From IMG/VR virus record IMGVR_UViG_3300044527_000952, positions 1 to 64,000 of that record: 64,000 nucleotides of DNA. One strand, given 5' to 3'. Under the pieces are notes generated by a model. That model searched no databases. It saw only the letters and a list, made by a program, of their open reading frames with translations, and was not told where the DNA came from. Both the position numbers and the translations under genes were made by a program. Of the stretch, positions 1 through 64,000 are shown in pieces (position 1 is the stretch's first letter; each line of letters opens with the position of its first letter). The DNA is from a virus.

Positions 1-1
1 T

Positions 2-310
2 ACAGTAAGCAACTTTAATGTTTATTACATGCCTGAATATGCGGCATGGGCAGCAAGTAAAAATTTATTTGTGCATTATAATATATTGCATACTAGTGAA
101 AAATACTGTATACGTAATTTACCAACAATAGTTAAGGCACAACTTGTAGAACGATTAGTAGATTTTCCGATCATAGCAAATTTTGTTATGCTCCCACAGC
201 AAGAAGGTCATTGGAAAAAGTTTTTGGATGAACTTGAAATATTAGATAATTATCGTGGTCAAAGCTTTGTTGATACGTTCCCAAAATGGAGTGAGGTACT
301 AGGACTATAA
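2..310 (+). CDS. C-terminal part of a radical SAM/twitch-family protein (runs off window start)
   Basis: Frame open from position 2. Ends in the LDxxRxxxFxxxFP motif shared by the downstream radical SAM paralogues. Confidence 0.7.
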   Translation, partial: TVSNFNVYYMPEYAAWAASKNLFVHYNILHTSEKYCIRNLPTIVKAQLVERLVDFPIIANFVMLPQQEGHWKKFLDELEILDNYRGQSFVDTFPKWSEVLGL

Positions 311-323
311 CTAAATAAAACTT

Positions 324-1739
324 ATGAATAAAGTCATTGAAATAAAACGTGAGGGCGATCTAAAAAATACAGTGTGTCAATTTGCATGGGATTATAGTGT
401 ATTAAATATCTCACGTAACGAATTACGTAATTGTTGTCGTTCACGAAGTCATAAAATACTACCTGAGGATTGGCGATTAGAGCGTGGACTATTTACGCAC
501 TTCCCACCTATTGTTAATGTGCGTAAAGATATGTTACGTGGTATACGCAATGAAGCATGTGGCGTATGTTGGGATATTGAAGATAGTGGTGCAAAAAGTG
601 CTAGAACAAGTTGGGATAGATTTGTCAACTTCATACAATCTAAAAAACTGTGGCCTACTTTATCACGTGATGAACTAAAAGAAAAGTTACAAAGTTTGAA
701 TGATAATGAAATAGAAATGCTAAGTCGTTTACCTCATACTAATATGATTGAAATTAGTTTAGGTAATATATGCGATTTAAAATGTTTATATTGTCATCAC
801 CATTATAGCTCACAATGGGCAGCAGAAGTTCTTAAATATGGTGAAATCAAGCCTGAAGAAATGGAAGCAGAACTTCCTAAAATTAAAGATACGATATATG
901 AAACATATTGGTGGGATTGGTTTGAAAACGAAAGTGGTTGGAACACTTATTGTATTAACTTTATTGGTGGTGAACCATTAATTATTGAAAAATTTTATAG
1001 CTATGCGGATAGAATATGTCAGTTTTATGAAGACCATAAGACTGAACAGAAGAATATAGATTTTAGTATTGTTACTAATTTCAACACACCTAAAAAGTTT
1101 TATGATCGCTTTTTAGATACAACGATGCGTATTGTTGCGGTGGAACAATTTACATTGGACTTTAACGTAAGCTGTGAAAGTATTGGCAAACGTGCAGAAT
1201 ATATTCGTACGGGCACTGATTGGGAAGTCATGACAGAAAATATAGAACATTATATTGAGTTTATTAATTTGATTGATCCTGAACAAAAGCGTATTATTTT
1301 TAATCTTCAAGTAGCGTTGAATGCATTGTGTATTTCAGATTTACCAAACTTTATGCGTTGGATCATTGATTTACAAGAGCGCACTAATAGAAAAATACAT
1401 TTACGTCAAAACCAAGTTAGTCATCCACATTGGCTAAGTCCATATATTTTACCCACTGAGTATTCAAAATATGTACAAGAAGCTATTGATATTATGGCAG
1501 AATCATTAAAAACATCTAAAGTTTCAGCAGGTACTTATAATTTATTTGGTCGATGGGATCATTATATGAGTTTCTTACAAACAGTAAAACGTGGGTTAGA
1601 AAATCCTGAAAAAAATACTAAAGCAAGAATAGAGTTTGCTGAGAATGTTGAAAAAATGCGTCAAAGACGTAATTTAAACTTTGAAGCTACATTCCCTGAA
1701 ATGATTCCATTTTTAATTGAGTGTAAAAAATTATCATGA
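324..1739 (+). CDS. Radical SAM protein with N-terminal twitch/SPASM-like Cys cluster
   Basis: CDLKCLYC (CxxxCxxC), GGEP, N-terminal C..CC..CxxCW, C-terminal RRxxxFxxxFPE. Confidence 0.9.
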   Translation: MNKVIEIKREGDLKNTVCQFAWDYSVLNISRNELRNCCRSRSHKILPEDWRLERGLFTHFPPIVNVRKDMLRGIRNEACGVCWDIEDSGAKSARTSWDRFVNFIQSKKLWPTLSRDELKEKLQSLNDNEIEMLSRLPHTNMIEISLGNICDLKCLYCHHHYSSQWAAEVLKYGEIKPEEMEAELPKIKDTIYETYWWDWFENESGWNTYCINFIGGEPLIIEKFYSYADRICQFYEDHKTEQKNIDFSIVTNFNTPKKFYDRFLDTTMRIVAVEQFTLDFNVSCESIGKRAEYIRTGTDWEVMTENIEHYIEFINLIDPEQKRIIFNLQVALNALCISDLPNFMRWIIDLQERTNRKIHLRQNQVSHPHWLSPYILPTEYSKYVQEAIDIMAESLKTSKVSAGTYNLFGRWDHYMSFLQTVKRGLENPEKNTKARIEFAENVEKMRQRRNLNFEATFPEMIPFLIECKKLS

Positions 1740-3082
1740 ATTGGGATGAATATAAACGAGCAATAGCAGAAAATAGATTATTTGAATACATTGATCATGA
1801 ATATCAATGGGGGTTATCTAAGACTGAAGATTGGGAATCTTCTATACCAAGTAACTTTTGTGTTGCACCTTTTGTTAATATGACAATTACATCAGAAGGA
1901 ACTAACCGTCCATGCTGTAAATATGACGCATTTAAATCAGATGATTCTACCGAAACGGTAGCCAATACATCATTGATTAAATTATATAACAGTGATGAAA
2001 TTGAATCGCTTCGTGAGCAATTCATGAAAAACGAAAAACCCGACAAATGCAAAGTATGTTGGCTTGAGGAAGATAATAATATTAAAAGTTTAAGACAGTT
2101 ATATAATCATAATTGGATAAACAAACCATCATGGGGAAAACCACCTGAACCCAAGAAAGTAAATTTTGCTCAAGCATTTTACGGACAGCCAACTAATTTA
2201 GATTTAAAGTTGAGTAATTTATGTAATTTACGATGTAGAATTTGTGGTCCATGGTCAAGCACACAATGGATTAAGGATTATAACAACTTAGGTTGGGCAG
2301 ACAAACGTGCAATTAAAGTATGGACTGAAAATGCAAAAGAAAAACTATTAGTCAGTGATGAAAATAAACAAATATTAATGACTTGGGCTGAACGATTGTT
2401 ACGTATAGAGTTTTTTGGTGGTGAACCTATGATGCAACAAGAACACCATGACGTATTAGATTTGATGATAAATTCAGGTTCAAGTGAAAAACAAGCATTA
2501 TGCTATAACACCAATGGTACTATCTTTAGTCAAGATATCGTTGAAAAATGGCTTAATTTTGATTTTATTGTGGTAAATTTTAGTATTGATGATATCGGTC
2601 AACGTTTTGAATATCAAAGAAAAAACGCTGTATATCATGAAGTATTAAGTAATTTAGAAAATTATAAATTACTTTCATCACTATATAATTTTAAACATAA
2701 ATTTTTCATTTATATCACTGTAAGTATTTACAACGTTTTTTACCTTAAAGAAATTATTGAAGAACTTAGTTATTTGGAATTTCCTTTTATCTTAAATATA
2801 TTGCATCACCCACAAGATTTATCGATACTAAATATTCCAACTACTATAAAAAAAATAATAACAGAAAAACTTGCAGATGTTAGCAATGTAAACTATCACA
2901 CTCAAACCATTAAAGTAAATGATATTGTTGAATTTATGAATAGTAAAGAGTATGATGAAAAAGAATGGGTTAAATTTTGCAATTATAATACTAAAGTTGA
3001 TGGGTTAAGAGATGAAAAATTTAAAAACATATTTCCTGAATTTTATGAATTAATATTAGATGAAATACCAAGAATTTTATGA
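1736..3082 (+). CDS. Radical SAM/twitch-domain protein
   Basis: CVAPF..RPCC..CKVCW, CNLRCRIC, GGEP, YNTNGT. Confidence 0.9.
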   Translation: MNWDEYKRAIAENRLFEYIDHEYQWGLSKTEDWESSIPSNFCVAPFVNMTITSEGTNRPCCKYDAFKSDDSTETVANTSLIKLYNSDEIESLREQFMKNEKPDKCKVCWLEEDNNIKSLRQLYNHNWINKPSWGKPPEPKKVNFAQAFYGQPTNLDLKLSNLCNLRCRICGPWSSTQWIKDYNNLGWADKRAIKVWTENAKEKLLVSDENKQILMTWAERLLRIEFFGGEPMMQQEHHDVLDLMINSGSSEKQALCYNTNGTIFSQDIVEKWLNFDFIVVNFSIDDIGQRFEYQRKNAVYHEVLSNLENYKLLSSLYNFKHKFFIYITVSIYNVFYLKEIIEELSYLEFPFILNILHHPQDLSILNIPTTIKKIITEKLADVSNVNYHTQTIKVNDIVEFMNSKEYDEKEWVKFCNYNTKVDGLRDEKFKNIFPEFYELILDEIPRIL

Positions 3083-4257
3083 AAGTATTATGTAGCGCAC
3101 CATTTAATAGTTTAACTATTAATCCCAATAAAAGTGTAAACCCATGTTGTGCATGGGATTATAAAAAATCTGTTGGAAATCTAAACTTACAATCAATACA
3201 AGAAATTAGATCTAGTCCGTTGATGAAGGAAGTCAAGCAACACATGCTTGATGGTGTATGGCATGCAAGTTGCCGACATTGTAAACATCGTGAAAACGAA
3301 ACTAACACTAGTGTTCGATTAAATGTTTATAATAAAATACCTTATGATGAAACAGAAAAGATATTATATCTTGAATACAGTAGTACAAATACTTGTAATT
3401 TGGCGTGCTCAATGTGTGACGAAGATTGGAGTAGTACGTGGGTAGAACTATCTAATAAACATGGTTGGAACAATGATGGAAAGTATAAAATAGAACCTAT
3501 AAACCGTGATGTTGCACAGAAGTTGTTAGATAATATTGATTTATCAAATTTAATGACACTTTGGTTAAAGGGTGGTGAGCCATTCTTAAACAAAGAAAAT
3601 ATATTAGTATTAGAAAAATTAAAAGATATTGGTCAATTACCTAATGTTAATATTATGGTCACTACAAATTGTACTGTTATTAATGAGCCTATTTTAGAAC
3701 TATTAGAATTAGCTAAACAAGTTACGTTTGTTTGTAGTATTGATGCAGTAGGTATACTAAATGAATGGATTAGATTTGCTCCAAATACACAATTTAAAAG
3801 TAATACTGATAATATTACAAAAACATTGAAGCGTTTTTCATCTTTAAAGAATTTAAGCCATTTAACATTAAGTTGTGCAGTATCTGTTTTTAATATATTC
3901 AACTTACATGATCTAAGATTATGGTGGGAAAATGAAATTGTGCCTTTGTTTGCACATAAACTTAAAGAGGTAGGACCTAAAAAGGTTAGATTTGTTCATT
4001 TTGTTGTTGGTCCTGAAAATCAATCAGCAAGAGTTCTTACTCAACAGACATTAAATAATTTGATAGACTATTATACAAATTTGCATGTGAATCATAATCA
4101 TCACTATGAAACTGTCATTGAATATTTGAAAAAAGGTTACCTTGGAAATAAAATTCATAATTCATGGGTAAGTAGAACCGAGATATTAAATAAACTTAGA
4201 CCTTATAGAATAGAGGATATTGTCCCACAATTAGTGGATGAACTAATTACTAAGTAA
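3079..4257 (+). CDS. Radical SAM/SPASM-domain protein
   Basis: CSAPF..NPCC..CRHC, CNLACSMC, GGEP, TTN. Confidence 0.9.
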   Translation: MKVLCSAPFNSLTINPNKSVNPCCAWDYKKSVGNLNLQSIQEIRSSPLMKEVKQHMLDGVWHASCRHCKHRENETNTSVRLNVYNKIPYDETEKILYLEYSSTNTCNLACSMCDEDWSSTWVELSNKHGWNNDGKYKIEPINRDVAQKLLDNIDLSNLMTLWLKGGEPFLNKENILVLEKLKDIGQLPNVNIMVTTNCTVINEPILELLELAKQVTFVCSIDAVGILNEWIRFAPNTQFKSNTDNITKTLKRFSSLKNLSHLTLSCAVSVFNIFNLHDLRLWWENEIVPLFAHKLKEVGPKKVRFVHFVVGPENQSARVLTQQTLNNLIDYYTNLHVNHNHHYETVIEYLKKGYLGNKIHNSWVSRTEILNKLRPYRIEDIVPQLVDELITK

Positions 4258-5605
4258 TCCATTCACTAAATTGCGGAAATGTTTTCAAAAAATTTGTATT
4301 TCTGCGATTATCTAATTCTTCAAAAAATATGGCAACTTCTTCACCCATATCTTTAGTTTCATTTATTGAACGATTGACTAATATAGCATCACGTGTTTGT
4401 ACTAAAAAATCTCTAAATACTACCCAATTATTATAAGGTTTAACTTTTTTATATCGTTCATCATTAAGTAGTTCGTTAAAGGTGTTAATGGGTGCATCAA
4501 GATATTGGGCAAACTCTTTTGGTGCATTCATTGGGCTTTGTTCTTTAGGCCAAGTAACAATGTTTCTATGAATATGAATAGGGTAATAAGTTTCAACACA
4601 ATGTTTAAAATAATCAGTATACTTATATAATGATGGTAACCCAACTAAGTTAATACATGGCATAAAATCTATAGATACTAAATCTTGTAATGACAATAAT
4701 TTTTCTAGATTATTTTTAAATCGGTTCCACTTTACACCATATCGTATGTACTCAAGTTCCTCTCCAATATTTTCACCACTTACTTGTATGATGACATTAA
4801 AATGTTCATTAAGTTTTGGTAGATAAGCTAAAAACTTTTTGAAATATGCCTCAGGTGTGTTCATATTAGTAGTAATACATAACTCGATCTTACTAATACC
4901 ATCACCATTTAATAAGTTTTCTACAGGTTGTAATCTTGGGTTTTTATTATGTATCTCGATAAGTTTATCAAAGCATTCATAAATTAAATCAGTAATAAGT
5001 GGCTCACCACCGATAAAACCAAACCGTATCAATTGTTTCATACCAACATCTGTGTACCATTGCCAAAACAATTCTTCTACTCTAGGGTCACGTGAACCAA
5101 TTTGACTACTTTCACGTGTCATTGCAATATTAAATTTTTTCTTTTCAGCATACCATTGTGTGCTATAATGTTCACTACAATAGGTACACTTAGCATCACA
5201 TGTATTATTAAGTACAATTTCTATAATATTAGCATAAGAACTTAGTTCTAAAGATGCATTAGTCAGTAATTCGTTTTTTGATTGTGGTTTATGACCTGTG
5301 TTACGATGCATGTATTCTTCAAATTTAATATCATTACGTGCACTTTTAAATCCTTTATTCTCTAAACTCCAACATGTATTACAATCACTGTGTTGATGAT
5401 TACGTAATAAACTATTCCTACGTTCAATATGTTCAGGCAGATTAGAAAACAAATCACTACCAAAAGATTGATATATTTCAGGAGTAATTTTTGTTCGCTC
5501 TGTTCTACAACAATATGTAAAACTAGGCTCACTCATATAGAATAGCAAGTAATCCCAAGCATAATTACACAATGTGTTAGGACGGTCGGGATAAATTGGT
5601 ATCAT
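4250..5605 (-). CDS. Radical SAM/twitch protein, closest in-window paralogue of 324..1739
   Basis: CNYAWDY..YCCR..CNTCW..KSAR, CDAKCTYC, GGEP. Confidence 0.9.
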   Translation of the reverse strand: MIPIYPDRPNTLCNYAWDYLLFYMSEPSFTYCCRTERTKITPEIYQSFGSDLFSNLPEHIERRNSLLRNHQHSDCNTCWSLENKGFKSARNDIKFEEYMHRNTGHKPQSKNELLTNASLELSSYANIIEIVLNNTCDAKCTYCSEHYSTQWYAEKKKFNIAMTRESSQIGSRDPRVEELFWQWYTDVGMKQLIRFGFIGGEPLITDLIYECFDKLIEIHNKNPRLQPVENLLNGDGISKIELCITTNMNTPEAYFKKFLAYLPKLNEHFNVIIQVSGENIGEELEYIRYGVKWNRFKNNLEKLLSLQDLVSIDFMPCINLVGLPSLYKYTDYFKHCVETYYPIHIHRNIVTWPKEQSPMNAPKEFAQYLDAPINTFNELLNDERYKKVKPYNNWVVFRDFLVQTRDAILVNRSINETKDMGEEVAIFFEELDNRRNTNFLKTFPQFSEWIT

Positions 5606-6657
5606 TTACGATCACCAAACAAAACATAATGTTCAGGTGCATATCCTTCCATAATTTCTGCACCACTATCATCTTCGGGTTTGGCAAACTTATTTTGCAT
5701 ACCTCCACGAATTGGTACAAATGCCCATGTACATAACTCAGTAAAATGTGGTATGCGTTTTAATTCTTCTTCTAGTGATAAAGATTCTTCAACATATTGT
5801 GGTGGCATCATAAATTTTACTTCAAGATGACCTACATTAAAGTTATTAGCTTTATACTTTTCATCTGTTACAGCTTCTACAACTTTAACAAATCTTGCTC
5901 GATCATAAAACTCAAAATGCACTGATAAGTTTAAATCACCATAATGTATAACCTCACGGTAATAGTCAGGCTTACGTGAACCATTACTGTGTAAGCTAAC
6001 ATGATGACCAAATGCGTTTAAATATCGTAACCAATCTAGAAAATCTTTATTAACCGTAGGCTCACCCCCACTAATAATAAAGTTAACACTATCACCATGC
6101 ATAAACTTTTCTTCAAGTAAGTTAGTTGCTTTAATTAAATCTTCTAATGGCTTATGTGGATCAGTATTGTTATGTATCCAAGGCCAACAATAAGAACAAT
6201 CGTAATTACATCGTCTGCCAATTTCCCAATAAATTTGTTTTTGGTTACTAGCATGTGTACGTTCCATAGCTACAAAGTTTGTAAGTTCAGGATTATTTCT
6301 ATCCATCAAGGTGTCTAATTCTTGACTTTGACGCAATAGTATGATTTTCTTTTCATCGGCTGCTTTAGGGATGAATAAATCTGCACCACATGAACAAACA
6401 TTTTTAGTACAATCAATCCATTTATTGGGTACTTCAAATGTATCCCATACACTGCCTAAGCGTCCACCAACACGGCAACTTGCAGTCCATACATATCCAT
6501 CCATATCAATGAATAAGCTATCGACACCTGCCCCGCATTTCCATCCTTGTAAGTAATTTAATTTTGCACCAACGAGTTCATCAGTGCTCCAATCTCGCCA
6601 ATTACCGTTGTCATCATAGGTACGAATTGGTTTACCTGCTGTTTTATGTAATCCCAT
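5602..6657 (-). CDS. Radical SAM protein with N-terminal Cys-rich domain
   Basis: CNYDCSYC, SGGEPT, N-terminal C..C..CTKNVCSC. Confidence 0.88.
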   Translation of the reverse strand: MGLHKTAGKPIRTYDDNGNWRDWSTDELVGAKLNYLQGWKCGAGVDSLFIDMDGYVWTASCRVGGRLGSVWDTFEVPNKWIDCTKNVCSCGADLFIPKAADEKKIILLRQSQELDTLMDRNNPELTNFVAMERTHASNQKQIYWEIGRRCNYDCSYCWPWIHNNTDPHKPLEDLIKATNLLEEKFMHGDSVNFIISGGEPTVNKDFLDWLRYLNAFGHHVSLHSNGSRKPDYYREVIHYGDLNLSVHFEFYDRARFVKVVEAVTDEKYKANNFNVGHLEVKFMMPPQYVEESLSLEEELKRIPHFTELCTWAFVPIRGGMQNKFAKPEDDSGAEIMEGYAPEHYVLFGDRK

Positions 6658-6665
6658 AGTAAAGA

Positions 6666-6697
6666 TATTTATTGAGTTAATTTATGATTATTAAATA
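6666..6697. promoter_or_regulatory. Divergent pair of TAAATA late-type promoters
   Basis: tattta at 6666-6671 (minus strand, 8 nt from ATG 6657) and taaata at 6692-6697 (5 nt from ATG 6703). Confidence 0.6.
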
Positions 6698-6702
6698 ATG
6701 TC

Positions 6703-9700
6703 ATGTATATTGAGCAAGAAGAACTAGATCGTAGAGAAGAATTATGGGAACAAGGTTATTGGGAAGTTCCTGAAGGTTTGGACACCACAGATTTTAATTT
6801 TAATTGGCGACCTGATCGCTTTGATCGTCCTTACATACACATATTTGGTACACAATGGCAACGTAGTGGTGGTCCACGATTCATTGTTCCAAATAATGAA
6901 GGTTATAAATTTCAATCAAACCAAATAGCAAAGAAATTGCCTAATATGAATAATTGGGTAATTAATAAAAAATATACAATTGAGTTTGATTATAGTTGGC
7001 ATCCTGATGACTTTGAACCACCTTATATTTGGACATTTGGTAATCAATATGTAAACGCATATGAAATGCCTACCGTTGAATATGTTGTAGAAGGTGCAAA
7101 AGAACGAAAATATATTACGGATATTATTGCAACATTAGTTAGTCGAGAAGATAATTGGAAAATATTGCACAATGTTCGAATTAATAAAGAAACGTTAAAG
7201 TGGTATCCTCATCCATATGAACCACCATATATTTATGTGTGGGGTAATCAATATTTAACGGCTGAAGAAATGCCTACTGTTGAGTATCATCAACCCACTG
7301 CTACAGAAAGAAAATACATACATGATTATCAATTTAAATTGATAGGGGATTCAAATAATTGGGTTATACATGAGGATATTGAAGATTTTCAAATTGATCC
7401 TTTATGGACCCCGCACCCACATGATCCACCTTATATCTATGTTTGGGGTAATAAATGGGTTAGTGGTAATATAAAACCAACGGTTGAATACCGTGTGCCA
7501 AATGCAGTAGATTATAAGTTTATGGGTGATAATATTCAATTAAAACCTGCAACAAAATGGAAGCAATTATTACCTATTGATACCACGTCATTTGATTTAA
7601 CATGGCGACCTAATCCTACTGAACCACCATACATTTATACTTGGGGGCATAAGTATGCTCCTATTGAAATTGAACCTGCGTTAGAATATTACGTAGAAGG
7701 TGCAACTGAACGAAAATATATGGTCGATCAGGTAGTGAAACTATTACCTGATATGGAAAAATGGAAAGTATTACTTCCTATTAATAAAGATAAATTTGAT
7801 TTAAGTTGGCGACCTGATCCACGTGAACCTGCATTTATCTATGTATGGGGCCATAAATTCTGTGACCCATCTATTGAGCCTGTATTAGAATTTCATGTAG
7901 AAGGTGCCACCGAACGCAAATACATGTCGGAAATTGTTGAACTATTACCTGACATGAATAATTGGCAATTATTACTACCAATTAATAAAGATAAGTTTGA
8001 TTTTAGTTGGAGACCCGATCCTACATCTCCACCTTATATCTATGTTTGGGGGCATAAGTATTGTGATGTTACGTTAGATCCTGCGTTAGAGTATCACGTA
8101 GTAGGCGCAACTGAACGCAAATATATGTCAGAAATTGTTGATTTATTACCTGATATGAGTCATTGGAAAGTATTAATTGCAGGAGCAGAGTTTAATTATG
8201 ATTGGCGACCTGACCCACGAGAACCCGCACTTATCTATGTATGGGGTAATAAATGGAATGATGCAGCCACCGAACCAACAGTAGAATATCACGTAGAAGG
8301 TGCAACTGAACGTAAATATATGTATGATAGTATTGCACTTTTGCCACAAGATACATCAAATTGGACTGTGCATAATGATGAAGATCGTCAAACGTTTGAC
8401 TTTAGTTGGCGACCAAACCCACATAGCCCACCACAAATTTACCAATGGAGCGATGGTGGACCAACCTATACAGTACAAGGTGGTACAGAAATTGTACTCA
8501 TCATGCGTGATGAATCGTATACATTAAAGAAAACACCACAATACTATATACAAACTACATTGGAAGATTTGATTGCTGAACATTTACATGAAGAATTTTG
8601 GGCATTAAATCCTGACATTGACTATTCTAATTTTGATTTTAATTGGAAACCAAATAGCGAAAACTTTAGACACATCAATGTATTTGGTAATGAACAATCT
8701 AAGAACACACAAACATATTATGTCAATGGTGTGATGTATGAACGTGGTTATCGTGAATATAATTATATTGAAAGTAGTAGCAAGCTTGATACTAAATTAG
8801 ATATCTTTTTTATTGACAAAAGCAATGCTTCTAGTAAAGAGAATTTACAACAGTTACAAACAAGATATCCAAATATCCAAACAACAAGATATCTTACAAA
8901 TTGGGTAGATACTATCTCACGCTGTGTTAAAAAAGCAAAGACAAAATTTGTATGGATTGTAAGTAGTGAATTAGACTATACCGAGTTTCAATTTGATTTT
9001 TATCCTGCACCATGGCAGGAAAATATGATACATGTTTTTGGTACACAATGGAGTCATTGGGGTAATACTTATCTAATCAATACCGAATTATGGGAATCAC
9101 AAATTGGCAATATTAAGATTGTTGAACATCTAAAGAATATAAACCATGTTCGTTCTAGAACAGCTACAATTGTAGAAAATGTATATGATACATTGTTGAT
9201 TAAGTTTTTAGGCACAGATTCTATTAATGCAAAGTATACAATAGATTATCGTGGTAGTTATCTTAATACTATTGATACTTGGTTAGAGCAAAACCCAACC
9301 ATTAAAGATAAGAAAAATTACAGTGCATGGGTATGTACTGACATTGTTGATTATAGTAACTTTGATTTTACATACCAATGTGATCCATTTCAACGTGAAC
9401 AAATTCATGTTTTTGCAAGTGAATTACATGGTATGAAACAAAAGTTTGGTGATACATTTTTATTAAATGTCAGTGAATATCTCAAGCATAGAAAAACATT
9501 TGAAAAGATAGAAGATTACCCACAAAAAGTAAACTATATTACGCATTTATATTCAACAAGGGTGCAACATCCTATTGTTGAACACAATGATGATACACAT
9601 GTTCAAAAAGTATTAGAGACTGATTTTAATAATTTTCCGTATATAGAATTTAAGAACAATGATTCGGTTGATAATATTACAATGATTCCTAGTTTATGGG

Positions 9701-10542
9701 ATGAAAGTCATCGTACAATTATTGTAGGTAATAATTCATCAACAAACATTATCGTACCAAGTGTAGCCAAATCAATGATTAAAAAAGAGTTGTATGATTA
9801 CCCATACGTAGAAAAGATAGTTAAAGTTGTACATGGTAATGCATTAGATATAGTTTTTATTAGTAATGGTGAACCCAATGCAGAAGAACATTGGGAGCAT
9901 TTAAGCAAAGTTATTAGAGAAAACCGTAATGCAAAGAATAGATTGGTGCGAGTTGATGGAGTAAATGGTCGTGTTGCTGCTTATCATGCTGCAGCAAATG
10001 CTAGTCAAACATCTTGGTTTTTTGCAGTATTTGCCAAGTTGCGTGTTAATCCAACGTTTGATTGGAATTGGCAACCTGATCGTTTACAGCAACCCAAGCA
10101 TTATATTTTTACTGCAATTAATCCTATTAATCGTTTGAACTATGGACACCAAGCAATGATTGCGTATAATAAGCGTATTACTCTAGCCAATCATGGTATT
10201 GGTTTAGACTTTACTTTGGATAGTGAACATGAGGTTGTTAATATTAATAGTGGCATTGCTGTATACAATACAGACGCATGGACAACATGGCGAACCGCAT
10301 TCCGTGAAGCAGTCAAGTTACAAGATTTGGTCAGCAAAGGAACAGATTCAAACGCAGTAAAGCGTTTAGCACGTTGGTGTGGTGCAGGTATTGGAGAACA
10401 TGCGGAGTGGAGCCAACGTGGTGCTAACGATGGTGTAGCATATTACAATGAAGTTGGTGGTGATTTCAATCAGTTAAGATTGAGTTATGATTGGGCTTGG
10501 TTAAGAAATAGGTTTGATTTATTAAGCCATAATCCTAAATAA
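6703..10542 (+). CDS. 1279-aa protein: N-terminal Trp/Pro/Tyr-rich tandem repeats plus C-terminal degenerate GT-A glycosyltransferase-like modules
   Basis: Repeat FDxSWRPDPxEPxYIYVWGxK..PxLEYHVxGATERKYM. C-terminal DIVFISNGEPNA..RVDGVNG..AAYHAAA..WFFAVFAKL. Confidence 0.75.
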   Translation: MYIEQEELDRREELWEQGYWEVPEGLDTTDFNFNWRPDRFDRPYIHIFGTQWQRSGGPRFIVPNNEGYKFQSNQIAKKLPNMNNWVINKKYTIEFDYSWHPDDFEPPYIWTFGNQYVNAYEMPTVEYVVEGAKERKYITDIIATLVSREDNWKILHNVRINKETLKWYPHPYEPPYIYVWGNQYLTAEEMPTVEYHQPTATERKYIHDYQFKLIGDSNNWVIHEDIEDFQIDPLWTPHPHDPPYIYVWGNKWVSGNIKPTVEYRVPNAVDYKFMGDNIQLKPATKWKQLLPIDTTSFDLTWRPNPTEPPYIYTWGHKYAPIEIEPALEYYVEGATERKYMVDQVVKLLPDMEKWKVLLPINKDKFDLSWRPDPREPAFIYVWGHKFCDPSIEPVLEFHVEGATERKYMSEIVELLPDMNNWQLLLPINKDKFDFSWRPDPTSPPYIYVWGHKYCDVTLDPALEYHVVGATERKYMSEIVDLLPDMSHWKVLIAGAEFNYDWRPDPREPALIYVWGNKWNDAATEPTVEYHVEGATERKYMYDSIALLPQDTSNWTVHNDEDRQTFDFSWRPNPHSPPQIYQWSDGGPTYTVQGGTEIVLIMRDESYTLKKTPQYYIQTTLEDLIAEHLHEEFWALNPDIDYSNFDFNWKPNSENFRHINVFGNEQSKNTQTYYVNGVMYERGYREYNYIESSSKLDTKLDIFFIDKSNASSKENLQQLQTRYPNIQTTRYLTNWVDTISRCVKKAKTKFVWIVSSELDYTEFQFDFYPAPWQENMIHVFGTQWSHWGNTYLINTELWESQIGNIKIVEHLKNINHVRSRTATIVENVYDTLLIKFLGTDSINAKYTIDYRGSYLNTIDTWLEQNPTIKDKKNYSAWVCTDIVDYSNFDFTYQCDPFQREQIHVFASELHGMKQKFGDTFLLNVSEYLKHRKTFEKIEDYPQKVNYITHLYSTRVQHPIVEHNDDTHVQKVLETDFNNFPYIEFKNNDSVDNITMIPSLWDESHRTIIVGNNSSTNIIVPSVAKSMIKKELYDYPYVEKIVKVVHGNALDIVFISNGEPNAEEHWEHLSKVIRENRNAKNRLVRVDGVNGRVAAYHAAANASQTSWFFAVFAKLRVNPTFDWNWQPDRLQQPKHYIFTAINPINRLNYGHQAMIAYNKRITLANHGIGLDFTLDSEHEVVNINSGIAVYNTDAWTTWRTAFREAVKLQDLVSKGTDSNAVKRLARWCGAGIGEHAEWSQRGANDGVAYYNEVGGDFNQLRLSYDWAWLRNRFDLLSHNPK
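6790..8500 (+). repeat. About 8-9 imperfect intragenic repeats of roughly 200 nt (66-70 aa)
   Basis: Recurrent gtagaaggtgcaactgaacg.aaata, tggcgacctgat and tatgt.tgggg blocks. Confidence 0.85.
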
Positions 10543-10558
10543 TAGTAGGAGGTGTCCC

Positions 10559-10879
10559 ATGAAACATATTATAACAGGTTTATTAATTACATTTTTATCA
10601 ACTTTTTCTACGGTAGTATACTCACAACATAGACATGGGCACCATCCACATTTTCACCATCATCATCGTGCACCTGTTGTAGTTTATCGTAATCATTGGG
10701 TGGCACCTGCTGTGGTAGGTGGCTTAATTGTAGGCGCAGCAATTGCTCATGCTTCACAAACAAATGTTGTTTATGTAGAACAAACTCCTGTACAAAAAGT
10801 TACAGAATGTACAGAATGGCGTGAAGTATTGACAGTTGATGGAAACATTGTTAAAGAACGTACTTGTTATCAAAGGTAA
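10559..10879 (+). CDS. Secreted His-rich small protein
   Basis: Signal peptide, His-rich stretch, WVAPAVVGGLIVGAAIA hydrophobic segment, SD aggagg. Confidence 0.7.
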   Translation: MKHIITGLLITFLSTFSTVVYSQHRHGHHPHFHHHHRAPVVVYRNHWVAPAVVGGLIVGAAIAHASQTNVVYVEQTPVQKVTECTEWREVLTVDGNIVKERTCYQR

Positions 10880-10883
10880 TATA

Positions 10884-11054
10884 ATGAATTATACGCAACG
10901 TGAATGGGATCGTGTAGTAGGAATTGGTAATCCACCTGAGGATGAATTACACAAACCTGAAAAATTAGAAGATACTAGTACTACTGAAAATACGATAAAC
11001 CCTGATGAAGAAGCAGAGTTATTAAAAAAATTACGTGTTATTAGGGGTATATAA
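10884..11054 (+). CDS. Hypothetical protein
   Basis: ORF MNYTQREWDRVVG.., contiguous in the operon. Confidence 0.55.
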   Translation: MNYTQREWDRVVGIGNPPEDELHKPEKLEDTSTTENTINPDEEAELLKKLRVIRGI

Positions 11055-11162
11055 TGGTAGATCCTGATGATAAATCAACAACAGTATGGTTTTCAGTCAT
11101 TATTGTTACTTTTATTGTAGCTATTATTTTAATATAATAAGACGTATGATCTAAATAGGTTC

Positions 11163-11897
11163 ATGCTTGATCCTACGCAACTTCAACATGATTATTTATA
11201 TAACTTAGGTTACACTGACCCGAACATTGTTGAATATGAAAAAAATGGGCTTTCAGTACGCTTTGAAAACGATAACTATCGATTAGTTCAAGATGGTTCT
11301 ACTTGGATGAACTATCATGTTCCTAGTATGGAACAAGTTTTTCAGCTTTACTATCATTGGAAATTAGCAGAGGGGCATTGTATTTGTACAGGTATGGGGT
11401 TTTTACTTCGTGAAAATTGGTTACTTTCAAAGAAAGAAGTTACTAAAATCACTGTAATTGAAACAAATAGAAATATTATTCAGTATCATTGGGAACACAA
11501 TCCACATATTATGGAGCGATTAAATATTGTAAACATGGATGCCTATAATTACCACGGCTCTTGTGATACTTTATTAATTGATCATTGGGAAGGCTTTAGA
11601 AATAATGATATTACCTGTGGAGATTATTCATATCTTATTAGTCAAAAAATAAAACACAAGCAATTGTGGTTTTGGCCTTTAGATGGAATTATAAGTGGTT
11701 ATTACAGAGATTACTTAGGAATTAATTTAAAAGATTTCTATGATCGTTATAAAAGTTATTTTCAGCTTACGACCTTACCAAATTTAACAGAAGAAGAATT
11801 GTTTCATATTTGTTATGTTTATAATGGTGGTAAGTTTAATTATTGTAACTTTAATAAAAAAACATATCGTTCAGCAATAGAATTGTCTAAATCTTGA
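11163..11897 (+). CDS. Class I SAM-binding (spermidine synthase/methyltransferase-like) protein
   Basis: CTGMGF, KITVIE, IVNMDAY, DTLLIDHW. TAAATA 5 nt upstream. Confidence 0.6.
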   Translation: MLDPTQLQHDYLYNLGYTDPNIVEYEKNGLSVRFENDNYRLVQDGSTWMNYHVPSMEQVFQLYYHWKLAEGHCICTGMGFLLRENWLLSKKEVTKITVIETNRNIIQYHWEHNPHIMERLNIVNMDAYNYHGSCDTLLIDHWEGFRNNDITCGDYSYLISQKIKHKQLWFWPLDGIISGYYRDYLGINLKDFYDRYKSYFQLTTLPNLTEEELFHICYVYNGGKFNYCNFNKKTYRSAIELSKS

Positions 11898-11965
11898 TAT
11901 TGTCATATAAGTTTTTAACCGTTAAAAACTCACATAAATATGATTTTTATTAAAGGAAATGATCA

Positions 11966-13102
11966 ATGATTTTAAATAAGCGAAAGCTTTTTAGTGCGGT
12001 ACTTGCTATAACTGCAGTACTTACGCTTGCAAGTTGCGGTAAGAAAGAAGAAACAGCACCACCTTCATTAGGAAAAGATGCCCCCAAAACCACTGAACCA
12101 CTAAAAGTAGGATTTATTTACGTTGGGCCTGTTGGCGATGCAGGGTGGACATTTGCTCACGACAATGGTCGTAAGCATATTGAAGCTAAGTTTGGTGACA
12201 AAATTAAAACTACGTTTGTAGAGAAAGTACCTGAAGGTGCTGATGCTGAACGTGTTATTCGTGATTTAGTTAGCCAAGGTAATAAACTTATTTTCGCTAC
12301 ATCATTTGGTTTTGGTGATGCTATGGAAAAAGTAGCTAAAGATCATCCTGATGTTAAGTTTGAACATGCAACAGGTTATAAGACTGCAGAAAATTTACGT
12401 GTATATGAAGCTAAATTTTATGAAGATGCTTATATGGCAGGTATTGTTGCAGGTAGTATGACAAAAACTAATACGCTAGGATTTGTAGCGAGCTTCCCTA
12501 TTCCTGAAGTTTTGCGTAATATCAATGCGTTTACTATGGGAGCAAGAAGTGTTAATCCTAAAGTTACTACTAAAGTTGTTTGGGTAAACACATGGTTTGA
12601 TCCACCTAAAGAAGGTGAAGCAGCACAAGCTTTGATCAATCAAAAAGCAGATGTATTGTTACAAAATACAGATTCTACTGCGGTATTGCTTACTGCTGAG
12701 AAAAATGGTAAATTTGCTTTTGGTTGGGATAGTGACATGAGCGCATTTGCTCCTAAAGCACATCTTGGATCAGCCATTGTTAATTGGGGACCATACTACG
12801 AAAAAGCAGTTGGCGAAGTATTAAATGGTACGTGGAAAACTGCGGATACCAAATGGGGAACCAAAGAAGGTGCTAATGATTTAATTAAGATTAATGATGT
12901 TGTTAGCGATACTGCTAAGAAAAAGGTTGAAGAAGTTAAAGCAGGATTAAAAGCAGGTACTTTTGAAGTATTTAAAGGACCACTTAAAGACAATACAGGT
13001 AAAGTTGTATTAGAAAAAGATATGGTTGGTGATGATGCATGGAAAGGTAGGATTAACTTTTACATTGAAGGTGTAGAAGGTAAGATTCCAAGCGGTAAAT
13101 AA
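11966..13102 (+). CDS. BMP-family ABC substrate-binding lipoprotein (purine nucleoside type)
   Basis: Lipobox LASC; GFIYVGPVGDAGWTFAH, IFATSFG, FEHATGYK, PIPEVLRNINAF, WFDP, QNTDS. Confidence 0.92.
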   Translation: MILNKRKLFSAVLAITAVLTLASCGKKEETAPPSLGKDAPKTTEPLKVGFIYVGPVGDAGWTFAHDNGRKHIEAKFGDKIKTTFVEKVPEGADAERVIRDLVSQGNKLIFATSFGFGDAMEKVAKDHPDVKFEHATGYKTAENLRVYEAKFYEDAYMAGIVAGSMTKTNTLGFVASFPIPEVLRNINAFTMGARSVNPKVTTKVVWVNTWFDPPKEGEAAQALINQKADVLLQNTDSTAVLLTAEKNGKFAFGWDSDMSAFAPKAHLGSAIVNWGPYYEKAVGEVLNGTWKTADTKWGTKEGANDLIKINDVVSDTAKKKVEEVKAGLKAGTFEVFKGPLKDNTGKVVLEKDMVGDDAWKGRINFYIEGVEGKIPSGK

Positions 13103-13106
13103 TTAC

Positions 13107-13127
13107 TAGGGGGGGGTTTACCCCCTA
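13107..13127 (+). terminator. GC-rich hairpin, probable terminator
   Basis: taggggg..ttta..cccccta immediately after the stop codon. Confidence 0.55.
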
Positions 13128-13146
13128 ATTAATTATAGGGATTTAT

Positions 13147-13362
13147 GTGAATAATTATCATATAAGATATAATACACAGCATGCTGAATCTGATTTAGTA
13201 TGGCGCATTTTTGAAAATGGTACAGAACATTTAGTAAAAAACTTTCATATCACTGTGCCAATGTATGGTGAATCGACCATAGAAAATGGTATACAAAAAT
13301 GGAACGTAGCATGCAAAGGTGTAATGAAAATTGTTGATGGTGTAGCGATTATTGAACCTTAA
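13147..13362 (+). CDS. Hypothetical protein
   Basis: 71-aa ORF, start uncertain. Confidence 0.6.
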   Translation: MNNYHIRYNTQHAESDLVWRIFENGTEHLVKNFHITVPMYGESTIENGIQKWNVACKGVMKIVDGVAIIEP

Positions 13363-13394
13363 TACTTTACAGTTTATAGAAATAAATATATACT

Positions 13395-13699
13395 GTAAGT
13401 TATTGTTGTATGAAGTTGATGGAAAAGTATTGCGGACGGGGCTTCGATGCCCCCTGGTCCACCAAGTATGCTAGTACGGTAGCAATAGTGTGAGTGACTA
13501 CTGTCTTGTGCGAGTCAAGACCATACCTTATGGGCCAGACATGGTTTCGACGGGGTAACAAGTACTAATATGGACAACACGATAGGCGAAGAACGTAATT
13601 CTAGCAAATCAAATAATCGCAAATGACGATTACTTTGGAGAAGTTCGCTTAGCTGCGTAACCTCCACGAGGTAGGAAAGACCTTGTAACCAAACCCACC
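13395..13699 (+). ncRNA. ssrA: Two-piece (circularly permuted) tmRNA gene
   Basis: T-arm ggggc-ttcgat-gcccc and 3' acceptor strand ctggtcc-ACCA (ends 13464) lie upstream of the 5' end GGGCCAG..ggtttcgac (starts 13532). The 7-bp stem has G3:U. Tag frame 13619-13660 encodes ANDDYFGEVRLAA*. Outer ends are approximate. Confidence 0.92.
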
Positions 13700-13727
13700 A
13701 ATAGGGGCATTCGTGCCCCTATTTTTT
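13700..13727 (+). terminator. Rho-independent terminator of ssrA
   Basis: aataggggca-ttcg-tgcccctatt followed by a T tract. Confidence 0.9.
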
Positions 13728-13784
13728 GTTTATAGTAGAGTTTATGAATAAATACATACCTTACTTATTAAAAAGGACACACTC

Positions 13785-14702
13785 ATGGCTAAAGGCGCAA
13801 CAACAATTACAATTAAAGACAATCCAATTAATGAAACATATAATAACGTTACAGGACTTACAGGTGGTACAGATCTTGGAGCGAAATTTGATGTAGTAAA
13901 AACTGATGGTACATATGCAGTTACTCTTGATTCAGCACCAACTAGCGCAGGTGCAGGATATCAAGCAGGAGATACCATTACAATTCTCGGAACAGATCTT
14001 GGTGGTGCTTCTCCACAAAATAACTTAATTGTTACCGTAGGCACTGTAGGCGTAGGCGGTAAAGTTGCTACTTTTGGTACAGTTGGCAGTGGTCGAGTTG
14101 GTGATGGTGTTATTGATATTAATATCGATATTGAAGGTTCAACAGGCATTGATGCATATCGTGTATATGGTGATAGCACTGATTACGGTATTTCATACGA
14201 TGAAGGTGATATTATTGCTACAAGCCATTTAGTTCCAAATTTGACTTTTACAATGCATGATCACGAACGTGTACAATTTGATGATAAACATCTTGCATTT
14301 GACACTGTTGATAGTGATTTAGGACAAATTATTGCATTAATGGCTGCAGCAATTGGTGAGGATGATGTTACACCTGAATATATTGGTGCAGGTATGTACT
14401 TGAGAGAAACACTTGGTTGGAGCATTAAAGAAATTGCTGCAAAAATTTTAACAAGTGATGAATATTTAGATGATGCAGGTGATGCAAAAAATGCAACATT
14501 TGCTAAACACGTATGGAAAAATACATTTGGTCGTGATGGTACATATGATGAAATTGCTATGGTAGTAGAAGTTATCGAAAAGCATGGTTATTCACAGGCT
14601 GATGTGCTCATGGTTGCTGCAAGTCGTGAAGAATTATTAAATGTAATTGATTTAGTTGGTATGCAAACTACAGGTGTAGAATACGTTCCATTCGGTGGTT
14701 AA
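13785..14702 (+). CDS. Acidic Gly/Thr-rich protein with DUF4214/S-layer-like C-terminal domain
   Basis: HERVQFDDKHLAFD, NATFAKHVWKNTFGR, IDLVGMQTTGVEY resemble proteobacterial surface proteins. N-terminal GAGYQAGDTITI beta motif. Confidence 0.6.
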   Translation: MAKGATTITIKDNPINETYNNVTGLTGGTDLGAKFDVVKTDGTYAVTLDSAPTSAGAGYQAGDTITILGTDLGGASPQNNLIVTVGTVGVGGKVATFGTVGSGRVGDGVIDINIDIEGSTGIDAYRVYGDSTDYGISYDEGDIIATSHLVPNLTFTMHDHERVQFDDKHLAFDTVDSDLGQIIALMAAAIGEDDVTPEYIGAGMYLRETLGWSIKEIAAKILTSDEYLDDAGDAKNATFAKHVWKNTFGRDGTYDEIAMVVEVIEKHGYSQADVLMVAASREELLNVIDLVGMQTTGVEYVPFGG

Positions 14703-14722
14703 TTATTTTTTGTAGTATTTTA

Positions 14723-14747
14723 GAGGCACCTTCGGGTGCCTTTTTTT
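14723..14747 (+). terminator. Rho-independent terminator
   Basis: aggcacc-ttcg-ggtgcct followed by a T run. Confidence 0.9.
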
Positions 14748-14774
14748 ATAAATATCTTACGATAGGAGATATTT

Positions 14775-15200
14775 ATGTACATTTATCGTTGTAGAATTAA
14801 CAAGGTTGTAGATGGTGATACCGTTGAAATAGATTTGGATCTTGGTTTCAACATTATATTAGCTAATCAAAAAGTACGTATGGCAGGTATTGATACACCT
14901 GAAAGTAGAACATCTATAACTGAAGAAAAAGAACGTGGTTTATTATCAAAGAAAAAACTAGCAGAAAAATTACCTGTTGGTAGTTGGCAACGTATTCAAA
15001 CTATGAAAGCAGATAGTAACGATGATAAATTTGGTCGTATACTAGGTGTTTTTGTTATGGAAGATGGCATGAGTTTAAATCAATGGATGATTGATAATAA
15101 CTATGCTGTATTATATCAAGGCGAAAATAAAGAACTAGTACAAGAAGGTCATCGTTATAATAAACAAAAGTTAATTGAAAGGGGTGAATTAAAGGGCTAA
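14775..15200 (+). CDS. Thermonuclease (SNase) family nuclease
   Basis: VVDGDTV, VRMAGIDTPE, DKFGRILG. Confidence 0.9.
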   Translation: MYIYRCRINKVVDGDTVEIDLDLGFNIILANQKVRMAGIDTPESRTSITEEKERGLLSKKKLAEKLPVGSWQRIQTMKADSNDDKFGRILGVFVMEDGMSLNQWMIDNNYAVLYQGENKELVQEGHRYNKQKLIERGELKG

Positions 15201-15210
15201 ATACCCGCAC

Positions 15211-16530
15211 ATGAAACCCATAACTTTCTTATATGATCAAGAACCATTTGTAGAAACAGATGGTTCTTATTTTAGTAAACAACTAAACGCACATATACCA
15301 ATTAATGGTTTAAGTATAGGACAAATTAAAAAAGCAAATACAGAAAAATTAGCAATGTTGCAACAACGACATACTATTGGATTATTTGCAAAAGAAGTTT
15401 TCTTACCTATACCACATATCTTATCATATCATTGTGAAGTAAAACATTGTTCAATAAATTCAGCTAATGGTAAAGCTATTTACGAATTGCGAGTACGTGC
15501 CCCTTTAGAATTCATTGAATATTGTGAATCCAATGAAAATGTTCTTAAATTATTACCATCGAATTTAGTTGATTCTATTAACTATGGGAGTACATTACTT
15601 TTATATAAAGAAATGCAAGATTATAGTTATGAAACAAATAAGTTCTTACGATTAAAAACTCTTTTTATAGATGCAGGTATAGACATAAACAATGTTATCA
15701 TATTATCTAATGAGTGCCATAAAACTATTGACACTTATGATATGAACGTCATCTTTTGGGATTTTTATCAAAGTGTTGTGCGCTATGATATGCCCTATGA
15801 TTTACAAACAGTAAACCAACATTATGATTACAGAATAAACAATGATAGTAAACGGTTTATATGTTTAAATCGTGTACCAAGATCACAACGAGTTGCATTT
15901 GTTTATTTTTTATACGCACAGAAGTTATTAAAATATTTTAATGCAAGTTTGTCTAATTTAATGGAATTTACCGGAGATACTAAGAAAAGATCTTTTAATT
16001 ATGCCACTCCGCTTATGAAGTCTATTGTGACTTATAACGAAGCAAATTTTGAAAAATTTAAAAAAATATTACCATTACAATATGATCAAGATGACCCTAT
16101 GAAGTTTTGGAGTTGGGATATTTACAATGAAAACATGTGTAAAAATAATCATATCTTTATTGTAACCGAAACATGGTGGAATGAAAAACCATTACCTATA
16201 TTAACAGAAAAAACTTTTAAATCAATTGCATTAAAGATGCCATTTATTTTACTCGCACAACCACATTCATTATCTAAACTTAAACGTGATGGTTATCAAA
16301 CATTCAGTGAATTATGGGATGAAAGTTATGACAGTGAGGAAGATGATGTAAAAAGATTTACTAAGGTATGTGCATTAGTTAAAAAACTATGTAGTATGTC
16401 AGATACAGCTTTTATGAGCATGATTGCAAAAAGCAAATCAATAGTAGATTATAATTATGACATACTAAAAAATAATACAAAAGATCAAGAAATAGTAGAC
16501 AATTTAATTAAATGGAACAATACTCCTTAG
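15211..16530 (+). CDS. Putative glycosyltransferase-like protein
   Basis: FICLNR..R, IVTET, LTEKTFKSI..PFI, GYQTF..WDESYD motifs, typical of phage GT-B/GT10-like proteins. Confidence 0.55.
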   Translation: MKPITFLYDQEPFVETDGSYFSKQLNAHIPINGLSIGQIKKANTEKLAMLQQRHTIGLFAKEVFLPIPHILSYHCEVKHCSINSANGKAIYELRVRAPLEFIEYCESNENVLKLLPSNLVDSINYGSTLLLYKEMQDYSYETNKFLRLKTLFIDAGIDINNVIILSNECHKTIDTYDMNVIFWDFYQSVVRYDMPYDLQTVNQHYDYRINNDSKRFICLNRVPRSQRVAFVYFLYAQKLLKYFNASLSNLMEFTGDTKKRSFNYATPLMKSIVTYNEANFEKFKKILPLQYDQDDPMKFWSWDIYNENMCKNNHIFIVTETWWNEKPLPILTEKTFKSIALKMPFILLAQPHSLSKLKRDGYQTFSELWDESYDSEEDDVKRFTKVCALVKKLCSMSDTAFMSMIAKSKSIVDYNYDILKNNTKDQEIVDNLIKWNNTP

Positions 16531-17537
16531 TTGCAAGATGGCTACAAGGTCATATCCCTAAAAAAATATTACCATGGCAAATAGATATTGATACAACTAA
16601 TATTTGTAATCAAGATTGCTATTATTGTTACACAAGTGATTTTAGAGAACAACAACCTGTATATCAAACGTCTGAACAATACATTAAGTTAATAGATCAA
16701 TTGTACCATTGGAGTGAACATGATCCAAACACAATTGGTACCATATCAAATGTTATATTCAGTGGAGGAGGTGAGCCAACATTGTTACCACGTTACGAGG
16801 AAGTAATTGAGCATACGATTGATTGTGGTTATGTTGCTGCCATGAATACCAATGGAACAAAACTAGATAAGTTATTAACTATATCACCACATAAACTTAA
16901 ACGTATGGCATATATAGGGTTAGACATTGATAGCGCAATTGAATATACATATGAAGAAATTAGACGTAGTAAAATGACTCAGAGTCCTTTTAGTAAGGTT
17001 AAAGAAATAGCTAAAGAGTTAGGAAAAATGGGCGCACCTATTGATATCAAAGCATTGCTTATGCCACAAAATACAACTGATGATGAAATACGAGCACTAG
17101 TATTATATGCAAAAGAAGTTAATGCTAGAGAGATACATGCTAGACCTGTTGTATTAAATGAAGAATGTTTTACTGTTACACCTAGTATAATAAAAACATT
17201 TGAGCATTATGCGTCTATTTATAACGTTAAAGTTGATATAAGGTTGGCAAGAATAGGTGCACGAGATTATAAACAATGTCATCAATTTTTTCTATTTCCA
17301 TCATTCTCTGCTGATGGTAAAATTTATGTATGTTGTGAATATAAAGGTAGGAAAGATATTTGTTTAGGATCGTGGGTAGATGATGATTGGCGTGATTTGT
17401 GGTGTGGTGAAAAACACAAAGAAATATATAAACATTTCAAGACTGTTTTTTGCAGACCATGTAGACCAAACCACACCAATAATCAAATAGAATATGCCTT
17501 AAAAGATTATAACAAAGTATTACGTGGTTTTATATAA
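16512..17537 (+). CDS. Radical SAM protein with C-terminal SPASM/twitch domain
   Basis: CNQDCYYC, SGGGEPT, NTNG, C-terminal C..DGKIYVCC..CRPC. Confidence 0.9.
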   Translation: MEQYSLVARWLQGHIPKKILPWQIDIDTTNICNQDCYYCYTSDFREQQPVYQTSEQYIKLIDQLYHWSEHDPNTIGTISNVIFSGGGEPTLLPRYEEVIEHTIDCGYVAAMNTNGTKLDKLLTISPHKLKRMAYIGLDIDSAIEYTYEEIRRSKMTQSPFSKVKEIAKELGKMGAPIDIKALLMPQNTTDDEIRALVLYAKEVNAREIHARPVVLNEECFTVTPSIIKTFEHYASIYNVKVDIRLARIGARDYKQCHQFFLFPSFSADGKIYVCCEYKGRKDICLGSWVDDDWRDLWCGEKHKEIYKHFKTVFCRPCRPNHTNNQIEYALKDYNKVLRGFI

Positions 17538-18294
17538 GTGAAGATACTTGATCACTTATTGTAAATGCCCATGACTCTGTTACATATTTTATGTAATAAT
17601 CAAATGGAATATGGCAATAACCAACCATGCCCCATTCTTCACCCCATACATTTTTAGCTATAAAATATTGTTCATCAATGTTATAACCTACTAATACCAT
17701 AGTATGTAGTCCATAATATAACTGACCAAATTTTGGGTGTTTTACATGATAATTATCTTTATTATATCCAAGAAAATCTTCGTAAATGTTGATACCAATT
17801 ACAGGTGGTTTATTAACTGATATAGAATCTACTGCATCATTTATGTTATATAGTGAATAATATTCTGTGATATAACGATACTTTGCATCTTCGTAAGCAG
17901 CATCGCTAGGTTTTTCATCGACTTTAGTTAGGTCATAGGGCCATAATTTTTCGTCACATGCACCGTAGTAATATACTGCACGTAATCCGCTGCGTAATGA
18001 TATACTGTAGTCTTGTGCAGATACACCTTCTAAGTAACGTGCATTATAGAAAATAAACAAACTACTTAAATCCACATATTTGTCAGGATAATAATACATT
18101 AATTGCATTTGGTAAGAATCTGCAATAACTTTACCTACGCTAGTACCAATATAATTTGGATTTTCTATAATATCACTTTTACGTAAATCCATCGTTTCTC
18201 TTGTTGGAACACGTGGTTTTTTAAACCTAAAATCACGCTTATCGTATCTACTAGGTTTAACTGTAAACTTTTTAAGTAATTTAATATCAATCAT
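17530..18294 (-). CDS. Papain-like (C1A) peptidase homologue, catalytic Cys apparently substituted
   Basis: D.RDF, DLR, LSSLFIFYNAR, YGACDEKLWPY, HTMVLVGY, KNVWGEEWG..GY. The QxxxGSC site reads PNYIGTS. Confidence 0.8.
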   Translation of the reverse strand: MIDIKLLKKFTVKPSRYDKRDFRFKKPRVPTRETMDLRKSDIIENPNYIGTSVGKVIADSYQMQLMYYYPDKYVDLSSLFIFYNARYLEGVSAQDYSISLRSGLRAVYYYGACDEKLWPYDLTKVDEKPSDAAYEDAKYRYITEYYSLYNINDAVDSISVNKPPVIGINIYEDFLGYNKDNYHVKHPKFGQLYYGLHTMVLVGYNIDEQYFIAKNVWGEEWGMVGYCHIPFDYYIKYVTESWAFTISDQVSSLI

Positions 18295-19016
18295 ATTATC
18301 CACCAATTACCTGCACGTGAAACTAAGCTTACACTTTGATAAGGTGTACTAATAATATAATTTGCCTTATTATCAATTTTTTGAACACCCGTTGGAGTAA
18401 TTGTAATTTTACCACTACCTTGACCAAACTCATCTTTAATAGTATAAACACGCCCATCAAATCCTGATGGTAAAGTAACTGTTACAGCATTTGCAGAACT
18501 TACGCCAATGTACTCATCCATTACATCTGCGGTATAATTTGCTGATATGCCTACAACATTAATTAAATCAGCACCAAAACTACTAATAGTAATATTTCCT
18601 GTATTGGCTGTTAATGATATACCACTTCCTGCGGTTAGTTGTAATACACCTGTATTAGTTACCGTAAAAGAAGCAGCATAACCATTACTAACTACATTAG
18701 ATAACGCAATACCTGCACCATTAGAAGGAGTAACGCTAGTAACTACTAGTGCTCCATTTGCAGTTAAATTACCTGAAAAACTTCCATTATTACCAACTAA
18801 GTTACCACTTACATTTGCATTGTCTGCATTTAATGTAGTGATGTTACCTGTATTTGCTGTAAGTAAGTTACTAACATTAGCATTAAAGAATGTTACGTTT
18901 GCGTTAGGTGATAAATCTTGTGATAAAGAAATTACACCATTAGATACGTTGATGTAGTTTCCAACTTCTACAACACCGTAATCTGTTGTTGATCCAAAGG
19001 GGGCTAGGTATGACAT
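18291..19016 (-). CDS. Fibre-like protein (Asn/Gly-rich beta repeats, phage fibre C-terminal domain)
   Basis: ANV/GN repeats, GVLQLTAGSGISL, C-terminal YIGV..VTLP..IKDE..ID..GNWWII. Confidence 0.65.
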   Translation of the reverse strand: MSYLAPFGSTTDYGVVEVGNYINVSNGVISLSQDLSPNANVTFFNANVSNLLTANTGNITTLNADNANVSGNLVGNNGSFSGNLTANGALVVTSVTPSNGAGIALSNVVSNGYAASFTVTNTGVLQLTAGSGISLTANTGNITISSFGADLINVVGISANYTADVMDEYIGVSSANAVTVTLPSGFDGRVYTIKDEFGQGSGKITITPTGVQKIDNKANYIISTPYQSVSLVSRAGNWWII

Positions 19017-19028
19017 TTTTAATTTTCC

Positions 19029-19706
19029 TTATATAATATACCAATTTCCATCACGACAAAACAAATTAATGGTTTGCCATGGCACTTCCATAACGTAGGT
19101 TGTATTGCCATCAATCGTGCTGCCATCTGATGTAGCAATAGTAACTTTACGATTGCCTAATGGTGGACCCATTTCAGCTTTTATAATAATTTCGTCACAA
19201 GTTGCGCAATTTGCGGGTAATGTGATAGTAGTCGGTCTATCACTATTAACGCCAATATAGTAATCATCCATTTGAGCAATGTAGTCTTGTGATACCAAAA
19301 TTGCCTTGCACTCGCAACTACAGTTTCCAGGCGGTCCAATAGGTCCTTGAGGCCCTGGTTCGCCTGGAGGACCTTGCTCTCCACGTTCGCCAATCGGTCC
19401 TTGATCTCCCTTAGGTCCTTGTTCTCCACTTGGTCCAACCTCGCCTTGATCTCCTTTAGGTCCTTGCTCACCTTGCGGACCTGGGGGTCCAGGGGGTCCA
19501 GGTGGTCCTGGGGGGCATTTGTCACATTCATCTCCATTATTATTAATTATAACGGTATCGTTACCTGCACCTGTATCAATAGGTATTTTCCCACCTGCTA
19601 GCTGTAACTGTGCATTTTGTAATAGTTTTGGATTTACAGGTTTACCATCAGTTAATGCAAGTAATGCTTGTTGTAGTTCAATAAGTCTACGATCATGTCC
19701 GTCCAT
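19029..19706 (-). CDS. Collagen-like protein with the same C-terminal domain as 18291..19016
   Basis: About 20 GXY triplets flanked by Cys clusters (CDKC, CSCEC). C-terminal YIGV..ITLP..IDG..GNWYII. Confidence 0.85.
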
Positions 19707-19723
19707 AATAACTCCTTTTAAAC

Positions 19724-19759
19724 AAGGGCAACTTCCTTGTGAGAAGTTACCCCTGCCTT
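19724..19759 (-). terminator. Hairpin between the coiled-coil gene and the collagen gene
   Basis: agggcaacttc..gaagttaccc inverted repeat. Confidence 0.5.
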
Positions 19760-19778
19760 AGCACAACAATGTTATAGA

Positions 19779-20447
19779 TTAGCCAACGTTATTGCTTGTG
19801 GCTCTTTGACCAACACCTAATTGTGTTCCAAAGTTAACCATGCTATTACGAGCATCACTTAATTGACTACCAAAAGCTTGAATTTGTGACTGTAGAGCAG
19901 CCCACTGACCTTGATTTTGAGACTGTTCAGCGTGATATCTCCAATGACGGTGACCTTCACGCTCTTCAACGATTTCAGCATTACGCTCAATTAACATACG
20001 ATTTAAATCTTGTGTTTTTAAATCATTGATAAGTGCACGTGTTGCCTCAGCTTGATTGTCAATCTTGTCGCTCAAGTAGGTTGACTGTTGCTGTATAGCA
20101 ACTTGTGTCTTAAGTGCGTTGATTTCAGCATCTTTAGCTGCGCCCATGAAACCAGCAACCATGGCCTGTTGTGCTGAAATAATTTGAGCACGAATATCTT
20201 GTGTGTCACGAGCTACATCAAAGAACCTTGCGTCAAGACGATCAGCATTACGATCTACATCTGATGTAACTCTTGCTGTTGAATCTGAGACACGCTGATT
20301 AATATCAAATCGTGCGTCTTTGATAGCACCTTGTGTGTTATAGTCGCCTTTTAGGCCTTCTTTAACGATTTCATTGGTATGCTCTACTGCTTCACGACGA
20401 ATATCGCTATGTTGATCGGCCAAATAATTTGTATCTACTTCTGCCAT
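19779..20447 (-). CDS. Gln/Ala-rich coiled-coil protein of unknown function
   Basis: Strong SD (aggag), amphipathic helical periodicity, motif I..Q.EATRALI..L...L. Confidence 0.75.
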   Translation of the reverse strand: MAEVDTNYLADQHSDIRREAVEHTNEIVKEGLKGDYNTQGAIKDARFDINQRVSDSTARVTSDVDRNADRLDARFFDVARDTQDIRAQIISAQQAMVAGFMGAAKDAEINALKTQVAIQQQSTYLSDKIDNQAEATRALINDLKTQDLNRMLIERNAEIVEEREGHRHWRYHAEQSQNQGQWAALQSQIQAFGSQLSDARNSMVNFGTQLGVGQRATSNNVG

Positions 20448-20533
20448 TTTTTTCTCCTAGGTTAATGAAGATTCCAATCTTCAATAGTACTTAAGAGAAT
20501 TTTCGGCGTTATTTTCTATAATTTAGGACATAT

Positions 20534-21247
20534 CTATACATGAGTATAGCTTTTACCAAAAATAGCCAATTGTGTTCTATTTCTTACGCCAAATTTTTTT
20601 AAAATTGTACCTATATGTAATTTCACTGTACTTTCACTAATATTTAAAGTTTTAGCTATCATTTTATTACTCGCACCACGATTAGTTACCATGTCAAGAA
20701 TTTGATTTTGCCTTGAAGTTAATTTAATTGTATTTTTACTTATAACCACTTTAGTAACTTTATTCTTTTTAGGATGTAACAAATCGTGGGTATGTTTGGG
20801 TATATGATATTTGTTTGCTAATAAATCGTTAATAGATTCTTTTGCCTCTTGAGGCGTAAAACCATAAACTCTTGCAATAAACCCTGAAATATGAATATTG
20901 CTAATAGCATCTCTTATAAGTTTTAAATCAGTATTTTTTGTTATCGCTGCTACTATTTTTGTTTTTGAATTTATACTTCTAATTAATGTTGCTAATGTAT
21001 GAATAATTTCAAACATACCAACACCTGCCATATTATAAAGATCTTCAATATCAATTGATACCCACGCAAAATTATTTTTTTCGTTAATGATGTATGAATA
21101 AGATTCTTGTATAGTGTTTACTCTAACAACATTAAAATTAAAATACTCAATTAATTTCATGTTTTCCTCACATGTAGTATGGTGAGGTCTTGTTGAGCTA
21201 ATAACAAGTATATTGATTTTTTGTTGGTTCTCTGACGCTAGCATCAT
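20534..21247 (-). CDS. LuxR/NarL-family transcription regulator with degenerate receiver-like N-terminus
   Basis: LTSRQNQILDMV..GASNKMIAKTLNISESTVKLHIGTILKKFGVRNRTQLA. Confidence 0.9.
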   Translation of the reverse strand: MMLASENQQKINILVISSTRPHHTTCEENMKLIEYFNFNVVRVNTIQESYSYIINEKNNFAWVSIDIEDLYNMAGVGMFEIIHTLATLIRSINSKTKIVAAITKNTDLKLIRDAISNIHISGFIARVYGFTPQEAKESINDLLANKYHIPKHTHDLLHPKKNKVTKVVISKNTIKLTSRQNQILDMVTNRGASNKMIAKTLNISESTVKLHIGTILKKFGVRNRTQLAIFGKSYTHV

Positions 21248-21272
21248 AATTTTCCCTTGATGTTACTGCTAT

Positions 21273-21345
21273 TAGTACTTAAGTAAAGTATAGACCTTAA
21301 TTTACGTACTAATGTCTATACCTATACTTGTACATACCTATACTT
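21273..21345. promoter_or_regulatory. Putative operator/promoter array upstream of the LuxR gene
   Basis: Direct repeat atacctatactt (21318, 21334). Inverted repeat aagtatagac/gtctatacct (21286/21314). tagtacttaag (21273) is also present at 20485. Confidence 0.6.
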
Positions 21346-21435
21346 CGATCCGTTTAGTTTTTATACTTAAACTTTGAACGGTTTATTGTCACAGAAGATC
21401 GATTTATTTCCAAGCGAATTAAGATAAATAATATT

Positions 21436-22083
21436 ATGAAAATTCAAGAGATTATGTTACTTAATGAGGGTGTTAATGACCCTAACATTTTTAAGGCTGT
21501 GTTTATGGCAGGTGGCCCAGGCTCAGGCAAAAGCTTTGTTGCCCGTAAACTTGGCTTGCAAGCAGCAGGACTACGTACCATTAATAGTGATGATGCTTTT
21601 GAATTTCTTCTTAGAAAACATCAACTTGATCCCAAAATGCCACCTGCAGAACAAGAAAAGCGTGACATTGTAAGACAACGTGCTAAACAAATGACCAAAG
21701 AACGTGAAAAGAACTATTTCCAAGGTCGTTTAGGTGTTATCATTGATGGTACTGCTAAGGATGCTGAAAAAACTGCTAAGACAAAAGCAGGTTTAGAAGC
21801 ACTTGGGTACCAAACCATGATGGTGTTTGTCAATACTAGCTTACCCGTTGCATTAGAACGTAATCGCCAACGTGAACGCAGCGTACCTGATGAGGTTGCT
21901 AAACAAGCCCATGCTGAAGTACAAGTGGGTAAAGATGCACTACAACAAGTATTTGGCTCAAATTTTGTAGTTGTTTTAAATGATATAGAGCCTGATTTCA
22001 AACCTGCTTACAAAAAAGTACAAAGCTTTTTAAGGCAACCACTTACTCCAACCGCACAACGTTGGATCAACCAAAATAGCTAA
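21436..22083 (+). CDS. Zeta-toxin/AAA_33-like P-loop kinase
   Basis: GGPGSGKS, INSDD, IIDGT, ALERNRQRERSVP. Confidence 0.85.
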   Translation: MKIQEIMLLNEGVNDPNIFKAVFMAGGPGSGKSFVARKLGLQAAGLRTINSDDAFEFLLRKHQLDPKMPPAEQEKRDIVRQRAKQMTKEREKNYFQGRLGVIIDGTAKDAEKTAKTKAGLEALGYQTMMVFVNTSLPVALERNRQRERSVPDEVAKQAHAEVQVGKDALQQVFGSNFVVVLNDIEPDFKPAYKKVQSFLRQPLTPTAQRWINQNS

Positions 22084-22175
22084 TCTATCCAATTTGTTTG
22101 CAAAATTATAAATAATGTGTGAATATTATGTCTTGGACATATATTCATTTTTCACACACAGAAAGGAAAAAACAA

Positions 22176-22715
22176 ATGAAAACAGTAGGTGATAAACTCA
22201 CACCATTCGCAATTACAGGGGTAAAACCCCACCAACCTGAAGATACATTCTTCACAATCACAGAAAAAAGTTTTGAAGGTAAATGGAAAATTATCGTTTA
22301 CTATCCAAAATCATTTACTTTTGTTTGCCCGACAGAAATTGTCGGATATGATAAGCTATATCATGATTTCGAAGATCGTGATGCAGTTCTACTTACAGGT
22401 TCTATTGATAATGAATTCTGTGCTTTAGCTTGGCAAAATAATCATTTAGACCTTAAAAAAATCAAACATATCCAATTTGCTGATACACAAAGAGGTGACT
22501 TAAGTTTGGTTGAACAATTAGGAGTATTTTACAATACTGCTGGCGCTCCCTTAAGAGCAACATTTATTATTGATCCTGATAATGTTATTCAACATGTTAC
22601 TGTTAATAATTTAAATGTCGGACGTTCACCTGAAGAAACTTTACGAATTTTAGACGGATGTCAAACTAATGAGCTTTGCGCTTGTAATCGTGCTGTAGGG
22701 GGAGAAACTTTATAA
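22176..22715 (+). CDS. ahpC: Peroxiredoxin AhpC
   Basis: YPKSFTFVCPTEI, LRATFIIDP, VGRSPEETLR, ELCACNR. SD before ATG 22176. Confidence 0.93.
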   Translation: MKTVGDKLTPFAITGVKPHQPEDTFFTITEKSFEGKWKIIVYYPKSFTFVCPTEIVGYDKLYHDFEDRDAVLLTGSIDNEFCALAWQNNHLDLKKIKHIQFADTQRGDLSLVEQLGVFYNTAGAPLRATFIIDPDNVIQHVTVNNLNVGRSPEETLRILDGCQTNELCACNRAVGGETL

Positions 22716-22754
22716 ATCAGTAGGGCAGACATAAATACTCTAGAAGGAGTGTTT

Positions 22755-23507
22755 ATGTCACATCGTATACCTTACACCTATTATGTATTTCATAGACCAA
22801 CAGGCTTAAAATATTATGGCTCGAAATATGGAAAAAATGCAAATCCTAACACTTTTTGGAAACCTAATGGGTATTTTACATCATCTAAAAAAGTCAAAAA
22901 ACTTATTATAGAATATGGCATCGATTCATTTGACGCAGAGGTTAGGAAAATTTTTGATAGTCCTGATAAAGCTATAAATTATGAATACAAATTTTTAAAG
23001 AAAGTGAAAGCTTTATTAAAAGATGATTGGCTAAATGATAATTATGGAGGAGAAAAATTTAGAAATATTGGTCCTGCTAGTGAAAAAACTTTGCAAGCAC
23101 AAAGAAATAAAAAACAATCACTTGAAAGTAATATTAAAAGATCTAAAGCTCTTAAAGGAAAAGAAGTATCAAATGAAACTAGAGAAAAAATGTCAGTGGT
23201 GCAAAAAAATCGTTCACCTGAAAAAGAAGAGGAAAGACGAGGTAAAATTAGAGCAAAAGCAATAGGTCGTGGGCACAGTGACGAGACGAAATCTAAACTA
23301 TCAAAAATATTTACTGGTACAAAGTGGATCAACAATGGTACTAATCAAAAAACAGTTAGGTTCGATGAATTAAACCAATATTTAGATTCAGGTTGGAAAT
23401 TAGGAAGGATACTTACTATAGTGACATGTCCACATTGTGGAACTAGTGGTGTAAACTATAATTTAACAAGAAACCACTTTGATAAGTGTAAACAGAAAAA
23501 AATTTAA
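22755..23507 (+). mobile_element. Free-standing homing endonuclease (GIY-YIG/Seg-like with NUMOD3 repeats)
   Basis: YTY..KYYG..YFTSS..E..WLN catalytic-like N-terminus; SNETREKMS and HSDETKSKLS repeats; KWINNG; CPHC. Confidence 0.8.
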
Positions 23508-23641
23508 GGATTAGAACATGTTCAATTATGAATCTTTGTGGGATTTATATGAAATGAAATTTATCATAATTTTTCTATCAATAGTTGTAACCATTGTTCT
23601 TGCAACATGGTTATATGATAAGAAAAAGGATAAAGATAATC

Positions 23642-23767
23642 ATGATTGAACTTATTTGGGCACTTGGTGCAATTATTTTAATTGATGTAGTATTAGGTGG
23701 TGAAAATGCGGCTGAACCATTGTTACAAGAATATATAGGAGAATTTAAAAATGTCAGCATGGGTTAA
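23642..23767 (+). pseudogene. Internally deleted TerC/YjbE-family remnant
   Basis: 41-aa ORF MIELIWALGAIILIDVVLGGENA-AEPLLQEY. It matches the TerC N-terminal motif IILIDxVLxGDNA but lacks the rest of the protein. Confidence 0.6.
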
Positions 23768-24266
23768 TGTATTAAAAGAAGGATTGCCTGATTACGCAAA
23801 AGATATACGTCTAAATTTAGATGCAGTAATTTTACGTTCAAGCTTAGATCCTATCGTAGCTGAAGGATGTGCGCTAGCTGCAGCAGTTGCAACAGGTAAT
23901 GGTGGTATTGTGGGTAGAATTTATCCTTCAATAACTGATGAAGTAGAACGTGATGCAGCAATGGCAGCAGCAAGCCTTATGGCACAAAATAATGTATGGT
24001 ATCCATATGTTGAAATGGCAGAAGATGAAAATTTAAAAGGTTTACCTGCTCAGTTACGAATGAATGCAATATTATCACACGGTGGTACTACTAAAGTACG
24101 ATTTGAAGCGTATAGTTTGTGTGCTAGTATTGTTGGCAAGTGTCACTTTTGTGTAAAAGCACATTATGAAACACTTAAAAAAGAAGGCTACACTGTGGAA
24201 CAATTACGTGATATTGGACGCATTGCAGCAGTGATTAACGCAGCATGTAAAATATTAGTTGGGTAA
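23751..24266 (+). CDS. ahpD: Alkylhydroperoxidase AhpD
   Basis: PDYAKDIRLNL, MAQNNVWY, LRMN, SIVGKCHFCVKAH. Confidence 0.92.
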   Translation: MSAWVNVLKEGLPDYAKDIRLNLDAVILRSSLDPIVAEGCALAAAVATGNGGIVGRIYPSITDEVERDAAMAAASLMAQNNVWYPYVEMAEDENLKGLPAQLRMNAILSHGGTTKVRFEAYSLCASIVGKCHFCVKAHYETLKKEGYTVEQLRDIGRIAAVINAACKILVG

Positions 24267-24269
24267 TTA

Positions 24270-25448
24270 ATGAGAATAGCAATTATTGGCGCAGGTATTG
24301 CAGGAGTAGTACCTGCATATTTTTTGTCCAAAAATGGACACGATGTTACAATTTTTGAGCAAGAACGTTACGCAGCAATGCGCACAAGTTATGCTAATGG
24401 TGGACAAGTTAGTGTAAGTAATAGCGAAGTATGGACAACATGGGCTAATGTATTAAAAGGATTAAAATGGATGCTAAAAAAAGATGCACCATTGCTTATC
24501 CATCCATCATTAGATCTTGATAAGATAAAATGGATTACAAAATTCCTAGCTAATACTGCTAGTCGAGTATATAAACAAAATACTATTGAAACCATTAAGC
24601 TTGGTCTAGAAAGTAGATTGTTATATAAACAAATTATAAAAGATGAAAATTTAGAATTTGATCAAAGCAATTGTGGTATTCTACATATTTACAAAGATGC
24701 AAAATACCTAAATGCTGCTTTTGATGCGCAAGATATCTATGAACCACATGGGTGTGAGTGGAAAATGCTTGTCAACCATGATGATATTCTTGCAATCGAA
24801 CCTAATCTTAAAGATATGGGTGGTTTAATTGGGGCAGCATGGACTGCTGACGATTGGGTAGGAGATATTCATAAATTTTGTAAACATTTATTGGATGTTA
24901 TACGTTTAAAATATAATGGATGTGTTTCATTCAATCATGGCATTATAGACCCTAGAGCATTAACAGAGAATTTTGACAAAGTAATAATTGCTGCAGGAGT
25001 TGAAAGTGTACAACTTGCAAAAGAATTTGGTGAAAATTTACCAATTTACCCTGTAAAAGGTTATAGCATTACCATTGATGCAGAAGATGTTAAATCATAT
25101 AAAGCAATGCCGAAAGTCAGTTTGTTAGATGATCAAGCAAAAATTGTCAGTGCAACACTAGGTACAAAATTACGTGTGGCAGGTACTGCTGAATTGTGTG
25201 GTTATAATCGTGACATTACAAGAAGTAGAATTGAACCATTGTTAAATTGGGTAAATGAAAACTTCCCTAATGTGGACACAAGCTGTTATAGTAGTTGGGC
25301 ATGTTTGCGACCAATGACTCCAAATATGATGCCAATCGTGCGTGAAAGTAAAGTTAAAAATATTTACTATCATACAGGACATGGACATTTAGGTTGGACC
25401 ATTAGCCCCGCAACAGCATTAAATTTAGTGAAACAACTTGAAAATTGA
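24270..25448 (+). CDS. dadA: D-amino acid dehydrogenase (FAD)
   Basis: GAGIAG, TSYANGGQ, IYPVKGYSIT, LRVAGTAE, LRPMTP, GHGHLGWT. Confidence 0.88.
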   Translation: MRIAIIGAGIAGVVPAYFLSKNGHDVTIFEQERYAAMRTSYANGGQVSVSNSEVWTTWANVLKGLKWMLKKDAPLLIHPSLDLDKIKWITKFLANTASRVYKQNTIETIKLGLESRLLYKQIIKDENLEFDQSNCGILHIYKDAKYLNAAFDAQDIYEPHGCEWKMLVNHDDILAIEPNLKDMGGLIGAAWTADDWVGDIHKFCKHLLDVIRLKYNGCVSFNHGIIDPRALTENFDKVIIAAGVESVQLAKEFGENLPIYPVKGYSITIDAEDVKSYKAMPKVSLLDDQAKIVSATLGTKLRVAGTAELCGYNRDITRSRIEPLLNWVNENFPNVDTSCYSSWACLRPMTPNMMPIVRESKVKNIYYHTGHGHLGWTISPATALNLVKQLEN

Positions 25449-25459
25449 TAAATATTAGT

Positions 25460-25711
25460 ATGAGCGAAGAACACGACAAAATTAAACACAGTCGTCGTAG
25501 ACTTAAAGACGAAAATGCTGTCAATAAGCAAGTAAGAATCGCTAAAGAACATGGTTTTAATGTTGAGGAACCACACAAATTTGCTAAACATCATGCAATG
25601 AATTGTGGTAATCCAAAATGTTTGTTATGCGCTAATCCTAGAAAGATTTTTAATGAAAAAACTATACAGGAACAGCGTCATGAACAGAAAAAACTATGGG
25701 AAGATGAGTAG
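25460..25711 (+). CDS. Small basic Cys/His protein
   Basis: HHAMNCGNPKCLLCANPRK. Confidence 0.65.
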   Translation: MSEEHDKIKHSRRRLKDENAVNKQVRIAKEHGFNVEEPHKFAKHHAMNCGNPKCLLCANPRKIFNEKTIQEQRHEQKKLWEDE

Positions 25712-25821
25712 TATTCGTAGTTATTACGTAAGAAATTTGTTTATTTGTGGTTAATTTAGATCATAAGTAAATATCTGGCACACATTTTTTAATGTGTTTT
25801 TTAATTTAAGAGGAATCAAGT

Positions 25822-26841
25822 ATGAAAAAACTTTTAATTGCAGCATTAGTTGCAGGTGCGTCTACAGTAGCGGTTGCGCAAACATCCATTTATGGATTAG
25901 CAGATGCTTTCTATGGACAAACATCAGCAAAACAGTCAACAAATCAAGTTAGCGCAGGTGGTATGACTACTAGCTATATTGGTGTTCGTTCAAGCGAAAA
26001 AATTGGTGATGTTACTGCCACTGCAGTTCTTGAAACATTTTTACGTCCTGACACAGCAGCACAAGGTCGTTTTAATGGTGACACATTTTATGCAAGAAAC
26101 GCATACGTTGGATTAAGTTCAAAAGCAGGTGAAGTACAAGTTGGTCGTGTAACCACACCAATGTTTATTTCCACTATTGCATTTAATGCTTTAGGTGATA
26201 GCTTTGTTTTTAGCCCAATGGTTACTGCAAGATATGGTGCAAGTAATTTTAACTTGGGTGGTGGTGGTTCTGACACAGGTTGGAACAATTCTGTATTAGT
26301 TAAAACCAATGCAGGTCCATTAGCACTTACAGGTGTTTATAGCGCAGGTGTTCAGGATGATGCAACAGGCACTAAACAAGCAGGTAAGAGTGTTGGTGCA
26401 ATGTACTTTGCAGGACCAATTGGTTTAACAGCAACATGGCAAGATGTTGAGCAAGGTGCAGGTAAGCCAAGCATGACTTCAACTATTGTTGGTGCATCAT
26501 ATGACTTAAAAGCAGCAAAATTGTTCGCACAGTATAATCGTGTACAACATAGTGACGCAGTAACTAAAGAAGATCAAGGTTATAGCGTTGGTGCTACTAT
26601 GCCATTAAGCAAAGCCAATACCGTTATGGTAAGCTATGCTAAGCATGGGCATACAATGATCAGCAACAAAACTTCAGAAACAGCATCATGGGCAATTGGT
26701 TTGTCACATGCACTAAGCAAGCGTACAGATTTGTATGCGGCAGTTCGTGATACAAGCTATACTAATGATGGAGTACATCGTACAAACGCAGCATGGGCAG
26801 ACACTCGTGTAACAGGTGTTGGCGTACGTCATCGTTTCTAA
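25822..26841 (+). CDS. Gram-negative (Burkholderiales/Neisseria-type) porin
   Basis: Signal peptide, SIYG..DA, RNAYVGL, HALSKRTDLY, C-terminal GVRHRF. Confidence 0.92.
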   Translation: MKKLLIAALVAGASTVAVAQTSIYGLADAFYGQTSAKQSTNQVSAGGMTTSYIGVRSSEKIGDVTATAVLETFLRPDTAAQGRFNGDTFYARNAYVGLSSKAGEVQVGRVTTPMFISTIAFNALGDSFVFSPMVTARYGASNFNLGGGGSDTGWNNSVLVKTNAGPLALTGVYSAGVQDDATGTKQAGKSVGAMYFAGPIGLTATWQDVEQGAGKPSMTSTIVGASYDLKAAKLFAQYNRVQHSDAVTKEDQGYSVGATMPLSKANTVMVSYAKHGHTMISNKTSETASWAIGLSHALSKRTDLYAAVRDTSYTNDGVHRTNAAWADTRVTGVGVRHRF

Positions 26842-26862
26842 ATTTTGCTAAATTTAGGTGGT

Positions 26863-26890
26863 AAAAAAGGGGGCATTGCTCCCTTTTTTT
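26863..26890. terminator. Bidirectional terminator
   Basis: aaaaaaggggg-cattg-ctcccttttttt. Confidence 0.75.
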
Positions 26891-26902
26891 ATAAGTAATG
26901 GT

Positions 26903-27160
26903 ATGATTAACAGTGTGTATGAATGGACTGAAAAGCGTGAAGAACTATATCGCCATATTAAAAATTTAAATGGTTACTATGGTGATGCACATAAGTTATT
27001 GAAAAATATAGATAAATTGGTTCGTGAGCTTAATATTTTAAATGTTCAATATCGTAATCGTGAAAAACCTTCAATTGCACAACAGGAAAAACTGTTGGAA
27101 ATTAACAACGCAATTGATGTGTTGGAAAAATGGTTGCTCGTTGTAACCTTAACCCAATAA
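26903..27160 (+). CDS. Hypothetical helical protein
   Basis: ATG 5 nt after TAAGTA. Confidence 0.6.
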   Translation: MINSVYEWTEKREELYRHIKNLNGYYGDAHKLLKNIDKLVRELNILNVQYRNREKPSIAQQEKLLEINNAIDVLEKWLLVVTLTQ

Positions 27161-27243
27161 AAGGCTTGACAACAATCTAAGATCTCGCTAATATACCCAT
27201 ATTGCAGAACGCAATTATCTAGACAACTTACTAAGGAATACAA

Positions 27244-28398
27244 ATGGGAAAAATTGATACTAGTTTTAGCTTAACAATCGATGAAGCAGAAAGTGCGCTT
27301 CATAGCCTTATTGATACCAAACTATCCATGTTCTTATGGGGTCCCCCAGGTATCGGTAAAAGCGATCTTATCCGTTCTATCGCACGTAAAAATAAATGGG
27401 CAGTACGTGAAGTACGCTTGGGTCAAATCGATCCAACCGATATTAAAGGTATACCCTTCTTTAACGCAGATAAAACATATTTTGCGTATAACGAAAACAC
27501 TAAAGAATTTGAAGAAACCAAGGGTACTCTTGATTGGGCACCTCCTTCAGAATTTCCTGATGCTAAATTTGCTGAGCAATATGAGCGTGTTCTTCTGTTC
27601 TTGGATGAAATGAACGTTGCTGCGCCTACTGTTCAAGCTGCTGCTTATCAGTTAGTTCTTGATCGTCGTGTTGGTAAGTACCGTGTACCTGACAATGTTA
27701 TTATCGTTGCAGCAGGTAATCGTGATAGTGACAAAGGTGTTACTTATCGTATGCCTTCACCCTTGTCTAACCGTTTTGTTCATATGGATGTGCGCCCTGA
27801 CTTTAATGTGTGGCAAACATGGGCAGTACAAAATAATGTGCATAAAGATGTAGTTGGTTACTTGTCATTCGCTAAAAATGACATGTACGATTTCGATGGT
27901 CGTAACAGTGGTCATGCGTTTGCCACTCCTCGTAGTTGGTGCGCAGTGAGCAAAATTCTGCAAGAATGCGATAAAGTTCCTACAGATTTGCTTACTAAGA
28001 TTGTTGCGGGTACTGTTGGTGAAGGTCTTGCTGTAAAGTTTATGGCACACCGTAAGCTTGTTGACAAAATGCCTGATCCTATGGATATTCTTGAGGGTAA
28101 AGTTAGCGAACTTCAAGTTAAAGAAGTTAGTGCCATGTACTCACTCACTGTTAGTATGTGCTACGAATTGAAAGACTTGAGTGACAACAACAAAGTACCT
28201 GAGAAAAAGTTTCACGAAATGTGCGACAATTTCTTTAAATTTATGATGGATAATTTTGAAACTGAGTTGGTTATTATGGGTGCAAGGATTGCACTGAAAA
28301 CTTACAAGTTGAACATGGACCCAACCAAACTTAAGACTTTGACTGACTTCCATAAAAAATATGGTAAGTACATCAAGGAAGCAGTAACACCAAAGTAA
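27244..28398 (+). CDS. MoxR-like AAA+ ATPase
   Basis: WGPPGIGKS, LFLDE, AAGNR, PLSNRF, TPRSW. Sigma70 promoter ttgaca at 27166. Confidence 0.9.
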   Translation: MGKIDTSFSLTIDEAESALHSLIDTKLSMFLWGPPGIGKSDLIRSIARKNKWAVREVRLGQIDPTDIKGIPFFNADKTYFAYNENTKEFEETKGTLDWAPPSEFPDAKFAEQYERVLLFLDEMNVAAPTVQAAAYQLVLDRRVGKYRVPDNVIIVAAGNRDSDKGVTYRMPSPLSNRFVHMDVRPDFNVWQTWAVQNNVHKDVVGYLSFAKNDMYDFDGRNSGHAFATPRSWCAVSKILQECDKVPTDLLTKIVAGTVGEGLAVKFMAHRKLVDKMPDPMDILEGKVSELQVKEVSAMYSLTVSMCYELKDLSDNNKVPEKKFHEMCDNFFKFMMDNFETELVIMGARIALKTYKLNMDPTKLKTLTDFHKKYGKYIKEAVTPK

Positions 28399-28485
28399 GT
28401 TGCTAGATCAAGGGGGCTGAGATGCCCCCACTTGATTTAAAATAGTAACCGTGTTATCATGTTGCTATTACCTAAAGGAACATTT

Positions 28486-29781
28486 ATGACAACCACCGCA
28501 AATACCAAAGAAAACAAAAAACTCAAAAAAGAATTTGAAGATCTTATCGGACCATTTGATCCTGTACTTGATCGTGAAGCACGTGATATTCTTACAAGCG
28601 CACGTGTAGCATTGCTGCTCAAACATTCATTTTTTGGTAATCTTGCTACCCGTTTGAAACTAATCAATGGGGATGAATGGTTAGCTACAGCAGCAACTGA
28701 TGGTAAACGTTTTTATTACAATAGTCGTTTTATCAAGAAGCTTACACGTGGTGAGGTAGAGTTTCTTGTTGGTCATGAAGTACTTCACGTTGTATATGAT
28801 CACATTGGTAGGATCGGTCACCGTGACCGTCAAATGTTTAATATTGCAAATGATTACGCAGTAAACGCTGACCTTAAACGACATAATGTAGGTCAGTTTA
28901 TTACCACTGTGCCATGCTTGTATGAAGCTAAGTACGATGGTAAATCATCTGAAGAAATCTATGATGATTTGATGAAGAACATCAAGACAATCAGTATGGA
29001 TGCACTGATCGATAAAATGATCGATGAACACCTTGAAGGTGATGGTGAAGGTGAGTCTGATGATGATGATGGAGATATGGATAAAACAGGTCGCAGTAAG
29101 AATGGACCTAAGAAAATGACTGATGCTGAGCGTGAGGAATTGCGTCAGGAAATTAAACAAAATATCATCAATGCCGCACGTAGTAGCGAAGCAGGTTCAA
29201 TTCCTAGAGGTGTTGAGCGCATGATTAAGGACATTACAGATCCTAAAATGCCTTGGAGAGAATTGCTTCAAACCAATATAGTTTCTACTATGCGTGATGA
29301 TTACACTTTCCTACGTCCAAGCAAGCGTGGTTGGCACCTTGATGCTATCTTACCCTCTATGAACTTTAGCGAAGAAATTGATATTTGTGTAGGGATTGAT
29401 ATGAGTGGTAGTATCAGTGATGCACAAGGTAAGGATTTCCTTAGTGAAATTCAAGGTATCATGGATATGTTCAGCCATTACAAAATTCATGTGTTTTCAT
29501 TCGATACTAAATGCTATAACTTGCAAGAGTTTAATTCTGATAATATGGATAGCATTACTGAGTATGAGTTAAAAGGTGGTGGTGGAACAGACTTTGATGC
29601 AATCTTTAACTTCCTAAAAGATGAAGCTATCGAGCCTAAACGATTGGTAGTGTTTACTGATGGTTATCCTTGTGGTTCATGGGGGGATGCAAATTATTGC
29701 GATACAACGTGGATCATTCATGGTGATAAAAACCCTAACCCACCATTTGGTACATGGGCACTTTATGATGATGGTAAGTAA
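28486..29781 (+). CDS. DUF2201-type metallopeptidase plus VWA domain protein
   Basis: TAATDG, HEVLH, DMSGS, GGGTDF, FTDG. Confidence 0.88.
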   Translation: MTTTANTKENKKLKKEFEDLIGPFDPVLDREARDILTSARVALLLKHSFFGNLATRLKLINGDEWLATAATDGKRFYYNSRFIKKLTRGEVEFLVGHEVLHVVYDHIGRIGHRDRQMFNIANDYAVNADLKRHNVGQFITTVPCLYEAKYDGKSSEEIYDDLMKNIKTISMDALIDKMIDEHLEGDGEGESDDDDGDMDKTGRSKNGPKKMTDAEREELRQEIKQNIINAARSSEAGSIPRGVERMIKDITDPKMPWRELLQTNIVSTMRDDYTFLRPSKRGWHLDAILPSMNFSEEIDICVGIDMSGSISDAQGKDFLSEIQGIMDMFSHYKIHVFSFDTKCYNLQEFNSDNMDSITEYELKGGGGTDFDAIFNFLKDEAIEPKRLVVFTDGYPCGSWGDANYCDTTWIIHGDKNPNPPFGTWALYDDGK

Positions 29782-30038
29782 TGGATGTATTTTGGTCTAA
29801 TACTTTCAGTGCCAACAAGATAGGATCATACAATTCTTTCCTTACTCAAGATGGTGAGGAAAGAATTTTTAAATCGGTTCAAAATGGTGCAACTACACAA
29901 GATTGGGCATTTACTAAAAATTGCACAGGTCTAAATTTAGAAGATTATTTAAATTGTAGAGAGTTGGCTAAAACTGATGAACGTATAGCCCACTTATTAG
30001 AAGAACTTGAAACTGTTTATTTTTTAATTAAAAAATGA
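29781..30038 (+). CDS. Hypothetical protein
   Basis: Translationally coupled ORF. Confidence 0.6.
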   Translation: MDVFWSNTFSANKIGSYNSFLTQDGEERIFKSVQNGATTQDWAFTKNCTGLNLEDYLNCRELAKTDERIAHLLEELETVYFLIKK

Positions 30039-30370
30039 GTAATTTTAATTATATTGCAAGTTGGGATGAATTTGGTTTGGAAGCATTGTTTAACGTGACA
30101 AAAATGGATGAAAACAATGTTTGGAAAATCTTAAAAGATGAAAAAGCACAACCAGAAACTGTTCCATTGCGTCAATTAATTTTACGAGCACAATTTAACC
30201 CACAACGTGCATATGAAATATATGCATTTGTTTCTCCTTTAACTGAAGAAGATATTAGGTTATGTTTTGAGCATACACCACAAGTTATTGTTGAACAAAT
30301 TAGGCAAGTTGGACATAAATTTTTTTCTAATCATGACCCACACATTAAAAGTAAAATAAAAATCACATAA
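30035..30370 (+). CDS. Conserved phage hypothetical protein
   Basis: WDEFGLE..LRAQFNPQRAYEIYAF. Confidence 0.65.
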   Translation: MSNFNYIASWDEFGLEALFNVTKMDENNVWKILKDEKAQPETVPLRQLILRAQFNPQRAYEIYAFVSPLTEEDIRLCFEHTPQVIVEQIRQVGHKFFSNHDPHIKSKIKIT

Positions 30371-30417
30371 TGCTATGCCCCTAAATATTTGTGGTACTAG
30401 ATATTAGGAGAATACCA

Positions 30418-31113
30418 ATGGCAAGATTTCTTAAACATATTGGGATGCATGGTGATCGTAAGGTAGCAGTGGTGTTTAGACAGCTTCCTGGTGAGGAGCA
30501 TATGGCACTTGTTGTTTACACCCAATTGTTAAATCAAAATATTCATGACCCACTTATTGCAAGTATTGAAAGCGATATTGGTCAAGCAAGTAAAGAGTTA
30601 GCTGACGCACTTAACCGTACACATACACGTGATGGTAAGATTATCCTTCAAGTATTGCACAATGAAGGTATGCTTAAAAAAGTTAACACAGAGTCAATTA
30701 TAATGACTCCTGCTCCTAAGCAACATATACGTTTAAACGAACTAAACAAGCTATTAAACGAAATGGAGCAAGGCGAGGCAGCAGTACGCAGACTTGCTGA
30801 AATTGATGCTAGCAAGGGGCTACAGGACCCTGCAGACATTGCTAAGCGTATGCGTGGTGAACAACCTGCAGCAGATCGAATGTTTGGGTCACAGGATACA
30901 TTAGGTGATAATGAATTAGCTAATAATTTGCGCCAACAAGCAGCTAGAATGAGCGCAGAGGCTAAGGGATTACTTGCAGAGGCAGATCGTTTAATAAAAG
31001 AAGCAGCACAAATGGAAGGCAGTGTAGTTGAAAAAGCACCTGTACCTAAGAAAGCAGCAGCAAAAAAGGCAGCACCAAAACGAACAACTAAGGCAAAAGC
31101 AGTAGCAGCATAA
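30418..31113 (+). CDS. Hypothetical protein with coiled-coil and Lys/Ala-rich tail
   Basis: SD aggag, TAAATA upstream. Confidence 0.75.
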   Translation: MARFLKHIGMHGDRKVAVVFRQLPGEEHMALVVYTQLLNQNIHDPLIASIESDIGQASKELADALNRTHTRDGKIILQVLHNEGMLKKVNTESIIMTPAPKQHIRLNELNKLLNEMEQGEAAVRRLAEIDASKGLQDPADIAKRMRGEQPAADRMFGSQDTLGDNELANNLRQQAARMSAEAKGLLAEADRLIKEAAQMEGSVVEKAPVPKKAAAKKAAPKRTTKAKAVAA

Positions 31114-31118
31114 TTATC

Positions 31119-31415
31119 ATGTCCCCTGAAATTTTCCAAAAATGGGAACAAATTGTTGATGATGTTGACAAGATTAAAATCCCTGTAGAGTTTATTAAAA
31201 AACTAGTAATTCGCTTGGAAGGTAGGAAACAACGTACGTTAAACATTCAATCACTTATTAAATCAGGTCATGAACCCGATGAAGTTGAAGAAATTATTGC
31301 TGACAAACTTCGTGAGTTAGATGATGATATGGTAAGCATTGAATTTATTCTTGATATAGAAAATATAGCAGAAACGGTACAGCCTACCACTGACAATTTA
31401 CTTAAAAATCTATAA
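31119..31415 (+). CDS. Hypothetical protein
   Basis: 98-aa ORF in the operon. Confidence 0.7.
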   Translation: MSPEIFQKWEQIVDDVDKIKIPVEFIKKLVIRLEGRKQRTLNIQSLIKSGHEPDEVEEIIADKLRELDDDMVSIEFILDIENIAETVQPTTDNLLKNL

Positions 31416-31482
31416 ACTTAGATAACTTCATGTTTGATTTTATAAAATGTATATGTATAATACATGATTAAAAGGATCAAAC

Positions 31483-32166
31483 ATGAATGTAAAATTAGTA
31501 TCTTATTCTCAACCAACAGAAGAATTTAAAAGTCTTGGTCTTGAAGATGCCCAAGATTTAATTGCATATTGTGCAAGAGTTAGTAATCCATCTAACCAAC
31601 TTAATACTGAAACTAGTGATAAACTAATACGTTATCTTATTAAGAACGCACATTGGTCACCATTAGAAATGGTCAGTGCATGTATGGAAATCACAACTAC
31701 ACGTGATATTGCAAGACAAATATTGCGTCATCGTTCTTTTTCATTCCAAGAATTTTCACAACGTTATGCAGACCCAACTAAAGATTTAAATTTTGTTGTA
31801 CGTGAGGCACGTTTGCAAGACACCAAAAATCGTCAAAATAGTATTGAATTAGAAAATACTGTTGAACATGGCATACTGCAAGAAGAATGGGCACTTAAAC
31901 AACTTGAAGTTATTGTTTCAGCAAAAAATGCTTATACATGGGCAGTAAATAATGGTATTGCTAAAGAACAAGCACGTGCAGTATTGCCCGAAGGATTGAT
32001 GGAAAGCAGACTATACATGAGTGGGACCATTCGTTCATGGATACACTTCATCGAGCTACGCAGTGGTAATGGCACACAAAAAGAGCATCAATTAATTGCA
32101 GAAGAATGCGCAAAGGTTATCGCAAATGTCTTTCCTATGGCAACCGAATTGGTCACCAATGATTAA
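31483..32166 (+). CDS. thyX: Flavin-dependent thymidylate synthase
   Basis: CARVS, HWSPLE, RHRSFSFQEFSQRY, KEQARAVLP, TQKEH. Confidence 0.95.
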   Translation: MNVKLVSYSQPTEEFKSLGLEDAQDLIAYCARVSNPSNQLNTETSDKLIRYLIKNAHWSPLEMVSACMEITTTRDIARQILRHRSFSFQEFSQRYADPTKDLNFVVREARLQDTKNRQNSIELENTVEHGILQEEWALKQLEVIVSAKNAYTWAVNNGIAKEQARAVLPEGLMESRLYMSGTIRSWIHFIELRSGNGTQKEHQLIAEECAKVIANVFPMATELVTND

Positions 32167-32452
32167 AAACTTACTTGAACCTACTAATGGTAAAGTAGCG
32201 CACCTTATGCAAAATGTAACCTATGTTGAAGTTTGCAATTTTAGGATGGGTGATGTAGAAGATCCTGAATTATATGCATCAATACCATTGGGTGAATGGT
32301 TGACTACTGAAAAAGGTAAATGGGTCAAACAACATAGTAGTGATATGGTATACGCAATAATGATTGATGTTGAATTTTATGGTTATCGTTGTGTTGTACG
32401 TGCAGCATTTGATGATAATGCATTAGATTTATATATATTAAAATGGAAATAG
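32159..32452 (+). CDS. Hypothetical phage protein
   Basis: FRMGDVEDPELYA..W..TEKGKWV..LKWK. Confidence 0.65.
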   Translation: MIKNLLEPTNGKVAHLMQNVTYVEVCNFRMGDVEDPELYASIPLGEWLTTEKGKWVKQHSSDMVYAIMIDVEFYGYRCVVRAAFDDNALDLYILKWK

Positions 32453-32453
32453 T

Positions 32454-33422
32454 ATGATTTTTGTAACAGGTGGGTTGGGGTTTATTGGACATAATGTCGT
32501 ACGACAATTAGAAAAGCGTAATCATGAAGTACGTATTATTGATAATTGCACTGATTATGGTTTTATCCCAAAAGATGAATTATGCTATCTAGTTAAAGAA
32601 CGTAAACAAGAACTCAAATCAATCGTACATAATTTCCATATTGCAGATAAACAATTGCATATGGTGTTCAATATGCTTAAACCACATACTGTCATACATC
32701 TTGCAGCTATGCCACGTTCAAAAATAGTTAATGCTAATCCTACATACGGTGCATATACTCTAACAGAAGGATTATTAAATTTATTAGAATTATGTAAAAA
32801 CCATAATGTTAAACGGTTTGTTTATGTCAGTAGCAGCATGGTATATGGCAATTGGAGCGGAACAATTGATGAATCTCACCCCACCAACCCAATCGATATA
32901 TACGGTACGCTGAAATTAACAGGTGAAAAGTTAGTTAAATTATGGGCAAAACAACATAATCGTGAATATACAATACTTCGACCAAGCGCAGTATACGGTC
33001 CATTAGACGTAGAAGATAGGGTATTAAGTAAGTTTGTTCTTAATGCCATGCGTGGACAAGATCTTGTTGTACAAGGTGAACATGAAGTATTAGACTTTAG
33101 TTATGTTGAAGATGTAGCATGGGGTGTAACAAATGCTTCTATTTCTAAGAACGCAGTAAATAAAACTTATAATCTTACTAGAAATCAAACTGATTCAATC
33201 ACGTTATATGATGCTGCCAAGTTAGCGGCACAGATAGTTGGTAAAGGAAATATAGTTATTAATCCTAAAAACATTGACTATCCTAGTAGGGGTAAGTTAA
33301 ATTCAGAATTAGCAAAAATAGACTTTGAGTATAATCCATATGTTGACCTTGAAATCGGTTTGGAATGCTATTACAAGTGGCTCGCAGACAGCACCTATTG
33401 GCAATCAAAAATTAGAAAATAG
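32454..33422 (+). CDS. NAD-dependent epimerase/dehydratase
   Basis: VTGGLGFIG, HLAA, SSSMVYG, YGTLK, RPSAVYGP. Confidence 0.92.
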   Translation: MIFVTGGLGFIGHNVVRQLEKRNHEVRIIDNCTDYGFIPKDELCYLVKERKQELKSIVHNFHIADKQLHMVFNMLKPHTVIHLAAMPRSKIVNANPTYGAYTLTEGLLNLLELCKNHNVKRFVYVSSSMVYGNWSGTIDESHPTNPIDIYGTLKLTGEKLVKLWAKQHNREYTILRPSAVYGPLDVEDRVLSKFVLNAMRGQDLVVQGEHEVLDFSYVEDVAWGVTNASISKNAVNKTYNLTRNQTDSITLYDAAKLAAQIVGKGNIVINPKNIDYPSRGKLNSELAKIDFEYNPYVDLEIGLECYYKWLADSTYWQSKIRK

Positions 33423-34557
33423 TATTCCATTTATTCGTTTAGATCGTCAATACGAGTCTATTAAAGATGAATTGCTCAGTGTTACTGATGAAGTATTAAA
33501 AAGTGGTAAATTAGTCAATGGTAAGTACAAGTTTGATTTAGAAGAATATTTTTGTGAGTATTTACATTATAAACATGCATTTGCAGTGCATAGTGGAACA
33601 CAAGCTTTAGAAATTATTGCTGAAGCTAATAAATTAGTAACATCATACAGAAAAAAAGAAAGTCATATCCTTTTACCTGATGTAAGCTATAAAGCTACAT
33701 TACATGCTTTTATTCGTCATGGTTACAATGTTACCTTAGTTGATGTTGATGCTTATGGTATGATGAAGTGGGATGAAGTTACAAAAATTGTCGAACAAAA
33801 TCCTGATATTATTTTTGATATTTGTATTGTAGGGTTATATGGTGCAAAACCATATTACAATAATCATAAAGAAAATGATTTACGATTTAAAGCATTGAGC
33901 ACAATTACTATACGTGGTGGTAAAGTATATGAAGATGGTGCGCAACATTGGTTAAGTGGTAAAAATGAAATGTCTACTGCTATGGCAATTAGTTTAGATC
34001 CTACAAAAAACTTAAATGCTAGTGGTAATGGTGGTGTTATTGTAACTAGTTATGCTGATTTAGCAAATCATATTAGAGCAATTTGCAAAAATGGTTCAGA
34101 AAACAGTCTATTTTCTACACAAATAGGAACCAATAGTAAGTTAAGTGAAATTGATTGTGCACATGTTTTAGTACGTACTAAGCATATTGAAGCATGGCAA
34201 CAACGCAGAAAAGATATTGCTGCCTATTATATGCGTGAATTCGCTAAACATGATATTGAAAACTTATGTGAATCAAAAGAAGAACGTATGTATGCATATC
34301 ATAGCGTTAACAAGTTTGCGATTAGTGTAGAGAATCGTGATCGTTTGCAAGAATATCTACAGTTACATGGTATAGAGACTAAAATACATTACAAACAAAA
34401 TTTATCAAGACATAGATTAGCTAAGAATAACTGTTCCTTTTTAGAGAATTCTTGGCAATTTTGTGCGCATACATTATCTTTACCAATCTATCCTGAACTA
34501 ACTGATGGTGAAGTTGAGCGAATAACACAGACAATTATCAAATTCATGCATAAATAA
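33340..34557 (+). CDS. DegT/DnrJ/EryC1/StrS PLP aminotransferase
   Basis: SGTQAL, EDGAQ, SLDPTKNL..GNGG, IHY, LSLPIYPELT. Start uncertain: the nearest ATG overlaps the upstream gene by about 80 nt. Confidence 0.88.
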   Translation: MLTLKSVWNAITSGSQTAPIGNQKLENSIPFIRLDRQYESIKDELLSVTDEVLKSGKLVNGKYKFDLEEYFCEYLHYKHAFAVHSGTQALEIIAEANKLVTSYRKKESHILLPDVSYKATLHAFIRHGYNVTLVDVDAYGMMKWDEVTKIVEQNPDIIFDICIVGLYGAKPYYNNHKENDLRFKALSTITIRGGKVYEDGAQHWLSGKNEMSTAMAISLDPTKNLNASGNGGVIVTSYADLANHIRAICKNGSENSLFSTQIGTNSKLSEIDCAHVLVRTKHIEAWQQRRKDIAAYYMREFAKHDIENLCESKEERMYAYHSVNKFAISVENRDRLQEYLQLHGIETKIHYKQNLSRHRLAKNNCSFLENSWQFCAHTLSLPIYPELTDGEVERITQTIIKFMHK

Positions 34558-34561
34558 GTTT

Positions 34562-35068
34562 ATGTGGATATTATCTTTATTACCTGAATGGGCGATTCAT
34601 GCAATATTTGCAGCAGGTGCAGTTGGAATAATTCTAGGTTTTGTACTAGGATTTATCCCATTCATAAACAAATACAAACTTCCTATACAAATTATAAGCA
34701 TTTTAGTCTTTGCTTTTGGTGTATACCTTGAAGGTGGATATGCTAATGAAATGATTTGGCAGATGAAAGTCAAAGAAATGGAAGTAAAGATTAAAGAGGC
34801 TGAAGTCAAGGCTGCACAAAAGAATGTAGAAATCCAAGAAAAAGTAGTCACTCAAACTCAAATTGTAAAAGAAAAAGGTCAGGATATTATTAAATATGTG
34901 GATAGATATAGAGACCGTGAAGTTCTCAAGACAGTAGAAGGACCTGAACGTGTTAAGATTGAAGAGGTCATTAAGTTTGTAGAAAATTGTCCTATTCCAC
35001 AAGATATAATTGATGCACATAATTCTGCTGCTAAAATGAACGAAGCAGCAAAAGGTGATAAAAAATGA
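34562..35068 (+). CDS. Probable i-spanin (Rz-like)
   Basis: N-terminal transmembrane segments, coiled-coil, C-terminal C.IP....AHN; adjacent to a lipoprotein gene. Confidence 0.6.
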   Translation: MWILSLLPEWAIHAIFAAGAVGIILGFVLGFIPFINKYKLPIQIISILVFAFGVYLEGGYANEMIWQMKVKEMEVKIKEAEVKAAQKNVEIQEKVVTQTQIVKEKGQDIIKYVDRYRDREVLKTVEGPERVKIEEVIKFVENCPIPQDIIDAHNSAAKMNEAAKGDKK

Positions 35069-35373
35069 CAATCTCTAAAGATGTACGTTTTTTAATCATT
35101 GTGTGCTTTATTATGCTGTTAATGACATTGGGTGGTTGCTCATTATTCGAAAAGCAACCTATTCCTGTCAAGCGTGAATTTCCTCAAGCTACCCCTGAAT
35201 TAATGAAAAAATGTGAGCAACTTAAAACCATACAAGGTGACAAAGTTGCTATTACAGAAATGTTAAAAACTGTAGTAGAAAACTATACTTTATATTATCA
35301 GTGCTCAACTAAAGTAGAAGGTTGGCAAGAGTGGTATACTGAACAGAAAAAGATTTTTGATGAAGTAAAATGA
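35065..35373 (+). CDS. Probable o-spanin lipoprotein (Rz1-like)
   Basis: Lipobox LGGC, FP..PELM..C..L, NY..Y..C. Confidence 0.65.
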   Translation: MTISKDVRFLIIVCFIMLLMTLGGCSLFEKQPIPVKREFPQATPELMKKCEQLKTIQGDKVAITEMLKTVVENYTLYYQCSTKVEGWQEWYTEQKKIFDEVK

Positions 35374-35558
35374 AAGTCGCAGACATTGCAAAAGATTACA
35401 AGTTGTACATGGCTAAGGTCACTGTAAAGCAGCAAGGTTATAGTGGGCAGGTTGAATTCACTGTAACTGCACAAAACTTAAACATGGCTAAAATCCTAAT
35501 GAAAAGACAATATAATTTACAAGATCACCAAATTGGCTCAATTAGAGAAGTCAAGTAA
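35370..35558 (+). CDS. Hypothetical protein
   Basis: Coupled ORF. Confidence 0.6.
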   Translation: MKVADIAKDYKLYMAKVTVKQQGYSGQVEFTVTAQNLNMAKILMKRQYNLQDHQIGSIREVK

Positions 35559-35567
35559 GGAATTATT

Positions 35568-35822
35568 ATGAAAAACATTGCATTAATTGGTTTCGTAGTT
35601 TTGTTAGCAGGATGCGCATCAACTAAAGATCAACTATACTATGATGCTGCTAAGGCTATTAGCAAAGACAATACCATGAGTCAAACTGCTTGTTGGGCAG
35701 CTATTTCAGATATTGCCAAAGGTGGTGGTGAAGGTGCTAAAGTTGGTGCAATTAGTCTTGCTGACAAGTGTAAGAACGAAACCATGAAGATTGAACGTCC
35801 TAGAAATTGGATGGGACTATAA
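35568..35822 (+). CDS. Small lipoprotein
   Basis: Lipobox LAGC, SD aagga. Confidence 0.75.
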   Translation: MKNIALIGFVVLLAGCASTKDQLYYDAAKAISKDNTMSQTACWAAISDIAKGGGEGAKVGAISLADKCKNETMKIERPRNWMGL

Positions 35823-36578
35823 TAGTTTAGCTATTTGTATAGCTAGTTCATCATTACGTGGTGCATCAGGTAAATCGTTATTGTTTATATCACGATATCC
35901 AATGATTGGAAACTCTACGTTTTCATTTCTAATAAATCGTTGTATAAGTTCTTTTGGTGCAGCAATACCATCAGCATCCATTAATTGACCATTAGGCAAT
36001 TCTAACACAGCATGATCAGCACGTTTGCCATATGGTGTGTCAGCAATTAGTACAACCACTTTACCACCATATTTTTTCTGTAATGCTTGGGCAAAGACTA
36101 CGCATCCACCATCAAACGGTCCGCTATCAGTTTGTTGTACTAATAATGTATATATTTTGTTCTTATTTTTAAATGGAAATTTACCTTCATGTATGATTTT
36201 TCTAGCTACTATACCATGACCAACAGGATATTCTTTATTAAACCTAATAGGTTGTAGCATTGGATAGAGGTATTTTGTTGTACCACTTTGTATATCAAAC
36301 TTAGAACCACGTGGTACAAGGTGTTTACGCTCTAGTTTTCTGAATGTTTCTTCATCTACAACAATAGGTTCGCCAACAATAACAGAACCTATAGCAACTG
36401 CCTTACCTGTACCTGTACGAACGATGCCAACACGTTTACCTATGTATGGGTTTAACGATGGCCCACGCCTACTTTCATAATGTTTTTTACCATCTACAAT
36501 AAGGTCAGCATAGTGTATGTCACCATCACTACGTATGTTTATGCCAATTGATGGTATATCAAACTCATGAAACTTCAT
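35817..36578 (-). CDS. Two-domain protein: ASCH/PUA-like N-terminus plus a domain with GGC..HA..DADG
   Basis: YADLIVDGKKHYESR (ASCH signature). C-terminal Cys/His/Asp pattern. Confidence 0.6.
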   Translation of the reverse strand: MKFHEFDIPSIGINIRSDGDIHYADLIVDGKKHYESRRGPSLNPYIGKRVGIVRTGTGKAVAIGSVIVGEPIVVDEETFRKLERKHLVPRGSKFDIQSGTTKYLYPMLQPIRFNKEYPVGHGIVARKIIHEGKFPFKNKNKIYTLLVQQTDSGPFDGGCVVFAQALQKKYGGKVVVLIADTPYGKRADHAVLELPNGQLMDADGIAAPKELIQRFIRNENVEFPIIGYRDINNNDLPDAPRNDELAIQIAKLL

Positions 36579-36795
36579 TTTTAATTTGTTCTCGTTTTGC
36601 AATATACTCTTGATATAGTTCTATTTCTTTCATATTGATTAGGTATGACTTGCCACCTGTCATATGGTTTTTCAACATACCTTCACTTAGCCATTGTAAT
36701 CTTTGTTTAAATTCTTCCAAATTAGAACATTTCATATATTCATATGAATTCATGAGTTCTTTTCTTAGCGCATTTAATTTTTGTTGTTTAGTCAT
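36565..36795 (-). CDS. Hypothetical protein
   Basis: 76-aa ORF in a minus-strand operon. Confidence 0.55.
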   Translation of the reverse strand: MTKQQKLNALRKELMNSYEYMKCSNLEEFKQRLQWLSEGMLKNHMTGGKSYLINMKEIELYQEYIAKREQIKNEVS

Positions 36796-36889
36796 GATCT
36801 ACCGTTATATGTCCATAATTCCATCGACTCAAATTGTAATATTGAGTGGTTTCTTCTCTTGATTCAGTAATAAATTCAGTAGCTCTCAT
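36788..36889 (-). CDS. 33-aa ORF beginning MRATEFITE (not in the supplied ORF track)
   Basis: TAAATA 5 nt upstream on the minus strand. N-terminus matches MRAKEFIAE of 38283. Confidence 0.55.
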   Translation of the reverse strand: MRATEFITESREETTQYYNLSRWNYGHITVDHD

Positions 36890-36921
36890 TTATATATTTA
36901 TGAGCAACGCTAAATATTATA

Positions 36922-37839
36922 ATGGATAAAAAGCACAAAAAATTACTAAAGTTTACTGATTGGGTTATTGGTCGTTTAGGCATAAAAAATAAACCACAGA
37001 TACGATTTAGTGATGACAAAACAGAAGTTACCAAACATAGAACATTTGGTTCGACCACCCCTAATAATACCATATGGGTCCATGTTGGTGACCGTAATAC
37101 CGCAGATGTAATGCGTACGTTATGCCATGAACTAGTACATGCTAAACAATTTGAAATTGGTACCGCTAAACCACAGATGGACCCAAAGCGTGAACAAGGC
37201 ATAGAAGATGAAGCAAATGCTATGGCAGGACGTATGATGCGTAAGTATGGTAAAATGGATGCTACCATATATGAGAGTAAAGAACGAGCATGTTGTGCAG
37301 AATTGCGTCATGGTTTGCTTAAGTTAGAAAAGACTGATTACGATACGATTGATCGTTTAATGAAGAAAATAGCTAAAAAACATAACATTACTCCAAAACA
37401 ATTACATGATTACTTTGTTGAAACACATGGTGTTATACCTGATACATGGATTAAGAAGCAAAAAAAGTTAAAGGAAAGTCGTGAAGGGTCATTAACACAT
37501 GAAGTAGCAGATAGTTTGCCACATGCTTATATTATGCCTGATTTAGATAGTGGTAATCCATATTTACAGTATAAATTTGGTGTAGCGATTGCTTCAGCAC
37601 GTGGCGCACAAGCACGTAAAGATGATAAAATTAACCCATTTGAAGAAGATGGTATGGGTGATGTATTTTCAGATAAAGAATTAGTAGTTAGTTTTGATCC
37701 ACACATTGATCAAATTATTAGTGCAGCATTAAAGAAAATTGGTATGCCTGACAATAAAAAATTAGTTGGGGTAAAAGGTAGTAAAGAAGATACCGATGTT
37801 GGAAAACAAAGTCCTGTACAGGGCTTTAAGGGGTTTTAA
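36922..37839 (+). CDS. Multidomain protein with zincin-like metallopeptidase domain
   Basis: HELVHAKQ..EDEANA. C-terminal domain paralogous to 38283..38654. Confidence 0.75.
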   Translation: MDKKHKKLLKFTDWVIGRLGIKNKPQIRFSDDKTEVTKHRTFGSTTPNNTIWVHVGDRNTADVMRTLCHELVHAKQFEIGTAKPQMDPKREQGIEDEANAMAGRMMRKYGKMDATIYESKERACCAELRHGLLKLEKTDYDTIDRLMKKIAKKHNITPKQLHDYFVETHGVIPDTWIKKQKKLKESREGSLTHEVADSLPHAYIMPDLDSGNPYLQYKFGVAIASARGAQARKDDKINPFEEDGMGDVFSDKELVVSFDPHIDQIISAALKKIGMPDNKKLVGVKGSKEDTDVGKQSPVQGFKGF

Positions 37840-37840
37840 A

Positions 37841-38275
37841 GTGAGAATATACGAAATATTAAAAGAAGAAACTGAAGATCGCCCACATTTATCTGCGGAA
37901 CAATTAGCAGCAGTTGAGCGTTTTGCTGATAAGTTATGGGAAAAATTAGGTATTGATGTAAAATTTGGTACCCATTTTTTAGAACGATTATATCGTTATG
38001 AAAACGATCCACCTATTTCAGGCGCAGAATTAGTTCGTTTATTTAAACAAGAATATCAAAAATACGGTAAAGAAATTGCTTCGCTACCACCTGAAACTGA
38101 AGGTGTGTTTATGGATTTACTCACTAACGTAAACTTACCATTTGTTATTAAGCAACGTGACGTAGATGAACCTAAGAAAATATTAGGGCAAACCATTATG
38201 CGTAAACCTAGTAATACTGCAAAAGGACAATTTGTTCCAAAAGGTCCTGCTTTTAAAATTGGTAGAACGGATTAA
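37841..38275 (+). CDS. Hypothetical virion-associated protein (GTG start)
   Basis: MRIYEILKEE N-terminus; F..HF.ER, NLPFV, TIMRK. Confidence 0.65.
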   Translation: MRIYEILKEETEDRPHLSAEQLAAVERFADKLWEKLGIDVKFGTHFLERLYRYENDPPISGAELVRLFKQEYQKYGKEIASLPPETEGVFMDLLTNVNLPFVIKQRDVDEPKKILGQTIMRKPSNTAKGQFVPKGPAFKIGRTD

Positions 38276-38282
38276 ATACAAT

Positions 38283-38654
38283 ATGCGAGCTAAAGAATTC
38301 ATAGCAGAACACAATCCTACAGGTAAACCACATCCTAATGCTAAAGAAGCATCAAGAGGTTTACATAAGTTTCGTGATATCAATGCACAAGACCGTATCT
38401 ATGAATTAAATCGTGTCATGATGGCAGTTGCATGTACTGATGGTAAAGTTCCTGTTAATTTAGACTCTGAGAGTTATACAGGTCGTAATAATACTGCACA
38501 TCCTTATACAAAAGAAGAACAAGACATGCTCAAAATTGCATATGCAGCAGTAGGTTCCGAAGTACATGATTTAAATAATGGTGATATGCGTAGTTTAGAA
38601 GTAAAAGATACCAATAAAACAAGCCCAATACAAGCATTTAAAGGCTTCAAATAA
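38283..38654 (+). CDS. Putative internal head protein
   Basis: MRAKEFIAE resembles the T4 capsid-targeting sequence. TAAATA 4 nt upstream. Confidence 0.65.
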   Translation: MRAKEFIAEHNPTGKPHPNAKEASRGLHKFRDINAQDRIYELNRVMMAVACTDGKVPVNLDSESYTGRNNTAHPYTKEEQDMLKIAYAAVGSEVHDLNNGDMRSLEVKDTNKTSPIQAFKGFK

Positions 38655-38702
38655 TTTTTCAACCCGTCCTACTATGTATAAGTAGTGTTACAGAGGAACA
38701 CT

Positions 38703-39398
38703 ATGAAAAATATTGATATTAATAAAACGATTGATGCTATTAAACTAAAATGGTACCACGAGTGGCTAGCTACACATATCTATGATGAAGGTCCTAGCGG
38801 TTTTCACAAAGAACTTACCAAATCAGTAGTTACAAAATATATCGATCCACTTAACATACCAAAAAATGCAAGAATCTTGGACATGGGATGCGGACCTGGA
38901 TACTTTCTTGATGAAATCAAAGAACGTGGATATCATAACTATATGGGTATTACCCTTAGTGATGGTGATATTCAAATGTGTCGTGGCAATGGACATGAAG
39001 TTGAAGCATATGATTTAAGTTTCCTACCACAGAATAAAGGGTTTATTGATGAAAGTGTTGACTTAATTTTTTGTCGCCATGCATTAGAACATAGTCCATA
39101 TCCATTGTTTACCTTAGTAGAATATAATCGTGTATTAAAGCAGAATGGATTAATTTATATTGAAGTACCTGCACCTAACTGTGATCGTTTACATGAATAT
39201 AACATGAATCATTACAGTATTATGGGTGAACGTATGTTAGCAGCATTGTTACAACGTACAGGATTTGATGTTAAAGTATTTGAAAATCTTGAGTTTGAAT
39301 TGGTCGTTGCCAAAGATGAAGAAGGTAATGACAAAAAAGTTAAAGAACACTTTTTCTGTATTGTTGCATCAAAAGCAAGACCACTTGATCTAAAATAA
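38703..39398 (+). CDS. Class I SAM-dependent methyltransferase
   Basis: ILDMGCGPG, DLIFCRHALEH, RVLKQNG..IEVP. Confidence 0.9.
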   Translation: MKNIDINKTIDAIKLKWYHEWLATHIYDEGPSGFHKELTKSVVTKYIDPLNIPKNARILDMGCGPGYFLDEIKERGYHNYMGITLSDGDIQMCRGNGHEVEAYDLSFLPQNKGFIDESVDLIFCRHALEHSPYPLFTLVEYNRVLKQNGLIYIEVPAPNCDRLHEYNMNHYSIMGERMLAALLQRTGFDVKVFENLEFELVVAKDEEGNDKKVKEHFFCIVASKARPLDLK

Positions 39399-39422
39399 TA
39401 AAAAACACTCATAAATATCTTT

Positions 39423-39620
39423 ATGAGTGATGAGTTAAATGATTTAAGAAAATTGGCAGGTATCACCCTGCCAAATTCTTCTGATTATGGTGCAGCAATT
39501 AGTATGACTGCAACCCAAAAAGCACAAATTATGCGTGAAAAGAATATAAGACCTGGGGATCCTGCTTGGTTCAGACTATGGTTTGCCCAAACTCATCTAA
39601 CAGGTGAAAAACCAATTTAG
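39423..39620 (+). CDS. Small conserved phage protein
   Basis: LRKLAGI, NIRPGDPAWFRLWF. Confidence 0.7.
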   Translation: MSDELNDLRKLAGITLPNSSDYGAAISMTATQKAQIMREKNIRPGDPAWFRLWFAQTHLTGEKPI

Positions 39621-39648
39621 ATAAATACTATATTATTATGGTATTTAC

Positions 39649-41148
39649 ATGGAACCCGATCCTTCAGCAGTAGCTCCTTGGTATTTAAGAAACATTAATC
39701 AAGCACTTGCCTTAGATGAAACTACAGGCAATGTATACCTTCGTACTGATGCACAGATTGGTGATGTTACGATTACGGGTAATGTAAATATACCTGGTAA
39801 CGTGGCGGCGACACAAAGCGGTAATTGGAATGTAGGGTTATTAGGTAATTTAGCAGGTATTACAGGTAATGTAACAGTAGTTGATGGTGGTGGTAGTTTA
39901 ACTATTGATGGTAATGTAGGTATTTCAGGTACAGCAAATGTATCGTTAGGATCATCAAGTACGGATGCTTTTGGACGTTTACGAGTTAGTAATCCAACTA
40001 CACTATTTGATACACAATCTAGATACTATGATCATGAACAATTCGCAAGCAATACCGCAGGAAGCGGTAGTGTTCTATATAATGCAAATTCTAGTACGTA
40101 TGAGTTAAACGTAACTACAGGCGCAACAGATAGCGTAATACAAGAAACCTATAAGGTCTTCCCCTATCAACCAGGTAAAAGTCTACTCATTTTCGCTACA
40201 TTTTGTATGTCCACTGCCAAAGCTAATCTACGTCAACGTGTAGGTTATTTTAATTCAAATAATGGTATATTTTTTGAACAAAATGGTACAACACTTAATA
40301 TGGTTATTCGTAGTAGCAGTACGGGAAGTATTGTTGAAGACAGAATACCACAGAGTAATTGGAACGGTGACAACTTAAGTGGTACAGGTGGTTCTAGCAA
40401 CCCAAGCGGTATTGCGTTAAACACTGCAGTAGATCAAATATGGTTTACAGATGTTGAATGGTTAGGTGTGGGCAGCGTACGAGTTGGTTTTGTAATAAAT
40501 GGTGTGTTTTATATTGTTCATACATTTAATCATGCTAACGTTGTAGGTAATACAACTACTTATATGTCTACAGCATGTCTGCCATTGCGTTATGAAATTA
40601 CGAATACAGGTGTAACGTCAAGTAGTAGTATGTTACGCCAAATTTGTGCAAGTGTTATATCTGAAGGTGGTTATAGTTTATCAGGAACTCCTGCATCAAT
40701 AGGGCATAATTTAGGCGCACCTATACGATTACCTAATGATCAATCTTTTTTACCGCTACTTTCTATACGATTAAAGAGTACAATGCCTGATGCTATTGTA
40801 ATACCAAAATATTATACAGTTGCTCCTGTAGGACAAAGTGTTTTTAAGTATAGAATTTATAGTAGAGCAGTTACAACAGGTGGAACATTTACTTCAATGG
40901 GAGTTAATAGTCCTGTAGAGTATAATTTAGCACCACTTGCAGTAAGTAGTGGAACCATTGTTGCAGAAGGATATATTGTTTCATCAAACCAAAGTTCAGC
41001 AGCACCCATGCAAGTTCCGTTAGGGTTTGAAGTACAGCTACAACGTCAACCATTTACAGGTGTAACATACGAATATGTTATAACTGCTGCTACAACAGGC
41101 ACTAATCAAGACGTATATGCTAGCTTAGAATGGCAAGAAGTTAGTTAA
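39649..41148 (+). CDS. Virion structural protein (beta-rich, lectin-like)
   Basis: DAFGRLRVS, YQPGKS, RVGYF..NGIFFE, EWLGVG.VR.GF. Late context. Confidence 0.7.
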   Translation: MEPDPSAVAPWYLRNINQALALDETTGNVYLRTDAQIGDVTITGNVNIPGNVAATQSGNWNVGLLGNLAGITGNVTVVDGGGSLTIDGNVGISGTANVSLGSSSTDAFGRLRVSNPTTLFDTQSRYYDHEQFASNTAGSGSVLYNANSSTYELNVTTGATDSVIQETYKVFPYQPGKSLLIFATFCMSTAKANLRQRVGYFNSNNGIFFEQNGTTLNMVIRSSSTGSIVEDRIPQSNWNGDNLSGTGGSSNPSGIALNTAVDQIWFTDVEWLGVGSVRVGFVINGVFYIVHTFNHANVVGNTTTYMSTACLPLRYEITNTGVTSSSSMLRQICASVISEGGYSLSGTPASIGHNLGAPIRLPNDQSFLPLLSIRLKSTMPDAIVIPKYYTVAPVGQSVFKYRIYSRAVTTGGTFTSMGVNSPVEYNLAPLAVSSGTIVAEGYIVSSNQSSAAPMQVPLGFEVQLQRQPFTGVTYEYVITAATTGTNQDVYASLEWQEVS

Positions 41149-41174
41149 TCTAATTTTACTCCATAAATAGTTTC

Positions 41175-42746
41175 ATGAATATGCAAAATGGTGTGCAACT
41201 CATTAAGAATCCTTATGAACTTACATCGTTCAAGGATGATAAACAATTACAAGACTTTTTAAAATGCTGTAATCCTGATACAGGTTATCTATATTTTATG
41301 GATAACTTTTTTATGATACAACACCCTACACAAGGTAGTATGTTATATCACCCATGGGCTTATCAAAAACGATTAATAGAAACATACCATAACTATCGTT
41401 TTAGTATATCTCTAATGCCACGCCAAAGTGGTAAATCTACAAGTGCAGCAGGTTATTTGCTATGGTATGCAATGTTTGTACCTGACAGTACGATTCTTAT
41501 TGCTGCACATAAGTATGCAGGTTCGCAAGAAATAATGCAACGTATACGTTATGGTTATGAGAATTGTCCACTACATATTAAAGCAGGTGTTGTAACTTAT
41601 AACAAAGGATCACTAGACTTTGAAAATGGTAGTAGAATTATTAGTGCTACCACTACAGAAAATACAGGTCGTGGTCTTTCTATATCGTTATTATATCTTG
41701 ATGAGTTTGCATTTGTTCGCCCAGGCATTGCTAAAGAATTTTGGACCTCTATCGCCCCTACTCTAGCAACAGGTGGTAAAGCAATTATAACAAGTACCCC
41801 AAATAGTGATGAAGATCAGTTTGCTATAATTTGGAAAGGTGCAAATAAAACACAGGATGAATACGGTAATACTACTGAATTAGGTGTTAATGGTTTTAAA
41901 GCGTACAAGGCACATTGGAGCGAACAACCAGGTCGTGATGAACAATGGGCTGAATCTATGAAAGCACAACTTGGTGATGAACGATTCAGGCGTGAAATTG
42001 GTTGTGAATTTGTTATCGCTGATGAAACATTGATCAATCCATTAATACTTACCACACTAGAGGGTATGGAACCCATTGAGCGTATGGGTCAAGTACGTTG
42101 GTTTTCTAAACCACAAAAAGGTAATATCTATTGTGTTGGGCTAGATCCAAGCTTGGGTACAGGTAGCGATCCTGCTGCTATACAAATATTTGAAGCAAAT
42201 ACTACTAAACAAATTGGTGAATGGAAACATAATAGAACTACCATACCTGAACAAATTAAACTATTAGCCAAAATAAATGAATACATTGTTGATATAACCA
42301 ATGAACCTAATAATTTATATTACAGTTTAGAAAATAATACTATTGGTGAAGCAGCACTTATATCATTAGCAGAATATGGCGAAGAAAATATTAAAGGCAC
42401 CATGCTAAGCGAACCTAAACAAGTAGGTGCAACTAGACGTTATAGAAAAGGGTTTAATACCACTCAAAAAAGTAAGTTAGCAGCATGCAGTAAACTAAAA
42501 AACTTGATTGAAAGTGGTAAAATGTCGCTGAGAAGTAATGCACTAATCACAGAATTAAAGTCATTTGTAGCTGCTGAAGGTAGTTATGCTGCAAAAATAG
42601 GTGAAACTGATGACTTAGTAATGGCAACATTATTGGTTATACGTATTTTACAACATCTTCAAAACTATCATAGTGACCTAGATACGCACATTAGAGATCA
42701 CAGCGAATACATTGAACCCATGCCATTTATAATGACATTAAGTTAA
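41175..42746 (+). CDS. Terminase large subunit (T4 gp17-like)
   Basis: PRQSGKST Walker A, LYLDEFAF Walker B, ITSTPN, GLDPSLG, DDLVMA. Confidence 0.95.
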   Translation: MNMQNGVQLIKNPYELTSFKDDKQLQDFLKCCNPDTGYLYFMDNFFMIQHPTQGSMLYHPWAYQKRLIETYHNYRFSISLMPRQSGKSTSAAGYLLWYAMFVPDSTILIAAHKYAGSQEIMQRIRYGYENCPLHIKAGVVTYNKGSLDFENGSRIISATTTENTGRGLSISLLYLDEFAFVRPGIAKEFWTSIAPTLATGGKAIITSTPNSDEDQFAIIWKGANKTQDEYGNTTELGVNGFKAYKAHWSEQPGRDEQWAESMKAQLGDERFRREIGCEFVIADETLINPLILTTLEGMEPIERMGQVRWFSKPQKGNIYCVGLDPSLGTGSDPAAIQIFEANTTKQIGEWKHNRTTIPEQIKLLAKINEYIVDITNEPNNLYYSLENNTIGEAALISLAEYGEENIKGTMLSEPKQVGATRRYRKGFNTTQKSKLAACSKLKNLIESGKMSLRSNALITELKSFVAAEGSYAAKIGETDDLVMATLLVIRILQHLQNYHSDLDTHIRDHSEYIEPMPFIMTLS

Positions 42747-42782
42747 TTAAGCTGATAAATACACTATAAAAGTGGATTTATC

Positions 42783-45218
42783 ATGCCAAAAAATAATGAA
42801 CTGATTAACGTTGACCTAGAAAACTTTCTTGATGCTAAAGGTATGGATGCTGTTCCATATGATAGCAGTGGTAAGCAAGTTCCTATTCCCGATGAAGCTG
42901 AACTATTTCAGTTTAAGTTTGCCCCTGATGGTGAAGAAAGAGGTACCGCAACTGTATCAATTGATGGTACAAAATCACTAAATCTTTATTACGATGATGC
43001 TATTATGACTGAAAATGAAGGTAGCGATGAATGGTTTCAGTTTGTTAAGCAATTAAAACGATTTGCTATGATGCATCAACTTGATTTTAAAACAAAAAAT
43101 ATGGATAGGTTGGCTACAGATATGAAAAAACGTGAATATCAGAAAAAACTAGATGAAGGTTATTACGGTACACGCCATACAAGTTATAGCGACAAAAACC
43201 CAGGTACCGTCAAAATGATCCTCAAACACAACCGTCCACTTGAAGAAACTGATGCACGTTTTCGTAATATTGAAAAGATCTTTCTAGAAACTGAAACAGG
43301 AGAACGCTTTTTATTAGATACTAAAAAGCCAAGCATTGCTAGAGCATATGCTAGACATTTAGCAGAAGGTGGTCGTTATAACGATGAACGTTGGAATCAT
43401 ATTGGTCAAATAGCTGAAGATATTAACCGTTTAGGTGGATTTGTACGTGCTACACGTAACAAACAATTTAATGAAGGTGCAGTAAAATTAGTCAACGAAG
43501 CGCAAAATCATTATCAAGCATTGCGTGAAACCATCAAACACTTACAAGGTTCACGTGGTTATAATAAGTATTTCGAAAGTTGGAAACCAACATTAAACGA
43601 AGATAATGAAGATAATTCTATCTCTGAAATGTTTTTAACACAACGTTTAGACCCACGTGTTGAAAGTGCGTTACCTGTACTTAATCGTTTGGCAAAAAAT
43701 ATTACTGAAATGTCTGAGCTAAATGAATTTGAAAATTGGGCAAGTGATATTGTAAAAGAAGTATTGCACCCAACTTCAGCAGGATCATTAGACGATCTAG
43801 TAGATCTACTTGGTGCTGATAGTGAATTCTTAACACTAGGACCTGATGGTAAAAACGCAATCAATGAGATTGAAGGTATTATTGATGAACCTGCGTTAAA
43901 TTCACGTTTGCAAAAAGCAGGTATGAGCAAACCTGATCAAGATGCACGTCCTATTATTATTGGTTGGATGCAGGAAAATGCTAAAGACAAACATTATGAA
44001 GAAATCTTAAGCAAAATAGAAGTGGAAGAAGAACCCGCCGCAAAACCTGAGCCTAAACCTGCACCACAACCAAAGAGGGTAGCACCTAGCGATAAAATGC
44101 CTGCTCCACCAAATGTTGAGGAAGATTATGACCCACGTTTGTCACAGAAAACACAAATTGCAGGTACATTACCTACCTATCGTTATGCAAAAGGGTTGCT
44201 TGATAAGGTAGAAGGTCCACAAGGTAAGACATTAGACTTTGGTGCGGGATTAGGATTAGGATCAGCAGAGATTGGTGCTGATAGTTATGAAATGCACCCT
44301 AAGGCAGGATTCAAGCCTAACTTTGATCGTGTTGATAGTATACCTGATGAAAGCTATGCAAAAATTGTATCATTAAATGTTCTCAATGTTATACCTAACG
44401 ATAAAGGTTGGCGTGACGCAGCAGTAAAAGACATTGGTCGTATATTGATGCAAGGTGGTTCTGCACTTATTACAACACGTGGCAAGGATGTACTATCAGC
44501 AAAAGGTACACCACAAGATGAACCAAATAGTATTGTTACAACTGCGGGAACGTTTCAAAAAGGATTTACCCCACAAGAGTTAAAAGGTTATGTACAAAGT
44601 GTGCTTGGTGGTGGGTTTCAAGTAAAGACAGTAAAAGTTGGTAGTGCACCCGCAGCAATTTTAGTTACTAAAGGTGGCGAACAAGTTAATGAACTTAAAG
44701 GTAAGATGCCTACACCTGATGAAGTGCGAGCATTGTTATTAAAACAAAAGAAACGTTTTGATGATCAAGGATTTGTACGTGCTGCAGATGATACCGCAAA
44801 ATTACTCAAACAACGTACACCACAACCTAGCCAACAACCTAGTGCAAAAGTTGAAGAATATTTGCGTGAGTTTGAAGGTGAAATTGATGAAGCATGTTGG
44901 AAAGGCTATCACAAAGAGGGTATGAAAACAATGTTTGGTAAAGAATATCCTAATTGTGTTAAAAATAAGAAAGCCAATGAAGAACTTCAAAATGAAAGTC
45001 CTGTAAAAGAAGCATCTAAAGATAATGAATCTTCAGTAACCGTACGCAATCCTGTAGCCAAAAATGCTATGGCAGGAATTGGTGGAGGTGGTATGGGTAA
45101 ACATAAGGATAAAAAACAAGCTGACAAGCGTGGCGAAGTAAAACACAAAAAAGATAAAGTCCCAATGGATCTTGAAGAAGGATCACTTGATAGGATTAAA
45201 AAACTATCAGGTCTATAA
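42783..45218 (+). CDS. 811-aa multidomain late/head-associated protein with an internal SAM-methyltransferase-like domain
   Basis: LDFGAGLG, NVLNVI, TFQKGF, CWKGY..PNCVK motif, many [ILV]xE sites, C-terminal IKKLSGL. Confidence 0.75.
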   Translation: MPKNNELINVDLENFLDAKGMDAVPYDSSGKQVPIPDEAELFQFKFAPDGEERGTATVSIDGTKSLNLYYDDAIMTENEGSDEWFQFVKQLKRFAMMHQLDFKTKNMDRLATDMKKREYQKKLDEGYYGTRHTSYSDKNPGTVKMILKHNRPLEETDARFRNIEKIFLETETGERFLLDTKKPSIARAYARHLAEGGRYNDERWNHIGQIAEDINRLGGFVRATRNKQFNEGAVKLVNEAQNHYQALRETIKHLQGSRGYNKYFESWKPTLNEDNEDNSISEMFLTQRLDPRVESALPVLNRLAKNITEMSELNEFENWASDIVKEVLHPTSAGSLDDLVDLLGADSEFLTLGPDGKNAINEIEGIIDEPALNSRLQKAGMSKPDQDARPIIIGWMQENAKDKHYEEILSKIEVEEEPAAKPEPKPAPQPKRVAPSDKMPAPPNVEEDYDPRLSQKTQIAGTLPTYRYAKGLLDKVEGPQGKTLDFGAGLGLGSAEIGADSYEMHPKAGFKPNFDRVDSIPDESYAKIVSLNVLNVIPNDKGWRDAAVKDIGRILMQGGSALITTRGKDVLSAKGTPQDEPNSIVTTAGTFQKGFTPQELKGYVQSVLGGGFQVKTVKVGSAPAAILVTKGGEQVNELKGKMPTPDEVRALLLKQKKRFDDQGFVRAADDTAKLLKQRTPQPSQQPSAKVEEYLREFEGEIDEACWKGYHKEGMKTMFGKEYPNCVKNKKANEELQNESPVKEASKDNESSVTVRNPVAKNAMAGIGGGGMGKHKDKKQADKRGEVKHKKDKVPMDLEEGSLDRIKKLSGL

Positions 45219-45219
45219 T

Positions 45220-47121
45220 ATGTCAACATCAATACTGTTGGAATCTGCTAAACCACCTGTTGGTCGTGAATTCCAACACCTTGAAGATTTAGTATACATA
45301 GAAGGCGCACGTGGTATAAAACGTGTGCTTGAATGTATCGCAGGTATTATCAAACGTCAACCATTAGAAGTGAAATGGGATGGTAGCCCCGCAATACTAT
45401 TTGGTAGAACAGACAATGGTCGTTTTCACTTTGGTGACAAATATAGTCGTGACATTATAGACAGCCCACAAGCAGTATATCAACAGTATATTGGGCGCAA
45501 ACCTAAACGCACCTTTGAGCGTGAGCAATTTGCACGTGATATGGCAGCATTGTATGAAGTATATGAAGCAGCCACTCCAAAAGATTTTCGTGGATTCTTA
45601 GAAGCAGGATTGTTATATAAAAATTCACCAACCTTAACTGAAAATAGTTTTCAATGTAATCCTAATACGGTAATTTATAAGATTAATAACAGTACTGATT
45701 TAGGTAAGCGTATAGCCAACAGTGTTAGTGGATGTGCAGCAACCGCATATTTTCGTGACTTACCTGCTACAGGTGGTAGACGATATCCTGTAGGAGATTA
45801 TGCCAATAGCTTTACAGGTGGGCAAGTTGTTGTTATCCCACCTTTACATACAAGTGATTCACCAAAATTAGAACGTACTTTGTTAGAAAAATATTGGAAC
45901 TTCGTCAAACAAAAGCGTGATAGTATTAATGAATTTGTATCACCAATGGTTATAAAAAAGATATTGTATGAATACGTTAATAGTCAAATTAATGAAAATG
46001 ACCTAAGCGCATTACATAATTTAGGAGATAATTTCACTACCTATGCACGTGATAGTTTATCTGCTAAAGAACAAAACATACTAGCTGAACATTTAAAAAC
46101 GCATTTAGATGGGGCTAATGATACTTTTAGGATGATACGTGCTACTATGAAAATTAAAGATTTGATTGTTGATCAACTTGAAGAAAGCACATTACGTAAG
46201 TTAGGCATTCAGGCAGAATTACCTGATGGACAACGTGGTGGTGAAGGGTTTGTATATGATATAAACGAAGGTATCAACCCTATTAAATTAGTTAAACGTG
46301 GTGCATTTACTAGAGCAAATAAATTTAAGAATGAGTCAAAATATTTAAAAGAATCAATCAGTCGTAATGGTAAGAGTGATCGTGCGGTAATTACTTTTGG
46401 TCGTTGTATGGGTCATCGTGGGCATATGTACCTAGCTAATAGTGTGTTTACTACGGCTAAAGAACAAGGTGCTGACCCTTATGTTATTATCAGTAGAACA
46501 ATGGGTGAGGATGATCCACTTACACCTAATGAGAAATTATCAATCTATCATAAAGTATTTCCTAATCATAAACAATGTTTTGTATCTGCAGACGATAGTA
46601 TGCCAACGATGATGAGCGCATTAAAAAAGTTAAATGAATTAGGATATAAGCATATTACCGCAATATTTGGCAATGATCGTGCTGATAGTATGCAACATGT
46701 AAAAGAGTATAATGGGCGCAGTTATAATTTTGAAACATTAGATGTGCTCAGTAGGCAACAAACTAATGATCCATATAAAAACATTAATGGCCCACGTGGC
46801 ACTGATATGCGTAATGTACTAAGCGATCCTAATTTATCTGAAGAACAAAAATTTGGATATTGGCGCAAATGTATGAGTCCACAATTGAGTGATGATGATG
46901 TACAATATATTATGGACATAGTGAAAAAACGTATTGGGCATGAACTACATGAAGCTGATAATCCAAATTATTTTGGCGGCAGCAGTTTAAGCCCAATTGG
47001 TGGAACACCTGAAGATTTACAAGATACACGTACACCTGCGCAAAAGCGTAAAGATGCCAAGCGAGCAATTAAACAAGCACGTGAATTACGTAAATTTATG
47101 GGTCATAATGAAGTACGTTAA
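45220..47121 (+). CDS. DUF6267-like (ligase-fold) domain fused to a HIGH-type nucleotidyltransferase domain
   Basis: HLEDL, VKWDGSPA, GEGFV..IKLV; then TFGR..GHRGH, DPL, GNDR, GTDMR. Confidence 0.7.
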   Translation: MSTSILLESAKPPVGREFQHLEDLVYIEGARGIKRVLECIAGIIKRQPLEVKWDGSPAILFGRTDNGRFHFGDKYSRDIIDSPQAVYQQYIGRKPKRTFEREQFARDMAALYEVYEAATPKDFRGFLEAGLLYKNSPTLTENSFQCNPNTVIYKINNSTDLGKRIANSVSGCAATAYFRDLPATGGRRYPVGDYANSFTGGQVVVIPPLHTSDSPKLERTLLEKYWNFVKQKRDSINEFVSPMVIKKILYEYVNSQINENDLSALHNLGDNFTTYARDSLSAKEQNILAEHLKTHLDGANDTFRMIRATMKIKDLIVDQLEESTLRKLGIQAELPDGQRGGEGFVYDINEGINPIKLVKRGAFTRANKFKNESKYLKESISRNGKSDRAVITFGRCMGHRGHMYLANSVFTTAKEQGADPYVIISRTMGEDDPLTPNEKLSIYHKVFPNHKQCFVSADDSMPTMMSALKKLNELGYKHITAIFGNDRADSMQHVKEYNGRSYNFETLDVLSRQQTNDPYKNINGPRGTDMRNVLSDPNLSEEQKFGYWRKCMSPQLSDDDVQYIMDIVKKRIGHELHEADNPNYFGGSSLSPIGGTPEDLQDTRTPAQKRKDAKRAIKQARELRKFMGHNEVR

Positions 47122-47268
47122 GAATATATATTTTTTGCGCACCTTGTTATCCTAAATACATTGACCACAGAAAAAAATGATGTATATTTAATCTGTGTTC
47201 GTTGTTCTCACAACTACACTTAGGTCTCAATTTTAGCTACACTTTTAACTTTTTAAGGAGAATGAAAA

Positions 47269-48252
47269 ATGTCATTAGCTGCAATTCGTGCAAAATTGGC
47301 TGCACAAGAAGCCAAATCAAATCCCCAAAATAACACTCAGTATGTAGGCGATAATGCCATCTATCCATTTTGGAACATGGAAGAAAATACAACCACTACA
47401 GTTCGTTTCTTACCTGATGCTGATGGATTGAATGATTATTTTTGGGTTGAGCGTAATTTAATTACGTTAGAATTTAGTGGTATTAAGGGTCAATCATCAA
47501 ACAAAGTATTTGTCAAAGTACCTTGTGTTGAGATGTATGGTGACAATTGTCCTATACTTGCTGAAGTACGTACATGGTATAAAGACGCATCATTGAAAGA
47601 AATTGCCAACAAGTATTGGAAAAAGCGTACTTATATTTTTCAAGGTTTTGTGCGTGATAGCAAGATGAAAGAAGATAGTTTGCCTGAAAATGCAATTCGT
47701 CGCTTTATCATTTCACCACAAATTTTTGGTGTAATTAAGAGTAGTTTGATGGATCCTGATATTGAAGAAAATCCTACAGATTATTTGCGTGGTTTAGATT
47801 TTAGAATCGTTAAAACTAGCAAAGGTGGATATGCTGATTACAGTACAAGTGGATGGGCACGTAAAGAAACTGCACTCAACGAAACTGAGCAAGCTGCCAT
47901 TGAAAAGCATGGGTTATTTAATTTAAAAGATTTCTTACCTAAAAAACCTAGCGAAATCGAACTTCGTGTTATGAAAGAAATGTTTGACGCTAGTGTTAAT
48001 GGTGAAGAATATGATACAGACAAGTGGGGAGCATATTTCCGTCCACGTGGTGTACAAGCATCAAATAGTGCTGCTGACCATGATGACGATTCATATGTTG
48101 TTGCACCACGCCAACAATTTTCGACTCCTGTAGTAGATGAGGATGAGGAACCTGTTGTAACCTCTGAAGTAAAGGTTACAACCCCTCAAACCTCCGATAC
48201 AACTGCAAACATTCTTGCTATGATTCGTAGCAAGAAAACTTCCCAAGCGTAA
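47269..48252 (+). CDS. Single-stranded DNA-binding protein (T4 gp32-like)
   Basis: VRFLP, CVEMYGDNCPI, GLDFRIVK..GGYADYSTS, acidic tail; located before uvsX. Confidence 0.88.
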   Translation: MSLAAIRAKLAAQEAKSNPQNNTQYVGDNAIYPFWNMEENTTTTVRFLPDADGLNDYFWVERNLITLEFSGIKGQSSNKVFVKVPCVEMYGDNCPILAEVRTWYKDASLKEIANKYWKKRTYIFQGFVRDSKMKEDSLPENAIRRFIISPQIFGVIKSSLMDPDIEENPTDYLRGLDFRIVKTSKGGYADYSTSGWARKETALNETEQAAIEKHGLFNLKDFLPKKPSEIELRVMKEMFDASVNGEEYDTDKWGAYFRPRGVQASNSAADHDDDSYVVAPRQQFSTPVVDEDEEPVVTSEVKVTTPQTSDTTANILAMIRSKKTSQA

Positions 48253-48263
48253 ATAGCAGTGAA

Positions 48264-48291
48264 TAAAGTGGTGGGTAGTTCCACCACTTTA
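48264..48291 (+). terminator. Hairpin after gp32
   Basis: taaagtggtgg-gtagtt-ccaccacttta. Confidence 0.7.
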
Positions 48292-48308
48292 CACTTTAGG
48301 AGAATAAT

Positions 48309-48542
48309 ATGACATTACCTGATGAAAGATACAGGGCACTCAAGCAAGGTAAAAGATTGTTGGAGGAATTGTGCGACCCAGGCCGCACCCCACGTGTGCC
48401 TAGCGCAGTACGTGATCGAGCTAGAGCAACACTAAAACATTTCCCCAATGATTATGAAATTGATTGTCTTGCTGATTCTGCTCCAACAATTTTAGATAAA
48501 CAATTGTTGCGAGTATTTACAAATAATACAATGGCAAAGTAG
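48309..48542 (+). CDS. BPSL0761-like small protein
   Basis: MTLPDERYRAL..PRVP..VR..A...LKHFP. Confidence 0.65.
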   Translation: MTLPDERYRALKQGKRLLEELCDPGRTPRVPSAVRDRARATLKHFPNDYEIDCLADSAPTILDKQLLRVFTNNTMAK

Positions 48543-48547
48543 AGATT

Positions 48548-49612
48548 ATGGGAAAACCCTTTGATATATCAAAATTTAGAAAAGAAGTTACAAAAAGTAT
48601 AGAAGGTATTAGCGTAGGATTTCATGATCCCACTGATTGGATTTCAACAGGCAACTATGCATTGAATTATCTTATCAGTGGTGATTTTAATAAAGGTGTA
48701 CCACTTGGTAAAGTTACTGTATTTGCAGGTGAAAGTGGTAGTGGCAAATCATATATTTGCAGTGGAAATATCGTAAAAAATGCACAAGAGCAAGGTATAT
48801 TTGTTGTACTAATTGATAGCGAAAACGCATTAGATGAAAGTTGGTTGCATGCGTTAGGTGTTGATACAAGCGATGATAAATTGCTAAAACTAAATATGGC
48901 AATGATTGATGATGTTGCAAAAACTATTTCAACATTTATGAAAGATTATAAAGAAACACCACTTGCAGAGCGACCCAAAGTATTGTTTGTTATAGATAGT
49001 TTAGGCATGCTTATGAGTCCAACTGAAGTAAACCAATTTGATAGTGGTGATATGAAAGGTGATATGGGACGTAAAGCTAAAGCACTAAAAGCATTAGTTA
49101 CAAATTGTGTAAATATGTTTGGTAGTTATAATGTAGGATTAGTTGCCACTAACCATACGTATGCTTCGCAGGATCCATACAATCCTGACCCTAACGTAAG
49201 TGGTGGACAAGGTTTTGTATTTGCTAGTAGTATTCTAGTAGCAATGAAAAAACTAAAGTTGAAGGAAGATGAAGAAGGTAACAAAACATCAGATGTGCTA
49301 GGCATACGTGCAGGTTGTAAAGTAATGAAAACACGTTTTGCCAAACCATTTGAAGATGTTGAAGTACAAATTCCGTATGAAAAAGGCATGAATCCTTACA
49401 GTGGTTTTTTTGATTTGATTGAGAAAAAAGGGTTTGTTACTAGAGAAGGTAACCGTTATATGTATACTGACTTGCATGGTGAAGTACATCGTTACTTCCG
49501 TAAAGAATGGTCAAAAAATGAAAACGGTATTATGGATTTAGTCATGAAAGAATTTTCACAACGAGAAAAAATTGTAACTACAGAACTAGCAGAGGAAGAA
49601 CAAAATGCTTGA
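48548..49612 (+). CDS. uvsX: RecA-like recombinase UvsX
   Basis: STGNYALN, GESGSGKS, DSENA, VIDSLG, TNHTY, SGGQG. Confidence 0.93.
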   Translation: MGKPFDISKFRKEVTKSIEGISVGFHDPTDWISTGNYALNYLISGDFNKGVPLGKVTVFAGESGSGKSYICSGNIVKNAQEQGIFVVLIDSENALDESWLHALGVDTSDDKLLKLNMAMIDDVAKTISTFMKDYKETPLAERPKVLFVIDSLGMLMSPTEVNQFDSGDMKGDMGRKAKALKALVTNCVNMFGSYNVGLVATNHTYASQDPYNPDPNVSGGQGFVFASSILVAMKKLKLKEDEEGNKTSDVLGIRAGCKVMKTRFAKPFEDVEVQIPYEKGMNPYSGFFDLIEKKGFVTREGNRYMYTDLHGEVHRYFRKEWSKNENGIMDLVMKEFSQREKIVTTELAEEEQNA

Positions 49613-49856
49613 CACAGTTGCAGCAGTGTATGAAGTTTTAAAACGATACATTAGTACAACCGATATGCGTGATGCTGCGGAAGATGTACTAAATGTATTA
49701 ATCGATCATGATGTACACCCTGATGAGGTACGTGAAACATTCGCAGGTGAGAAAGAAATGGTTACTGCATTGAAAGCTTACCAAGATGATGAAGCAGATT
49801 ATGACGATGATGAGGACTTCGCTGAAGATGAAGATGATTGGTACGATAATGAGTAG
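49605..49856 (+). CDS. Acidic hypothetical protein
   Basis: Coupled ORF between uvsX and uvsY. Confidence 0.7.
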   Translation: MLDTVAAVYEVLKRYISTTDMRDAAEDVLNVLIDHDVHPDEVRETFAGEKEMVTALKAYQDDEADYDDDEDFAEDEDDWYDNE

Positions 49857-49859
49857 GCC

Positions 49860-50321
49860 ATGGGTTGGTTCAATACAGTAACTCAAAACTTATCCGCACT
49901 ACCCGAATTTATTGACCATTATCAAGAAGAACTAAACCAAGCCAAACATGAAGTAAGAATTATTAAAGGTGAACGTGTTGAACGATTGCTCGCCATGCTC
50001 CCAGGCATCACCGAGCACCGTTTCAACCAACTACAAGAAATCGAGGCTGTTCTAGATTATATGAATGGACAACTTCGTAAAACACGTAGCTTAGCCTTTA
50101 AAAAATATCTTGAAAATTATCCACGCCAATTAACATCACGTGATGCTGAACGATATGCTGATGCTGAGCAAGATGTTATTGACATGGAAACATTGGTCAA
50201 TGAAGTTGCATTGATGCGTAACCAATGGTTGGGTGTTATGAAAGCATTGGAGAGCAAGAACTTTATGCTAGGGCACATTGTGCGTTTACGTGTTGCAGGT
50301 ATGGAGGATATTACGATATAG
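49860..50321 (+). CDS. uvsY: Recombination mediator UvsY-like
   Basis: Helical; LTSRDAERYADAE, KALESKNF..IVRLR; next to uvsX. Confidence 0.75.
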   Translation: MGWFNTVTQNLSALPEFIDHYQEELNQAKHEVRIIKGERVERLLAMLPGITEHRFNQLQEIEAVLDYMNGQLRKTRSLAFKKYLENYPRQLTSRDAERYADAEQDVIDMETLVNEVALMRNQWLGVMKALESKNFMLGHIVRLRVAGMEDITI

Positions 50322-50334
50322 CGTAAAAAAACGC

Positions 50335-50363
50335 TTGACAAGATATCCTAATTCACTTATACT
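50335..50363 (+). promoter_or_regulatory. Sigma70-type early promoter, class A
   Basis: ttgaca-17-tatact, spacer contains atatcctaat. Confidence 0.8.
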
Positions 50364-50397
50364 TCCCATATAGTCAGTCAACACCAAGGGGAATACG

Positions 50398-50691
50398 ATG
50401 AAAATTGCAGTGTACACTCAATACTCCGAAAACTACGGTTCCGCTGAACTTCCCAAATGGAAGTCAAAAGGTGGTGCAACCTATCTTATTAACAACCTTA
50501 CTGTTGCTGACGTTTTCTTTTTCAAAGACGACCTCACACTTTTTACCAACAAATTTAACTTTAGCAATGAGTTTGCTGAGGAGTGTGTTGTAAACTTCAA
50601 CATTCTTGATGATGACGATATGTCATTCTGTAAAGAGTGGGAATTACCATTCTTAAAACAGTTTACACGCAGTGACTTTGTTGCTGCTTGA
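50398..50691 (+). CDS. Early hypothetical protein
   Basis: TQYSENYG..WKSKGG..Y; has its own promoter and SD. Confidence 0.7.
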   Translation: MKIAVYTQYSENYGSAELPKWKSKGGATYLINNLTVADVFFFKDDLTLFTNKFNFSNEFAEECVVNFNILDDDDMSFCKEWELPFLKQFTRSDFVAA

Positions 50692-50716
50692 CAGTAACTA
50701 AGTTTCAATCTATAAT
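50688..50716 (+). promoter_or_regulatory. Sigma70-type early promoter
   Basis: ttgaca-17-tataat. Confidence 0.8.
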
Positions 50717-50750
50717 TCCTGTATAGTAAATACTTCAAGAGGAAATAAAA

Positions 50751-51464
50751 ATGTACGTTAATCGTGAAGCTGAAGAAACGATGATTTTTGTGCGTTCTCG
50801 TATTAAGTATTCACAGGGTGTTTTTACCTCAACAGGACAACGTTGGTTTTGGATGGAACGTAACAAAGATGCCATTCAACAAGAAGATGGTGTTACACCC
50901 TATGGTGTACCCTTCAAAAAAGGTGACCGTGTACTTTCTATTGACCAAGTAGTATCATGGGCAAGTTATGGTACACGTAGTCAAATGCCTCTTGTTCATG
51001 TTGCAATCGTTGATCGTGTTGGTGTACGTGCGTTTTACAAGTTAGGTGGTAAGGGTAACCTACGTGATGGTTGGGGACCTGATCCCAAAAAAACTAAACT
51101 ATTGTGGGAGCGTCCTGCAAGTGTAGTAGGATTGCCCGAAGAAGAACCAAAAGAAGTAAAAAAATCTACCAAGGTAGGTAATGTTGGTGATGAAATTATT
51201 GTAGAAGGTACTGTCATCAAACATGAAGTTTTATCTACAAATTATGGTACAGTTAATAAGTTTATTATTAAAGATACTAGTGAGAACTTGTATATGTACA
51301 AGGGTTCTAAGTATTTGACTGAGAAAGGTGGTTTTGTAAAAGTTGAGACCAAAGTAAAAGATCACTTTGAGATGGGTGAAGGAACAGGTTCTTGGTTGAC
51401 AATTTTAGGTGGTAAAGGTAAAAATACAATGAACATACTAATTCAAGAAAGTTTTCAAACATGA
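50751..51464 (+). CDS. Early protein with probable C-terminal OB fold
   Basis: VGNVGDEI.VEGTV..YG...I.D..N.Y..K pattern. Confidence 0.65.
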   Translation: MYVNREAEETMIFVRSRIKYSQGVFTSTGQRWFWMERNKDAIQQEDGVTPYGVPFKKGDRVLSIDQVVSWASYGTRSQMPLVHVAIVDRVGVRAFYKLGGKGNLRDGWGPDPKKTKLLWERPASVVGLPEEEPKEVKKSTKVGNVGDEIIVEGTVIKHEVLSTNYGTVNKFIIKDTSENLYMYKGSKYLTEKGGFVKVETKVKDHFEMGEGTGSWLTILGGKGKNTMNILIQESFQT

Positions 51465-51603
51465 AATTATTGATTAAAAACAACAAGTTCACACCGCTAG
51501 GTCTGTTTTTAGCTCTGTTGGTTGGGTTGTTTTATATCCCAATATGGGCACTATTTCATCCTAAAGAATTTTGGGCAGAATGTAAAAAGCCATGGTTTAG
51601 ATA

Positions 51604-51816
51604 ATGAATAGTCATTTACGCAACATTGCGACCAAAGCAAGTCGTGATATAGACTGTGCTTATATGGGTGATGCTTATGCTATTGCCCTTACTAAAGCCA
51701 TTGTAAAGGACTTAACAGATGAACTAGGCAAGGTTAAGTGGATGGGTGATGATGAAGGATGGGACAAGGCAATTGATGCTGTAAAGAAAGAATTAAAGTC
51801 TAGGTACGGGACATAA
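51604..51816 (+). CDS. Hypothetical protein, possible distant MNERI-family member
   Basis: MNSHLRNIATKA..AIVKD..LKSRYG. Confidence 0.55.
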   Translation: MNSHLRNIATKASRDIDCAYMGDAYAIALTKAIVKDLTDELGKVKWMGDDEGWDKAIDAVKKELKSRYGT

Positions 51817-52097
51817 TATGTTTAATTTAGTTATTAGCTTGTCATGTTTATACTTCGCCAAAAAAGATTTTGAAGATGGTAATAGCAAACTAGGATGGTT
51901 TAGTCTTGTCATATCTGCCTGTAACTTTTCTATTTTTTTAGCAGAATATTTCTAAATAACTTTATGAGTAATATTATTTGGGTTATACTAGGTGCGCTAT
52001 TATGTCTCTTACTTGGAGCTATCATAGGATTTTGGGTTGAAGAATTAACTTATTCGCCACTTACACGTGGTTTTTATGAATGTAAAGGATGTTGGTA

Positions 52098-52325
52098 ATG
52101 AAATTGTTTGATACGTATGAAACTATTGATGCTATGAAACCATGTATGAAGCGACCTATTGTTGTACATGCGGTACAAGTTAATGAAGAATTTAGGGTAA
52201 ATAGTTTAGAAGGTGATTACGCACAAGGTAAAGCAGGTGACTATCTTATGCGTGGTATTAACGGTGAATTGTATATTTGCGACCGTGAAGTATTTGAAAA
52301 AACATATGATTTTGTAAATGGCTGA
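52098..52325 (+). CDS. PGDYG-like domain protein
   Basis: SLEG..GKAGDYLMRGINGELY.C..EVFEKTY. Confidence 0.7.
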   Translation: MKLFDTYETIDAMKPCMKRPIVVHAVQVNEEFRVNSLEGDYAQGKAGDYLMRGINGELYICDREVFEKTYDFVNG

Positions 52326-52554
52326 TAAATTAGTTGAATTAATTAAACGTGCGGGATTTAGCAGTACTTACGAACAAGTTCGACTTGAACGTTTGATATG
52401 GCTAACTGCCTTAGAAATTAGCCCACTATTATCTGCTGAAGATTGGCTAAAAGTAAAAGAATTGTTGCAGTTACCTGATGATGTACAGCAACGTAAAAAC
52501 TTTAATTACCTGACAAAATTTAAACAAGAAGATCCTGAAGAATATATGAAGTAG
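52318..52554 (+). CDS. Hypothetical protein
   Basis: Coupled ORF. Confidence 0.55.
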   Translation: MADKLVELIKRAGFSSTYEQVRLERLIWLTALEISPLLSAEDWLKVKELLQLPDDVQQRKNFNYLTKFKQEDPEEYMK

Positions 52555-52569
52555 TTGTAAAAATACAAC

Positions 52570-52598
52570 TTGACAGTATATCCAATTTTTACTATAAT
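52570..52598 (+). promoter_or_regulatory. Sigma70-type early promoter, class A
   Basis: ttgaca-gtatatccaat..-tataat, 17-nt spacer. Confidence 0.8.
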
Positions 52599-52627
52599 TT
52601 CTCTATAGTCAGATATAGGAGATTGAC

Positions 52628-52987
52628 ATGCCACTAGTTCAATATATGGATCACACCCACCCTGATGCATTCGTAGATTTCGAAAAGCTTGAACCAATGG
52701 TTAATACAGGTTATACCAAACCATGTCCTGTATGCCAATGTTACGGTGGTTGGAATCTTAAACTCAATGCATATCCTTTACACAATTATCCTAATACTGC
52801 TGAAAATCGTCATCGTTATTCACACTTCCGTTCAAACTGCTCACATTGTAACGGGTATGGTTATACGTTACCTACTGAAACTTGCAGTGGTCATGAGTGG
52901 GAGCGCAAGCAAAACCTAGGTCGATGCTACACTTTATACGTGTGTAAAAAATGCAACAAGAATATGGAAGTTGATTCTAGCGATTGA
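52628..52987 (+). CDS. Zn-finger protein
   Basis: CPVCQCYG, CSHCNGYG, C..H, CKKC. Confidence 0.7.
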   Translation: MPLVQYMDHTHPDAFVDFEKLEPMVNTGYTKPCPVCQCYGGWNLKLNAYPLHNYPNTAENRHRYSHFRSNCSHCNGYGYTLPTETCSGHEWERKQNLGRCYTLYVCKKCNKNMEVDSSD

Positions 52988-53012
52988 CAACATATCCTAA
53001 TTCATATACAAT
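52984..53012 (+). promoter_or_regulatory. Sigma70-type early promoter, class A
   Basis: ttgaca-acatatcctaat..-tacaat, 17-nt spacer. Confidence 0.75.
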
Positions 53013-53044
53013 ACATATATTGATTGATCTTTTGGAGAGTAGAA

Positions 53045-53353
53045 ATGGCAATAACGCCCCTGACAGAACGCCAAAAATCCTTGATTGTTAACAATGTTGT
53101 AGCAGCATGTAAAGACATTAAAAAATTAAATAAAACGGGATATAATTTCTTGTATCTTTGCAGTGGGTTTATCGCTCACTATAATTTAGGTGGATTTATT
53201 TCTGCTTATGATTATCCTAACGCTTTAGTGCGTAATATTATGTCTAATGTACGGGTCAATCAATGGAATAATTTTTCTCCCTCTGATCCTGATTATGCAT
53301 ACATGATGTCAAAAAAAGACGTTTACAATAGAATTGTTGCAAAAATATCCTAA
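53045..53353 (+). CDS. Early hypothetical protein
   Basis: Y.FL.L..GFIAHYNL.GF; SD ggag. Confidence 0.65.
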   Translation: MAITPLTERQKSLIVNNVVAACKDIKKLNKTGYNFLYLCSGFIAHYNLGGFISAYDYPNALVRNIMSNVRVNQWNNFSPSDPDYAYMMSKKDVYNRIVAKIS

Positions 53354-53401
53354 CTGATGTACAATAGTTTTTGTGGTGATTAATTCTTAACGGAGATTGA
53401 A

Positions 53402-53698
53402 ATGAGTAAAGCCCTAGTAAACAAACTTGCCAAGATTCGTGCTGAAATTGCTCTCTTGAAAGTAGCAGAAAAGAAGGTTGAAACTGCGTTGATTACTGCT
53501 GCCAATTTCGATAGCATGACGTTTTTCGGTACTGCTACGGTTGCCACGGTAGTTCCCCAACACGAACGTGCTAGTGTTAAATATGAAGCTATGGTGCGTG
53601 ATGTACTTGGTGATGCCAAAGTAGACTCGCTTGCTGAAGCATATACCAAAATTAGCAAAGTTAGTGCTGCTGTAAAATTGTCAACCTTAGTTAAGTAA
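53402..53698 (+). CDS. Early hypothetical protein
   Basis: Promoter ttgcaa-17-tacaat at 53337, SD ggag. Confidence 0.65.
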   Translation: MSKALVNKLAKIRAEIALLKVAEKKVETALITAANFDSMTFFGTATVATVVPQHERASVKYEAMVRDVLGDAKVDSLAEAYTKISKVSAAVKLSTLVK

Positions 53699-53705
53699 GG
53701 TACAT

Positions 53706-53972
53706 ATGAAAGTTCAATCAGTAGGTTCAGCAGATTCAAGTGGAGCACGTAACGTGATGATGGAGTTATGGCGTATGACCATGACTCAACGTGTTCAACA
53801 TGATTTACAACAACGAGTATCAGGTAGAAAAAGTGAGCCTGAACCACGTAAAGTTGAACCTGCAGTAAAGATAGAAATTAGTGATAGCGCACGTTATATT
53901 TTAGCTACACAAGCTGCTGAGAAGCATAAATTGGAACAAAAAAATGAACGAACGAATTCGAGAACTTGCTGA
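53706..53972 (+). CDS. Hypothetical protein
   Basis: 88-aa ORF with SD. Confidence 0.55.
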   Translation: MKVQSVGSADSSGARNVMMELWRMTMTQRVQHDLQQRVSGRKSEPEPRKVEPAVKIEISDSARYILATQAAEKHKLEQKNERTNSRTC

Positions 53973-54159
53973 ACAGGCTGGTGATATTATTTCAGAATTC
54001 CATTTTGGAGATTATAATATTCCGAATGAGTTTATTGAAAAGTTCGCCGAGTTGATTGTTAGAGAATGTGCTAACATAGCATTTGAGGAATGGCAACATA
54101 ACGGTGGTAGTGCTTCGGGCGAATCTGCTATATTAAAATATTTTGGAGTTGAAGAATGA
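53944..54159 (+). CDS. MNERI-family paralogue 1
   Basis: MNERIRELAEQA..EKFAELIVREC..FGVEE. Confidence 0.75.
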   Translation: MNERIRELAEQAGDIISEFHFGDYNIPNEFIEKFAELIVRECANIAFEEWQHNGGSASGESAILKYFGVEE

Positions 54160-54320
54160 GAAAATTCACTGAAGTATTGGAAGAGTATTTGGACGAGCGT
54201 GAACGTCAGAGTAATGATTATTATGATAATCGCTATATTAAATCAAAAATGGAGGGTTGGTATCGTATGAATGACTTGGCAAAAGAATTGGACGAAATGG
54301 TTCAAGGAATTAAAGAATGA
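54156..54320 (+). CDS. 54-aa ORF coupled by ATGA overlaps at both ends
   Basis: MRKFTEVLEEYLDERE..MVQGIKE. Confidence 0.6.
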   Translation: MRKFTEVLEEYLDERERQSNDYYDNRYIKSKMEGWYRMNDLAKELDEMVQGIKE

Positions 54321-54673
54321 ACGAACGAATTCGAGAACTTGCTGAACAGGCATCACATCAAAGTCCCGATGGGTATCCCGTGACCATTCCATATAGTAAA
54401 GACTTTGCAGAAAAGTTCGCCGAGTTGATTGTACGGGAATGTGCTGAAATTTCAGAACAAAGTCAATGGAGTGAAGCCAAGGGAGAATATTATGAAGGCT
54501 TTAATGAGGCTATGATTTATGTTTCCAATAAGATTAAAGAACATTTCGGAGTTGAAGAATCTCTTGGTTGGGTATGTTCTAAGTGTGGCACTGATCGCAC
54601 CAAGGCTGTTTGCCCACTAGGTAACAGTGCCGCAATTGATGGTCGATGCCCTATGGTATTGACTACCAAATAA
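54317..54673 (+). CDS. MNERI-family paralogue 2 with C-terminal Zn-ribbon extension
   Basis: Same three conserved blocks plus WVCSKCGTDR..CP..CP. Confidence 0.75.
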   Translation: MNERIRELAEQASHQSPDGYPVTIPYSKDFAEKFAELIVRECAEISEQSQWSEAKGEYYEGFNEAMIYVSNKIKEHFGVEESLGWVCSKCGTDRTKAVCPLGNSAAIDGRCPMVLTTK

Positions 54674-54686
54674 CTAAGGAACAATT

Positions 54687-54890
54687 ATGAGTTGTAAAAT
54701 AATTACAGCAGAAATTAAGATGGGCGAAGATCGCTATACTATTGTGCATGGCAAGACTATTGAAGAAGTTATTGACAAAATTCATGAATATCATACGTTC
54801 TCGGAGTTTTTAAAACAGCATTTTACCAAGAAGGGTACATTATCAAAAGAACTTAAATCAGGTTGGTATCTTAAAAACGCAGCTAAGTAA
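54687..54890 (+). CDS. Hypothetical protein
   Basis: SD aagga. Confidence 0.6.
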   Translation: MSCKIITAEIKMGEDRYTIVHGKTIEEVIDKIHEYHTFSEFLKQHFTKKGTLSKELKSGWYLKNAAK

Positions 54891-54958
54891 CCCTACAGGT
54901 TGACAGGGTATTCGAACGGTAGTATACTATGGTTATAGTGAACAACAAGGAGCAGACG

Positions 54959-55150
54959 ATGAGCATTTTCAAGAAGATCAAAGAGTTTTTCAATGAACCA
55001 GATCAAATGGAGTTGATTGAAGAGCGATTCTACAAGAAGTTGGAAGACATGAAGGCTCACCCTGAAAAGTATCAACACATTCTGAACAAGAACTCTGCCC
55101 AATCTAAGATTCCTCCAGTGTCTCTGTTTTGTTTTAACCCTACAGGTTGA
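54959..55150 (+). CDS. Early hypothetical protein
   Basis: SD aaggag after a class B promoter. Confidence 0.6.
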   Translation: MSIFKKIKEFFNEPDQMELIEERFYKKLEDMKAHPEKYQHILNKNSAQSKIPPVSLFCFNPTG

Positions 55151-55204
55151 CGGGTCTTTGGACTAGTGCTATACTGTGCTTACAGTAAACAAAAGGAGCA
55201 GCAA

Positions 55205-55411
55205 ATGAACGAACGAATTAAAGAACTATTAACTCAATCTGGTCTACAGCCATACTACGATGCTCAACAAGGGCAGATTGAAAAGTTTGCCGAGTTGATT
55301 GTTAGGGAATGTATTGTAGATTTTTACAGAAATTGCCTAGACACCTCCAGCAACGAAGATATTACAGTCCAAGTTGATAGATATGTAAAAGAACATTTCG
55401 GAGTTGAATAA
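55205..55411 (+). CDS. MNERI-family paralogue 3
   Basis: MNERIKELL..EKFAELIVREC..KEHFGVE. Confidence 0.75.
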   Translation: MNERIKELLTQSGLQPYYDAQQGQIEKFAELIVRECIVDFYRNCLDTSSNEDITVQVDRYVKEHFGVE

Positions 55412-55480
55412 CCCTACAGGTTGACAGGTCTTTTGAACTCTGTTATACTATGTTCTGTAGTGATTGATAAGGAACTTGAG

Positions 55481-55660
55481 ATGAAATTTGTTAAATGCTA
55501 TGCTTGTGATGGTCGCCATGATATAAACTTCATCAAAATTCTTGAAACCAAAGAAATTAAATATAGTGGTACCTCAGTTAAATTTAAATGCCCTGATGAC
55601 AACAGTGAGCAAATAAACAACTCATTTGTCTTTGAGGTTAAAGAACCAAAAACTGCTTGA
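55481..55660 (+). CDS. Small Zn-binding early protein
   Basis: CYAC..H, FKCP. Confidence 0.55.
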   Translation: MKFVKCYACDGRHDINFIKILETKEIKYSGTSVKFKCPDDNSEQINNSFVFEVKEPKTA

Positions 55661-55685
55661 CAACATATCCTAATTTTGCTATACT
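55657..55685 (+). promoter_or_regulatory. Sigma70-type early promoter, class A
   Basis: ttgaca-acatatcctaat..-tatact. Confidence 0.8.
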
Positions 55686-55715
55686 TGTTTCTGTTAGATA
55701 ACTAGTGAGGAATAT

Positions 55716-56042
55716 ATGAACGACACTCAAATTCATGATGTAATTAACAGTGCTTTCCAAGCTGCTCGCACCGCTACTAAGGAATATCTTGCCACACATG
55801 GTGATGCGGATGCATGTGGGTTTGCATGGGTAAGTATTCGCCCTGCTACAAAAAAAGTAGCAAAAATTCTTAAAAATTATGGTGCTGACACATCATTTGA
55901 AGGTGGGTTGAAATTGTGGAACCCAAGTTATTCCCCTGTGCAATCAATTTCTGCAAAGGAAGAAGGTGCGTACGCATTTGTTAATGTGATGCGTGAAGCG
56001 TTCCCTGATGTTACTTTTACTGTTGGTAGTCGGATGGATTAA
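55716..56042 (+). CDS. Conserved phage hypothetical protein
   Basis: ACGFAWV.I.PA, QS.S.KE.GA.AF, SRMD end. Confidence 0.7.
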   Translation: MNDTQIHDVINSAFQAARTATKEYLATHGDADACGFAWVSIRPATKKVAKILKNYGADTSFEGGLKLWNPSYSPVQSISAKEEGAYAFVNVMREAFPDVTFTVGSRMD

Positions 56043-56047
56043 AGGAG

Positions 56048-56275
56048 ATGACAATGTATACTGAATTAACTGTACAATATACTCGCCATGGTGGTGCTTA
56101 TGATCGTGGTAACGCAGATGCATACTATGGTCGTGTATTTGACCCACATTACTTCATTGGTGCAACATATAGCACTGAACGTGTAGTTGCCCTACAAGGT
56201 ACACCTGAGTATGATGCATACAAACGTGGGTTTGAGGAGTGCACAGATTTTAAAGATTGGGGTGGAGATGAATAG
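56048..56275 (+). CDS. Hypothetical protein
   Basis: HGGAYDRG.ADAYYGR..PHY. Confidence 0.65.
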   Translation: MTMYTELTVQYTRHGGAYDRGNADAYYGRVFDPHYFIGATYSTERVVALQGTPEYDAYKRGFEECTDFKDWGGDE

Positions 56276-56477
56276 ACGTTTACTTAAAATAGCCACTGAA
56301 CATAAGATTTTACCTCATGATTATATCGTAGGATCAGATCTACCATTAGAAAATACAATTGAAAAAATTGGATTGGCAGTGGCAAATGATTGCATGCTTA
56401 ATGCTTGGTGGACTGAAGGATACAAAGATCCTGAAAAAACCATATCTAACAAACTTAAACAATTATACAATTTATGA
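56268..56477 (+). CDS. Hypothetical protein, possible distant MNERI-family member
   Basis: MNRRLLKIA..IEKIG..V..DC..ISNKLKQLY. Confidence 0.55.
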   Translation: MNRRLLKIATEHKILPHDYIVGSDLPLENTIEKIGLAVANDCMLNAWWTEGYKDPEKTISNKLKQLYNL

Positions 56478-56686
56478 ACGAAGAAATGATAGAAAAGATA
56501 ACATTAAATTATACTGACTTACAAAAATTGATGGATACACTAAAAGAGTTTGAAGTCAACCATTTTAGTATTATCAAAACAGGTGGTAGTGGTATTGGGT
56601 ATGAAGTAGACTTAGAATTTCATCAACAATTTAAAGGTAGAATGGCAACAATTCGTATCCCAATTACAACAACTGATGAGTGGTAA
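56474..56686 (+). CDS. Hypothetical protein
   Basis: SGIG motif, coupled start. Confidence 0.6.
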   Translation: MNEEMIEKITLNYTDLQKLMDTLKEFEVNHFSIIKTGGSGIGYEVDLEFHQQFKGRMATIRIPITTTDEW

Positions 56687-56694
56687 AAAACTGC

Positions 56695-56723
56695 TTGACA
56701 GTATATCCACATTGTGGCATAAT
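56695..56723 (+). promoter_or_regulatory. Sigma70-type early promoter, class A
   Basis: ttgaca-gtatatcc..-cataat. Confidence 0.7.
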
Positions 56724-56762
56724 TATTTCTGTAGTGATTGATAACCAACTAGGAGATGCCAA

Positions 56763-57155
56763 ATGGCTTACGTTTCCCAAGAAAAGAAGCAAAACCTCGC
56801 AGTTGCCATCAAAACCGTTCTTAAGAAATACGGTGTAAAAGCCACGTTAGGTGTGCATTATCACAGCACGTTAGTTCTTAATATTAAGTCTAGTAAGATT
56901 GACTTTCTAGGTAACTTTAACGAAACATGCAAGCAAAGTCTAAAAGCTGACCGTGATTACCTTGACGTAAACCCTTATTGGTTCCAAGAACACTTTAGCG
57001 GTGTTGCAAAAGAGTTTCTTACTGAAGTAACACAAGCGATGTACGGTCCTGATTACTACGATGAAAGCGATGCCCAAATTGATTACTTCAATTGCTCGCA
57101 CTATATTCGGGTAAATATCGGTAAGTGGAACAAACCCTATGTTCTAGAGCAGTAA
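56763..57155 (+). CDS. Conserved phage protein (LPD29-like C-terminus)
   Basis: YDESDAQIDYF..HY...IGKWNKPY. Confidence 0.65.
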   Translation: MAYVSQEKKQNLAVAIKTVLKKYGVKATLGVHYHSTLVLNIKSSKIDFLGNFNETCKQSLKADRDYLDVNPYWFQEHFSGVAKEFLTEVTQAMYGPDYYDESDAQIDYFNCSHYIRVNIGKWNKPYVLEQ

Positions 57156-57210
57156 ATACAAATTTTAACCACCATGGGGCGTAATGCCCCTATAATTTTA
57201 TGAGGATATT

Positions 57211-57426
57211 ATGGAAGAAAATACAACATCAAATGCATTGCCACCTTTTGTTAGCAGATTTATTCGTGATGAAGAAGGTAAGTTAAATATTGATCCTGAG
57301 TGCAAAATTCTAGCTGAGAAACATTATTGGAAAGATCGCCCTGCTTATAGTAAAGATGATCGTAGGGTGATGATTGGTCGCTATGATGAAAACGGTAATT
57401 TAATCCCATTTAAAAATACACGATAA
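57211..57426 (+). CDS. Hypothetical protein
   Basis: SD gagga. Confidence 0.55.
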   Translation: MEENTTSNALPPFVSRFIRDEEGKLNIDPECKILAEKHYWKDRPAYSKDDRRVMIGRYDENGNLIPFKNTR

Positions 57427-57428
57427 TC

Positions 57429-57779
57429 ATGGCAGGATATAATTTAATCCAAGAAATACGTAGGCTTGAAGAAGATTGTGAGCGTCTTGGTCTAATGATG
57501 TGTCACGCACAGCATTTTTATAATGAATTTGGTGATGTAGTTGCAGTAAAACCAAAAGATGATGAAGCATTACCTTTGTATTCACGTGATGCTGAAGTTT
57601 TTATTGGAACCATAAAAGATTTACAAATGTGGTTACGTGGTATAGAATGGGCACGTGGTTATGATGGTATGATATTTGGTAAAAACCATGATAAAAACCG
57701 CACAAATAAAGAAGAAAAGTATCGTGCAGGTCAAACATTTAAACGATTAGTAGAAGGAAAAGAAAGTGATAAACCTTGA
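57429..57779 (+). CDS. Hypothetical protein
   Basis: LPLYSRDAE.F.G....WLRG..WAR.YD. Confidence 0.65.
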   Translation: MAGYNLIQEIRRLEEDCERLGLMMCHAQHFYNEFGDVVAVKPKDDEALPLYSRDAEVFIGTIKDLQMWLRGIEWARGYDGMIFGKNHDKNRTNKEEKYRAGQTFKRLVEGKESDKP

Positions 57780-58281
57780 AGATTACATGAAAGCAATTAA
57801 TTACAGAATATCTGAGGGTACAGAATACCTTTGGAAATGTTTTGGTGACAACCCATTTACCCTATCATATTGGGATAATGATCATGATGGAGTAAGTGCT
57901 GATATTACTTTTGACACACAAACACAAGAGGTATATTACGCCACTGTACATGATTACGCAAAAAGACGGTCATATCGTTTGATCAATCCTGATTACGTTG
58001 AAGCATATCGTCAAGAATGTAAAGATAAAAATGTAGTTGAGAATAATGCTTATGATGAAGTTAATTATGTTACGTTAGAAACTGATGAGGACTTTATTGA
58101 AAAACTTACTGCTATTGTAAATAAACAACCATACAATACCAAAGTGCAAGTACCACTTGAATTAGATAAAGAAGAAATGTATAATCTAATGAGTTTAGCC
58201 CATGAGCGTGACATAACGCTAAACCAACTAGTGGAAAACATGTTATGGGAAGCTATCAACAACCACAAAACTAAGGTGTAA
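57766..58281 (+). CDS. Hypothetical protein with C-terminal ribbon-helix-helix-like segment
   Basis: LAHERDITLNQLVE. Confidence 0.65.
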   Translation: MINLEDYMKAINYRISEGTEYLWKCFGDNPFTLSYWDNDHDGVSADITFDTQTQEVYYATVHDYAKRRSYRLINPDYVEAYRQECKDKNVVENNAYDEVNYVTLETDEDFIEKLTAIVNKQPYNTKVQVPLELDKEEMYNLMSLAHERDITLNQLVENMLWEAINNHKTKV

Positions 58282-58283
58282 TT

Positions 58284-59627
58284 ATGCTTGAATCATGGAT
58301 CTATAAGCTGAACGAGAGTAATAGTCGGTTACATAAAGAATCAGTTATACAAGAAGTTTTAAATTTAGCTACGCTAGGTGATGAAAATTGTAAACACTTT
58401 CTTAAATTTGTATACTTTGCTTATGATCCATTTACCACTTTTGGTGTAAAAGCTGTAGAACCAACTGTTGGTATTATCAATGCTGAAAACCCATGGCAAG
58501 ACTTTAGCTCATTGTTAATAGAATTAGCTTTACGTACTTTAACAGGTAATGCTGCACATGATGCTATTGAAGCTATGAGCGTAAGATTTAATAGCCCAAC
58601 ATGGAATGATTTCTGTATCAATGTGATTGGCAAAGATTTACGTTGTGGTATATCTGATAAAACTATCAACAAGATTTGTAAAAATACTGAATACGAAATA
58701 CCGATTTTTTCTTGCCAACTTGCCACTGATAGCGAAGGTCGCCCTGAAATGGTGGGTGTTAAACGTCTTGAACCTAAACTAGATGGTGTACGAGTATTAA
58801 TGGTTGTTATACCACCCTCTGACTATGATGATAAAATTGTCGTAACATGCTACAGTCGTAATGGTAAAGTATTCAATAATTTTACACACATTGAAGAAGA
58901 AGTAAAAAATAATTTTGTCCGTATGATTCGCCTAGCATCATCAAGTAATTTAAATACAGGATTTGTGCTTGATGGTGAAGTAATGGGTGAATCATTTCAA
59001 GACTTAATGCGACAAGCACGTAGAAAAGACAATGCTGATGCTAGCGATAGTGTGTTCCATGTATTTGATATTCTTCCGCTAGCAGATTTTAGGCGTGGAT
59101 ATTGGAACGCACAATTAAGCAAACGAATTAAGATCTTAGAAGATATGCGTCCTGCCCTAGAAAATATGCCACATGTCAAATTGTTGCCACATATTGTCGT
59201 TGATTTAGACATTGCTGAGGGTAAGGATCAACTAGAGCGTTATGCCAACGATTGTGTTGCACAAGGGTTTGAGGGCATTATGATTAAAAGTGTAGATGCT
59301 CCATATGAGTGCAAACGTAATAAATTTTGGTTAAAATGGAAACCAACCATTTCAGTAGATTTAGAGATTGTTGGGGTAGAAGCAGGTACAGGACGTAATA
59401 AAAATCGATTAGGCGCATTAATTTGCGAAGGTGAAGATCATGGAAAGCACATTGTGGTTAACGTTGGTAGTGGGTTTAGTGATGTTGATCGTGATGATTA
59501 TTGGGTAAACCGTAATGTGATTGTTGGTCGCACTGTAGAAATTCTTGCTGATGCAGTAACGCAAAATCAGGATGGTACACATTCATTGAGATTTCCAAGG
59601 TTTCTACGATTTAGGGATGATAAATGA
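58284..59627 (+). CDS. ATP-dependent DNA ligase
   Basis: EPKLDGVR, LDGE, VFDI, EGIMIK, WLKWK, SLRFPRF..R.DK. Confidence 0.95.
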   Translation: MLESWIYKLNESNSRLHKESVIQEVLNLATLGDENCKHFLKFVYFAYDPFTTFGVKAVEPTVGIINAENPWQDFSSLLIELALRTLTGNAAHDAIEAMSVRFNSPTWNDFCINVIGKDLRCGISDKTINKICKNTEYEIPIFSCQLATDSEGRPEMVGVKRLEPKLDGVRVLMVVIPPSDYDDKIVVTCYSRNGKVFNNFTHIEEEVKNNFVRMIRLASSSNLNTGFVLDGEVMGESFQDLMRQARRKDNADASDSVFHVFDILPLADFRRGYWNAQLSKRIKILEDMRPALENMPHVKLLPHIVVDLDIAEGKDQLERYANDCVAQGFEGIMIKSVDAPYECKRNKFWLKWKPTISVDLEIVGVEAGTGRNKNRLGALICEGEDHGKHIVVNVGSGFSDVDRDDYWVNRNVIVGRTVEILADAVTQNQDGTHSLRFPRFLRFRDDK

Positions 59628-59872
59628 TTGTCAATGTTTTTAATATTGATGAACCATGGGTGTTTAATTGGTTTACGTCATTATGTAAAGCACATGAATA
59701 TAAGTTCATTGTTAAATTAACATTAAAAGATTCATTAGCTATTAAAGTAAGTGATCGTTTAAATGAGTTATCCAAAATTACTAACTATAACTTTTATTTA
59801 AGTAATGAAAGTGATATTATGGTAGACATACCTGACGAGGAAATTACGTACATTAAATTGAAATATTCATAA
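59624..59872 (+). CDS. Hypothetical protein
   Basis: Coupled ORF ending LKYS. Confidence 0.55.
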   Translation: MIVNVFNIDEPWVFNWFTSLCKAHEYKFIVKLTLKDSLAIKVSDRLNELSKITNYNFYLSNESDIMVDIPDEEITYIKLKYS

Positions 59873-59881
59873 AGGAAAAAT

Positions 59882-61075
59882 ATGGTTACTTTAGTTAAAC
59901 ATGAATGGCATAGTGTTGATAGTCAATTTGCCGTTGAGCTTGATATAGACTTGTTACAAGAAATTTATCCTGATAAGGATGAAGATGAACTACAATCAAT
60001 TCTTGATGCGGTAGAAGATGGCTCATATGATATTGATGAGCTTATTGAACATGCTTGGGATAATGATGTTGAAATTATGTGGGAACGCCAATATGATGAT
60101 TGGTATAGTGACCGCAAAGGTGGTTATGAAATTACATATGAATTAGGTGATGAAAATAGTTGGCATAGTGAACCTGAACCTCCTTCACCTACACATAAAT
60201 GCACCAAATGTCGTTGGAAAGGTAGCAAATACGAAACTAAAACTGAATTTTATAATGAAGATGGATCTATTCACACTGATGATGAACTAGAATTTCATCA
60301 CACAGGTGATGTATGCCCAATGTGCGATAGTGCGTTAGAACTTACCCCTGAAGGTGTTGAGCAAGAAGCCAAAATGCAAAAACTGTACCAAGAACTTGAT
60401 GATATTGAGTTGGATGATGATACTGAAGCTGAATCAGAATATCAACGTATACATCCCGCAGGTGAATATATTATCCGTATTTTTGGTCGTACCACTGAAG
60501 TTGGTGTTGGAAGAATTACTAAAGAACAATACGAACATTGGAGCATGGATGAACATGAATTAGACTTAGGTGCTGCTATTAATGAAGAATATGATTTCGA
60601 TGAAAATGAAACTCCTGAAGCTGCACGTTTTACTAGTAGTGGATACTATGAATTCAATGATGTAGCAGACTTTTATGGGATTGAAGAAGATTGTACGGTA
60701 GAAATTATTAATAGCGATGGTGAAACTATCTTTGAAGGTGAATTCTCTGAAATTTTTAATATCGGACATGGTGAAGAAGATTCAAGGGAAGAATGTTGTG
60801 AAGAAGTTGATGAATTGTATGCACATTCATACGGATCAGGTTACTTTCTTATGTACAAACAAGGTGGTAAAGGTGGGTCATATCAACATACATTAGTTGT
60901 TAATGAAGATTTAGACTTAGCTAAATTTAAAATTACCACGGTAGATGTTGATGGTACTAGTCATATTAAAGGTATTTTTTATGACAATGAACAGCTTGAT
61001 GATGAAGGTATTGATGAGGAGTACAATAATTGGAGAGGACAGTGGGCAGATTATTCTGTACATGAGGTAAAATAA
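59882..61075 (+). CDS. Highly acidic protein with Zn ribbon
   Basis: D/E-rich; CTKC..CPMC. Confidence 0.7.
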   Translation: MVTLVKHEWHSVDSQFAVELDIDLLQEIYPDKDEDELQSILDAVEDGSYDIDELIEHAWDNDVEIMWERQYDDWYSDRKGGYEITYELGDENSWHSEPEPPSPTHKCTKCRWKGSKYETKTEFYNEDGSIHTDDELEFHHTGDVCPMCDSALELTPEGVEQEAKMQKLYQELDDIELDDDTEAESEYQRIHPAGEYIIRIFGRTTEVGVGRITKEQYEHWSMDEHELDLGAAINEEYDFDENETPEAARFTSSGYYEFNDVADFYGIEEDCTVEIINSDGETIFEGEFSEIFNIGHGEEDSREECCEEVDELYAHSYGSGYFLMYKQGGKGGSYQHTLVVNEDLDLAKFKITTVDVDGTSHIKGIFYDNEQLDDEGIDEEYNNWRGQWADYSVHEVK

Positions 61076-62034
61076 TGTTTAAAAAATTTGTAATTGGTTT
61101 GTCTTTGGTTTTAAGTAGTATAACGTTTGCACAGGATAAATGGGTTCCATCATATACAGTAACGATGTTAAACCCATTTCCTGCAGGTGGGGTAACTGAC
61201 CAACAACTACGATATATTGCAACAAAATTATCTGAACGTTGGAAACAACCTGTCATTGTGCAAAATAGGTTAGGTGCTGCGGGAACATTAGCTGCAGCAT
61301 CACTGACCACTGCTAAGCCTGATGGACATACACTAGCTATTTTGACGGTGAATAGTTGGCGATATCCACACTATAATGAACTGTCATGGCACCCAATACG
61401 TGATTTTAAGTATGTGGTTGGTATGAATGCTTATACGTTGGGTATTATTGTTCGTGCTGATAGTCCATGGAAATCATTAGATGATTTGATTGCTGCGGGT
61501 AAAGCTGAACCTAATAAGTATAACTATGCTACCGTAGGAGTTGGGGGTGGTGGTCAACTTATGATGATAGAAATTGATAATACCACTAATGCTAAATTTA
61601 CTAACGTGCCTTATAAAGGTGGCACTGAATTTAACCAAGCATTACTAGCAGGTGAGGTACAATTTGTGGCTGATGCATCTAATTGGGCACCATTTGTTGA
61701 TAGTGGACAATTTAGGGCATTAGCGATGGCAACAGAAAAACGTGTTGCAAAGTATCCTAATGTGCCTACGTTAACTGAAAAAGGTATTAAAGTAATTGGT
61801 CAAAGTCCATATGGATTAGTTGCGCCAAAAGGTACACCTGATCATGTTGCACAAGCTATACATGATGCGGTTACTGATATTTTAAAAGAACCTGAAATGC
61901 AGGAATTGATGAAAAAGTTTGTATTAGTTCCATGGACTAAAACACCACAAGAATTTGAAGCATATGCTGCACAATATTTTCGTGATGTTAGACCATTATT
62001 AATCAAGGCAGGGTTAGTTAAAGATGCAAAATAA
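61075..62034 (+). CDS. Bug/TctC tripartite tricarboxylate transporter substrate-binding protein
   Basis: Signal peptide, PFPAGGVTD, NR.GAAG, PDGHT, VPYKGG, PNVPTL.E.G, APKGTP. Confidence 0.93.
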   Translation: MFKKFVIGLSLVLSSITFAQDKWVPSYTVTMLNPFPAGGVTDQQLRYIATKLSERWKQPVIVQNRLGAAGTLAAASLTTAKPDGHTLAILTVNSWRYPHYNELSWHPIRDFKYVVGMNAYTLGIIVRADSPWKSLDDLIAAGKAEPNKYNYATVGVGGGGQLMMIEIDNTTNAKFTNVPYKGGTEFNQALLAGEVQFVADASNWAPFVDSGQFRALAMATEKRVAKYPNVPTLTEKGIKVIGQSPYGLVAPKGTPDHVAQAIHDAVTDILKEPEMQELMKKFVLVPWTKTPQEFEAYAAQYFRDVRPLLIKAGLVKDAK

Positions 62035-62713
62035 CTACCATACGGTAGTAGATGTTGTGATTGCTAGTAGGAAAAGTGTACGTGGGTTTACGGAGCAATC
62101 TGTTGACCCACAATTAATTAAACATATACTTACTGTAGCATCACGTAGCCCAAGTGGAACCAATATACAACCATGGAAAGTACATGTGTTAACAGGTAAT
62201 TTTCTAGTAGAATTTGGGCAAGGTGCGATGGAAACTTATGCTAATCCTGAGTTGATGGCTAAGCAACCTAAAAAACCATTTGACTACTATCCTACTGAGT
62301 GGTTTAGTCCATATATTGAACGTAGGCGTAAAGTAGGATATGATCTTTATGCAGTGTTAGGTATAGAGAAAAAAGACAAAGATGCTATGCAAACCCAACA
62401 TACCAAAAATTATAATTTTTTTGGTGCGCCTGTAGGATTAATTTTCACAATGAATCCAAAATTATCTATAGGATCGTTGTTAGACTTTGGTATGTTTATA
62501 CAAAGTATAATGATATCAGCACAATCTCATGGTTTGGCAACATGTCCACAAGCAGCATGGATTTTAATTCAAGGTTACATACGTGAAAAATTAAATTTAA
62601 ACGATGATCTTGTAATTTGTGGTATGGCTATGGGATATGAAAACCAACAAGAACTTGCCAACAAATTAACAACAGAGCGAGAAATAGTTGACAATTTTGC
62701 TCAATTTTATTGA
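62024..62713 (+). CDS. Nitroreductase family protein
   Basis: SRKSVRGF, SPSGTNIQPW, FFGAP, GLATCPQ, CGMAMGY. Confidence 0.92.
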   Translation: MQNNYHTVVDVVIASRKSVRGFTEQSVDPQLIKHILTVASRSPSGTNIQPWKVHVLTGNFLVEFGQGAMETYANPELMAKQPKKPFDYYPTEWFSPYIERRRKVGYDLYAVLGIEKKDKDAMQTQHTKNYNFFGAPVGLIFTMNPKLSIGSLLDFGMFIQSIMISAQSHGLATCPQAAWILIQGYIREKLNLNDDLVICGMAMGYENQQELANKLTTEREIVDNFAQFY

Positions 62714-62762
62714 CTCAACTCGGTAATTTTGATACAATAGTATTATTCTTAAGGAGAATTTA

Positions 62763-63014
62763 ATGGGATCATTCAATCGTAAGATAGTTGAATCACTTGA
62801 TGTTTTGAATAAATTATTGGCACTTATATTTGTTGTTATGGCAGGTATAACATTTTTCGGTGAAATGTTTGATAACTTTTTACCTGCAGTTATGTCTGCA
62901 CTAGGTATTCTTATTGTTGGTATTGTCACATGTGGCTATACTGCAATTCTTATCAATGTTAATCAAAACATTGAAGCTATGCGTGATAAAATCAACCCCG
63001 CACCAAAGGAATAA
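62763..63014 (+). CDS. Small membrane protein
   Basis: Two TM segments; sigma70 promoter ttgact-17-tacaat at 62710. Confidence 0.65.
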   Translation: MGSFNRKIVESLDVLNKLLALIFVVMAGITFFGEMFDNFLPAVMSALGILIVGIVTCGYTAILINVNQNIEAMRDKINPAPKE

Positions 63015-63016
63015 AA

Positions 63017-63259
63017 ATGCGTAATATATTAGGTTATATCGTATGGTCAGCTAGTCAATGGGAAAAAGAAACTTGGTTGGTTATTTTTTGTTTTGTAGTA
63101 GGTGTTTCTAGTTTAATTGTTCAGCAACCATTAATATTTTTTGCATGTATGGCTTTAGTTCCAATAATTGGTTTAGGTTATATGATTAAAGAAAAAGTAA
63201 CCAAGAGTTATATCAAATACAAACGTATTAAAGAAGCTAGTGAAGATTGTCCGTTATGA
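63017..63259 (+). CDS. Small membrane protein
   Basis: Hydrophobic segments, SD aagga. Confidence 0.6.
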   Translation: MRNILGYIVWSASQWEKETWLVIFCFVVGVSSLIVQQPLIFFACMALVPIIGLGYMIKEKVTKSYIKYKRIKEASEDCPL

Positions 63260-63702
63260 GCGAAACTTATTATAAAAAAGTTGGGAGTAAGTATATACCT
63301 ATTTCTGAACATGATCCTAGTTTAGATCATGCCTTTAGTGAAGGATGCCATTTGGTCATCAGTCGCCCAGGCCACCATATCCGAAAGTACAACATAGACC
63401 CTGAATTTGCTCCATTAATTGCAGCAGCAACATTTGCACGTGAGGAGATTAGTAAATCATTGCGTAAAAGTTTGGAAATGCGTCCTAGTAAAGTTCCAAT
63501 TACTGAAGAACAAAATATTGCTTGGATAAGATTGTCTGAAGCTTTTGGAGAAGAATGTCATCCACTTCAATATCCTAGTATATACGAAGCAGTCGAGAGT
63601 GGATTAGCTGCACTTGTGTATGAAGCTGCACAAAAATTACAAAACCCCGCAGTAAAAGCAGCATACGATAATTTTATGATGGTTTATCAACTCACTAAAT
63701 GA
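63256..63702 (+). CDS. Hypothetical protein
   Basis: YYKKVG.KY.P..E.D..HLV...PG..IDP..APLIAAA. Confidence 0.65.
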   Translation: MSETYYKKVGSKYIPISEHDPSLDHAFSEGCHLVISRPGHHIRKYNIDPEFAPLIAAATFAREEISKSLRKSLEMRPSKVPITEEQNIAWIRLSEAFGEECHPLQYPSIYEAVESGLAALVYEAAQKLQNPAVKAAYDNFMMVYQLTK

Positions 63703-63902
63703 TGTCATTTTTATATAGAACTATAACTGTATGTGCGGTTGTTTTGTTTGCACGTAATGTTATATTGTTTTTAGATAAAACTTATGCGGATAAAGACATA
63801 CTTCCACCGCATGATTTGCGATATTATCATACGGATCACTCGGCACTTTGCGCCGATGGTATAAGAAAGTATGGTTATTGCAGTCAAAAAATCGATAAAT
63901 AA
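63699..63902 (+). CDS. Hypothetical protein
   Basis: Coupled ORF. Confidence 0.45.
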   Translation: MMSFLYRTITVCAVVLFARNVILFLDKTYADKDILPPHDLRYYHTDHSALCADGIRKYGYCSQKIDK

Positions 63903-63908
63903 TATTCT

Positions 63909-64000
63909 ATGCTCAAAGATTTTTTTACTTATAGTAGGTTTACGCTATTTGTTGCATTAGCCATTAGTGTTATTGCAGCGTATTATAGTATTATTGGATT
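63909..64000 (+). CDS. Membrane protein, partial (runs off window end)
   Basis: MLKDFF..ALAISVIAAYYSIIG; TAAATA 7 nt upstream. Confidence 0.6.
   Translation, partial: MLKDFFTYSRFTLFVALAISVIAAYYSIIG

Follow-up and report, generated by a model that had tools for sequence, protein, structure and literature searches.

A conserved, LuxR-headed cassette of coiled-coil and fibre genes in an uncultured jumbo phage: putative accessory virion fibres

Accessory fibres influence both the search of a phage for its host and its attachment there. To our knowledge, almost nothing is known about such fibres in uncultured giant phages, a common kind of virus in natural waters. Several described systems resemble parts of the locus presented here. 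The nap of the Bacillus exosporium contains the collagen-like protein BclA, which carries a C-terminal trimerising β-sandwich and is made towards the end of a developmental programme, with a GerE/LuxR-family regulator in control. CsgD and VpsT are atypical NarL-family regulators of extracellular fibre or matrix genes, in which the receiver-like domain lacks a phosphorylation pocket. Among phages, the XD1 domains of T4 gp9 and gp10 and of the N-terminal part of CBA120 TSP4 (residues 79-175) are trimeric modules of fibre systems (PMC8825819). The capsid spike gp52 of phage Pa223 is a short trimer with an N-terminal anchor of ~40 residues, a repetitive β shaft and a C-terminal knob of ~90 residues, and an accessory role in adsorption has been proposed for it (bioRxiv 10.1101/2025.06.11.659172). 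LuxR-type quorum-sensing receptors are also encoded by phages such as ARM81ld; these have an autoinducer-binding domain and govern lysis as well as lysogeny (PMC6456758).

The locus lies in a window of 64,000 nucleotides, the whole stretch of DNA that was analysed (positions 1 to 64,000 of IMG/VR record IMGVR_UViG_3300044527_000952). The 93-kb record is a fragment of an uncultured jumbo phage with PA5oct as a distant relative, and the phage carries a tmRNA of betaproteobacterial type. The minus strand holds 16 of the 161 ORFs of the record, and five of these 16 make up the cassette; all five co-oriented minus-strand genes listed in the initial annotation were found as ORFs. No obvious signal peptide was detected in any cassette protein. 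From upstream to downstream, the features are:

21248..21435, minus strand: control region upstream of the LuxR gene, divergent, with an 11-mer and repeats
20534-21247, minus strand: LuxR gene, encoding a NarL/LuxR-type regulator (Pfam GerE, 3.9e-17)
20485..20505, minus strand: promoter-like motif of the coiled-coil gene, made up of a run of pyrimidines, TAAGTA (20488-20493) and TAT in this order
20463..20486, minus strand: 5′ leader hairpin of the coiled-coil mRNA, starting 2 nt past TAAGTA, with AGGAG (20454-20458) next
19779-20447, minus strand: coiled-coil gene, encoding a 222-aa helical protein (ORF; AlphaFold2)
19726..19752, minus strand: covarying 3′ hairpin immediately past the end of the coiled-coil gene; its apical C-UCACRAG-G is invariant
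19029-19706, minus strand: collagen fibre gene (Pfam Collagen, 9.4e-11)
18291-19016, minus strand: second fibre gene (alignment with the collagen-fibre knob)
17530-18306, minus strand: papain-family gene as an ORF, or 17530-18294 from its likelier start (Peptidase_C1, 1.6e-10)

This five-gene cassette is real, conserved and undescribed, and it represents, in compact form, an accessory fibre cassette found across uncultured T4-superfamily jumbo phages of one clade. In 49 of 49 related viral contigs, a knob-bearing (XD) fibre gene follows the coiled-coil gene; 31 of these contigs also have the protease, and 18, which form the clade nearest to the window, have the LuxR gene. Across the 49 loci, the LuxR gene, where present, is always directly upstream of the cassette and co-oriented with it. 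The LuxR, coiled-coil and collagen genes occurred together in the first eight loci compared (8/8), and this co-conservation among relatives bears out the earlier proposal of a self-contained module. The remaining 31 loci, from more distant relatives, keep the cassette with no adjacent LuxR gene, and the regulator is therefore dispensable for it. As to whether the fibres might be ordinary tail-fibre parts, the long tail-fibre genes sit ~285 kb from the cassette in a complete relative and the knob family is found in the cassette only, so that the fibres are better described as accessory.

The first structural gene encodes a protein predicted by AlphaFold2 to form a single helix over residues 6-165. 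Its hydrophobic period of 3.64 and its indels of 11, 22 or 44 residues define a hendecad (11/3) repeat, the hydrophobic stripe is narrow, and the most conserved part of this highly conserved protein is an invariant C-terminal tail, MVNFGT..GVGQ..TSNNV. Searches returned no Pfam, PHROG, PDB or isolate-phage match and no detectable relative with a known function. The 690 homologues, in 167 clusters at 50% identity, are absent from 185,579 prokaryote genomes, and no carrier was found among cultivated phages; as judged by these searches, the protein represents a new virus-only family. Its members would thus add a set of predicted abundant structural proteins that have no known relative. Matches to Phasin (PF05597) stay below threshold: the window protein scores 17.7 bits against a Pfam gathering cut-off of 28.8, with sub-threshold Phasin matches in 12 of 26 family members (best E 7e-04), sub-threshold Apolipoprotein matches in 2 of 26, and one remote relative besides. 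Together with the 11-residue periodicity, these matches suit an amphipathic protein that coats a surface just as well as they suit a fibre.

The mRNA of this gene carries a hairpin at each end. The strong Shine-Dalgarno sequence and the downstream hairpin reported in the initial annotation are both present, the former as an AGGAG ribosome-binding site. In all 10 loci folded, a stable 5′ stem begins 1-5 nt past TAAGTA (shuffle z -2.8 to -8.1), with differing sequences. A stable 3′ hairpin is predicted at the same position in every distinct downstream sequence folded; 97% of cells pair, compensatory changes occur in 9 of 11 pairs, and none of 500 shuffles reaches its score. Across five full records, the loop motif forms a hairpin at the cassette position only, and no Rfam family matches it. 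The 3′ hairpin is probably a leaky terminator or a stabiliser, possibly also a protein-binding site, and an RNA hairpin with an invariant loop may set the ratio of the components. From the ribosome-binding site and the hairpins, the coiled-coil gene is predicted to be expressed far more strongly than the two fibres encoded beyond the hairpin, which agrees with the earlier suggestion of one abundant subunit.

The two fibre proteins share a C-terminal domain, as had been noted from the motif alone: the window copies are 36% identical, and the D, YIGV, TLP, K, G, D and W columns are kept across 25 sequences. The collagen fibre consists of an N-terminal helix, a CxxC cluster, 20 uninterrupted GXY triplets (Pfam Collagen, 41.8 bits vs a cut-off of 27.2), a CxCxC cluster and an XD1-type knob at residues 132-225, the conserved Cys clusters flanking the collagen segment and recurring within the knob. 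The second fibre, which has no Pfam or PDB sequence match, runs from an N-terminal MSYL...GVVxVG motif through an Asn-rich repeat shaft to a knob of the same type. A knob profile matches only the two cassette fibre genes in the record, and the identity of 64-76% among the listed homologues of the collagen knob is unusually high for a receptor-binding tip, a point against the accessory-fibre account given below.

The knob is known from a predicted structure (pLDDT 94), and this model is a two-sheet β-sandwich of the XD1 type, the fold of T4 gp9/gp10, CBA120 TSP4, tailspikes and a capsid spike. Foldseek E values range from 3e-05 to 1e-03. Scores of Z 11.9-9.8 were obtained in VIA against Solidus gp83, a KP1 baseplate protein (11.7), TSP4 residues 79-175 (11.4), the Pa223 capsid spike gp52 (10.4) and the Mu fibre, and these phage fibre, spike and baseplate domains superpose at an rmsd of about 2 Å over 82-91 of 94 residues. 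The known XD1 adaptors gp9, gp10 and TSP4 are large and multi-domain, whereas the cassette knob ends two short stand-alone fibres in which no XD2 or XD3 docking domain was detected, and its sequence family is confined to the cassette. Pa223 gp52 resembles the second fibre in its order of anchor, shaft and knob; however, the two share no sequence similarity, and Pa223 lacks the partner rod protein, collagen paralogue, protease and dedicated regulator that are all found in the cassette. An exosporium-like architecture had also been suggested. The likeness to the Bacillus nap, a collagen stalk with a C-terminal β-sandwich knob, is one of layout only: the knob has a phage XD1 fold and is not a close match to C1q or BclA, chains of which do not appear among the structural matches listed, and no anchor protein of the nap is apparent in the cassette.

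The regulator is an orphan NarL-type protein with a C-terminal GerE helix-turn-helix and, at the N terminus, a putative degenerate receiver-like domain. Its assignment to the NarL/LuxR family was confirmed by Pfam (62 bits vs a cut-off of 23.5), by a match to the C-terminal domain of NarL (1.3e-08) and by profile matches to full-length NarL (4e-18), VraR and VpsT. The structural neighbours of its Atlas model are REC+GerE regulators (TM 0.5-0.6) and CsgD/VpsT-like proteins. Its N-terminal half has no Pfam match to Response_reg; in an alignment of eight orthologues, the invariant residues of this half are only L88, I111 and L157, the column of the phospho-acceptor Asp holds D, H, Y or a gap, the conserved acidic DD pair and the conserved Lys are absent, and no conserved copy of the W[FLM][TS]R c-di-GMP motif was seen by eye. 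No autoinducer-binding domain was matched by Pfam at E up to 0.1. The gene is the sole GerE gene in each of five records. No HATPase_c kinase was found in five phage records, its own and those of four relatives, including a 400-kb record rated 100% complete; the reported lack of a sensor kinase extends to these records. The proposed response to a signal finds no support, because no kinase was found, the receiver pocket with its Asp and Lys is not conserved, and distant relatives run the cassette with no LuxR gene. The protein shares with CsgD and VpsT a LuxR/GerE helix-turn-helix and, putatively, a receiver-like domain without a phosphorylation pocket, but it is phage-encoded, its regulon is apparently its own cassette only, and its putative binding site resembles a NarL half-site. 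With the ARM81ld receptor it has in common a phage-borne LuxR-family helix-turn-helix; it differs in its degenerate receiver-like domain, in the lack of an Autoind_bind match and in its place at the head of a cassette of structural genes, in a jumbo phage that is apparently lytic.

Both regulatory regions of the cassette contain related sequence elements. The shared 11-mer, CTTAAGTACTA, has exact copies at the two sites reported earlier, 20485 and 21273, and at no other position of the window. The exact count is not significant by itself; what makes the motif more credible is that related loci preserve it ahead of their coiled-coil gene. In the LuxR control region, the copy at 21273-21283, with the palindromic core TACTTAAGTA, is accompanied by an 18-nt imperfect inverted repeat (21271-21313) and a tandem 16-nt repeat (21313-21344), and the TAAATA promoter of a kinase gene on the opposite strand also lies inside 21248..21435. 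A matrix was built from the promoters of coiled-coil genes and scanned over the 93-kb record; its best match is the motif of the coiled-coil gene (score 19.6) and its second-best lies upstream of the LuxR gene (16.3). The four intergenic TTAAGTA sites of the record are all inside the cassette, which is thus a module with its own regulator and an essentially private promoter-like motif, an unusual arrangement for virion structural genes such as a phage fibre operon. The motif was kept in nine of the first nine loci, and TAAGTA is present in 17 of 18 distinct loci that bear the LuxR gene vs 0 of ~20 that do not. In both control regions of nine loci, AAGTA/TACTT is the most enriched 5-mer (40 observed vs 7.8 expected). 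The AAGTA/TACTT repeats fit TACYYM, the half-site of NarL. This resemblance to the NarL heptamer, and a co-occurrence that falls within one clade and is not phylogenetically independent, suggest that the LuxR-type protein is a putative binder of the motif.

The cassette probably equips the virion with additional fibres, a putative accessory structure. The fuller account, with a regulator driving an abundant rod, two knobbed fibres and a protease, is to our minds the best explanation of the whole, and we would give it about an even chance. The orphan regulator would act without phosphorylation, bind the AAGTA/TACTT repeats and switch on two weak TAAGTA promoters, one driving the regulator gene itself and one the coiled-coil gene. 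The terminal hairpins would stabilise the coiled-coil mRNA, so that a helical rod protein of roughly 24 nm would be made in large amounts, and read-through of the 3′ hairpin would yield less of the collagen fibre, the β-helical fibre and the protease. The invariant tail of the rod and the N-termini of the fibres may dock the parts together or onto the capsid or tail, giving an extra set of short knobbed fibres, and the cysteine knots around the collagen could lock the trimer when the particle meets oxidising water. A bolder version, which we hold to be quite improbable, makes the phosphorylation-independent receiver-LuxR protein a switch that sets, in each infection, an extra rod-and-knob fibre coat or none, through positive autoregulation at the TAAGTA promoters in response to a cue from the state of the host; the outcome would be a conditional dimorphism of the virion in an apparently lytic jumbo phage. 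If the regulator does gate fibre production, it would offer an example of regulated virion composition in such a phage.

It is unlikely that these are ordinary late structural fibre genes, with TAAGTA a variant late promoter read by the late transcription machinery of the phage and the LuxR-type protein regulating other things, for instance genes of the host, or nothing in its vicinity. TAAGTA takes the place of the common TAAATA element, from which it differs by one base and which is found upstream of 36 of the 161 genes; the loci L026 and L027 have TAAATA there despite a LuxR gene, and the 31 loci without an adjacent LuxR gene run the cassette all the same. Such a late promoter would nevertheless have to account for a motif whose two best matches in 93 kb precede the regulator gene and its neighbour, for its co-occurrence with LuxR, for the five-fold enrichment of AAGTA/TACTT in both control regions, and for a LuxR gene that, in the loci possessing it, lies without exception directly upstream and co-oriented. 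Somewhat less credible is the idea that the coiled-coil protein is no part of the virion and forms an abundant phasin- or apolipoprotein-like amphipathic coat or an intracellular scaffold in the infected cell (e.g. on granules, membranes or the assembly site), the fibre genes being merely co-transcribed. The 11/3 hydrophobic periodicity with indels in multiples of 11, the sub-threshold family matches and expression signals suited to very high abundance would all fit, but every Phasin and Apolipoprotein match is under its Pfam cut-off and could stem from the periodicity alone. The narrow hydrophobic stripe also speaks against this reading, as do the linkage to a knob-bearing fibre gene in every locus and a most conserved part that is a tail resembling a docking peptide. 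The coat envisaged in the initial annotation, taken as a matrix or occlusion-like material formed after lysis, in which the rod and a disulfide-forming collagen cross-link around or between virions and promote persistence or aggregation, seems to us very improbable. One very abundant component stands beside minor ones, as such a material would need, Cys clusters flank the collagen and lie in the knob, and release would be by lysis since no signal peptides are evident; yet the proteins are not homologous to any known coat or matrix component, the knob has a virion-fibre fold, the collagen segment of 20 triplets is short, and a virion fibre in oxidising water would be just as likely to have cystine knots. 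With their small size, all parts of the cassette lend themselves to expression in E. coli, and the hypotheses are therefore testable without culturing the phage.

In the accessory-fibre account, the last gene would supply a protease, either to process one of the components or to act on the surface of the host. Its product matches Peptidase_C1 with 41.9 bits (cut-off 20.7) and, over residues 21-239, xylellain (PDB 3ois) at 1.5e-23. Translation more likely begins at the ATG at 18294, as in the orthologues. It is similar to xylellain over nearly the full length and keeps the His and Asn of the triad, H197 and N215 being invariant in 13 sequences. It differs from xylellain and bacterial C1A enzymes in having Ser for Cys and Pro for Gln, in lacking a long pro-region and a signal peptide, and in its place in a phage fibre operon. 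The protease had been described as altered, and the replacement of the catalytic Cys and the oxyanion Gln makes this precise: the orthologues have the complete Gln-Cys-His-Asn set, with the catalytic Cys and Gln of the papain-type family that the window copy lacks. In the lineage of the window phage, the protein may now be a pseudo-enzyme or a Ser-based variant; its active-site segment reads ENPNYIGTS in the window and in its 96% relative (16 member sequences, 10 contigs) vs EDQxxLGSC in the orthologues.

The five co-oriented minus-strand open reading frames at 17530-21345, which encode a LuxR regulator, a helical (coiled-coil) protein, a collagen fibre, a second fibre and a protease, are best read as an accessory, self-regulated virion fibre cassette, a reading with about an even chance of being right. 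The linkage of the genes, the folds, the RNA elements and the confinement of the promoter motif to the cassette, with its co-occurrence with LuxR, are shown; binding by the regulator, product amounts, a place on the virion and the part played by the protease are inferred. They are arranged as the initial annotation had described them, and its assignments of a GerE/LuxR helix-turn-helix (HTH; 3.9e-17), a collagen protein (Collagen, 9.4e-11) and a papain-like protein (Peptidase_C1, 1.6e-10) were upheld, while Pfam and PHROGs assigned no family to the helical protein or the second fibre. The 11-mer reported as shared occurs in exact copies at 20485 and 21273 only, and the sequence shows both the strong AGGAG ribosome-binding site and the hairpin 3′ of the helical gene.

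The proposal that these genes form a module is borne out by their conservation, and the absence of co-conservation that was to have refuted it is not observed. The order LuxR, helical, collagen is kept in eight related jumbo-phage contigs of 50-400 kb, seven of which also carry the second fibre and five the protease; extra small ORFs are interleaved in the cassette among these contigs, and the flanks differ. Among 49 cassette loci gathered by profile search, a gene with the knob, the C-terminal domain common to both fibres, follows the helical gene in every case, and the protease is present in 31. A LuxR gene is found in 18 of the 49, every one of them a closer relative of the window; the more distant loci have none, and no HTH domain is encoded by the small ORFs that precede the cassette in them. 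On these sequence comparisons, the regulator is a clade-specific gain that joined an older core. A literature search found no description of the cassette.

The helical protein is the best conserved of the cassette, with 53-75% identity vs 31-37% for the regulator, and is predicted by AlphaFold2 to form one continuous helix of ~24 nm (residues 6-165), followed by a shorter helix and a disordered tail. Its family has 690 members in a database clustered at 90% and falls into 167 clusters at 50% identity, and among the matches listed the alignment reaches the C-terminus or ends within a few residues of it. The most conserved segment is the near-invariant C-terminal tail, whose N-x-G core is kept even in remote members, whereas indels in the N-terminal half span 11, 22 or 44 residues. 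Nothing above threshold was found in Pfam, PHROGs (searched with the single sequence and with all 26 family members), the PDB (sequence and profile) or by Foldseek on the model; tblastn found no match among 50,697 phage records, and 185,579 prokaryote genomes held no relative. Searches of phage records, prokaryote genomes, PDB and PHROGs yielded no relative of known function. The C-terminal tail and the N-terminal motifs recur in no other protein of the 93-kb record. Two remote members, P0377 and P0393, have a long Gly/Phe-rich low-complexity N-terminal extension before the conserved helical core and tail.

The 94 C-terminal residues common to the collagen fibre and the second fibre are predicted to fold as an eight-strand beta-sandwich (pLDDT 94), for which the best structural matches are all phage proteins.

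Best structural matches of the knob (rmsd ~2 Å over 82-91 residues)
C-terminal domain, Acinetobacter phage Solidus tailspike: Z 11.9
Klebsiella phage KP1 baseplate protein: Z 11.7
CBA120 TSP4 residues 79-175: Z 11.4
C-terminal knob, Pa223 capsid spike: Z 10.4
Mu tail fibre: Z 9.8

The matching part of CBA120 TSP4 is the XD1 domain, common to T4 gp9 and gp10, whose role has been described as unclear or as that of a spacer (PMC8825819). Pa223 gp52, which consists of an N-terminal anchor, a triple beta-helix and a C-terminal knob, is located on the capsid three-fold axes (bioRxiv 10.1101/2025.06.11.659172), and the second fibre of the cassette has the same layout. On the favoured reading, the cassette fibres would be located on the virion. 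The collagen protein contains 20 GXY triplets flanked by CxxC and CxCxC clusters, an arrangement kept in orthologues, and its knob is 64-76% identical among the homologues listed, a high value for a tip that binds receptors and one suggestive of a conserved partner. A complete 400-kb relative has its long tail-fibre genes near 44-48 kb and its cassette at 330 kb, and at the sequence level the knob family is confined to the cassette, which together argue that the cassette fibres are accessory and not the main adsorption apparatus. The tail-fibre run of that relative (locus L011, at G003:43500-48500) consists of large genes (1007 aa and others) whose products begin MPYxxNKxNG, and lies well away from the cassette. 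The main tail fibre has a C-terminus that resembles the knob by eye, but a profile comparison was non-significant (probability 4.9%), and it was rejected as a relative. Neither the second fibre nor the protease has a close homologue in cultivated phages, where the matches were to a Thermocrinis virus fibre (4e-3), to Burkholderia phage FLC9 and to an ‘endolysin’ that is 25% identical.

Judged by its orthologues, the protease starts at the ATG at 18294 and not at the TTG at 18306, and it can be aligned with xylellain along almost the entire protein (1.5e-23). It had been noted as altered, and the window copy indeed has Ser for the catalytic Cys and Pro for the Gln, as does a 96%-identical relative (16 member sequences, 10 contigs), whereas orthologues have the complete Gln-Cys-His-Asn set and relatives with 62% and 58% identity have the canonical catalytic residues. 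The remainder of the window protein is intact, so this lineage appears to keep a pseudo-enzyme or a Ser-based variant, with a presumptive role in the cassette.

The HTH of the regulator is closest to NarL, and the neighbours of the regulator model in the Atlas are receiver-plus-GerE regulators, including CsgD- and VpsT-like proteins. The response to a signal that was central to the initial annotation found no support: the receiver catalytic residues are unconserved among eight regulator orthologues, and no kinase domain is present in five records, one of them complete. The regulator is the sole GerE gene in each of these five records. A position matrix built from nine helical-gene promoters ranks the helical gene first across the 93 kb (19.6) and the upstream region of the regulator second (16.3), and the regulator would be expected to bind at both. 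The record has four intergenic TTAAGTA sites, all within the two control regions of the cassette, and AAGTA/TACTT is the most enriched 5-mer in the control regions of nine loci (40 observed vs 7.8 expected from a background that is mostly coding sequence). In the upstream region of the regulator a tandem 16-nt repeat is present, as are several inverted repeats based on AAGTA/TACTT; TACTTA fits the published NarL half-site TACYYM, which is taken as a lead only. A search of five full records for additional regulon members with the pattern YYYNNTAAGTAN{1,3}TAT gave chance-level matches outside the cassette sites; the single look-alike, found in the 400-kb record, falls within a 1007-aa tail-fibre ORF and was dismissed.

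The nine first loci all have, before the helical gene, a pyrimidine run followed by TAAGTA, a spacer of two or three bases and TAT(G). All ten loci folded have a stable stem that begins 1-5 nt after TAAGTA, differs in sequence between loci (z -2.8 to -8.1) and is followed by the strong ribosome-binding site. A second stable predicted hairpin lies immediately 3′ of the helical stop codon in every distinct locus folded; its apical C-UCACRAG-G is invariant in six loci, nine of its 11 stem pairs show compensatory changes, 97% of cells pair and none of 500 shuffles attains the score. The CTCACRAGG loop motif forms no hairpin outside the cassette in five full records, and neither hairpin matches an Rfam family. 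Next come the collagen, second-fibre and protease genes, spaced by 12 nt or overlapping and lacking a promoter motif of their own, an organization that would yield the first product in great abundance and the later ones in small amounts through read-through. In the LuxR-less clade (L037, L040, L045-L053), a different conserved leader lies ~110 nt upstream of the helical gene and contains three segments that are complementary to one another (CCAGACGA / TCGTCTG / CGTCTGG); it resembles an RNA switch or attenuator that would work by alternative pairing.

A related element, TAAATA, occurs ≤90 nt upstream of 36 of the 161 ORFs of the 93-kb record (for example, at window 21417-21438, 41160-41177 and 6690-6705), with many copies exactly 4-8 nt, often 5, ahead of the ATG; this suggests a T4-late-like promoter giving leaderless or near-leaderless mRNAs. 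TAAGTA itself precedes the helical gene in 17 of 18 distinct loci with LuxR and in 0 of ~20 without it, an association that is not independent evidence, as the two groups are clades. Two LuxR-bearing loci, L026 and L027, have TAAATA at the very position of TAAGTA before the helical gene. Given this substitution and the frequency of TAAATA in the record, TAAGTA looks like a weakened form of the general element, one that may be active only with the regulator.

Three other explanations compete with that of a self-regulated virion fibre cassette. The genes could be ordinary late genes beside an unrelated regulator. The helical protein could instead be an intracellular amphipathic coat. Its hydrophobicity has a period of 3.64 residues (11/3), with a power above the 95th percentile of shuffles but not above their maximum, and the family gives sub-threshold Phasin and Apolipoprotein matches that probably reflect this 11/3 periodicity; ten remote members yielded no Pfam domain except one sub-threshold Apolipoprotein match. 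According to the third explanation, the cassette makes a post-lysis matrix.

The window makes up the first 64 kb of an IMG/VR virus record of 93 kb. The 93-kb record is rated 26% complete by CheckV, which implies a genome of ~350 kb, and only 16 of its 161 ORFs are on the minus strand. The window encodes a large terminase, UvsX, SSB and ligase, the terminase having ~51% identity to its counterparts in PA5oct-like Pseudomonas jumbo phages and 50% to the one in Sinorhizobium phage Phosso; the region has no DNA-level resemblance to any cultivated phage. A phage-encoded, permuted two-piece tmRNA of betaproteobacterial type at window 13353-13725 (+) (Rfam RF04321, 118 bits; beta_tmRNA RF01850, 107 bits) hints at a betaproteobacterial host. 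Flanking the cassette at window 21436-25448 (+) are genes for a zeta-toxin/AAA_33-type kinase, AhpC, a GIY-YIG/NUMOD3 homing-endonuclease-like protein, an ORF resembling AhpD (assigned by eye) and an FAD oxidoreductase; AhpC and an AhpD-like gene also adjoin the cassette in the related loci L003 and L007. Immediately 5′ of the helical gene in a LuxR-less relative lies a gene for AmoC, the ammonia/methane monooxygenase subunit C (L023:4904-5674 (+), also L025; Pfam 2.7e-106), which may be an auxiliary metabolic gene and a clue to the host.
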